Positions 1 to 32,000 of a DNA stretch of 32,000 bases are shown here, one piece after another. The position numbers and the translations under genes were made by a program. The notes beneath the pieces are model-generated. The model saw nothing but the letters and a program-made list of their open reading frames with translations. It did not search any database and was not told where the DNA came from. The DNA is from Haloferax volcanii DS2. Lineage in GTDB: Archaea > Halobacteriota > Halobacteria > Halobacteriales > Haloferacaceae. The stretch lies in NCBI RefSeq assembly GCF_000025685.1, contig NC_013967.1, forward strand, positions 1,080,001 through 1,112,000. The letters run 5' to 3'. Within the stretch, counting starts at the first letter, position 1, and every line of letters begins with the position of its first letter.

Positions 1-65
1 ACCTCGACCGCGAACTCGACAACCTCGAAACGGAGCTCCGACGCGAGTTCGAAGCGACCGCGTAA
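1..65 (+). CDS. 3' end of an unidentified protein-coding gene (truncated by the window edge)
   Basis: Frame 3 reads LDRELDNLETELRREFEATA followed by TAA at 63-65. The acidic composition fits a halophile protein, but only 20 codons are visible. Confidence 0.3.
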   Translation, partial: LDRELDNLETELRREFEATA

Positions 66-367
66 CGCCGGCGACGACCGTCGACGCTCGGTGAGACAGG
101 GCGAGAAACCGCGAGAGCCGTGCGCTCACGGGGTATGAGAACGGCTGTTGCGGTGGCTTTATACATCGTGGCTCCTAAGCGAAAGTCGCCGGCGCAATAG
201 GCGCTTTTCTCGCCAGTCGTCGGCGACTCCACATCCGCCGCACCCGCCGCAACGTTTCGGGGTCTGTTGCGGCATCCGAAACGACGTGGCCACGTCGTTT
301 CGCGCTCCCAAGCCCGGTGGGAGCGCACTCCCCTCGTCTCACTTCGCCGACTGGTGACGCGAGATTC

Positions 368-396
368 GGCGGGAGGCGAATTCGCCTCCGCCTTTT
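368..396 (+). terminator. GC-rich hairpin followed by T4 (candidate archaeal terminator)
   Basis: ggcgggaggcgaa (368-380) pairs with ttcgcctccgcc (381-392), followed by tttt at 393-396. The T-run exists only on the + strand. Confidence 0.35.
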
Positions 397-507
397 GACG
401 ACCGCTTCGCTCCGAGCCACGGCGTCGCCGCGCCTCGGCGGCGACCCCCCGACCGCCCGACAGTCCGAGAGCGCACGCTTCTTTCCCCCGGCCCCCGTGG
501 AGCCACC

Positions 508-825
508 ATGACCGAGACGATTCGAGGCGACGTGCTGCACGCCATTCCACCGGACGAACTCGACGACGAGGACCTGTCGCCCGAACTCCGGGCGCTGGCC
601 GACTCGCGTCACGTACTCGTCGTTCGGAAGGGCGGCCATCCCTCGATGCTCGACCTCGTCTTGGCGTTCGTCCGCCGCGACCCAATCGAGGCCGTGACCG
701 TCGTGACCGACCGCCCCGCCGAGGAGGACGAGGAAGTGGCGCTGACCGTCGAGGAGACGGGGATGCCCGGCGTCTACGTCGCGGCCGGCGCTCACGGGGA
801 GGCTGAATCGACCGACGGACACTGA
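508..825 (+). CDS. Hypothetical acidic protein (105 aa)
   Basis: ATG-initiated ORF with Asp/Glu-rich halophile-like composition (MTETIRGDVLHAIPPDELDDEDLSPELRALADS...). The overlapping minus-strand ORF 175-822 is Arg-rich shadow sequence. No family recognised. Confidence 0.55.
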   Translation: MTETIRGDVLHAIPPDELDDEDLSPELRALADSRHVLVVRKGGHPSMLDLVLAFVRRDPIEAVTVVTDRPAEEDEEVALTVEETGMPGVYVAAGAHGEAESTDGH

Positions 826-888
826 AAACAGCGGACGGAAAAAGCAGGACTGCTGCGGGGCCGTGACGCGGTGACCGACCGGACGACT

Positions 889-2415
889 TCAGTCGTCTTG
901 CTTTGTCTTGATGTCCGCCGAGAGGCCCTGTGCCATGCGAATCTCCTTGGAGTTGTTGAGCGTCCACGCGGTGCGCTCGGTGACGGCCTCGATGATTTCG
1001 CGGGCCGAGGGGTAGCCGTTGCCGGACTTCTTCACGCCGCCGAACGGGAGGTGGACCTCCGCGCCGATACACGGGAGGTTGCCGTAGGCGAGGCCGACCT
1101 CGGCGTGGTCGCGGAAGTAGTTTATCTGGCGGTAGTCCTCGGAGATGACGGCACCGGCCAGCCCGTAGTCGGTGTCGTTCTGAATCTCGACTGCATCCTC
1201 GATGTCGCCGGAGTATTTCAGCAGGGCGACGTGGGGGCCGAACACCTCCTCGTGGGTGCAGCGGAGGTCGTCGTGGGGGTCGGCCTCGTAGACGAACGGC
1301 CCGACCCAGTGGCCGTCTTCGTGGCCCTCGGGAATCTCGTCGGCGTCGAGTTCGGTGCGGTCGACGAGGACGTTCACGCCCTCCGTCTCCGCGAGTTCGT
1401 TGTAGTTCGTGACTTTCTCCTTGTGGCCCTCCTCGATGAGGGGGCCCATGAACGTGTCCTCGCGGAGCGGGTCGCCCACGGAGACGTTCTTCGCGTTCTC
1501 GACGAAGCGCTCCTTGAACTCGTCGTACACGTCCTCGTGGACGACGATGCGCTCGGAGGAGACACAGCGCTGGCCGGTGGTCTTGAACGACGACATCGTC
1601 GCGGAGTGGACCGCGATGTCGAGGTCCGCCTTCTCCGTGATGACGATGTTGTTCTTGCCGCCCATCTCGCACGCGGCGAGTTTGCCGGGCTGTTGGGCGA
1701 CCTTGCTCGCGACCTCGTGGCCGACCTCGGCGGAGCCCGTGAACAGCACGGAGTCGACGCGCTCGTCGTCGACGATGCTCGCGCCGGCGTCACCGAAGCC
1801 CTGTACCATGTTGAACACGCCGTCGGGGATGCCGGCGTCCTCAAACATCTCGGCGATAATCTGCCCGCACCACGGCGTCTGCTCGGCGGGCTTCCAGACG
1901 ACGGTGTTGCCCTCGACGAGCGCGACGGCCATGTGCCAGAAGGGGATGGCGACGGGGAAGTTCCACGGGGTGATACAGCCGACGACGCCACGGGGCTTGC
2001 GGCGCATGTAGGCGTCCTTCGCGGGAATCTCGGAGGGGACCACGTCGCCTTTGGGGTGACGGGCGTCGCCCGCGGCCCACTCGACCATGTGGTACGCCTC
2101 GATGACGTCGGCGCGGCCCTCGGAAATCTCTTTGCCGCACTCTTTGGTGACGATTTCCGCGAGTTCCTCAGTGCGGTCGCGCAGTTCGTGGTAGATGTCC
2201 CAGAGGTACTCCGCGCGGTCGATGTGGGAGAGTTCGCGCCACTCCTCGTACGCCTCGTCGGCCGCGGCGGCCGCCGCGTCGATGTCCTCGGGCGTACCGC
2301 GTCGGAACGTCCCCAGCGACTCGCCCGTCGCGGGGTTCGCGCTCTCGAACGTCTCGTCGCCGGTGCCGTCCGTCCACTCGCCGTCGATGTAGTGCTGATA
2401 TTCGTCCTGCGCCAT
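889..2415 (-). CDS. NAD(P)+-dependent aldehyde dehydrogenase, probably 1-pyrroline-5-carboxylate dehydrogenase
   Basis: 508 aa with ALDH family hallmarks: ITPWNFP, FTGSAEVG, catalytic Glu in ACEMGGKN, catalytic Cys in GQRCVS, EEVFGP. The P5C dehydrogenase assignment is inferred only from the neighbouring proline dehydrogenase gene. Confidence 0.9.
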   Translation of the reverse strand: MAQDEYQHYIDGEWTDGTGDETFESANPATGESLGTFRRGTPEDIDAAAAAADEAYEEWRELSHIDRAEYLWDIYHELRDRTEELAEIVTKECGKEISEGRADVIEAYHMVEWAAGDARHPKGDVVPSEIPAKDAYMRRKPRGVVGCITPWNFPVAIPFWHMAVALVEGNTVVWKPAEQTPWCGQIIAEMFEDAGIPDGVFNMVQGFGDAGASIVDDERVDSVLFTGSAEVGHEVASKVAQQPGKLAACEMGGKNNIVITEKADLDIAVHSATMSSFKTTGQRCVSSERIVVHEDVYDEFKERFVENAKNVSVGDPLREDTFMGPLIEEGHKEKVTNYNELAETEGVNVLVDRTELDADEIPEGHEDGHWVGPFVYEADPHDDLRCTHEEVFGPHVALLKYSGDIEDAVEIQNDTDYGLAGAVISEDYRQINYFRDHAEVGLAYGNLPCIGAEVHLPFGGVKKSGNGYPSAREIIEAVTERTAWTLNNSKEIRMAQGLSADIKTKQDD

Positions 2416-2438
2416 ATGACTCTAGACTCACAACTAGG

Positions 2439-2446
2439 ATTAATAA
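2439..2446 (-). promoter_or_regulatory. TATA-like box for the aldehyde dehydrogenase gene (leaderless geometry)
   Basis: The minus strand reads ttattaat, centred ~27 nt upstream of the ATG at 2415. This matches the usual haloarchaeal TATA spacing for leaderless mRNAs. Confidence 0.4.
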
Positions 2447-2547
2447 CCCCGGACCCTCCCATGGAAGGGGCGCGCCCGAACCGACGCATCACCGCGACGC
2501 CGAGTGACCACAGATAACATCTTACGTAACGACGTATTACCCGGTGT

Positions 2548-3267
2548 ATGAGCGAGCGCACGGCAGGTGAAGGCACGCGCCTTACGCTCGACCTGTGGCA
2601 TCCGAACTGCTGGGCGATAGAATCGACGAGCGAATACGACGGCGGCATCCTCGCACACGCCATCTACGACGCTCCCGCCGCGGGCGTCGAGCGGTCGAAC
2701 GGGCTGTTCACCGCCTACGGCGAGTCGCTTGACGAGGTCGAGACGCTCCTCGACGCCATCGCCGACTCGGAGCTCACGGGCGAGGTGTTGGAACTGCAAG
2801 AGCGGTTCGACTCCCGCGGGAAGCACGTCGCGCCCGGCCCGGTCGCCCGCGAGTTCTTCTTGGAGTACGACCCGAGCGACATGATGTGTCCGGAGCTGCT
2901 CAAGCAGGGCTTCGTCCACAGCGCCCCCACGCAGATAGAAAACGGCCGCGAGCGGTGGGAAGTCTGGTTCGCCGGCGCGCGCGAGGAGATACAGCCGTGC
3001 ATCGAGACCGTCATGGACGAGACCGGAGCCGAGATTCGCGTCGCCTCCATCTCCACGTCCGAGGGCGCGGAACCGGAGCGCAGTCGGCGGCTCGACACGC
3101 TCACCCGGAGTCAGCGGGAGGCGTTCGAACTCGCGCGCGAAGAAGGCTACTACCGCTGGCCCCGCGAGGTTTCCACCCGCGAACTCGCCGCCGAGATGGA
3201 CATCTCGAAGACGACGCTGCTCGAACACCTGCGCAAAGCGGAGTCGAAACTGCTCGACCCGCAGTAG
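2548..3267 (+). CDS. HTH_10 (Bat-type) family transcriptional regulator
   Basis: The C-terminal motif LTRSQREAFELAREEGYYRWPREVSTRELAAEMDISKTTLLEHLRKAESKLL is the typical haloarchaeal HTH_10 domain. The N-terminal domain carries the WHPNCW motif common in this regulator family. Confidence 0.85.
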   Translation: MSERTAGEGTRLTLDLWHPNCWAIESTSEYDGGILAHAIYDAPAAGVERSNGLFTAYGESLDEVETLLDAIADSELTGEVLELQERFDSRGKHVAPGPVAREFFLEYDPSDMMCPELLKQGFVHSAPTQIENGRERWEVWFAGAREEIQPCIETVMDETGAEIRVASISTSEGAEPERSRRLDTLTRSQREAFELAREEGYYRWPREVSTRELAAEMDISKTTLLEHLRKAESKLLDPQ

Positions 3268-3295
3268 CGCGGGACGATTGGGTGTCCGTCCCGGC

Positions 3296-4135
3296 TCAGA
3301 TACCGGCGACGGCGCGGAGCGCGAACAGCGCGTTCGACTTCCGCTCGCGGACGCGCCGGTAGAAGTAGGAGAACCATTTGTCCCCGTAGGGGACGTACTG
3401 CCACGTCTCGATGCCGGCGTCCGCGAGGTCGCGCTGACCGTCCTCGCGCACGCCCATGAGCATCTGCACCTCGTAGGGCGTCCCGTACTGTTCGTGGAGG
3501 CGGCGGGCGTGCGCAATCATGTGCGGGTCGTGGCTGCCGACCGCGATGCCGCCGTCGAACTCGGTGAACATCTGTTCGAGGAGGTCCCTGTACACCTCGT
3601 CCACCTTCGACTTCTCCTTGTACGCGATGGACGCCGGCTCGTTGTACGCGCCCTTGACGAGGCGGACCTTGCCGGGGACCTCCGCGAGGCGTTCGAGGTC
3701 GTCGCGCGTGCGTTTCAGGTTCGCCTGCACGCAGACGCCGACGTTCCCGCCCGTCCGGTGGCCCAAGTCGTCGACGGCGTTGAGGGTCACGTCGGTCGTC
3801 TCGTGGTCCTCCATGTCGACCCAGACGAACACGCCTTCGGCGTCCGCGGCGTCGACGATGCGGTCGAGGTTCTCCCGGAACGCGCGGTCGCTGATGTCGA
3901 GACCGATCTGCGAAGGCTTCACCGAGACGCAGCCATCGAGGTCCGTCGCGCCGAGTCGACGGACGAGGTCGACGTACGCGTCGGCGTCGGGGTCGGCGGC
4001 CGTCCGGTCGGTGTAGTGCTCGCCGAGCAGGTTCAGTATCCCCGCGATGCCGTCGCGGTTCAGCGACTCGACGTGCGAGACCGCTCCGTCGGCCGTCTCG
4101 CCCGCCACGAAGTTGTTCGCGATGGGGGGTATCAC
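3296..4135 (-). CDS. Proline dehydrogenase
   Basis: 279 aa with a GTG start. MIPPIANNFVAGE..., VSVKPSQIGLD, LVKGAYNEP and the C-terminal YVPYGDKWFSYFYRRVRERKSNALFALRA are characteristic of stand-alone proline dehydrogenase (PutA N-domain family). Confidence 0.9.
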   Translation of the reverse strand: MIPPIANNFVAGETADGAVSHVESLNRDGIAGILNLLGEHYTDRTAADPDADAYVDLVRRLGATDLDGCVSVKPSQIGLDISDRAFRENLDRIVDAADAEGVFVWVDMEDHETTDVTLNAVDDLGHRTGGNVGVCVQANLKRTRDDLERLAEVPGKVRLVKGAYNEPASIAYKEKSKVDEVYRDLLEQMFTEFDGGIAVGSHDPHMIAHARRLHEQYGTPYEVQMLMGVREDGQRDLADAGIETWQYVPYGDKWFSYFYRRVRERKSNALFALRAVAGI

Positions 4136-4267
4136 GACCCGCTATTGTGAGACACGTACCCTAAAGAGAGACCCTACCAAATCATTCTGAAAAATATTCC
4201 TGAAATAATCACGGAACGCTCGTTTCGTCCGACGGGGTCCGGGGTCCCGACTATGGGCGGTCACAGG

Positions 4268-4275
4268 TATATTTA
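4268..4275 (+). promoter_or_regulatory. TATA box for the ABC binding-protein gene (leaderless geometry to ATG 4301)
   Basis: tatattta is centred ~29 nt upstream of ATG 4301, which opens the Tat/lipoprotein signal-peptide reading frame. Confidence 0.45.
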
Positions 4276-4300
4276 CGATAGCTGGAGAGCATTGCTTGTT

Positions 4301-4393
4301 ATGTCATCACACGACATGGAACGCAGAACGCTGCTGAAGCTGTCGGGGCTCTCGCTCGTCGGGGCGACCGCCGGCTGTCTCGAAGGGGAAGGT
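4301..4393 (+). other. Orphaned Tat-lipoprotein signal-peptide coding segment of the binding-protein gene (out of frame with the mature domain)
   Basis: The frame of ATG 4301/4316 encodes MSSHDMERRTLLKLSGLSLVGATAGCLEGEG, with a twin-arginine motif RRTLLK and a lipobox AGC. After the 28-bp duplication this frame runs on as Arg-rich nonsense (DRRLSRRGRRDPRGDD...). Confidence 0.65.
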
Positions 4394-4419
4394 GACCGCC
4401 GGCTGTCTCGAAGGGGAAG
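4364..4419 (+). repeat. Direct tandem duplication, 2 x 28 bp, 27/28 identical
   Basis: 4364-4391 is gcgaccgccggctgtctcgaaggggaag and 4392-4419 is gtgaccgccggctgtctcgaaggggaag. The only mismatch is c4365 versus t4393. The 28-bp unit is not a multiple of 3. Confidence 0.95.
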
Positions 4420-5606
4420 AAGAGACCCCCGCGGCGACGACCACCGAGGAAAGCGGCGGCGACGAATCGTCGTACACCATCGGGATGGTCGACTCGCTCA
4501 CCGGGTCGCTCGCGCCGTACGGCGAGCGCAACACTCGTGGCCGCGAACTCGCGCTCGCGGCCGTCAACGAGGTCGGTATCGGCTCCGAAGGGGCGTCGCT
4601 GAACATCTCCGTCGAGGACGACGAGAGTACGAACCAAGGCGGAGTCAACGGCGCACAGGTGCTCGTCAACCAAGACGGCGTCCCGCTTCTCATCGGCTCC
4701 GTGGGCTCCGGCGTCTCCATCGCCATCCACGACAGCGTCACGAGAGACGCCGGCGTCGTCCAAATCAGCCAGAACAGCACGAGTCCCGAACTCACGACGC
4801 GGCCGGAGCTGCTTCGGATGAGACCCTCTGGTTCCGCGAAGGGACAGGTGCTCGCCAGCCTCGTCAACGACGACGGCCACGACACGGTCGCCGTCACGTG
4901 GATCAACAACGACTACGGGACGGGGCTGTCCGAGGTGTTCGCCGAGATGTTCGAGTCCGAGTTCGACGGCACCGTCGCCTACAACGAACCGCACGACCAG
5001 GGTCAGTCGCCGTACAGCGGCGTCCTCACCGAGATGGCATCGACCGACGCCTCGGCGTGGATCTTCCTCACGTACGCGAACGAGTACACGGTCATGGTCA
5101 ACGAGGGCTTCGACCAGGGCTACAACACGTCCGTGGACTACTACGGCGCGGAGTCCACCGTCGCCGACTCCATCATCGAAAACACGCCCGAAGGCAGCAT
5201 GGACGGGATGACGGGCATCACCGAGAGCGCCCCGCAGGACCAGGAGAACTACCAGAACTTCGTCGCCGCGTTCGAGGAGAACTACGACGGGACGCCGACG
5301 GTCTGGTCGGCGTACGCCTACGACGCCGTGACGGTCGCGGCCATCGCCATCGAGGCGGCAGACGAGTTCACCGGCGAGGCGCTCGCGTCGGTCGTCCGCG
5401 ACGTGACCCGCCCCGAGGGCGAGGAGGTCTTCAACTTCGAGGAGGCCGCGGCCGTCCTCCGCGACGGCGGTTCGCCGGGCGACATCAACTATCAGGGCGT
5501 CAGCGGCCCGGTCGACCTCGACGAGAACGGCGACCCGCCGGGCTACTACCAGATTTACAGCGTCGAGGACCACGAGTACGTCTTCGGTGACTACATCACG
5601 AGCTAA
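4392..5606 (+). CDS. Branched-chain/amino-acid ABC transporter substrate-binding protein (LivJ/K-type); mature-domain ORF, probably a frameshifted pseudogene
   Basis: 404-aa acidic ORF with periplasmic-binding-protein type I character (YTIGMVDSLTGSLAPYGE, LIGSVGSGVSIA, WINNDYG), followed by livHMGF-type genes. It starts at a GTG inside repeat copy 2 and lacks its own signal peptide, which is encoded upstream in another frame. Confidence 0.8.
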   Translation: MTAGCLEGEEETPAATTTEESGGDESSYTIGMVDSLTGSLAPYGERNTRGRELALAAVNEVGIGSEGASLNISVEDDESTNQGGVNGAQVLVNQDGVPLLIGSVGSGVSIAIHDSVTRDAGVVQISQNSTSPELTTRPELLRMRPSGSAKGQVLASLVNDDGHDTVAVTWINNDYGTGLSEVFAEMFESEFDGTVAYNEPHDQGQSPYSGVLTEMASTDASAWIFLTYANEYTVMVNEGFDQGYNTSVDYYGAESTVADSIIENTPEGSMDGMTGITESAPQDQENYQNFVAAFEENYDGTPTVWSAYAYDAVTVAAIAIEAADEFTGEALASVVRDVTRPEGEEVFNFEEAAAVLRDGGSPGDINYQGVSGPVDLDENGDPPGYYQIYSVEDHEYVFGDYITS

Positions 5607-6186
5607 CTATCGCGCGCTGGTCTTCCTGTCGTTCGGAACCGAACCCGAGCGCTACGGCGTGTCCCGACAGGGCCCGATTCCGTGGGTCCGCGAGACGCTC
5701 GGCATCGCGGTCACGCCGCGCAACCTCGTCGTCGTGGCGCTCACCGTCGTCCTCGTGACGGCGTTGCACCTGACGCTGACGCGGACGACGCTCGGTCGGA
5801 AGATGCGCGCGACCGCCGACAACGCGGACCTCGCGCGGGTCAGCGGGATTCGGACCGGCGAGGTCATCTTCGCCATGTGGCTCATCGGCGGCGCGCTCGC
5901 CGCGGCCGGCGGCGTCTTCCTCGGACTGGAGGAACTCGTCCGCCCGCGGATGGGCTTCGACATCCTGCTTATCGTCTTCGCCGCGGTCATCCTCGGCGGC
6001 ATCGGCTCCGTCTACGGCGCGATGCTCGGTGGCCTCGTCATCGGGATGGTCCACGAGCTCGTTCCGCTGTTCTACCAGTGGGGCATCATCCCGGTCAGGT
6101 CGCGGTACGCCGCGGCCGTCGCGTTCGTCATCATGGTCGCTATCTTGCTCGTTCGCCCGAGCGGAATCGCGGGTGATAACGGATGA
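5587..6186 (+). CDS. livH: Branched-chain amino-acid ABC transporter permease, LivH-type, lacking the N-terminal ~125 residues
   Basis: 199 aa align only to the C-terminal ~60% of LivH. ANYRALVFLSFGTE corresponds to LQNYVSLTEGS at about residue 128 of E. coli LivH. Also present: TRTTLGRKMRATADNADLARVSGI, AAVILGGIGSVYGAMLGG and the LLVRPSGI tail. ATGA overlap with livM. Confidence 0.8.
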   Translation: MTTSRANYRALVFLSFGTEPERYGVSRQGPIPWVRETLGIAVTPRNLVVVALTVVLVTALHLTLTRTTLGRKMRATADNADLARVSGIRTGEVIFAMWLIGGALAAAGGVFLGLEELVRPRMGFDILLIVFAAVILGGIGSVYGAMLGGLVIGMVHELVPLFYQWGIIPVRSRYAAAVAFVIMVAILLVRPSGIAGDNG

Positions 6187-7307
6187 GCGCCGTCACCTCG
6201 TGGGTGACCGAGACGCTCGTCCGCGACGCGACCGAGCGGCGCATCTTCGCGGTGCTCGGACTCATCACCGTGTTGCTCGTCGTCGGCGTCCTCACCGGCG
6301 TCGTCGGACTGCGCTTCCTCCTGTTCCAAATCGCGCTCGTCGGGATGTACGCCCTGCTGTCGCTCGGACTCAACGTCCAGTGGGGCTACGCCGGACTCAT
6401 CAACTTCTCCGTCGCCGCCTTCTGGGGAATCGGCGCGTACTGCGCCGCGCTGTTGACCGCGCCGAACTCCCCGCTCGGACTCGGACTCCACCCGGTGTTC
6501 GGGTTCCTCGGGGCAATCGTCGTGAGCGCGCTCATCGCGGTGCTCATCGGCATCCCGACGCTCCGCCTGCGCGAGGACTACCTCGCCATCGCCAGTCTCG
6601 GACTCGCCGAGGTCATCCGCACCATCATCCTCAACGAAGACCAGTGGACCGCCGGGTCGAGAGGTATCAGCGGCATCCCGAACCTCCTGTCGTGGCTCCC
6701 GCTGACCGACTCCGCGACGACGGCCGCCGTCGTGGTCGTCCTCATCGCCGTCGTCTACCTGTTCCTCCGGCGCGTCCACCGGTCGCAGTGGGGGCGCGTC
6801 CTCCGGACCATCCGGTCCGACGAGGACCTCGCGAAGGCGCTCGGGAAGAACACCTACCGATTCAAGATGCAGGCGTTCGTCCTCGGCTCGGTCATCGTGG
6901 CCGTCGCCGGGGCGTTCTACGCCCACCTGAACCTCTACATCGACCCCTCCGACCTCGTTCCCCTGACGACGTTCTACATCTGGATCGCCGTCATCCTCGG
7001 CGGGACCGGGTCGAACCGCGGGGCGGTCGTCGGCGCGGCCGTCGTCATCGCCATCCGCGAGGGGACCCGCTTCCTCAACGACATCGGGTTCATCCAGACG
7101 CTCGGCGTCGACTTGGCCCCGCTCCGACTGCTGTTCGTCGGCGGGCTCATCATCCTCATCATGCGGTTCCGGCAGGACGGGCTCCTGCCGCCGAAGGACG
7201 AACTCATCTGGCCGGCGGCGCGCGACGGAAGCGGTGCCGGCGGCGCGTCTCCCTCCGGTGCCGCCTCCGACGGCGGGACCGCCTCGAACGGGGGTGACGA
7301 CCGATGA
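6183..7307 (+). CDS. livM: Branched-chain amino-acid ABC transporter permease, LivM-type
   Basis: 374 aa, multi-TM, with LNVQWGYAGLINFSVAAFWGIGAY and LREDYLAIASLGLAEVIR motifs typical of LivM. Start and stop overlap with the neighbouring genes. Confidence 0.9.
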   Translation: MSAVTSWVTETLVRDATERRIFAVLGLITVLLVVGVLTGVVGLRFLLFQIALVGMYALLSLGLNVQWGYAGLINFSVAAFWGIGAYCAALLTAPNSPLGLGLHPVFGFLGAIVVSALIAVLIGIPTLRLREDYLAIASLGLAEVIRTIILNEDQWTAGSRGISGIPNLLSWLPLTDSATTAAVVVVLIAVVYLFLRRVHRSQWGRVLRTIRSDEDLAKALGKNTYRFKMQAFVLGSVIVAVAGAFYAHLNLYIDPSDLVPLTTFYIWIAVILGGTGSNRGAVVGAAVVIAIREGTRFLNDIGFIQTLGVDLAPLRLLFVGGLIILIMRFRQDGLLPPKDELIWPAARDGSGAGGASPSGAASDGGTASNGGDDR

Positions 7308-8110
7308 ACGACGACGCGTACGAGGGCGCGCGCCTCGACAAGGACGACGTCGTCCTGAAGACGACCGGCTTGGAGAAGGCGTTCGGCGGCCTCGTCGCCA
7401 CCGACGACGTCTCCATCGAGGTCGAACGCGGGACCATCACCGGGATGATTGGACCGAACGGCGCGGGCAAGTCCACGCTGTTCAACCTCATCTCCGGCTT
7501 CTACGAGAACGACGCCGGCCACGTCACCGTCAACGGCGAGGACGTGACCGACCTCGAACCGCACGAGCGCGTCCGAAAGGGACTCGTTCGGACCTTCCAG
7601 ACGCCCCGGCGGCTGGAGGGGATGTCCGTCCGCGAAGCGATGCTCGTCGGTCCCGGCCCGCAGAAAGGCGAGTCCGTCTTCTCGCTTTTCTTCTCCGGCT
7701 CCGACGTGACAGAAGAGGAGCGGGCGAACATCGAACAGACGCGCGAGCTGCTCGAACGGTTCGAAATCGGGCATCTCATCGACCAACCGTCGACCGACCT
7801 CTCCGGCGGGCAGATGAAGCTCGTCGAGCTCGCGCGGGCGTTCACGACGAACCCCGATATCCTGCTTTTGGACGAGCCGGTCGCCGGCGTCAATCCGACG
7901 CTCGCGAACGACATCAAGCGGTTCATCCGCGAACTCAACGAGGAGGGACAGACCTTTCTCATCATCGAACACGACATGCCGATTATCATGGACCTCGCAG
8001 ACCCCATCATCGTTCTCGACCAAGGGAAGGTGCTCATGGAGGGCTCGCCGGACGAAGTCCGCTCCGACGACCGCGTCATCGAGGCGTACCTCGGGGGGGC
8101 CGGCCCGTGA
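7304..8110 (+). CDS. livG: ABC transporter ATP-binding protein, LivG-type
   Basis: Walker A GPNGAGKST, signature LSGGQMKLVELARA, Walker B LLLDEPVAGV. ATGA overlap with livM. Confidence 0.92.
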   Translation: MNDDAYEGARLDKDDVVLKTTGLEKAFGGLVATDDVSIEVERGTITGMIGPNGAGKSTLFNLISGFYENDAGHVTVNGEDVTDLEPHERVRKGLVRTFQTPRRLEGMSVREAMLVGPGPQKGESVFSLFFSGSDVTEEERANIEQTRELLERFEIGHLIDQPSTDLSGGQMKLVELARAFTTNPDILLLDEPVAGVNPTLANDIKRFIRELNEEGQTFLIIEHDMPIIMDLADPIIVLDQGKVLMEGSPDEVRSDDRVIEAYLGGAGP

Positions 8111-8844
8111 CCGAGCGCGCCCTCGACGTCAGCGGCGTCGACAGCGGCTACGGCGAGGTGCAGGTGCTCCGCGACCTGACGCTCCGCCTCGAATCGGACG
8201 AAATCGTCTGCATCATCGGGCCGAACGGCGCGGGGAAGTCGACCGTCCTCAAGACGGTGTTCGGCCTCCTCAAGCCGTGGACCGGCTCGGTCGAACTGAG
8301 TGGGCGAGATATCACCGGCGAGGAGCCGGAGGACCTCGTCCGCGTCGGGATGGGCTACGTCCCGCAGGTGGACAACGTCTTTTCCTCGCTCACCATCGAC
8401 GAGAACCTCAGGATGGGCGGGGTCGCCCGCTCGGAGGGCTTGCAGGCGCGAATCGACGAACTGTACGACCAGTTCTCGATTCTCGACGAGAAGCGCTCTG
8501 CGAAGGCCCGGACGCTCTCGGGCGGCCAGCGGCAGGTGCTCGCGTTCGCCCGCGCGCTCGTGATGGAGCCCGAAGTGCTCCTCATCGACGAGCCGTCGGC
8601 GGGCCTCGCGCCCAACATCGTCCAGTCGGTGTTCGAGGACGTGAAGAAGGTGAACGAACTCGGGACGGCGGTCCTGATGGTCGAGCAGAACGCCCGCGAG
8701 GGGCTCGGCATCTCCGACCGCGGCTACGTCCTCGACCAGGGGACAGTCGCCTACGAGGGCGACGCCGACGGCCTCCTCGACGACCCCGAAGTCTCGCGGC
8801 TCTACATGGGCGGCGCGGACTACGAGGGCGTCGAGGGCGAGTAA
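8107..8844 (+). CDS. livF: ABC transporter ATP-binding protein, LivF-type
   Basis: GTG at 8107 overlaps the livG stop. Walker A GPNGAGKST, signature LSGGQRQVLAFARA, Walker B LLIDEPSAGL. The long ORF 7234-8844 is this gene plus an out-of-frame upstream extension. Confidence 0.9.
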   Translation: MTERALDVSGVDSGYGEVQVLRDLTLRLESDEIVCIIGPNGAGKSTVLKTVFGLLKPWTGSVELSGRDITGEEPEDLVRVGMGYVPQVDNVFSSLTIDENLRMGGVARSEGLQARIDELYDQFSILDEKRSAKARTLSGGQRQVLAFARALVMEPEVLLIDEPSAGLAPNIVQSVFEDVKKVNELGTAVLMVEQNAREGLGISDRGYVLDQGTVAYEGDADGLLDDPEVSRLYMGGADYEGVEGE

Positions 8845-8857
8845 CGCGCGACTCGCC

Positions 8858-8875
8858 CCGCGTTCGCGGCTTTTT
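8858..8875 (+). terminator. Short hairpin plus T5 after the liv operon
   Basis: ccgcg-tt-cgcgg (8858-8869) followed by c then ttttt (8871-8875), 14 nt after the livF stop. Confidence 0.45.
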
Positions 8876-8886
8876 CCGACCGCGTG

Positions 8887-9684
8887 CTACGCCGCGTGCT
8901 TTTCGATTTCGCCTTTGAGCGACGCGGCGTCGAAGTCGTGGTCGGGCCGGATGTTGACGAAGTCGAGGAAGTCGACGGCGTCCAACAGCGCGTCCGCGTC
9001 GTAGGAGTCGAGCGCCGCGGTGACGGCCTTCTTGGGACCGACGAGCGGTTCGAGCGCGGCCAGCCCGCAGGCGAGGTCGTACGCGCGGGCGTCGCGCATC
9101 CCCTCGTCGTTGACGTTCGTCGCGTCGATGAAGTAGATGCCGTCCTCGCGGACGAGGACGTTCTCGGCTCTGAGGTCGCCGTGAGCGAGGTGGTTGTCGT
9201 GCATCGCCGCGAGCGCCGCGAACAGTTCGGGGGCGAGCCGTTCGACCTCCGCTCGCGGGGCGGTGTCGAGGGTGTGGAAGTTCGGCAGGTATTCGAGGAC
9301 GAGCACGCCGAGACCGTCCACCTCGAACGCCTCGACCGGCGCGGGCGCTTGCAGGCCGATGTCGCGGAGTCGCTTCGTCGCTTCGAGTTCGTGTTCGGCC
9401 ATCTCCAGCGGCGTCCCGAAATGCCCGAAAAAGCCCTCCGTCCCGCTGGAGAACGCGCCGAGGTTTCGCCCGGTGGTGAAGACGGCGTGGACGAGCGAGT
9501 TCTGTTTGGAGATGACTTTCACGAACCACTCGTCGTCGACGACCATCGGGGTCGAAAGCCAGTTGTCCGCCTCGAGAAATCGGATGTGGAGGCTGTCGCG
9601 GTCGTATCGCCGAGCGAGTTCGCGGGCGACCGTCTCCAGACGCGGCCACCCGAGGCGGCCGCGGACGAGCCGACGGAGGTCCAT
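8887..9684 (-). CDS. Protein-kinase-fold protein (RIO/Bud32/Kdo-kinase-like)
   Basis: 265 aa. The catalytic-loop-like HGDLRAENVLV is followed by IYFIDATNV (metal-binding Asp). The subfamily is not resolved by eye. Confidence 0.65.
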   Translation of the reverse strand: MDLRRLVRGRLGWPRLETVARELARRYDRDSLHIRFLEADNWLSTPMVVDDEWFVKVISKQNSLVHAVFTTGRNLGAFSSGTEGFFGHFGTPLEMAEHELEATKRLRDIGLQAPAPVEAFEVDGLGVLVLEYLPNFHTLDTAPRAEVERLAPELFAALAAMHDNHLAHGDLRAENVLVREDGIYFIDATNVNDEGMRDARAYDLACGLAALEPLVGPKKAVTAALDSYDADALLDAVDFLDFVNIRPDHDFDAASLKGEIEKHAA

Positions 9685-9723
9685 GCACCCCCGTAAGACG
9701 AGGGGCGGCTTAACCTCGTGGGC

Positions 9724-10161
9724 CTACGACGATTCCTGTCGGACCGTCAACACGGGCGCGTCGGAGCCGCGGACGACGCGCTCGGCGACGCTCCCGATGA
9801 GGTAGCGGTCGATGCCGCTGCGGCCGTGAGTTCCCATCACGACGAGGTCCACCTCCCGTTCGTCGGCGTGGCGGATAATCTCGCTCGCGGGCGTGCCCTC
9901 CGTGACGACGGTCTCGACCTCGACGCCGGCCTCGCGGGCCGCCTGAGCGACGCGGTCTAGCACCTGCTCACCGCTTTCGAGGAGCGCCTCGCGGACCCGT
10001 TCGAGCGAGAGCGCGGGCGCGGCGTAGCCGACCTCGCGCACGTCCGCGACGTAGAGCGCCACGAGCGTCGCGTCGTAGGTGCGGGCGTGTTCGATGGCGT
10101 GGTCCAACGCGGCGTCCGCGCAGTCGCTGCCGTCGGTCGGAAAGAGGATGTGGGAGTACAT
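9724..10161 (-). CDS. Universal stress protein (UspA family)
   Basis: 145 aa: MYSHILFPTDGSDCADAALDHAIEHA..., VMGTHGRSGIDRYLIGSVAERVVRGSDAPVLTV. Confidence 0.9.
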   Translation of the reverse strand: MYSHILFPTDGSDCADAALDHAIEHARTYDATLVALYVADVREVGYAAPALSLERVREALLESGEQVLDRVAQAAREAGVEVETVVTEGTPASEIIRHADEREVDLVVMGTHGRSGIDRYLIGSVAERVVRGSDAPVLTVRQESS

Positions 10162-10280
10162 ACGAGAACGTCGGGCCGCGGCGCAAAAAGACCCGGATGC
10201 CTATTCCCACGCGATGGGAGTACCCGACGTGGGCTGCCGCCTTCGCCGGCCGCGACGCATATCCTTCATGGTCGTTCGAT

Positions 10281-10288
10281 TAGTTTAT
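10281..10288 (+). promoter_or_regulatory. TATA-like box for the acyl-CoA dehydrogenase gene
   Basis: tagtttat is centred ~29 nt upstream of ATG 10314, which supports 10314 rather than ATG 10287 as a leaderless start. Confidence 0.4.
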
Positions 10289-10313
10289 GTCCGGCACGGC
10301 GATAGTTGGTCGC

Positions 10314-11456
<1,143 letters not shown>

Positions 11457-11480
11457 GCGGCCGTCGAAGCCGGCGGTGAC

Positions 11481-11936
11481 TCACTCCGACTCGGCCATCG
11501 CCGACAGCCGAGCGACGTAGGAGAAACTGCGGACGTGGTCCTCTTCTGTCGGCGCGTCCTCGAAGTCGGCGGGGACGGTAAAGGAGACGACGCGCTCGCG
11601 AATCGTGTCGTGCGGCTCGTCGCCTATCCAGCCGATATCGCGGTAGTACGACGCCATCTCCAGCGCGCCGCGACCGCCGAGTCGCTCGACGAGGTGGACA
11701 CACCAGTCGAGCAGCACGCGCTCGGCCCGCGGCGTCCGCGGAATCTCGTCGAGGAACGGCTCGCCGTCCGAGGTGACAGCCGCGGTCGTCGCGAGGAGGC
11801 GCTCGTGAGCCACGTCGCTCCACGCCCGGTTCGTCGGTGCGTCGACCCAGTCGAACGACCGAGCGCCGGAGTTCCGTCTGAGTCCGGGCCCGGTCGGGCC
11901 GTCGGCGTCAGTCGGGTGACGTGACTCGCGCGGCAT
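11481..11936 (-). CDS. ArlD/E (FlaD/E, Arch_fla_DE) domain protein, stand-alone paralog
   Basis: 151 aa. RVLLDWCVHLVERLGGRGALEMASYYRDIGWIGDEPHDTIRERV...HVRSFSYVARLSAM aligns by eye to the C-terminal domain of ArlCE (22770-24209) and to the 15684-16214 product. Confidence 0.75.
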   Translation of the reverse strand: MPRESRHPTDADGPTGPGLRRNSGARSFDWVDAPTNRAWSDVAHERLLATTAAVTSDGEPFLDEIPRTPRAERVLLDWCVHLVERLGGRGALEMASYYRDIGWIGDEPHDTIRERVVSFTVPADFEDAPTEEDHVRSFSYVARLSAMAESE

Positions 11937-12258
11937 CTATCCCTGCGTGTGCGTCCATCCGAATTAAGCGTTCGGGCGAACGTCCGACATATGACAGCCA
12001 CACGAACGTTCAATCCGAGAGAGTGGGTGAACGGTTGAGCTGATAACTCCGAACGAGACTACGAGTCGAAAGCTGATTTGACGGGCGTGTCACTCGGCGT
12101 GGCGTGATTTCTCTCTTCGCTCCGTCTGCTATCAACTTTGATATATGGGGCGAATCGCTTAAGTTCCGTACCAGCTACACGTTTGATATCGCTCCGATGT
12201 GACACTCATCGGAAAGAACAGTTCCGAGAGAGTCACAGATGCGAGCCACGACCCACAT

Positions 12259-14385
12259 ATGACCAGCGTCGGGCAGTACCCACACGCGTACGCGCTGTTC
12301 GCCGCGGGCATCCTTGCGGGGGTCGTCACACTCGTTGTTCTCGGCCGGTTCCGACGCTACTCGCGGCGCGTCCGCCTCCCGTTTGCGCTGTTGACGCTCT
12401 CCGGGAGCATCTGGGCCACGGCGTACGGGTTCCTCTTCCTCCCGATGACGCCCAGCGCAGAACTGTTCTACGCGCAGTTGGCGTGGGCCGGCGCGGCCGT
12501 CATCCCGACGGTCTGGCTCGTCTTTGCGCTCGTCTACGCCGGCGAAGACCAGCTCCTCTCCACGCAGATGCTCGGCTTTCTGGCCGTCGAGCCCGCCGTC
12601 GCTATCGCCCTCAAGTTGACGAACGCCTCCCACGGGCTGCTCGGGTCGTCGCTCGGCCCCTGGCGGGCCATGCAGCCGGACCGGTTCGGCGCCCCCGGTG
12701 CGGACTTCCTCGGTCCGTTCGGCCCGGTCCTCGTCCTCGTCGCACACGTCGTTTACGGGTTCGGCGTCGCGGTCACCGGGGTGAGCGTCATCGCGAGAAC
12801 GTACCTCAAAAGCTCGAACATCCACCGGCGACAGGCCGGGTTTCTCTTCGTCGCCGGGGTGATTCCGCTCGCCGCGCTCGGCGGCGAGTTCTTCTTCCCG
12901 TTCCGCATCAATCCGGTCCCCGTCTCTATCGGCGTTAGCTCGGTCGTCGTGCTCTGGGCGCTCTTCAGACACCAACTGTTCGATATCACGCCCATCGCCC
13001 GCGACGCGATTCTCTCGGAGATGCGCGACGCCGTCGTCGTCCTCGACGAACAGGACCGAATCGTCGAATCGAACGGGGCCGCCTCGGAACTGTTAGCGCG
13101 GCCGGTCTCCGAGTGCGTCGGCGAGTCCGTCCTCGAAAGCGTTCGCGTGCCGTCCGAGGTTCAGGCGGTGTTAGCGGGTCGAGACAGGGCGCAAGCGGTC
13201 GTCGAAGACGACGGGACCAACCGCTATTTCGAGGTCCGTTCCGAACCGCTCGGCGACCAGACACGCGACCGGACGCGCTTGCTCGTCTTCTACGACGTGA
13301 CGGAACGCCGCCGCACCGAAGAGGAGTTCCGCGCGCTCATCGAGAACTCGCGGGACGTCATCACCGTCCTCAACGAGGACGGCGAACGGACCTACACGAG
13401 TCCCTCGATGACCGAGGTGCTCGGCTATCAGACCGACGCGCTCGTCGGTGAGCCGGTGCTCGACCTCGTCCACCCCGATGACAGAGACCGGGTCGCTGAC
13501 TGCTTCGACGAGGTGGTCTCCGGCGACCCGCCCGTGCGCGCCGAGTTCAGAGTCCGCCACAAAAACGGTACGTGGCGGCGGTTCGAGACGGTTGGCGTCA
13601 ACCTCCTTGATGACCCCGCCGTCGGCGGCGTCGTGTTGAACTCGCGGGACGTGACGAGTCGCCATCGCTACGAACAGCGCCTCCGAGTGTTGAATCGCGT
13701 CCTCCGGCACGACCTCAGAAACGACATGAACGTCATCCTCGGCCACGCCGACCTCCTCCTCGACGAACGCATCCCCGCCGAGTCGAAGGACCACGCCCGG
13801 ACGATAAAGCGGAAGGCGTCGTCGCTCGTCGAACTCGGCGAGCAGACCCGGCACATCGACACGACGCTCACCCGCGGGCCGTCCGGACTCGAACCCGTCG
13901 AGGTGGTCGAGCGCATCGAGGCGCAGTTAGACGACATCGAGTCCGACTACCCCGAGGCAATCGTCCACCGGAACCTCCCCGACAAGATGTGGGTCACCGC
14001 GGACGACCTCATCGAATCGGCACTCAAACACCTCATCGACAACGCGCTCGAACACAACGACCGCGTCATCCCGGAGGTCGGCGTCACCGTCGAGCGGAGC
14101 GCGACCTCGAACGACTACGTCGAGATTCGAATCGCCGACAACGGGCCGGGCGTCCCCGACGCCGAACTCTCCGTCCTCGAATCGGGGACCGAGACGCCGC
14201 TCCAGCACATCAGCGGACTCGGCCTCTGGCTGGTCCAGTGGATAATCGACCGCTCGAACGGTCGGCTCCGGTTCACGGAGAACGAGCCGCGGGGGTCCGT
14301 CGCCATCGTCGGCCTCCGGAGCGCCGACCGAGCAGCCTCCGCCAGCGACGGCGGCACGATAACGGGCGAGTCGGAGACGGACTGA
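12259..14385 (+). CDS. Sensor histidine kinase: N-terminal multi-TM (7TM-type) domain, two PAS domains, HisKA/HATPase_c
   Basis: About 260 aa of hydrophobic helices, then two PAS-like segments (including RAEFRVRHKNGTWRRFETVGVNLLDD). H-box RVLRHDLRNDMNVILGHADLL, N-box DNALEHN, G1 DNGPGV, G2 GLGLWL. ATG 12259 is preferred over GTG 12199. Confidence 0.9.
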   Translation: MTSVGQYPHAYALFAAGILAGVVTLVVLGRFRRYSRRVRLPFALLTLSGSIWATAYGFLFLPMTPSAELFYAQLAWAGAAVIPTVWLVFALVYAGEDQLLSTQMLGFLAVEPAVAIALKLTNASHGLLGSSLGPWRAMQPDRFGAPGADFLGPFGPVLVLVAHVVYGFGVAVTGVSVIARTYLKSSNIHRRQAGFLFVAGVIPLAALGGEFFFPFRINPVPVSIGVSSVVVLWALFRHQLFDITPIARDAILSEMRDAVVVLDEQDRIVESNGAASELLARPVSECVGESVLESVRVPSEVQAVLAGRDRAQAVVEDDGTNRYFEVRSEPLGDQTRDRTRLLVFYDVTERRRTEEEFRALIENSRDVITVLNEDGERTYTSPSMTEVLGYQTDALVGEPVLDLVHPDDRDRVADCFDEVVSGDPPVRAEFRVRHKNGTWRRFETVGVNLLDDPAVGGVVLNSRDVTSRHRYEQRLRVLNRVLRHDLRNDMNVILGHADLLLDERIPAESKDHARTIKRKASSLVELGEQTRHIDTTLTRGPSGLEPVEVVERIEAQLDDIESDYPEAIVHRNLPDKMWVTADDLIESALKHLIDNALEHNDRVIPEVGVTVERSATSNDYVEIRIADNGPGVPDAELSVLESGTETPLQHISGLGLWLVQWIIDRSNGRLRFTENEPRGSVAIVGLRSADRAASASDGGTITGESETD

Positions 14386-14483
14386 GAGACGGGCTGAGCC
14401 GCGCAGTAATCGAGTCGCATGATCGACGTGTCAAAGCCGAAACAGAGAACGAGACAACGAGCCGACCCGAGAGCCGAGCGTGT

Positions 14484-15581
14484 TCAGGTCGCGTTTCGGT
14501 CCCGGAGCCGCACCGCGAGCCTGTGTGCGCCCGCGGCCGCGGCGGTCGTCGGGTCGTCGGGGACGACCACGTCTACGGGACGGTCGAGCTCCGCGGCGAG
14601 GCGTGATTCGAGTTCTGCGACCAAGCCGGGGATGCACGCCATCCCGCCGGTGACGACCAGCGGGCGTGCGCGAGCGAGCTGATAGGTCTTCATGTGCGAA
14701 CTCGCCAGCCGCGAGAAGAAGTCGCTGAGCTCTGTGACCGCGTCGTCGAGGTAGTCGTCCAGCGGCTCCATCACGCCCCGTTCGACGGTGAACTCGTGGA
14801 CGCCGTCGCCGCCGTCTCCGTCCCCGCGTTCGACCGCGTCGGTGAAGGGTTCGAACCCGCCGAAGTCGGCGTGGGTTTCCTTGTACTCGCGGGCGGTGTC
14901 GGGGTCGATGGTCGCGCGCCCCTCGGTCTCGGCTTCGACCGCCTCGGCGATGCGCCGGTCGACGCGGTCGCCGGACACCTCTGCGGAGACGAACGGGAGC
15001 AACCGCGTTCCGTGTCGGTACGCGCACGCTTCGAGGTTCGTCGGGCCGAGGTCGAGGGCGACGAACACCTCGTCGACCGCCTCGATTCCGTCGCCGAGCG
15101 CCGGAATCGACGCGCACAGCGATTCCGGGAGCCCTCGCGTGAGCGTCCCCCCGAGGCCGCACTCACCGACTGCGGTGCCGAAGTTCGCGAGGCCGACCCT
15201 GTCGTCGACGGTCGGCATCGCGTAGACGACGGCGCTTTCGGCCGGGAGGTCGTGTCGCTCGCAGAGTTCGCGGACGAACCGCTCGAACAACTCGGCGTCG
15301 CGGGCGGTCGCGGGCACGCCCGAGCGAAGCATGAACTCCGCTCGGTCACCGGACCGCCGGACCGCCCCCTCGTCGTCGCTGACGCGTTCGTCGCCGGGGA
15401 GCGCGTCTTCGCCGTCGACCAGACACGAAGGGACCTGAACGGTCGTCGCCGCGTCGCCGTCGTCGAAGACGAGCGTCGTTCGGGCGCTCCCGAACTTGAC
15501 GCCGACGGCGGTCGGAGCGTCGCGCTCGCCGGACTCGGGCGTCGCGTCAGTGCCGTTGGCCGTGGCTGCGTCGTTCGTCAT
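14484..15581 (-). CDS. Divergent actin/MreB/PilM-like (ASKHA-fold) ATPase-family protein
   Basis: 365 aa with five ASKHA signatures in order: AVGVKFGSARTTLVF (aa ~25-39), AVVYAMPTVDD (~117-127), FVALDLGPTNLEA (~173-185), LVVTGGMACIPGLVAEL (~308-324), TTAAAAGAHRLA (~345-356). Coding is confident; the fold assignment is by eye only. Confidence 0.75.
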   Translation of the reverse strand: MTNDAATANGTDATPESGERDAPTAVGVKFGSARTTLVFDDGDAATTVQVPSCLVDGEDALPGDERVSDDEGAVRRSGDRAEFMLRSGVPATARDAELFERFVRELCERHDLPAESAVVYAMPTVDDRVGLANFGTAVGECGLGGTLTRGLPESLCASIPALGDGIEAVDEVFVALDLGPTNLEACAYRHGTRLLPFVSAEVSGDRVDRRIAEAVEAETEGRATIDPDTAREYKETHADFGGFEPFTDAVERGDGDGGDGVHEFTVERGVMEPLDDYLDDAVTELSDFFSRLASSHMKTYQLARARPLVVTGGMACIPGLVAELESRLAAELDRPVDVVVPDDPTTAAAAGAHRLAVRLRDRNAT

Positions 15582-15683
15582 ACGGTATCAACTCGATTCG
15601 GACTCGGCGGGGTGGTTCGCGCAGTCATGGGATACACTCGGTTGTCGGAAGGAGAGACCGTGTTCGAGACCCGGCGGTCGGCG

Positions 15684-16214
15684 TCACACCATCGAGGAGA
15701 GGCGGGCGACGTAGACCAGGCTCAGCAGGTGGTCGTCGACGTCGAGGTCGGTCGGTTCGTCGACGTCGGCGGAGAAGCCGAGGAGATAGTCCCGGAGCGT
15801 CTCCTCGACGTCCGGCGTGACCCAGCCGACCGTCTGGTAGTACCGGAGGGCGTCCATCGCCCGCTTGAACCCGCTTTTGAGGACGAGGAACTCCAGCCAG
15901 TCGAAGACGACGCGCTCCGCGCCGTACTTGTCCGGCAGCGAGCGGAGATACGGCTTTTCGACGCCGTCTTCCTCGCCGCGGGACTGGTGGACGAGCAGGT
16001 GTTCGAGTTGGCTCGACCGGAGCGCCTCGGACGCCTCCTGTCGGCTCCGGTCGAAAAGCGGGTTATCGAACCGGAACGGTCCGCGGTCGTCGAACCGGCC
16101 GTCGTCGAACCGGCCGTCGTCGAATCTACCGTCGCCGTTCCGTCTGGCTCGTGGTGCGTCACGCGCGATACGTCGAAGTTCGTCTGGGTCGTATTCGTCC
16201 GGGTCCAGGTACAT
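15684..16214 (-). CDS. ArlD/E (FlaD/E, Arch_fla_DE) domain protein with N-terminal (GRFDD)3 repeat
   Basis: 176 aa. RVVFDWLEFLVLKSGFKRAMDALRYYQTVGWVTPDVEETLRDYL...HLLSLVYVARLSSM matches the ArlD/E domain. The N-terminal region reads NGDGRFDDGRFDDGRFDDRGPFRFDNPLFD. Confidence 0.8.
   Translation of the reverse strand: MYLDPDEYDPDELRRIARDAPRARRNGDGRFDDGRFDDGRFDDRGPFRFDNPLFDRSRQEASEALRSSQLEHLLVHQSRGEEDGVEKPYLRSLPDKYGAERVVFDWLEFLVLKSGFKRAMDALRYYQTVGWVTPDVEETLRDYLLGFSADVDEPTDLDVDDHLLSLVYVARLSSMV
16086..16130 (-). repeat. 15-bp tandem repeat x3 (plus degenerate flanking copies), coding for GRFDD units
   Basis: gtcgtcgaaccggcc at 16086-16100 and 16101-16115, and gtcgtcgaatctacc at 16116-16130. In frame, on the minus strand of the 15684-16214 CDS. 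Confidence 0.9.
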
Positions 16215-16506
16215 GGGTCACCTCGTTCAGGACGGCACGAATCCCCTGAGTCCCCCGACTCGGGGCGGCGGAGCACGCAGCGCGCTGTCCGCGATGTCAC
16301 ACGCGATATCGTACCGTGTCGGTGAAAGCATTCGAAGGAGGCGACATAAATCTATTCGAGACATTATCACTCGTGATACCTCGATGTGCGGGCGCTCGAA
16401 CTCGGTCGTCGTCATTCGACAGTCGGTGTCGTCGGTCACCAAACGATGAGTGTGGGTTCGTTCCAACACCGTCGCACCGAGACCGAGGGACAAGGAGCCG
16501 AACCGC

Positions 16507-17016
16507 TCAGAGAACGTGAGTGCCGCTCTTCGCGCTTCGCACGCGGAGGTCGCCGGTCTCGCTGTCGAGTTCCAGCGAACGGCCGTGGGAGCCGCCGACG
16601 TCCTCGGCGACGACGTCGATGCCGAACCCGTCGAGCGTCGTTCGCGTCGCGGCGACGTTTCGGTCGCCGATACTGCCGTCGCCGTCGGCCGAGGTGAAGT
16701 CGAACATCGTGCTTCCCCCGGCGATTTTGGCGACGATTCGGTCGGTGTCCGCGCCGACTGCCTGCATCTCTGCGATCAGGAGTTCGACGCCGGTGTCGAC
16801 GAACTTCGCCGGCTCGCTGCCGTCATCCGCCTCCGGAAGCATCGCGTGTGCGAGCCCCGAGACGCCGGTCTCGGGGTCGTACAGCGCGACGCCGATACAG
16901 GAACCGAGACCGCTCGTCGTCAGCGTGCTCTCGTCGCTGGAGACGGCGAAGTCGGCGATTCCGACCTTGATTCGGCCGGAGCGGGCCGCGGGCGTGTCCG
17001 TGGTGTAAACTTGCAT
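16507..17016 (-). CDS. cheD: Chemoreceptor glutamine deamidase CheD
   Basis: 169 aa. GLGSCIGVALYD (catalytic Cys), GLAHAMLP (His) and KIAGGSTMF are typical CheD motifs. Confidence 0.92.
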   Translation of the reverse strand: MQVYTTDTPAARSGRIKVGIADFAVSSDESTLTTSGLGSCIGVALYDPETGVSGLAHAMLPEADDGSEPAKFVDTGVELLIAEMQAVGADTDRIVAKIAGGSTMFDFTSADGDGSIGDRNVAATRTTLDGFGIDVVAEDVGGSHGRSLELDSETGDLRVRSAKSGTHVL

Positions 17017-17037
17017 TGAGATTCCTCTACGGAGGGG

Positions 17038-18225
17038 TCACGCGGCGGGCGAGAGTTGCTTGAGCGCCTTGCGCAGTTCCGTCTCGTCGGGGAGCGCGTA
17101 GATATCGCAGGTGAACTCGTCGTCGTCCGTTCGAATAGTCGAGTCGATGAGGAACGCGTACTCTTGGGACTGCGCGAGGTCGGTCGCGAGCGGGTCGATG
17201 ATGGCCGACCCGATGTCGTGGACGTGCTTCGGCGGCGAGATGTCGATGGTCGTTTCGAGCGCGTTCGCCCAGCCGTCGAGGAAGCCGGAGGTCGTGATGT
17301 TCCCGATTTCCTGAATCGCGCTCTGGCGCATCGCCTCGTCGCCCTCCATGCCCGGCAGGAGGCTGCTGGCGATGTTCTCGGCCGACGGCTCGTCGAAGAG
17401 GATAGCGATGTAGCCGCTCGGCGTCCCGCTGAACTCCAAGACGACGCCGCGTCGAACCGCGTCGGTCAGCGACATCGGCACGCCCTCGATGGGGACGAAG
17501 CTCAGCCGACTCACCTCGACGGTCGTGTCGATGCCCGTCATCGCGGTGATGTCCTCGGACGCCTGGGTCGCGCCGTCGTTTATCATCTCGGAGAAGGCGG
17601 CGAACGACTCGACCGGGAGCGCGCCGTCGTCGCCGCTCGCCTCGACGATGGTCCCGATGGACGAGGCGGTCGGCACCATGTACAGGTCGAACTCGATGGC
17701 GTTGTCCGCGGCCTCCAACTGGTTGCGGAAGACGAGGACGTGCTCGTCGTCGCCGCCGTTTTCGAACCCCTCGGCGTCGACGCGGTCGAGCGGGCCGTCG
17801 TTCTCGTCGTCGACGTAGGTCGGTGTCGTGATGTCGACGGTGGTGTCGAGGTAGTCGGCCCAGCCGTCGATGAAACCGCCGAGCATGATGTTCGCGACCT
17901 CTTTGAGGCTACTCTCAGCGAGTTCGCCGTCGGCGTCGGTGGCGTCGATGCCCGGCATCAACGCGTCGACCAACCGCTCTGCGGACTCGGGCGAGAACGC
18001 CAACACGGTGTGGCCGTCTAAGCCGCCCGAAAAGCCGATGTGGACGCTCACGAGGTCGCGCTCGGCGAACTCGTTTTCCACGTCCGACTTCGTCCCGAGT
18101 TCGACCTTGGTGACGTTGACGTACGTGTCGATGCCCGCGAGCGTGGTCAGCGAACCGGCGGCTTTCTCCGCGCCCGAGTGGGCGAGCCGACTGAACGTGC
18201 GGAGCGACCGGACGTCGAGATTCAT
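17038..18225 (-). CDS. cheC: CheY-P phosphatase CheC, duplicated CheC-CheC architecture
   Basis: 395 aa from ATG 18225. Two internally repeated halves (AAGSLTTLAGIDTYVNVTKVEL... and ASEDITAMTGIDTTVEVSRLSF...) contain EVANIMLGGFIDGWA and EIGNITTSGFLDGWA CheC-type motifs. ATGA overlap with the cheY stop. Confidence 0.9.
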   Translation of the reverse strand: MNLDVRSLRTFSRLAHSGAEKAAGSLTTLAGIDTYVNVTKVELGTKSDVENEFAERDLVSVHIGFSGGLDGHTVLAFSPESAERLVDALMPGIDATDADGELAESSLKEVANIMLGGFIDGWADYLDTTVDITTPTYVDDENDGPLDRVDAEGFENGGDDEHVLVFRNQLEAADNAIEFDLYMVPTASSIGTIVEASGDDGALPVESFAAFSEMINDGATQASEDITAMTGIDTTVEVSRLSFVPIEGVPMSLTDAVRRGVVLEFSGTPSGYIAILFDEPSAENIASSLLPGMEGDEAMRQSAIQEIGNITTSGFLDGWANALETTIDISPPKHVHDIGSAIIDPLATDLAQSQEYAFLIDSTIRTDDDEFTCDIYALPDETELRKALKQLSPAA

Positions 18226-18590
18226 GCCTCTGCCTGAATCACGTCGGCGATAGCCTGGAGCACGTTCGGCTTCTGGAACGGCTTCGTGATGTAGCCGTCC
18301 GCCCCCGCCTCGACCGCTTCGCGCATCTTTTCTTCCTGTCCGACCGACGTGCACATGATAACCGATGCGCCGGCGTCGAGCGACTTGATCTCGGACGTCG
18401 CTTCGATGCCGTTTCGAATCGGCATCACGACGTCCATCGTGACGACATCGGGTTCGAGTTCGCGGTAGAGTTCCACCGCTTCGACCCCGTTTTCGGCCTC
18501 GCCGACGACTTCGTGTTCACCCTCGAGGAGCTGTTTGAGGAGATTCCGCATGAACGCAGAGTCGTCCACGACCAGTACCTTGCTTGCCAT
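18222..18590 (-). CDS. cheY: Chemotaxis response regulator CheY
   Basis: 122 aa. MASKVLVVDDSAFMRNLL..., phospho-acceptor context DVVTMDVVMP, conserved T (CTS) and K (ITKPF). ggaggt lies just upstream of ATG 18590. Confidence 0.95.
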   Translation of the reverse strand: MASKVLVVDDSAFMRNLLKQLLEGEHEVVGEAENGVEAVELYRELEPDVVTMDVVMPIRNGIEATSEIKSLDAGASVIMCTSVGQEEKMREAVEAGADGYITKPFQKPNVLQAIADVIQAEA

Positions 18591-18738
18591 ACCTCCAGAT
18601 TTCCGAAAATCACACCATAAACCCTTCCTCCCCATTATCAAGGCTGATATGGTGTGTCGAGGAGGAACCACCCGCGTCGCGTCGTGCAGACCGCAGCAAT
18701 CGGGTTCCAACGCCCACCCGAACCGCGTCACCGACGCA

Positions 18739-19401
18739 TCAGCGTCGGCGCGGCGGGAACGACGCGCCGGTGTCTTCGACGGCGTCGAGGAGGTCGCCGA
18801 TGCTGTCGTCTCGGTCGAGTCCGTTGGCGGTCGCGAGCGCCTCGACGGCACGAACGGGATAGGTAACCCGCACCTCCGAGGCTAAAAGCAGGATGCCGAG
18901 CACCTCGTCGCGCGGGGTGTCGGCGTTGCCGACGGCGTCGGCGTACCACGAGAGAAACGAGTTGACGACTTCGGTCACGTCGTCGGAGACGGTCTCGTGG
19001 CGAGCGACGTTGCCGTCGACGAGCGCGGTGGTGACGAGCGCGTGGTCCGCGCGGACCGCTCCGACGCGCTCTGCGAGCAGGCGTCGAGCGAGCACGGCCC
19101 GTTTTTTCGGGTCTTTCGGGAGGACGAGTTCGGGAGCCGCGGCGTCCTCGCCGCGCTCGTCGTGCTCGTCGCCCTCGCCGGAGGTCTCCGTATCGGACCC
19201 TGTGGTCTCACCCGAATCGGAGGGCGGGCTCTCGTCGTCTGCCGCGTCGGCGGCCGGCGGCTTGGCCTCTCCGGTCGAGATGACGTACCGGCCCGTGTCG
19301 AGCGCCGCGACGTGCTCGTCGCGGCTGATATCGAGTTCGTCCGTCCCGACGACCCCCTGTTCTCGCTGGTGAGTGGGGGGACGTTCGTCCTCGTCGTCCA
19401 T
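18739..19401 (-). CDS. Hypothetical acidic protein (220 aa): disordered N-terminal half, helical C-terminal domain
   Basis: This is the only halophile-like part of the 514-aa ORF 18739-20283. It starts at ATG 19401 (MDDEDERPPTHQ...), with a minus-strand TATA-like attatatg ~26 nt upstream. No family recognised. Confidence 0.6.
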   Translation of the reverse strand: MDDEDERPPTHQREQGVVGTDELDISRDEHVAALDTGRYVISTGEAKPPAADAADDESPPSDSGETTGSDTETSGEGDEHDERGEDAAAPELVLPKDPKKRAVLARRLLAERVGAVRADHALVTTALVDGNVARHETVSDDVTEVVNSFLSWYADAVGNADTPRDEVLGILLLASEVRVTYPVRAVEALATANGLDRDDSIGDLLDAVEDTGASFPPRRR

Positions 19402-19423
19402 CGGCGAATGCTCGGTGCCGTGG

Positions 19424-19431
19424 CATATAAT
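19424..19431 (-). promoter_or_regulatory. TATA-like box for the 18739-19401 gene (leaderless geometry)
   Basis: The plus strand reads catataat and the minus strand attatatg, centred ~26 nt upstream of ATG 19401. Confidence 0.35.
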
Positions 19432-19509
19432 CCCATCGTCACCGTCCGTGGCGGACTCACTACTATGACTGAGAACGTGGCAGATAGCCAACCAACACAT
19501 TGACAAGCC

Positions 19510-19872
19510 GTGCGTCCTGATAAATCTCCATCTATGGAGTCTGACAGGACCCTCTCCGCACTGGGAAACGAATACAACCCTGACATCCTCCGTGCCGCGG
19601 ACGAACCCCACTCGGCACAGGAGTTCAGCGAGATGTTGGACATCCCCATCGCGACCTGTTATCGCCGGATCGAGGAGTTGACGGCGGCGGGGCTCCTCGA
19701 ACTGCACGACCGGGTTCTCTCCGACGAGCACCGACGAACGAACGTCTACCGCCGTGAAGTCGACGAAATCGTCGTTCGGTTCGAGGGCGACGACTACACG
19801 GTCAGCGTGACCGAACGCCCGGAGGTGAAGAACAAACTCGACGACGTGTGGCGGAAGATTACGCAGGACTGA
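19510..19872 (+). CDS. Small winged-helix (ArsR/HTH_20-like) DNA-binding protein
   Basis: 112-120 aa (GTG 19510 or ATG 19534). AQEFSEMLDIPIATCYRRIEELTAAGLLE forms the helix-turn-helix and RTNVYRR the wing. It lies 213 bp upstream of, and co-oriented with, the archaellin genes. Confidence 0.75.
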   Translation: MRPDKSPSMESDRTLSALGNEYNPDILRAADEPHSAQEFSEMLDIPIATCYRRIEELTAAGLLELHDRVLSDEHRRTNVYRREVDEIVVRFEGDDYTVSVTERPEVKNKLDDVWRKITQD

Positions 19873-20085
19873 ACCGCTCCGACTCCGGACTCTTTTCTTA
19901 CGTTTTCTGAGACGAGTGCTCGCTGATCGCTCGCGTGAGCGTGCGGAGGAGTTTACGTATTGACGCACCGACCCTACGATATCAGTCTTGATAGTGAGGG
20001 CCGTAGCGTTATGTAGGACCTCTCCAAGTTGACGAGTGACGGTTCCCCGCTCCCCACCGAGTGTGGGACCAAACCCACGAAATCT

Positions 20086-20727
20086 ATGTTCGAAAACATC
20101 AACGAAGACCGGGGTCAGGTCGGTATCGGGACGCTCATCGTCTTCATCGCGATGGTTCTGGTCGCCGCAATCGCGGCGGGCGTCCTCGTGAACACGGCTG
20201 GCTTCCTGCAAGCCACTGCCGAGGACGCCGGACAGCAATCTGTGAACAAGGTCACCAACCGCGTCGACGTCGTCAACGCCCACGGCTTGGTTAACAAGAC
20301 CGGCGAGGAACGCACCGTCGACCAGATTTTCCTGACGGTCCGCCTCGCGGCCGGTTCGGGGAGTGTCTCTCTCGAAGATACGACGGTCAAGTACCTGAGT
20401 GAGACGACCGCGCGAACCCTCACCTACAACGACACCGTCACCGGCTCCGACACGGCAGACCCGGCTAACCTGACGACTGGGAACAACTTCACCGCGGGCG
20501 TCCTCGAAGACGGGGACGACTCGTTCGAGGTTCTCAACGAGCAGTCCGACCGCGCGGAGATGGTCATCAACACCTCCACGGTCGAGGGTGACAACACCAA
20601 CGGGACGGCCACGGGTCAGACCGTCAAGCTCGACATCACCAGCCGCAACGGTGGCACGGCGCAGGTCATCCTGACGATGCCCCAGCAGCTCGCCGGCAAG
20701 GACAACAACGACCCCATTGCGCTCTGA
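20086..20727 (+). CDS. arlA1: Archaellin (first of a tandem pair; numbering is positional)
   Basis: [10 protein letters not shown]|[32 protein letters not shown] is a class III signal peptide with the archaeal prepilin-peptidase site and conserved hydrophobic N-terminus. Multiple N-x-S/T sequons (NKT, NDT, NLT, NFT, NTS, NGT). Confidence 0.95.
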
Positions 20728-20737
20728 GGAGATTCAA

Positions 20738-21400
20738 ATGTTCAACAACATCACTGACGACGACCGCGGTCAGGTCGGTATCGGGACGCTCATCGTCTTC
20801 ATCGCGATGGTTCTGGTCGCCGCAATCGCGGCGGGCGTCCTCGTGAACACGGCCGGCTTCCTGCAGGCAACTGCCGAAGACGCCGGAGAGCAGTCCGTGA
20901 ACAAGGTCACCAACCGCGTCGAAGTTCTCAACACGCACGGCACGGTCGGCGGCGAAGAGGACATCGACAACATCACGCTCACCGTTCGTCTCGCCGCCGG
21001 TTCCGACGCGGTGGACATGAACGAGACCTCGATTAAGTACCTCAGCGGCGACAGCGTCGTCACCCTGACCAACCAGACGGTGACGTCCGGAGCGAACTCC
21101 GCGACGAACGACTCCGCGGAAGGCGTCGCAGACAGCGACGAGTTCGGCCTCTCCGAAGTCACCGACGACGACGGCTCGTTCGGCGTCCTCAACAGCATGA
21201 ACGACCGCTATGAGGTCACCATCGACACGGCCGCAATCGAAACCAGCGACGGTGACAACACTAACCTCATCGGCGGTCTCTCGACGGGCGAGCAGGTCAC
21301 CCTCGAAATCACCTCTCGCACGGGCGGGACGACGCAGGTCATCCTGACGATGCCCCAGCAGCTCGCCGGCAAGACGCAGAACGAACCCGTCGAACTGTAA
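20738..21400 (+). CDS. arlA2: Archaellin (second of the tandem pair)
   Basis: [11 protein letters not shown]|[32 protein letters not shown]. The C-terminus [17 protein letters not shown] is shared with arlA1. gaggag lies upstream of the ATG, 10 nt after the arlA1 stop. Confidence 0.95.
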
Positions 21401-21413
21401 CCCGGCACCGAAA

Positions 21414-21429
21414 CTTTCCTTTCATTTTA
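21414..21429 (+). terminator. T-rich tract after the archaellin genes
   Basis: ctttcctttcatttta begins 14 nt after the arlA2 stop. Oligo-T tracts are the main archaeal termination signal. Confidence 0.4.
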
Positions 21430-21719
21430 TCGACGTCGACTGCCGAGCGGCAGCGCTGTCGTTTGTTCGGAGTGCACGGCCCACAGCGCGACTCGACCGA
21501 GTGACGCTGTCGGTCGCGGCGCTCACGTGACGGGCAACGCCGCAGCCGAGTCGGGACGGTGAGCCGAGACGAACTGCGAGGAGACAGTAGCTGGTGAGAC
21601 GAACACGAACAAATCGACGAGTCGGGCGCGTTCTCGTGTGCGAGCGAGTCGAAAGAGCCGACGGCGAAAACAGGGAGAGCGCAGCGAGATCGGGGCCACC
21701 GGCCTTCAGGACCGACCCG

Positions 21720-22460
21720 TTACTCGGTCTCTTCGCCGAACCACGGCGGCGACTCCCCGACCATGGAGAACCCGGCCGCCTGCTCGTATATCTTGATACC
21801 CCCCTGTGCGATTTCCAGCGGGAACATGGAGTTCTTGATGCTCTGCTTGCGCATTTTCGCGACCCAGATGTAGCGGTTGCTCGTCGCGCCCGCGGGACTC
21901 TGGATGAGGTAGATGTTCCCGTCGGTCAGGAAGTTCTCGAGGCCGATGTCGGTCTCGGGGAAGATGGCCGACTGCTCGGTCGTCAGAAGCGAGGTGAGAC
22001 CGCTGTCTTTCAGGATGTCGATGAACTTCAACAGATACTGGCGCTGTTCTTTCTCGTCGTCGAAAAACAGCTGGAACATCGTCAGCGAGTCGAGGACGAG
22101 CCGGTCGTAGTTGGTGTCCTGGAGGTCGCCGAGGATGCGGTCGAGCGTCGCCGAGAAGTCGCCGTCGCGGAGGAGCGTCCGCTTGTCGTAGACCTTGATC
22201 TCGCCGGACTCGACGTACTCGTGCCAGCGGTCGAAGCCGATGGACTCGGCCGCCTCGCGGATGTCGTCTTCCGTCTCTTCGAAGGTGAGATACAGGCCAC
22301 CCTCATCGAACTGGTCGACGCCGTTGTAGAGATACTGGAGGCCGAGGATACTCTTCCCTGTCCCCGGGTTGCCGCTGATGAGCACCGCGGCGTTCTTGAC
22401 GATACCGCCGTTCAGGATGGAATCGAGTCCTTCGACACCGGTCTTGACTAGTTCTGTCAT
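21720..22460 (-). CDS. KaiC-like / RecA-superfamily single-domain ATPase (distinct from ArlH)
   Basis: 246 aa. GVEGLDSILNGGI, Walker A GNPGTGKS, LYLTFEE (catalytic Glu pair), Walker B YDRLVLDSL. Confidence 0.9.
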   Translation of the reverse strand: MTELVKTGVEGLDSILNGGIVKNAAVLISGNPGTGKSILGLQYLYNGVDQFDEGGLYLTFEETEDDIREAAESIGFDRWHEYVESGEIKVYDKRTLLRDGDFSATLDRILGDLQDTNYDRLVLDSLTMFQLFFDDEKEQRQYLLKFIDILKDSGLTSLLTTEQSAIFPETDIGLENFLTDGNIYLIQSPAGATSNRYIWVAKMRKQSIKNSMFPLEIAQGGIKIYEQAAGFSMVGESPPWFGEETE

Positions 22461-22549
22461 GGTTGTGTTGAAACGGGTGTTGGCTGTCGGAGGAATGTCC
22501 GTGCCGACGCCGGATAATTCTTCTTACCGCCGCTACGCCGTCGTCTGAC

Positions 22550-22557
22550 TTTTATTA
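22550..22557 (+). promoter_or_regulatory. TATA-like box upstream of the arlCE operon
   Basis: ttttatta lies in the 310-bp divergent region between the KaiC-like gene and arlCE. It would imply a ~190-nt leader, so the assignment is tentative. Confidence 0.25.
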
Positions 22558-22769
22558 CACGTTCGTCGCACAGAAATTCATAACCGCGAAAATATCGGGT
22601 CTGATAACGGGACGGGAACTTTCTTGTACCGACTTACGTACCTTGCACCAATGTTACCTGCTCCCCCGAGTGCGTCGGACCTCCCCGGCCGGTTCGCCGC
22701 TCGGCCGGGTGACAGGCCGTCGCTCGAACGAATCGCCCCGCAGGCGGTGCGGAGGTGCTCGCCGCGAGC

Positions 22770-24209
22770 ATGATGGAGTGGCAGAACGACGAAGACACGG
22801 CCGACACCGGGGACGAAACGGACACGGAAGAACAACATATGTCATCAGACGATGGACTTGGATTCGAGGAGGGAATCGACGACCTCTCCGACGAGTTTGG
22901 TGACTTCGGCGACGACCTCGACGACGGATTCGACGACGACGAATTCGGCGGATTCGGTGACGACAACAGCGAGGAACTCGCAGAGCTCGAAGATCGCGTC
23001 GGCGAACTCGAGAACGAAGTAAGCGCCATCTCGTCGGGGATGAACACCGTCCGCGAAGAGAACAAACAGATCGGTGAGACCGTCGAAGAGCTCGACGACA
23101 CGATTCGCAAACTGCTCGACATCTACGAGATGGTCACCCGCGGCATCAACCCGTTCGTCGACGACGCCCGCGAGATGGGCGGCCTCGACGGCGGCGGCGC
23201 GTTCGGCCTCTTCGAGGCGGAAGCCGAGGACGAAGAGTATCTCGACCCCGAGGTGGCGAACGCCGACGCCGAGTCGTTCTTCGACGACGACTTCGGCGAA
23301 CTCGACGCCGAGGAGGGCGCGAAAGAAGCGGAACTCGCCGCGGAGGACGAACTCGCGGAAGCGGAGCGCGAGAGCCCCGCGGACGTGCTCGACGACGAGG
23401 ACGACGAGCACGGCGAAGCCGGCGAAGCCGACGAGACCGACGACGCGGGCGGTGCGGGCGGCGCGAGCTTCGACGACCTCAAAGAACAGTACGAGGAGGG
23501 CGACGGCTGGGACGACGAGGACGACGCGGCGGCGGACGACGCCGAAACGGACCTCGACGACGCGGCGGTCGACCTCGAAGACGAGGACGACGACGCGCTC
23601 GACGACGCCGACCCGCTCGACTCCGAGACGGCGGACGACGCGGAGGAAGACGACGAACCGGGCGACGAGGTGTCCGACGAATCCGAGACCGACCCGGCCC
23701 CCGAGATCGAGGACGGCGAGCAGGACGCCGACGGCGACGTCCGCAAGACGCTCGACGAACTGGAGGCCGAGTACGCCACTGCGGCGGGAACCAAAGACGG
23801 ACTGTCGGACGACGGCGAGGACGGCGCGGTCGCGGAACCCGAGTCGTCCGCGTCGGTCGAGGAGTCCGGCGCCTACCTGGCGACGCTCCCGTCGAACTAC
23901 GTCTCCGAGGTGCTCGTCCTCGAGTGGGCCGAACACCTCGTCACGGTCGGCGGCGCGCTCGGCGCGTCGCGTGCGCTCCGCCAGTATCGGGAGCAGGACT
24001 GGATATCGCGCGCCGTCGAGAGCGAGCTGAACGCCCACGTCGGACAGATAGCGCCGTCGGTCGAAGACGCCGACGACCACGAACTCCGCATCGACGACCA
24101 CCAGACGAGCCTCGCGTACGTCTGCCGGCTTGCGGAGGACGTTCCGCGGGGACAGCTGTACGAGGAGTTGGTCGCCTACGGGGGGAGATTCGATGGGATT
24201 CGGTGTTAG
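22770..24209 (+). CDS. arlCE: Archaellum accessory protein ArlCE (FlaC-FlaD/E fusion) with a long poly-acidic linker
   Basis: The N-terminal coiled-coil FlaC-like segment is EELAELEDRVGELENEVSAISSGMNTVREENKQIGETVEELDDTIRKLLDIYEMVTRGINPF. The C-terminal ArlD/E domain is EVLVLEWAEHLVTVGG...YREQDWISRAVE...SLAYVCRLAE. The start is uncertain: GTG 22755, ATG 22770/22773 or ATG 22839. Confidence 0.85.
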   Translation: MMEWQNDEDTADTGDETDTEEQHMSSDDGLGFEEGIDDLSDEFGDFGDDLDDGFDDDEFGGFGDDNSEELAELEDRVGELENEVSAISSGMNTVREENKQIGETVEELDDTIRKLLDIYEMVTRGINPFVDDAREMGGLDGGGAFGLFEAEAEDEEYLDPEVANADAESFFDDDFGELDAEEGAKEAELAAEDELAEAERESPADVLDDEDDEHGEAGEADETDDAGGAGGASFDDLKEQYEEGDGWDDEDDAAADDAETDLDDAAVDLEDEDDDALDDADPLDSETADDAEEDDEPGDEVSDESETDPAPEIEDGEQDADGDVRKTLDELEAEYATAAGTKDGLSDDGEDGAVAEPESSASVEESGAYLATLPSNYVSEVLVLEWAEHLVTVGGALGASRALRQYREQDWISRAVESELNAHVGQIAPSVEDADDHELRIDDHQTSLAYVCRLAEDVPRGQLYEELVAYGGRFDGIRC

Positions 24210-24630
24210 CGGCTCGACCGCCATCATCTTCCTCGGCGTCCTCATCGCCACGGGAACGCTGTACACGGCGACATCCAACGCGTCGGAGAACGTACTCGAA
24301 GCGCAGGACGCCGACGCGGAGCGGGCGCTCGAACGGACGAACACGGACATCGCCGTCACGAACGCGACCTACGACACGAACAACACGAGCCTCACGGTGA
24401 ACCTGACGAACGTCGGTTCGGAGACGCTCTCGGTGAGCGAGACCACGTTGCTCGTCGACAACGCCTACGTCGACGTGCCGTCGGCCAACGCGAGCGTCGA
24501 CGGCGACGCCGGAACCGACCTCTGGTACGCCGGCGAGAACCTCTCGTTCGTCGTGGACGCCGACCCAACCCCCGAACGGGTGAAAGTCGTCACCGGAAGC
24601 GGCGTCGCAGCCACGGAGGCGGTGAGCTAG
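24193..24630 (+). CDS. arlF: Archaellum protein ArlF (FlaF)
   Basis: MGFGVSGSTAIIFLGVLIATGTLYTA forms an N-terminal TM helix, followed by a beta-rich domain. It sits directly before arlG and overlaps the arlCE end by 17 nt. Confidence 0.85.
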   Translation: MGFGVSGSTAIIFLGVLIATGTLYTATSNASENVLEAQDADAERALERTNTDIAVTNATYDTNNTSLTVNLTNVGSETLSVSETTLLVDNAYVDVPSANASVDGDAGTDLWYAGENLSFVVDADPTPERVKVVTGSGVAATEAVS

Positions 24631-25080
24631 ATGGCCGACATCTCCGTTCCGAGCCTCATCCTATTCATCGCCAGCATCGTCGTCGCCGCCGGCGTCTCGG
24701 GCGTCCTCATCGATACCGTGACCGGCATCAGCAGTTCGCTCGACGAGCGCGGCGGCGACGTGAGCACAGAGATCAGAACAGACATCGAAGTCATAAGCGA
24801 CCCGCAGGCGGGCGTCTACGACGGCGGGAGCGACAACCTCTCGATATACGTCAAGAACACCGGCCTCAGGACGCTCCCGGCGGCCAGCGGCGGCTTCGAT
24901 ATCATCGTCGGCGGACAGTATCAGACCAACGTCACGGTGAACGTCGTCGACGGCACCGAGTGGCGGCCGAGCAACGTCATCGAACTCACGGTGACGGACA
25001 TCGCGCTGAGTTCGGGCGACTACCGGATGACAATCGTCGTCGACGGTGACGAAGAGGTGTTCGAATTCCGCGTACCATGA
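24631..25080 (+). CDS. arlG: Archaellum protein ArlG (FlaG)
   Basis: [30 protein letters not shown] forms an archaellin-like hydrophobic N-terminus. The ATG directly follows the arlF TAG. Confidence 0.85.
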
Positions 25081-25826
25081 GCAGTCAATTCTCTCTCGGG
25101 CTATCCGGGCACGACCGTCTCGAAAAGGAACTCGGCGGCGGCATCCCCAAGGGTGCCATCGTCCTCATCGAAGGGGACTACGGCGCCGGAAAAAGCGTGC
25201 TGTCGCAGCGATTCAGCTACGGCCTCTGCGACGAGGAAACGGTGGTGACGCTCGTCTCGACCGAGTTGGGCGTCCGCGGCTTCCTCGACCAGATGCACTC
25301 GCTTTCGTACGACATCGTCAAGCATCTTCTCGACGAGCAGATTCTGTTCCTTCAGGCCGAAATCGACAGCAGCGGCGCGCTCTCCGGCGCGAGCAGCCAA
25401 GAGGAGCGCAAACAGCTCCTCCGGCGGCTGATGGACGCCGAGACGCTCTGGGACGCCGACGTCATCATCATCGACACGTTCGACGCCATCCTGCGCAACG
25501 ACCCGCAGTTCGAGGCGCTGGTCCGGCAGAACGACGAGCGGCAGGCCGCCCTCGAAATCATCTCGTTTTTCCGCGAGCTGACGACGAAGGGCAAGACCAT
25601 CATCATCACCGTCGACCCGTCGTCGGTCGACGAGGGCTCTATCGGCCCGTTCCGCTCTATCGCCGACGTCTACTTCGAACTGGAGATGGTGGAGGTCGGC
25701 AACGACGTTCGCCGGAACATCTTCGTGAAGCGCTTCGCGGGGATGGGCCAGCAGGTCGGAGACCGCGTCGGCTTCTCGGTCCGGTCGGGTATCGGGCTCG
25801 TCATCGAGTCGAGGAGCGTGGCGTAG
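25077..25826 (+). CDS. arlH: Archaellum KaiC-like ATPase ArlH (FlaH)
   Basis: 249 aa. [22 protein letters not shown] (Walker A), DVIIIDTF (Walker B-like). ATGA overlap with arlG, immediately upstream of arlI. Confidence 0.9.
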
Positions 25827-27491
25827 ATGGCGACCGAACACGGCTCCGCCAGGCTGTCGGACGACCTCAAGCGCCTCGCGATGCAGTGGCCGCACCTGCG
25901 GGACCACCTCAAGCGGTTCCGGCAGATTACCGGCGAGTTCCCGATGCTCGTCGACGAGCCGGGCGACTACGAGTCCCGGCGTCCGAACATCATCTACCCG
26001 CTGGGCGGCCCCGTGTTCTGCCAGATATACGGCAACTTCGGCGAGACGACGAAGTACTACACCATCGAACCCGAGATGGACGACGACGAACTCGAAGTGT
26101 TCGGTCGCGTCAAGGACAAACTGCTCGAACGCAGCGTCTCGAAGCCGGCACCCGAAGAAAGCGCCGACTACGAGGAGCGCATCGAGGAGTTGCTCTCCGA
26201 AATCGTCCACATCGAGGGCGACGACCGCGGGCCGCTCGGCTCCGTGGCCAAGCGACTCGACGTGGCCGGCATCGAAGTCTCGCAGACGACGTACGACAAG
26301 ATACAGTACCGACTCGTCCGCGACATCGTCGGCCTCGGGCCGCTCGAACCCATCATGCGCGACCCGGAGAACGAGGACATTCACGTCATCGGTCCCGCCC
26401 AGGTCGACGTCGACCACGGCACGTTCGGCCTCCTGGAGACGAGCGTCGAGTTCGACAGCACGGAGCAGTTCGACAACTGGCTCCGCAACATGGGCGAACG
26501 AATCGGTGACCCCGTCTCCGACGCCCACCCCATCGTGGACTCCACGCTCCCCGACGGCTCGCGTATCAACATCATCTACTCCGACGACGTGTCGCTGAAG
26601 GGGTCGTCGCTCACCATCCGTCAGGGCGACGACGTGCCGCTTTCGATCTTCCAGATTACGAAGTGGGGAACGCTCTCGCCGGAGTTGGCCGCGTACCTCT
26701 GGATCGCGCTGGAGAACGAACGAACCATCTTCGTGGTCGGGGAGACGGCGTCGGGCAAGACCACGACGCTCAACGCCATCCTCTCGTTCATTCCGCAGGA
26801 CTCGAAGATTTACACGGCGGAGGACACCGCCGAGGTGCTCCCGCCGCACGACACGTGGCAGCAACTGCTCACCCGCGAGGGCCGCGGCTCCGACTCCGAA
26901 GTCGACATGTTCGACCTCGTCGCGGCCGCGCTCCGCTCTCGCCCCGACTACATCATCGTCGGGGAGGTCCGTGGCGAGGAGGGACGCATGGCGTTCCAGG
27001 CGGCCCAGACCGGCCACCCGGTGATGCTCACGTTCCACGCGTCCGACATCGTCTCGATGATTCAGCGTTTCACCGGCGACCCCATCAACGTCCCCGAGAC
27101 GTTCATGGACAACTGCGACATCGCGCTGTTCCAAAACCGCGTCCGCCGGGGCAACGACATTCTCCGCCGGGTGACGAGCGTGCAGGAAATCGAGGGCTAC
27201 TCGAAAGAGATGGGCGGCGTCGTCACTCGCGAGGCGTTCTACTGGGACCCCGTCCAAGACGAGATCGTCTTCCAGGGGATGAACAACTCCTTCATCATGG
27301 AACAGAAGGTGGCGACGCTCCTCGGCTACGACGACACGCGGAAAATCTACGACGACATCCAGTTCCGCGCCGAACTCGTCCGCCGGGCGATTCAGGAGAA
27401 CGTCCTCGGCTACCACGAGGTGAACGAGCTCATCGAGGACTACCAGCGCGACGGCGTCGAAGGACTGCCGTTCGACATGGCGAGGGTGTAA
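25827..27491 (+). CDS. arlI: Archaellum motor ATPase ArlI (FlaI)
   Basis: 554 aa type II/IV secretion ATPase family. Walker A GETASGKTTTLNA, Walker B/Asp box DYIIVGEVRGEE, His box GHPVMLTFHA. Confidence 0.95.
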   Translation: MATEHGSARLSDDLKRLAMQWPHLRDHLKRFRQITGEFPMLVDEPGDYESRRPNIIYPLGGPVFCQIYGNFGETTKYYTIEPEMDDDELEVFGRVKDKLLERSVSKPAPEESADYEERIEELLSEIVHIEGDDRGPLGSVAKRLDVAGIEVSQTTYDKIQYRLVRDIVGLGPLEPIMRDPENEDIHVIGPAQVDVDHGTFGLLETSVEFDSTEQFDNWLRNMGERIGDPVSDAHPIVDSTLPDGSRINIIYSDDVSLKGSSLTIRQGDDVPLSIFQITKWGTLSPELAAYLWIALENERTIFVVGETASGKTTTLNAILSFIPQDSKIYTAEDTAEVLPPHDTWQQLLTREGRGSDSEVDMFDLVAAALRSRPDYIIVGEVRGEEGRMAFQAAQTGHPVMLTFHASDIVSMIQRFTGDPINVPETFMDNCDIALFQNRVRRGNDILRRVTSVQEIEGYSKEMGGVVTREAFYWDPVQDEIVFQGMNNSFIMEQKVATLLGYDDTRKIYDDIQFRAELVRRAIQENVLGYHEVNELIEDYQRDGVEGLPFDMARV

Positions 27492-27495
27492 CGAG

Positions 27496-29238
27496 ATGGC
27501 AGGGGAACAGAGCACGTCGATGCAGGCGGTGCAGGTCCGGGACTTCATCAGCGACATCATCGAGTCGTACGAGCAGATGCCGATGGAGCTGCCGCGGTAC
27601 CTGCTCGCGGTGCTCGGCCCTGCCATCGTGTTTTTCTTGCTCTCTGTGGCCGGTGCCATCGCGCTTCCCCTTCCCCTCCTCGTCCGCATTCCCGTGTTCC
27701 TCCTCGGCGTGTTGCTCTTGGGCGGGGCCGTTCTCTACCCGCGGCTCCTCGTCGAACAGACGCGCCGCAGCTTGGAGAACCAACTGCACCTGCTTATCAC
27801 GCACATGACCGTGCTCTCGACGACGAACATCGACCGCGTCGCCGTGTTCCGAACGCTCGCGCGCGAAGAGGAATACGGCGAGTTGGCGACCGAGATGAAC
27901 CGCATCGTCCAGCTCGTCGACGCGTGGAACCAGTCGCTCGACGACGCCTGTCAGCGCCGGGCGCGGGAGGTCCCGTCGAAGCCGCTCGCCGACTTCCTCG
28001 ACCGGCTCGCGTACTCCATCAACGCGGGGCAGAGCATCGACGACTTCCTCCTCGGCGAGCAGAACGCGATGATTCAGAAGTACATCACCGTCTACGAGAG
28101 CGCCCTCGGGAATCTGGAGGTCATGAAGGACCTCTACCTCTCGATGATTCTGTCGATGACGTTCGCCATCATCAACGCCATCGTGCTCCCCATCCTGACG
28201 GGGACCGACGCGACGATGACCATCGGCGCGGTCATCGTGCTGTTCGTCTTCGTGCAGTTGGGCTTTTACTTCGTCATCCGGACGATGTCGCCGCACGACC
28301 CGCTGTGGTACCACCAGCGGGAGTACCGGACGAAGGCGAACCGGCAGATAGACATCACGCTGTACGGCGCGGTCGGCCTCTCTATCACGATGGTGCTCGT
28401 GCTCGCGTTGGGCACGTTCAATCTGACTCCCGTCGGCGCGACGGTTCGGCCCATCATGATTGAGCTCCCGATTCCGCTTCTCATCTCGACCCCGCTGACG
28501 CCGCTCGCGGTCCCCGGTATCGTCGCGCGCCGCCACGAGAAACGCATCGGCGAACGCGACGAGGAGTACCCCGGCTTCATCCGCGCGCTCGGGGCCTCGG
28601 AGACGGCGAAACAGAGCACGACGACGGCCGTCCTGAAGACGCTCAAGACGAAGGACTTCGGCGTCCTCTCGCGTGAAATCGCCCGGCTGTACACGCGGCT
28701 TCGGATGCGACTCGACCCCGACCGCTCGTGGTTCTTCTTCACCGCGGAGACGAACTCCTACCTCGTCCAGAAGTTCTCCGAGATGTACAACGTCGGCCGG
28801 TCGATGGGTGGCAAGCCGAAGCTTCTCGGCGAACTCATCAGCCGCAACATGAACGAGATTATCAAGCTCCGCCGCCAGCGGAAGCAGTCGACCGTCACGC
28901 TCATCGGCGTCCTCTACGGCATCACGGCCTCCGCGTCGTTCGCCTTCTTCATCGGGCTGGAAGTCGTCGAGATTCTCGCGTCGTTTTCGACGGAGATGAA
29001 CCTCGACAGCCTCCAGTTCGGGACGCTCATCTACGCCGGCGTCTACGACGTGCCCTTTATCGAGTACATGCTGACGCTCATCATCCTGTTCAACGCCCTC
29101 CTGTCGTCGCTCATGATTCGGATGGTCGACGGGGGGCACAAGGCGAACGCGTACCTCCACTTCGTGATGCTCGTCTGGGTTGGCTCCCTGATGGCGGTCG
29201 CGACCTCGTCGCTCGCAGGAGCGCTGATTAGTGTATGA
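27496..29238 (+). CDS. arlJ: Archaellum membrane platform protein ArlJ (FlaJ)
   Basis: 580-aa polytopic membrane protein with two TadB/C-GspF-like halves, directly downstream of arlI. Confidence 0.92.
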   Translation: MAGEQSTSMQAVQVRDFISDIIESYEQMPMELPRYLLAVLGPAIVFFLLSVAGAIALPLPLLVRIPVFLLGVLLLGGAVLYPRLLVEQTRRSLENQLHLLITHMTVLSTTNIDRVAVFRTLAREEEYGELATEMNRIVQLVDAWNQSLDDACQRRAREVPSKPLADFLDRLAYSINAGQSIDDFLLGEQNAMIQKYITVYESALGNLEVMKDLYLSMILSMTFAIINAIVLPILTGTDATMTIGAVIVLFVFVQLGFYFVIRTMSPHDPLWYHQREYRTKANRQIDITLYGAVGLSITMVLVLALGTFNLTPVGATVRPIMIELPIPLLISTPLTPLAVPGIVARRHEKRIGERDEEYPGFIRALGASETAKQSTTTAVLKTLKTKDFGVLSREIARLYTRLRMRLDPDRSWFFFTAETNSYLVQKFSEMYNVGRSMGGKPKLLGELISRNMNEIIKLRRQRKQSTVTLIGVLYGITASASFAFFIGLEVVEILASFSTEMNLDSLQFGTLIYAGVYDVPFIEYMLTLIILFNALLSSLMIRMVDGGHKANAYLHFVMLVWVGSLMAVATSSLAGALISV

Positions 29239-30353
29239 CTGACGACGGACCACAGAGACAGACCCGAGATACGATGCCAGACACAGGAGGCGAACAGACC
29301 GCACAGGAGGCCCGTTCCCGCGCGCCCGAGGGGGGCGACGTGGCGAAAAGCGATCTCCTGCAGGCGTACCGCCGGAAGAAGTCCGAACCGTCGGACGAAC
29401 GCGAGGAACAAGAGCGGGAGCGCTCGAAGAAGCAGACGGAAAAACAGACCAGCGACGGCGAGTCCATCGTCGTCGACTTCGTCGCCAACTTCGTCGCCGG
29501 CGGCAACGCCTCGTTCGACCCCGTCAAGGGGCGCGTCCTGATGAGCCAACGGCGGCTCATCCTCGCCACGTCGAAGGCGAAGACCGTCATTCCCATCACG
29601 TCCATCTTCGACATCGCCGTCGGGCAGGTTCCCCCGGAGGTCGAGGAGTTCTTCGACTACACCGTGATGGTGGGCTACATCATCGGCCGCCAGCGACGGA
29701 CGACCGTCATCGGCGGCGACCGCGAGACCATCGAGAAGTTCTCGCTGCTGTTGTTCCGCGCGGCGCTCAACGGCTCGCGCGCGCAGGTTACCCACCCGGC
29801 CCGCATCGGCGGCCGCGTCCTCGACACGGAGCGCCGACCCTCGGGCCTGCATCTCGACTACGAGGCCGTCACGTTCCCCGACGACGACGGCCCGCTCACG
29901 GAGAACGGCGAGCCGTTCCACATCGACCTCGCGAGCGTCATCTTCTTCGAGGTGCTCGAACGGACCGTCGACGGCGAAACGCGACTGGTGCTTTCGGTCC
30001 AGCACGTCAAACAGGGCCAGACGGTCACCTCCGAGATAACGCTCGACTCGCGGCGGAAGATGAACATCCTCGGGCGCTACCTCAGACTCGTCTACCACTG
30101 GATAAAGTCGGGCGTCCGCGACGTCGAAATCACCGAACAGGGCCTCGAAGTCCTCGTCGGGCTGTACTCCGCCGGCGAGATGGCCGCCGAGGTCGACTTC
30201 AGCGAACTCCTCGGCGTCGAAGGGGAAGTCCTCGAAGCGGAACTGGAGACGCTCCACGAGGAGGAACTCATCGGCGACGACGAACTGCCGACCTCGCTGA
30301 CGCCGCAAGGGCGGTTCGTCGTCAACGAGGAAATCGAAGACGTGAACGTCTGA
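29235..30353 (+). CDS. cheF: CheF-family (DUF439) archaeal chemotaxis adaptor, paralog with a charged N-terminal extension
   Basis: VVDFVANFVAGG...KGRVLMSQRRLILATSKAKTVIPITSIFDI parallels SGRILLSNRRLILAGTGGKRTIQLSKIQEF of the 30849-31715 product. The C-terminal segments are also similar (LEVLVGLYSAGE... versus KQVLTALYSGVS...). ATGA overlap with the arlJ stop. Confidence 0.8.
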   Translation: MTDDGPQRQTRDTMPDTGGEQTAQEARSRAPEGGDVAKSDLLQAYRRKKSEPSDEREEQERERSKKQTEKQTSDGESIVVDFVANFVAGGNASFDPVKGRVLMSQRRLILATSKAKTVIPITSIFDIAVGQVPPEVEEFFDYTVMVGYIIGRQRRTTVIGGDRETIEKFSLLLFRAALNGSRAQVTHPARIGGRVLDTERRPSGLHLDYEAVTFPDDDGPLTENGEPFHIDLASVIFFEVLERTVDGETRLVLSVQHVKQGQTVTSEITLDSRRKMNILGRYLRLVYHWIKSGVRDVEITEQGLEVLVGLYSAGEMAAEVDFSELLGVEGEVLEAELETLHEEELIGDDELPTSLTPQGRFVVNEEIEDVNV

Positions 30354-30358
30354 CGCTG

Positions 30359-30364
30359 TTTTTT
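30359..30364 (+). terminator. T6 tract after the arl-cheF operon
   Basis: tttttt begins 6 nt after the cheF stop (tgacgctgttttttctgg). Confidence 0.35.
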
Positions 30365-30428
30365 CTGGCGGAAGCGGTTCCGTCGGGTGGTTGCGAAGAA
30401 CCATCAACTGGTCAACTAATCAGACACC

Positions 30429-30791
30429 ATGCGGACGCGGACTTCGTCGCTCGTCGGCCTGGCAATCGGAAGCGTGGTCAGCTACTCCTTCGGCTTCCGA
30501 CACGGCGACGCGTTGGTCGGCGTCACCCTGCTTCTCACGTACACAATTGTGGGCTTCGGATTCGTTGCCTTTCCCGCGTACCGCTGGCGATGGTCCGGGC
30601 CGAACGACCACTTCTGGTACAGCATAATCGGCGTCCTGAGCGCTCTTTTACCAATCCTCGCGATTCATGGCCTAGGCCTCGAACCCGGAGAGCGCGTGCG
30701 GGGCATCGTTCTCTTGGCCGGGGTCTGGTTGGGAGGCGTCTACGGTGGAATCGCGCTCGAACGGGCCTCTCAGCGCGCGAGCGACGACTGA
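30429..30791 (+). CDS. Small hypothetical membrane protein (120 aa, ~4 TM)
   Basis: Hydrophobic segments LVGLAIGSVVSYSFGF, LVGVTLLLTYTIVGFGFVAF, FWYSIIGVLSALLPILAIHGL and GIVLLAGVWLGGVYGGIAL. No family recognised. Confidence 0.55.
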   Translation: MRTRTSSLVGLAIGSVVSYSFGFRHGDALVGVTLLLTYTIVGFGFVAFPAYRWRWSGPNDHFWYSIIGVLSALLPILAIHGLGLEPGERVRGIVLLAGVWLGGVYGGIALERASQRASDD

Positions 30792-30848
30792 CGAGCGCGA
30801 CGCGTCGCTCTCGGTTCGACGACTGCGCCGCGAAAAACCGAGTGCTGG

Positions 30849-31715
30849 CTACTGCTCGTTGATGGCGTCCGACGCGATACTGCGGCCGCGAGCGTTGAGT
30901 TGCACCTCGTGGCGCACGCGAATCTCCTCGACGACGTTGTGGTCGATGAGTCGCTGAAAGAGTTCCTCGACTTCGTCCACGTCGAGGCCGAGGAAGTTCG
31001 GGATGTCGAACGGCGAGACGCCGGAGTACAGCGCCGTGAGGACCTGTTTGTCCGTCTCGCTCAGTTCGATGGAGGTCTCCGAAAGCTCCTCGCCCTCGCG
31101 GAGGAGCGTGTAGAGGAAACTGACGGCGCGGTCGGAGCCGGAGATGTACGTCTGGAGGCTCGTCCCCTCGTCGTCGGAGTGTTCGACCTCGATGACGCTG
31201 CGGTGTTCGTCGACGATGGTCCGCTCGCCGGTCTTCACGTCGCCGATGTCGTCGAGGCGGATTTCGACGAACTTGCCGCCGACGGTCGCCATGCTCACGG
31301 CCTCCGTCTCGACTTTGAGCCGGGATTTCTCCCACTCGGTGTTCTGGACGACGCCGCCGGCGACCGCGGGGTGTCGCGCGAGGAACTGCTCGGTGTTGAG
31401 GAGCGCGCCGAAGAAGTCCGTCTCGAACTCGTCGTAGTCGACGGGCGCGAGCAGGACGACGCCCGACGGGATGTGGACGCTGAAGTAGTCGGAGACGGTC
31501 GCGATGCGTTGGTTCACGTCGTACCGGCCGCCGAACTCCTGTATCTTCGAGAGCTGAATCGTCCGCTTGCCGCCCGTGCCCGCGAGGATGAGCCGCCGGT
31601 TCGAAAGCAGGATGCGGCCGCTCGTCCAGTCCACGTCGTGCATCTCCCGGCCGTTCTTGACGACTTGGAGGAACCGCCCGCGCGTGTCCCCGAGCTTTTG
31701 CTCACCGGGTTTCAT
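30849..31715 (-). CDS. cheF: CheF-family (DUF439) archaeal chemotaxis adaptor
   Basis: 288 aa. GRILLSNRRLILAG, a beta-rich core, and a C-terminal helical segment LSETDKQVLTALYSGVSPFDIPNFLGLDVDEVEELFQRLIDHNVV. The cheR stop lies 3 nt upstream, consistent with cotranscription. Confidence 0.85.
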   Translation of the reverse strand: MKPGEQKLGDTRGRFLQVVKNGREMHDVDWTSGRILLSNRRLILAGTGGKRTIQLSKIQEFGGRYDVNQRIATVSDYFSVHIPSGVVLLAPVDYDEFETDFFGALLNTEQFLARHPAVAGGVVQNTEWEKSRLKVETEAVSMATVGGKFVEIRLDDIGDVKTGERTIVDEHRSVIEVEHSDDEGTSLQTYISGSDRAVSFLYTLLREGEELSETSIELSETDKQVLTALYSGVSPFDIPNFLGLDVDEVEELFQRLIDHNVVEEIRVRHEVQLNARGRSIASDAINEQ

Positions 31716-31718
31716 CGC

Positions 31719-32000
31719 TCACCTCCCGACCGCGGCGTCGCTCGCGCGGTAGATGCGGAGTCGTTTCTCGACGGGGTCGAACTGCTGTCTGCACGTCGGC
31801 GGGATGGTTTCGGTCATGCCGATGGTGAGGTAGCCGTCCGGGTTCAGCGCGGAGCCGAGCGTCTCGAAGACGGCGCGCTTCGACTCGGCGTTGATGTAGA
31901 TGAACAGGTTCCGGCAGACGACGAGGTCGAACGTCCCCGGCGGCTCCTCGCGGATGAGGTCCCGCCGCTCGAAGCGGACCATGTCGGTGACGGCGTCTTT
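31719..32000 (-). CDS. cheR: Chemotaxis protein methyltransferase CheR (3' part; 5' end beyond the window)
   Basis: FDLVVCRNLFIYINAESKRAVFETLGSALNPDGYLTIGMTE is the C-terminal SAM-methyltransferase region typical of CheR. The frame is open to the window edge. Confidence 0.85.
   Translation of the reverse strand, partial: KDAVTDMVRFERRDLIREEPPGTFDLVVCRNLFIYINAESKRAVFETLGSALNPDGYLTIGMTETIPPTCRQQFDPVEKRLRIYRASDAAVGR

Follow-up and report, generated by a model that had tools for sequence, protein, structure and literature searches.

Conserved linkage of arlD and salactin genes in haloarchaea suggests a tie between an actin-like filament and the cell pole

The left arm of the motility and chemotaxis cluster of Haloferax volcanii DS2 raises the question of what two ArlD/E-domain genes are doing outside the archaellum (arl) operon, on either side of a histidine kinase and an actin-like gene. 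The window, a stretch of 32,000 nucleotides (NC_013967.1, positions 1,080,001 to 1,112,000), contains all three Arch_fla_DE (PF04659) matches found by a genome-wide profile search of H. volcanii DS2, with the Pfam gathering score, 21 bits, as the hmmscan cut-off for membership. These are arlD2 (11481-11936, minus strand; 151 aa; 73.8 bits over residues 58-145), arlD1 (HVO_1203; 15684-16214, minus strand; 176 aa; 92.7 bits over residues 86-173) and arlCE (22755-24209, plus strand; FlaC_arch 82.9 bits, PF04659 74.4 bits), which is the first gene of the arlCE-F-G-H-I-J operon. An earlier note on this DNA had recognised the shared C-terminal domain in the three proteins and had placed only ArlCE in the arl operon, and both its coordinates and its domain calls were right. 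Along the minus strand come arlD1, the actin-like gene, a convergent plus-strand 7TM-PAS kinase gene and arlD2, with CheD, CheC and CheY encoded directly upstream of the arlD1 end of the locus (16507-18851, minus strand).

The actin-like gene, HVO_1202 (14484-15581, minus strand), encodes a 365 aa actin-fold ATPase that is still labelled as a hypothetical protein in recent papers. Its product matches PF25229 at 487.9 bits (cut-off 27.1) and NF053533 at 444.5 bits (cut-off 400; positions 1-335 of 335), which places it in the same family as salactin of Halobacterium salinarum (VNG0153C). HVO_1202 is the single salactin copy in the genome and is a divergent one, reaching 488 bits where most orthologues score about 560-625. 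Across 19 orthologues, HVO_1202 included, there is no variation in the columns of the phosphate-1, phosphate-2 and adenosine motifs (G27-T35, G179/T181 and T311-M314, respectively). Dynamics have been observed for very few archaeal actins, salactin among them. In Halobacterium it assembles into filaments showing dynamic instability, which extend from polar foci, with monomers joining the end distal to the pole while the filaments remain pole-attached; the deletion strain has normal motility, the only known phenotype is in DNA partitioning under low phosphate, and no polar anchor is named (Zheng et al. 2023, mBio, PMC10746226).

At 81 of 102 salactin genes, corresponding to 81 of 98 genomes and 23 genera, the gene immediately upstream in the same orientation encodes an ArlD-domain protein. 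Broken down by family, the pair is present at 55/56 salactin genes in f1 (15/15 genera), 2/2 in f2, 24/37 in f4 and 0/7 in f3, i.e. the two genes are not adjacent in f3, which has the Halobacterium-type layout, nor at 13 of the 37 f4 loci. In the named genome set the pair occupies 75 of 79 assessable loci, including those of Haloferax, Halorubrum, Haloplanus, Halobellus, Haloarcula, Halorhabdus and Natronomonas. Nineteen of the 81 pairs have a 4-bp stop/start overlap and a further 13 a gap of 0-30 bp, and genus g56 carries tandem arlD-salactin pairs. When one locus per genus was compared over 4 kb on each side, ArlD and salactin were the only products common to all 23 genera, the best flanking cluster being present in six. 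Meanwhile, PF04659 occurs in 98/98 genomes with salactin, and salactin in 0/39 genomes that lack PF04659. arlD1 and salactin are a two-gene unit conserved across the Haloferacaceae, the Haloarculaceae and a third family. The salactin study, whose comparison covered close relatives only, had reported poor synteny and no informative gene neighbourhood (PMC10746226), and the earlier note, which had correctly described an actin-like gene flanked by the two ArlD/E-domain genes, had treated it as a bystander. Since a single rearrangement in an ancestor may have created the pair, the 81 genomes do not represent 81 independent events. The loss of both arlD and salactin from three Halorubrum-type genomes that retain the arl operon was set aside as functional evidence, because one deletion would take out both neighbours. 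Neither the 81 adjacent pairs nor, in a weak, low-sensitivity test, 18 longer homologues included a natural ArlD-salactin fusion. The 140-aa ORF upstream of salactin in f3 has the appearance of an off-frame shadow cast by an opposite-strand gene.

ArlD is a standard polar marker for the archaellum motor in H. volcanii. Both stand-alone arlD genes of this locus are already in the literature as ArlD1 and ArlD2; HVO_1203 appears as 'Arl cluster protein ArlD' in PMC12091111, and we infer that it is the ArlD1 of Li et al. (2020, Mol Microbiol, PMC7534055) from the gene names and from the computed ArlD1/ArlD2 identity of 35%, the same figure as reported there for the H. volcanii ArlD homologues. ArlD1 is required both to make archaella and to dock CheF at the motor, where CheF placement depends on both ArlD and ArlCE (PMC7534055), and an ArlD1-GFP fusion forms polar foci whose placement needs CetZ1, MinD2 and MinD4 (PMC13644373). 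The protein consists of an N-terminal motif, a variable (GRFDD)3 linker, a long helix and the C-terminal ArlD/E domain. The motif, M-x-(I/L)-(N/D)-P-x-x-Y-D-x-x-E-L-R, is common to the operon-encoded ArlD of f3, and across 37 sequences its residues R14, Y8, D9 and P5 hardly vary, if at all; ArlD1 also clusters with f3 operon ArlD in the domain tree, albeit at an SH-aLRT of 89, which is not strong. Judged by the motif and the tree, the salactin-linked ArlD is the ordinary ArlD, relocated from the arl operon, and most Haloferacaceae and Haloarculaceae carry no other stand-alone ArlD; the gene at 15684-16214 is thus not one of 'two extra' genes, as had been claimed, but the canonical ArlD. The motif was also considered as a salactin-specific binding peptide and rejected, as it is shared with f3 operon ArlD and a variant form occurs in family f6, which is without salactin. 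The AlphaFold2 model of ArlD1 has a pLDDT of 79.5 (>90 for residues 90-176). Foldseek matched it to no PDB structure at E<=0.001, the best hit in a wide VIA-align search (Z 5.3 over 54 residues) lies within the helical background, and comparison of its sequence with PDB sequences gave chance matches only (E about 0.1).

The two genes are also expressed together. 'ArlD/HVO_1202' forms one transcriptional unit in RNA-seq and is up in a csmR deletion (PMC13286277), and the 102 bp spacer between arlD1 and salactin (15582-15683, minus strand) contains no T-run terminator as read from the sequence; its counterpart in other genera is reduced to as little as a 4-bp overlap. A putative promoter for the unit lies at 16346-16378 (minus strand), where an exact match to the CsmR-binding consensus TATCA(N4)TGATA (PMC13286277) at 16365-16378 is followed by a TATA-like TTTAT at 16346-16350. 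A pattern search of the window returned four exact matches and one with a single mismatch, against 0.1 expected; a second exact match, at 12130-12143, is a candidate CsmR site in the divergent arlD2/kinase intergenic region.

ArlD2 is a different kind of gene. Homologues at E<=1e-20 are present in 11/11 Haloferax genomes and 0/187 other Halobacteria, always near salactin and, at every locus read for gene order, on its downstream side, and the arrangement of ArlD2, kinase, salactin and ArlD1 was recovered in the fetched locus of 10/11 Haloferax genomes, showing that the layout holds genus-wide. Since it lacks the canonical N-terminal motif, forms a separate long-stemmed clade in the domain tree (SH-aLRT 97) and is confined to one genus, ArlD2 is a paralogue and not a canonical ArlD. 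In Hfx. mucosum a second salactin gene is accompanied by an ArlD2-like gene 39 bp downstream. Deletion of arlD2 leaves motility and directional movement as in wild type; Li et al. assign ArlD2 no function and do not mention the gene between arlD1 and arlD2 (PMC7534055). The two arlD genes are the same as in that study, and what is added here is the conserved pairing with salactin and the genus restriction of ArlD2, both of which are new in that no mention of either was found in the searchable literature.

The conserved linkage suggests that ArlD-type proteins tie the salactin filament to the cell pole, with ArlD1 as its probable anchor at the polar motor. In the mechanism proposed, the ArlD/E domain would be a partner module for actin-like filaments; ArlD1, sitting at the base of the polar archaellum motor and produced with salactin from a CsmR-type motility promoter, would tether or nucleate salactin filaments at the pole, which would explain their outgrowth from polar foci, while ArlD2, with neither the canonical motif nor a motility phenotype, would be a second, motor-independent salactin partner. 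A probability of roughly 0.45 is given to this reading. Actin-like filament and adaptor systems such as ParM/ParR/parC, AlfA/AlfB and MamK/MamJ similarly place the gene for a small or coiled-coil partner beside that of an actin-like ATPase, often in one operon. Their partners couple the filament to a cellular structure, which in the present case would be the archaellum motor base. What is shown for arlD-salactin is gene linkage, and ArlD/E has no detectable sequence or fold likeness to ParR, AlfB or MamJ. A bolder version, in which ArlD/E is an ancient actin-filament-binding module, ArlC/D/E join the euryarchaeal motor to an actin-like cytoskeleton, haloarchaeal salactin is physically rooted in motor bases via ArlD, the swimming organelle doubles as a polar organising centre for a chromosome-partitioning filament and ArlD2 is a motor-free regulator of that filament, is considered unlikely. 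If the partner role is true it would be the first molecular activity for the ArlD/E domain, a fold without a clear match among solved structures. An arlD-salactin operon in a tractable model such as H. volcanii could connect motility machinery, cell polarity and chromosome partitioning.

A comparable arrangement exists in a distant archaeal family, two genomes of which encode a MamK-like actin and, directly after it, a coiled-coil protein that begins with a PF04659 domain (scores of 34.8 and 39.1 bits), the sole PF04659 match in each genome. The likeness to arlD-salactin is an ArlD/E-domain protein encoded directly beside an actin-fold ATPase; the differences are that the actin belongs to another family (372 bits to NF040964), that the gene order is reversed and that the ArlD/E partner is a coiled-coil protein of at least 900 aa. 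No archaellin was found in the two genomes. In family f11 the partners of MamK-like actins combine an FTPNIYRKP motif at the N-terminus with a coiled coil and have no ArlD/E domain.

These two genomes bear on one alternative, that arlD joined salactin once in an ancestor of the Haloferacaceae and Haloarculaceae, that the pair persists because the motile rod stage calls for both products, and that the proteins never touch, salactin serving only in DNA partitioning. Such an account is possible though somewhat doubtful. Most of the distribution could follow from a single ancestral event, the genes are unlinked in f3 and part of f4, the entire HVO_1201-1225 cluster is co-regulated anyway, and the only known salactin phenotype is in DNA partitioning in low phosphate, with motility normal. 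However, the pair persists while the flanking genes turn over completely, with many stop/start overlaps, and paralogous pairs recur, as in Hfx. mucosum and the tandem pairs of g56. Moreover, co-regulation with motility cannot explain the fusion of the sole ArlD/E domain to the partner of another actin family in those genomes, where no archaellin was found. MamK positions magnetosomes, and ParM/ParR and MamK/MamJ are both actin and adaptor systems with cargo. By that precedent the polarity could be reversed, with salactin positioning or partitioning ArlD motor complexes or the polar cap as cargo and ArlD acting as cargo adaptor, not as anchor. This reading draws on the linkage and phyletic data used for the main one, and the reliance of ArlD1 on CetZ1, MinD2 and MinD4 for its polar placement (PMC13644373) has been counted in its favour, but the salactin deletion strain of Halobacterium swims normally and, because salactin grows at the distal end and stays pole-attached, an anchor fits better than a moving cargo; the reversed arrangement is quite unlikely.

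The earlier note had instead cast ArlD1 and ArlD2 as alternative adaptors for CheF docking, routing different inputs, e.g. those of the neighbouring 7TM-PAS kinase, to the archaellar switch. Both ArlD and ArlCE are indeed needed for CheF at the motor (PMC7534055), the arlD2/kinase intergenic region holds a CsmR motif, arlD2 transcripts drop along with those of archaellum genes in biofilms, and in family f6 a stand-alone ArlD gene is followed directly by that for a large PAS-GAF kinase. Nevertheless, the proposal conflicts with the wild-type motility and directional movement of the arlD2 deletion (PMC7534055), ArlD1 is the single canonical ArlD and not an extra adaptor, ArlD2 is confined to one genus, and the kinase has neither a response regulator nearby nor a known tie to CheY, making such routing very unlikely. 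Within the anchoring model, the kinase beside salactin would be a lineage-specific addition. It is an orphan membrane histidine kinase (12199-14385, plus strand; likely start ATG at 12259), convergent with salactin, with HisKA_7TM (147.5 bits), two PAS (89 bits), HisKA (29.3 bits) and HATPase_c (50.3 bits) domains in Pfam and with the H-box (RHDLRN) and DNGPG box of a two-component sensor histidine kinase. Both the kinase and ArlD2 are additions to the conserved pair, ArlD2 being limited to Haloferax and the kinase to Haloferax and a few related genera: a kinase homologue lies downstream of salactin at 11/11 Haloferax main loci and, at a distance of 1.6-2.4 kb, in genera g16 and g18.

Three proteins of the window carry the ArlD/E domain (Arch_fla_DE, PF04659), as the earlier note had claimed and Pfam confirms: a 151-aa protein encoded at 11481-11936 on the minus strand (73.8 bits), a 176-aa protein at 15684-16214, also on the minus strand (92.7 bits), and ArlCE at 22755-24209 on the plus strand, in which Arch_fla_DE (74.4 bits) accompanies a FlaC_arch domain. 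A genome-wide search returned exactly these three PF04659 matches. Between the two stand-alone genes Pfam places a HisKA_7TM-PAS-PAS-HisKA-HATPase kinase (12199-14385, plus strand) and an actin-fold gene (14484-15581, minus strand); cheD, cheC and cheY lie upstream of the 15684-16214 gene, and the remainder of the window holds archaellins, arlCE-F-G-H-I-J and two cheF genes. The window is 65% G+C and many of its open frames are spurious. HVO_1203 has been published as 'Arl cluster protein ArlD' and HVO_1205, 1206 and 1207 as CheD, CheC and CheY (PMC12091111, PMC2841640), while HVO_1202 is a 'conserved hypothetical protein' even in a 2026 proteome paper. Two H. volcanii ArlD homologs that are 35% identical were described by Li et al. 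2020 (PMC7534055), and the two window proteins likewise share 35% identity. Because the published names and this figure match, 15684-16214 is read as ArlD1 (HVO_1203) and 14484-15581 as HVO_1202, and gene order, names and identity together point to 11481-11936 as ArlD2.

HVO_1202 is, by sequence, a salactin, scoring 487.9 bits against Pfam Salactin and 444.5 bits against the NCBIfam salactin equivalog, thereby passing its cut-off of 400, and its nucleotide-binding motifs are intact. Halobacterium salactin forms filaments that grow from polar foci; the paper describing them reports 'poor synteny conservation' and is silent on both archaella and ArlD (PMC10746226). Against PF25229, most other salactins reach 560-625 bits, those from other Haloferax species among them, whereas in H. 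volcanii and the closest relatives the score is 449-488, which suggests that this subgroup is evolving faster.

The pairing of arlD with salactin is conserved across haloarchaea. Among 198 Halobacteria genomes, each at least 90% complete, salactin was found in 100 (two of these with a fragment or weak match only) and PF04659 in 159. All full-length salactin genes were taken with 4 kb to either side, which gave 99 loci plus the window, and an ArlD-domain HMM trained on these data was run over the six-frame ORFs. A same-strand ArlD-domain gene lies directly upstream of 81 of the 102 salactin genes, in 81 of 98 genomes: in 55 of 56 for family f1 (all 15 genera), both in f2, 24 of 37 in f4 (7 of 9 genera) and none of 7 in f3, the family with the Halobacterium-type layout. 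The arlD stop and salactin start overlap by 4 bp in 19 of the 81 pairs and are 0-30 bp apart in 13, 31-120 bp in 30 and further apart in 19; the gap in the window is 102 bp. When one locus per genus was compared over 23 genera, ArlD and salactin alone were common to all, and the most widespread flanking gene cluster reached only 6. A pass over named records, which turned up 262 loci and whose set overlaps the first survey so that the samples are not independent, recovered the pair in 75 of 79 assessable loci, from Haloferax, Salinigranum, Halobellus, Halogeometricum, Haloplanus, Halohasta, Halorubrum, Halobaculum, Haloarcula, Halorhabdus, Halapricum, Natronomonas and Halorientalis. The conserved unit is thus firmly arlD plus salactin.

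At L127, from Haloferax massiliensis, the ArlD domain and salactin are about 1.1 kb apart, versus about 100 bp in other Haloferax, and an insertion between the genes is possible. Two loci of f4 genus g56 (L034, L039) carry tandem salactin paralogues, each following a long ArlD-domain gene (460-500 aa), with cheD-cheC a few kb upstream.

The earlier note took the stand-alone genes for extra ArlD copies, a view that does not survive for the salactin-linked gene. Salactin-linked ArlDs open with the motif M-x-(I/L)-(N/D)-P-x-x-Y-D-x-x-E-L-R, and the identical motif opens the f3 ArlD, whose gene immediately precedes arlCE. A quick maximum-likelihood tree of 72 ArlD/E domains, of weak resolution over 99 columns, places salactin-linked f1 and f4, operon-encoded f3, stand-alone f6 and unlinked f4 ArlDs in one group (SH-aLRT 89), with the ArlCE C-termini outside it. 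Apart from ArlCE, the salactin-linked gene is the sole PF04659 gene in most f1 and f4 genomes. The shared motif, the tree group and these gene counts argue solidly that the salactin-linked gene is the ordinary ArlD relocated outside the arl operon.

Stand-alone canonical-type ArlD genes also occur in salactin-free f6 loci (L110 3533-6874, L111 3152-7015), each with a gene for a multi-PAS-GAF histidine kinase of 940-1060 aa only a few bases behind it, so that ArlD adjoins a sensor kinase for the second time. In f4 genus g49 (L117 6285-7676), the gene after an unlinked ArlD encodes a coiled-coil protein that matches FlaC_arch weakly, at 31.6 bits, and may be a split ArlC-like gene.

The canonical N-terminal motif is missing from ArlD2, which makes up a clade of its own on a long stem (97). 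At E<=1e-20 it was found in 11 of 11 Haloferax genomes and none of 187 others. In 10 of the 11, some 2.2-2.6 kb separates salactin from a downstream arlD2 on the same strand, the convergent kinase lying between them, and in the other (G132) the two are about 4 kb apart on one contig and strand. Haloferax mucosum has a second salactin on another contig (598 bits; L048 3471-5053, also fetched as L131, contig_4), with an ArlD2-like gene 39 bp downstream and neither the kinase nor an ArlD1-like gene upstream. Given these placements, ArlD2 tracks salactin rather than motor genes.

PF04659 occurs in all 98 salactin genomes and salactin in none of 39 genomes without PF04659, counts in which relatives are not independent. 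Three salactin-free genomes of a Halorubrum-type genus (g2; L100, L101, L102) keep a complete set of cheY-C-D and arlCE-F-G-H-I-J and have no stand-alone arlD; arlD was therefore lost along with salactin rather than retained with the operon, although a single deletion would suffice for this. Either ArlD is dispensable there or the strains are non-motile.

A search for MamK-like actins in 400 genomes of the phylum extends the association to an independent lineage. Two genomes from a distant family (37-42% G+C) have, directly after a MamK-like actin gene, one for a coiled-coil protein of 894 and at least 1327 aa respectively, whose first 90 residues match PF04659 (34.8 and 39.1 bits). This partner is the only PF04659 protein in either genome, and no archaellin was found in them (completeness 100% and 97%), so that the ArlD/E domain is linked to an actin-like protein here with no archaellin gene in sight. 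Another group, of 14 genomes, pairs a MamK-like actin with a coiled-coil partner lacking the ArlD/E domain. At L207-L214 (f11, genus g104) the actin gene, scoring 183-260 bits against NF040964, runs into the start of the partner gene, whose product has 490-610 aa, lacks the ArlD/E domain and carries FTPNIYRKP as an invariant N-terminal motif.

The descriptive part of this account is solid as regards which genes these are, the conservation of the operon, the orthology of ArlD1 and the restriction of ArlD2 to one genus. Linkage, cross-lineage pairing and the polar position published for both ArlD and salactin (PMC13644373, PMC10746226) point more tentatively, at a probability of about 0.45, to a physical partnership in which ArlD/E-domain proteins would bind salactin and ArlD1 would root its filaments at the motor base. 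The main rival to this reading is plain co-regulation of the two genes. The earlier note had instead proposed the stand-alone paralogs as alternative adaptors to the switch. Archaella are absent from the arlD1 deletion, but the arlD2 deletion moves like wild type (PMC7534055), and the adaptor role is ranked low because of that phenotype, which fits the tracking of salactin by ArlD2.

'ArlD/HVO_1202' has been given as one transcriptional unit (PMC13286277), and reading the 102-bp spacer revealed no T-run. The published CsmR consensus TATCA(N4)TGATA (PMC13286277) occurs in the window as four exact copies and one with a single mismatch, where 0.1 would be expected by chance, and all five lie in promoter-side intergenic regions of the motility cluster. 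The exact copies, as putative CsmR sites, are upstream of arlD1 beside a TATA-like TTTAT (16365-16378), between arlD2 and the kinase (12130-12143), upstream of cheY (18636-18649) and upstream of arlA1 (19980-19993), with the mismatched one upstream of arlCE (22593-22606). The copy between arlD2 and the kinase suggests that either or both belong to the CsmR regulon.

An AlphaFold2 model of ArlD1 from a 37-sequence alignment has a short N-terminal helix (residues 10-19) and, after a disordered linker, a long helix (52-80); its C-terminal domain is a compact bundle of four helices at pLDDT >90. Neither Foldseek nor VIA-align gave a convincing solved relative. Conserved positions of the ArlD/E domain include W106, Y126, W131 and H162. 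A (GRFDD)3 repeat at 16086-16130 falls within the disordered linker. Haloferax ArlD1 orthologues have 166-186 aa and a linker of variable length, which expands to give proteins of 280-366 aa in Halogeometricum, Halopelagius and Halobellus-type genera.

Follow-up and report, generated by a model that had tools for sequence, protein, structure and literature searches.

HVO_1202 of Haloferax volcanii is a salactin encoded in one unit with arlD1

The arlD1-salactin unit of H. volcanii

The window analyzed here, a stretch of 32,000 nucleotides from the genome of Haloferax volcanii DS2, contains a gene for an actin-fold protein amid archaellum and chemotaxis genes (Table 1). The open reading frame is an exact match to HVO_1202 (D4GWW7), the corresponding cluster is present on 157 contigs, and a tblastn search of PLSDB returned no plasmid copies. 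Papers on H. volcanii motility still term HVO_1202 a hypothetical protein, and no ΔHVO_1202 strain of H. volcanii has been reported in the searchable literature. A preliminary description of this DNA had correctly located the gene with its five ASKHA motifs in order (the strand, minus, was not given), the co-oriented gene for an ArlD/E-domain protein 102 bp upstream and the position within an arl-che cluster. Beyond that upstream gene, and on its strand, come cheD, cheC and cheY.

Table 1. Genes, motifs and candidate signals in the arlD1-salactin region, with positions in the window
Feature	Position	Strand	Details
HVO_1202 CDS, salactin-family actin-fold ATPase	14484..15581	minus	365 aa; ATG start; stop codon included
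Phosphate-1, AVGVKFGSARTTLVF	15465..15509	minus	Residues 25-39; 22-sequence alignment and motif location
Connect-1, AVVYAMPTVDD	15201..15233	minus	Residues 117-127; alignment and motif location
Phosphate-2, FVALDLGPTNLEA	15027..15065	minus	Residues 173-185; alignment and motif location
Adenosine motif, LVVTGGMACIPGLVAEL	14610..14660	minus	Residues 308-324; alignment and motif location
Connect-2, TTAAAAGAHRLA	14514..14549	minus	Residues 345-356; alignment and motif location
Spacer between arlD1 and HVO_1202	15582..15683	minus	102 bp; sequence read by eye
arlD1 (HVO_1203, named FlaD1/ArlD)	15684..16214	minus	176 aa; C-terminal Arch_fla_DE (PF04659), 92.7 bits
Candidate promoter of the arlD1-salactin unit, AT-rich stretch …GATAATGTCTCGAATAGATTTATG…	16340..16375	minus	Some 130 nt ahead of the arlD1 start codon; by eye, inference only
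Candidate transcript end, T-rich tract …TCTCGTTCTCTGTTTTCGGCTTT…	14425..14483	minus	After the HVO_1202 stop; by eye
Histidine kinase gene, convergent	12199-14385	plus	Next gene after HVO_1202; profile search
arlD2, second Arch_fla_DE protein	11481..11936	minus	151 aa; PF04659, 73.8 bits; beyond the convergent histidine kinase gene, downstream of salactin
cheD, cheC, cheY	16507..18578	minus	Co-oriented, upstream of arlD1; context only

HVO_1202 occupies the second, distal position in a two-gene arlD1-salactin unit. "ArlD/HVO_1202" has been named as one transcription unit, which is up-regulated along with other arl/che units in a ΔcsmR strain (PMC13286277). Inspection of the spacer by eye revealed, around 27 nt ahead of the start codon, nothing that obviously resembles an AT-rich TATA-like box, which as weak evidence is consistent with co-transcription of the two genes. 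An AT-rich stretch upstream of arlD1 may serve as promoter of the unit and a T-rich tract behind HVO_1202 may mark the end of the transcript (Table 1). A scan of positions 14300-16500 for bacterial-type promoters and terminators, a type of scan ill-suited to archaea, found nothing.

Family assignment, predicted fold and divergence of HVO_1202

HVO_1202 represents the salactin family in H. volcanii and is an actin-fold ATPase of the MreB/MamK-like type. In profile searches, it matches the Pfam profile Salactin (PF25229) with 487.9 bits (E = 1.8e-146, cut-off 27.1), residues 23-359 aligning with positions 1-334 of the 335 in the profile, and it passes the cut-off of the NCBIfam salactin equivalog NF053533 (444.5 bits, cut-off 400) by a modest margin that fits a divergent family member. 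The protein had been taken for a possibly undescribed element; the family to which these thresholds assign it was described in 2023 for salactin from Halobacterium salinarum (Zheng et al., mBio 2023; PMC10746226). A chance open reading frame can be dismissed on account of the full-length Pfam match, the exact match to HVO_1202, dN/dS values of 0.24-0.38 in comparison with close Haloferax species and the detection of the protein among the differentially abundant proteins of a proteomics study. The H. salinarum protein (VNG0153C, Q9HSN1) resembles HVO_1202 not only in matching PF25229 and NF053533 but also in size, in having a disordered, acidic tail at the N-terminus and in a K-x-G-S phosphate-1 motif.

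The actin/ASKHA fold ascribed to the protein from its motifs is borne out by an AF2 model (pLDDT 82.8, pTM 0.82), for which Foldseek returned MreB, BeeR and MamK as top matches with target-normalized TM-scores of 0.70-0.81. Residues 1-19 of the model have pLDDT values below 50, pointing at an acidic disordered N-terminal tail, and the first beta-hairpin is made up of E25-30 and E34-41. MamK and MreB, in which the five ASKHA motifs occur in the same order, are the best structural matches (target-normalized TM about 0.74-0.81, E-values 1e-15 to 1e-19), whereas sequence likeness to them is marginal and HVO_1202 carries a lysine in place of their phosphate-1 aspartate. A sequence search of the PDB yielded marginal MamK matches only (E = 0.12), and the NCBIfam MamK model reaches 21 bits where 400 are required; the salactin paper likewise names MamK as the nearest actin subfamily (PMC10746226). 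An identity as MreB was rejected, as HVO_1202 has no match to MreB_Mbl (PF06723) at E <= 0.01 and the likeness resides at the level of the fold. Some other salactins have a precomputed PF06723 match; L037, which we scored, stays below the cut-off of 27 with 23.8 bits. Nor does salactin behave as MreB does, since H. salinarum cells lacking it stay rod-shaped. Volactin, which functions in disk-shape formation in H. volcanii (PMC10869688), is likewise homologous to actin, haloarchaeal and assembled into dynamic filaments, but belongs to a different family and differs in localization and proposed role; its profile (PF25216) gives 16.8 bits with HVO_1202, below the cut-off of 35.

The analogy with PilM drawn in the preliminary description did not hold up. 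PilM and HVO_1202 have in common the ASKHA fold and a gene position beside genes of a type-IV-filament-related machine. However, HVO_1202 matches no PilM family of Pfam or NCBIfam at E <= 0.01, no PilM is present among the top 50 Foldseek matches in the PDB, and its gene is flanked by arlD1, cheD, cheC, cheY and the histidine kinase gene rather than residing in a pilMNOPQ-type context with a gene for a PilN-like partner. Polymerization is a feature of salactin, whereas we know of no evidence for filament formation by PilM.

The conservation of the nucleotide-binding motifs was assessed in an alignment of 22 haloarchaeal salactin sequences, in which the family signatures read G-V-K-L-G-S-T-R-T, N-[ML]-G-S-T-N-L-E-A and T-G-G-M-A-C-I-P-G. 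HVO_1202 retains the invariant residues K29, G31 and S32 of phosphate-1 and G179 and T181 of phosphate-2 as well as G312-G319 of the adenosine motif, where G312, G313, M314, C316, P318 and G319 are invariant. It differs by L30F and T33A, which are changes of the volcanii clade, by N177D at a near-invariant family position and by S180P, the proline replacing the consensus serine at a position that is more variable in the family. Of the two motifs that had been singled out as atypical, DLGPT is indeed specific for the volcanii clade, the family consensus at this place being N-[ML]-G-S-T, whereas the lysine in phosphate-1, present in 22/22 sequences, is a trait of the family and not an oddity of HVO_1202. 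The suspicion that this lysine signals altered nucleotide chemistry is not supported, given its family-wide conservation and the ATPase activity of the H. salinarum member (PMC10746226).

Compared with H. salinarum salactin, HVO_1202 is a fast-evolving protein. It is about 51% identical to typical members of the family, which share about 70% identity among themselves, and it departs from the family at 23 of 115 near-invariant columns, T33A, N177D and G157A being among the changes. Its dN/dS is 3-7 times that of neighboring genes, the values for ArlD1 being 0.05-0.11; in the volcanii clade, the evolutionary rate of salactin thereby exceeds that of ArlD1 several-fold. Judged by these sequence comparisons, HVO_1202 is fast-evolving but still under purifying selection. 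Pairwise protein distances of salactin and ArlD1 are weakly correlated (r = 0.37), which together with the contrast in dN/dS does not suggest a tightly co-evolving interface between the two. In H. mucosum, a second, more canonical salactin copy is encoded elsewhere in the genome.

Occurrence of the arlD1-salactin pair among Halobacteria

Gene neighborhoods were compared for the best 80 of 267 salactin matches, a sample that carries 35 genus-level labels. Greedy calling of longest open reading frames and single-linkage clustering of neighbors were unreliable because of antisense reading frames in DNA of 65-68% GC and links through acidic low-complexity sequence; neighbors were assigned by targeted tblastn, HMM and Pfam checks. 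A gene for an ArlD1-type (Arch_fla_DE) protein is located directly upstream of and co-oriented with salactin in 77/80 of these best-matching loci, covering 33 of the 35 genus-level labels. The spacer has a median length of about 94 nt over 75 loci and some pairs overlap. All 77 proteins encoded upstream group together in a single clade apart from ArlD2 and ArlCE. The linkage to arl/che genes for which the preliminary description had proposed a survey thus stands for the adjacent ArlD1-type gene but not for the wider cluster: within the best 80 of 267 matches, wider arl/che linkage is limited to about six genus-level groups, che genes adjoin the pair in six, and the pair resides away from the arl operon in most genera. 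It is kept even in Haloarcula, Halorubrum, Haloplanus, Halohasta and Halorhabdus, where other arl/che genes are absent within 10 kb. The conserved unit across the sampled Halobacteria is the arlD1-salactin pair, not the wider arl/che cluster. This adjacency was not reported in the salactin paper and seems to be new.

In 22 loci, mostly from relatives of Haloarcula and Halorhabdus, the pair is arranged back-to-back with a gene for a ParA/MinD-like protein, and 16 of these also feature a gene for a CheW-domain protein. The second salactin of H. mucosum (L009) has an ArlD2-type gene directly downstream. In H. massiliensis (L004), a stretch of N in the assembly mimics an insertion of 1.1 kb or a much extended N-terminus.

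No genus names of the Natrialbaceae or Halobacteriaceae occur among the best 80 of 267 matches, and neither Halobacterium nor Natrialbaceae entries appear in the top 120 of a homologue search with salactin from Natronomonas. In H. salinarum, the salactin gene is found near DNA replication and repair genes, as opposed to the position of HVO_1202 behind arlD1, in one unit with it and within the arl/che cluster, and "poor synteny" has been noted for it within Halobacterium (PMC10746226). [quoted passage not shown] Taken together, these two reports suggest that the pair may be split in the sole organism with a studied salactin. Further afield, the salactin orthologue of Methanocella has no Arch_fla_DE neighbor. 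Among distant salactin-like genes, one (L083) is situated in a helicase/salactin-like/coiled coil/ParA context and another (L085) on a terminase-bearing element. The distant salactin-like protein P0172 had no tblastn match in the INPHARED phages.

Possible joint action of salactin and ArlD at the cell pole

Salactin from H. salinarum hydrolyses ATP and polymerizes with ATP into dynamically unstable filaments, which extend in the cell from polar foci toward mid-cell and then collapse (PMC10746226). At low phosphate, a Δsalactin strain shows a DNA-partitioning defect and reduced viability, with DNA distribution perturbed when ploidy is low; its motility on soft agar is normal (PMC10746226). ATP-dependent polymerization, dynamic instability and polar filaments have been described for the H. 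salinarum protein only. ParM, Alp7A and PhuZ resemble salactin in dynamic instability, in filaments that grow by addition at their free end and in a role in DNA partitioning that has been proposed for it (PMC10746226), and ParM-type systems share mobile-element or ParA contexts with some distant salactin-like genes. In contrast to ParM-type systems, the canonical haloarchaeal salactin gene resides on the chromosome and has arlD as its partner instead of a ParR-like adaptor or a centromere. ArlD1 in turn is a polar cytoplasmic protein of the archaellum motor/switch complex in H. volcanii, the deletion of which severely impairs motility, whereas a ΔarlD2 strain has no motility defect (PMC7534055). 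Foci of ArlD-GFP are polar, show mobility there and at times travel from one pole to the other; when ArlH, ArlI or ArlJ is missing, 27-30% of the polar ArlD foci persist "by another mechanism" (PMC7534055).

We consider it fairly probable that HVO_1202, as the salactin of a conserved arlD1-salactin unit, acts with ArlD1 at the pole. Such joint action is suggested by the conserved pairing, by the polar foci and filaments of salactin and by the polar, partly motor-independent foci of ArlD. The presumed interaction could take one of two routes. [quoted passage not shown] In both cases, salactin would be a polar positioning or partitioning filament tied to the motility pole and not a torque-generating or switching part. 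A link between ArlD and salactin has several observations against it, namely the normal swimming of H. salinarum Δsalactin, the Methanocella orthologue, the restriction of our sample to the best 80 of 267 matches without Natrialbaceae or Halobacteriaceae names, and the possible split of the pair in H. salinarum; the adjacency could mirror shared regulation only. More tentatively, the two genes may make up a conserved module whose actin filament, being dynamically unstable, would make physical contact with ArlD and anchor at the poles or deliver ArlCDE pre-complexes to them, a possibility that we rate below even chances. In Halobacteria, actin would then drive the placement of the motility machinery at the poles or its inheritance, perhaps along with that of chromosomes, and engagement of ArlD by salactin would account for the motor-independent polar foci of ArlD and their occasional movement from pole to pole.

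Alternatively, salactin may be a chromosome-partitioning or DNA-repair-linked filament independent of ArlD, the adjacency being regulatory or historical in nature, for example by expression timed with rod-cell and motile-stage development without any physical link. This would agree with the sole reported phenotype, which concerns DNA distribution and viability at low phosphate, with the partition-like or mobile-element contexts of L083 and L085 and with the Methanocella orthologue. We nevertheless find it rather doubtful, as the same-strand pair with its short spacer persists in 77/80 of the best-matching loci while all other flanking genes change, so that selection on the pair is hard to avoid. 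The partitioning mechanism itself is proposed from data that the authors do not regard as definitive, with no known centromere-like site (PMC10746226), and an independent filament would explain neither how salactin is anchored at the pole nor why a fraction of ArlD is polar independently of the motor. The divergence of the volcanii-clade gene raises the further question whether it is a relaxed or neofunctionalized copy that is no longer a canonical salactin; low identity, altered near-invariant columns, elevated dN/dS and the more canonical copy retained by H. mucosum all point in this direction. Such a status is unlikely for a full-length reading frame with intact core motifs, a confident actin-fold model, dN/dS well under 1, a score above the equivalog cut-off and a protein seen by proteomics.

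The idea of a PilM-like structural part of the archaellum motor/switch or the Che machinery, required for motility or taxis, draws on the location of HVO_1202 inside the arl/che supercluster, its co-transcription with arlD1, its co-regulation with archaellum genes in ΔcsmR (PMC13286277) and the severe motility defect upon loss of arlD1, the upstream gene of the unit (PMC7534055). It is nonetheless very improbable: the one relevant experiment, in H. salinarum, left swimming on soft agar normal (PMC10746226), PilM is matched neither in sequence nor in structure, the closest folds being those of the filament-forming MreB, MamK and BeeR, and the pair is detached from the arl operon in most genera of the sample (best 80 of 267 matches).

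If the link between ArlD and salactin were only regulatory, HVO_1202 would be no more than a somewhat divergent but ordinary orthologue of a protein already known. A link at the pole would bear on two questions, i.e. what anchors salactin filaments there and how ArlD arrives and moves independently of the motor, and H. volcanii is a genetically tractable organism in which to address it. It could join the actin-like cytoskeleton, polar organization and motility in archaea, and the two-gene module, if true, would represent the first case of an archaeal motility organelle linked to an actin-based system for positioning.

Family assignment and divergence of HVO_1202

The product of the open reading frame is a 100% match to H. 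volcanii DS2 HVO_1202 (D4GWW7), labelled 'hypothetical protein' by the sources. Its Pfam match (E = 1.8e-146), the dN/dS values given below and its appearance in a proteomics study (PMC12949519) identify it as a genuine gene. All five ASKHA motif strings of the preliminary description were located in the translation in the order claimed, at residues 25-39, 117-127, 173-185, 308-324 and 345-356. The protein gives a full-length match to the Pfam family PF25229 'Salactin' (487.9 bits) and passes the NCBIfam salactin equivalog model with 444.5 bits at a cut-off of 400; in the Pfam/NCBIfam profile search it scores far under the cut-offs of the Volactin, MamK and BeeR models, and no PilM or MreB family match was obtained. 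AlphaFold2, run on a 22-sequence alignment, gave a confident model (pLDDT 82.8, pTM 0.82) in which residues 1-19 form a disordered tail. When this model was compared with the PDB by Foldseek, MreB headed the ranking (Mbl, Caulobacter, Thermotoga, Geobacillus, Spiroplasma), joined by BeeR and MamK, with target-normalised TM-scores of about 0.70-0.81 and E-values of 1e-15 to 1e-19, making filament-forming MreB and MamK the closest kinds. DnaK and actin were placed lower, and PilM is absent from the top 50 matches. Family match and model thus bear out the actin fold, and HVO_1202 is, with near certainty, a salactin-family actin. The PilM-like identity must be rejected on family scores and Foldseek ranking. 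Nor is the element 'undescribed', since salactin has already been named and described: HVO_1202 is an uncharacterised, divergent member of a known family, and the kind of protein is not new. In the literature searched, no paper mentioning HVO_1202 also mentions salactin.

Only one of the two motif peculiarities stressed initially sets HVO_1202 apart. Residues K29, G31 and S32 of phosphate-1 are invariant in the 22-sequence family alignment, and the lysine replacing the usual aspartate is therefore a trait of a family with demonstrated ATPase activity. D-L-G-P-T in phosphate-2 is indeed atypical, being limited to the volcanii lineage, while the family consensus reads N-[ML]-G-S-T-N-L-E-A. Mean pairwise identity is about 70% among 214 typical salactins; HVO_1202 shares about 51% with them and departs at 23 of the 115 columns with at least 97% conservation in the other salactins. 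Comparison with close Haloferax species gives HVO_1202 a dN/dS of 0.24-0.38; the values for ArlD1 (0.05-0.11), CheC (0.04-0.09) and CheY (about 0) are lower. Judging from these comparisons, HVO_1202 is a fast-evolving salactin under relaxed yet clearly purifying selection.

The arlD1-salactin gene pair

Open reading frame and domain searches confirmed the co-oriented Arch_fla_DE gene arlD1 (HVO_1203) upstream of HVO_1202 and, further upstream, cheD, cheC and cheY. The window also contains arlA1/A2, a KaiC-like gene, arlCE-F-G-H-I-J and two cheF genes. The KaiC-family ATPase gene, presumably the published motility regulator CirA, lies between the archaellin genes and arlCE, and its product is 94-100% identical across Haloferax (dN/dS 0.01-0.04). 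The fastest evolving gene of the cluster encodes a DUF7500 protein upstream of cheY (dN/dS 0.5-0.6 against close Haloferax species); it gives two separate tblastn matches in several genera. The longest cheY frame overlaps its end by 113 nt (18739-18851). In this cheY frame the receiver domain begins only at residue 92, and NCBIfam CheY_Halo spans residues 92-205, so that translation probably initiates further inside, at a codon near 18578.

Features in the window and in salactin loci from other genomes
Feature	Sequence	Position	Strand	Remark
HVO_1202 (salactin)	window	14484-15581	minus	365 aa, ATG start
arlD1 (Arch_fla_DE)	window	15684-16214	minus	5' neighbour of HVO_1202, 102 bp spacer
arlD2	window	11481-11936	minus	3' of salactin
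7TM-PAS histidine kinase	window	12199-14385	plus	convergent, between arlD2 and salactin
cheY, longest frame	window	18222-18851	minus	209 aa, GTG start
DUF7500 gene	window	18739-20283	minus	
KaiC-family ATPase gene	window	21720-22460	minus	
Run of N	L004	~9000-9990		H. massiliensis, 5' part of salactin gene
ArlD2-type gene	L009	11098-11580	plus	directly 3' of H. mucosum salactin paralogue
Tandem salactin genes	L037	4267-5364, 5554-6642		metagenome-assembled Halobacteriales contig
Salactin orthologue	L081	6001-7128		Methanocella paludicola
Distant salactin-like genes	L085; L083; L086	5001-6116; 2081-3148; 511-1500		
ParA/MinD-like genes	L032, L035, L036, L039, L040, L045-L048, L050-L054, L056, L061, L068, L070, L071, L075, L076, L080			opposite strand to salactin

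When one genome per GTDB species was scanned with profile guidance, 267 salactin-encoding stretches emerged, the best 80 of which were surveyed with 10-kb flanks by tblastn with the window proteins, an iterated Arch_fla_DE HMM on six-frame ORFs and Pfam spot checks. Of these 80 loci, 77 have a co-oriented Arch_fla_DE gene as the direct 5' neighbour of salactin (33 of 35 genus-level labels), a count approximate by one as it includes L060, where the contig end leaves 627 bp upstream with no Arch_fla_DE match. The median spacer measures about 94 nt, with overlapping genes in some pairs. Neighbour-joining of the DE domains places the 77 salactin-adjacent proteins in a monophyletic group apart from ArlD2 (17 sequences) and the ArlCE DE domain (24 sequences), which makes them orthologues of H. 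volcanii ArlD1. HVO_1202 is thus the distal member of a conserved pair formed by arlD1 and salactin, an arrangement reported in none of the papers found by literature search. A 2026 study lists 'ArlD/HVO_1202' as a single transcription unit, up-regulated with the other arl/che units in a csmR deletion mutant (PMC13286277). The suspected archaellum link survives only in the narrower form of this pairing. Its extension to the wider cluster holds for few genera: the full che/arl set adjoins the pair only in Haloferax, Salinigranum, Halobellus, Halogeometricum, Halopelagius and one unclassified relative, and the pair occurs alone in Haloarcula, Halorhabdus, Halorubrum, Haloplanus, Halohasta, Natronomonas and others.

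Some loci deviate. A second salactin paralogue of H. mucosum (L009) lacks an upstream ArlD; the ArlD2-type gene following it and the position of arlD2 in the window link both ArlD paralogues to salactin genes in Haloferax. No ArlD-like gene precedes the tandem duplication in L037, which may correspond to the Natronomonas duplication mentioned in the salactin paper, and in L065 a methionine sulfoxide reductase gene takes the place of ArlD. In L004 the stretch of N produces an apparent 1.1-kb gap after arlD1 and a 691-aa frame; both are assembly artefacts.

Back-to-back with the pair of arlD-like and salactin genes, 22 loci, chiefly of Haloarcula, Halorhabdus and relatives, carry a ParA/MinD-like ATPase gene some 0.8-1.9 kb 5' of salactin, and in 16 of these the next gene encodes a protein of about 330 aa with a C-terminal CheW domain. 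This gene row seems to us to resemble the Vibrio ParC/ParP pair that positions polar arrays. No Arch_fla_DE gene adjoins the M. paludicola orthologue, which scores 387 bits against the haloarchaeal profile; this orthologue is preceded by a gene for a 749-aa CarboxypepD_reg/PEGA protein, with scpA/scpB about 5 kb upstream. Three distant salactin-like genes (80-280 bits to the profile) have mobile-element or partition-like surroundings: that of L085 has terminase, ribonucleotide reductase and Thy1 nearby, that of L083 lies in a helicase/salactin-like/coiled-coil/ParA row, and that of L086 adjoins a DNA methyltransferase among small frames. No match to a distant salactin-like protein was found in the phage collection.

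Possible joint action at the cell pole

In H. volcanii, deletion of arlD1 severely impairs motility and archaellation and deletion of arlD2 does not; ArlD shares its polar location with ArlCE, each depending on the other, and both dock mainly via ArlH (Li et al., Mol Microbiol 2020; PMC7534055). Polar ArlD foci persist 'by another mechanism' in 27-30% of cells without ArlH, ArlI or ArlJ, and they are mobile in the polar region with occasional pole-to-pole travel, while ArlH is static (PMC7534055). Salactin of Halobacterium salinarum likewise forms polar foci, from which filaments extend to mid-cell and then collapse, that is, show dynamic instability, subunits being added at the free end; the purified protein is an ATPase that polymerises with ATP or AMP-PNP and not with ADP (Zheng et al., mBio 2023; PMC10746226). 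It is thus reasonably probable that HVO_1202, as the salactin of the conserved pair, acts jointly with ArlD1 at the pole, and the odds of a physical ArlD-salactin link are about even. ArlD or an ArlCDE pre-complex would mark the site at which salactin filaments are anchored; alternatively, ArlCDE not bound to the motor would be retained or moved by the filaments.

Several observations count against joint action. The H. salinarum salactin deletion mutant stays rod-shaped, grows as before in rich medium and keeps its motility on soft agar unchanged (PMC10746226), which makes it very improbable that HVO_1202 is a true motor or switch part needed for motility, as initially proposed from its place in the cluster. 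[quoted passage not shown] The Methanocella orthologue without an Arch_fla_DE neighbour also speaks against joint action, as do the weak correlation of salactin and ArlD1 pairwise distances (r = 0.37) and the acceleration in the volcanii clade, which the dN/dS comparison reveals for salactin and not for ArlD1. HVO_1202 might be a relaxed or neofunctionalised copy in that clade, which we regard as improbable and which is compatible with the other readings. Somewhat less unlikely is a filament for DNA partition that is tied to arlD by regulation alone: at low phosphate the H. salinarum mutant is perturbed in DNA distribution and viability, and a role in chromosome segregation has been proposed in a paper in which ArlD/FlaD is absent (PMC10746226).

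The suspected link between ArlD and salactin is directly testable in H. volcanii. If joint action at the pole is true, it would account both for the polar origin of salactin filaments and for the unexplained behaviour of ArlD.
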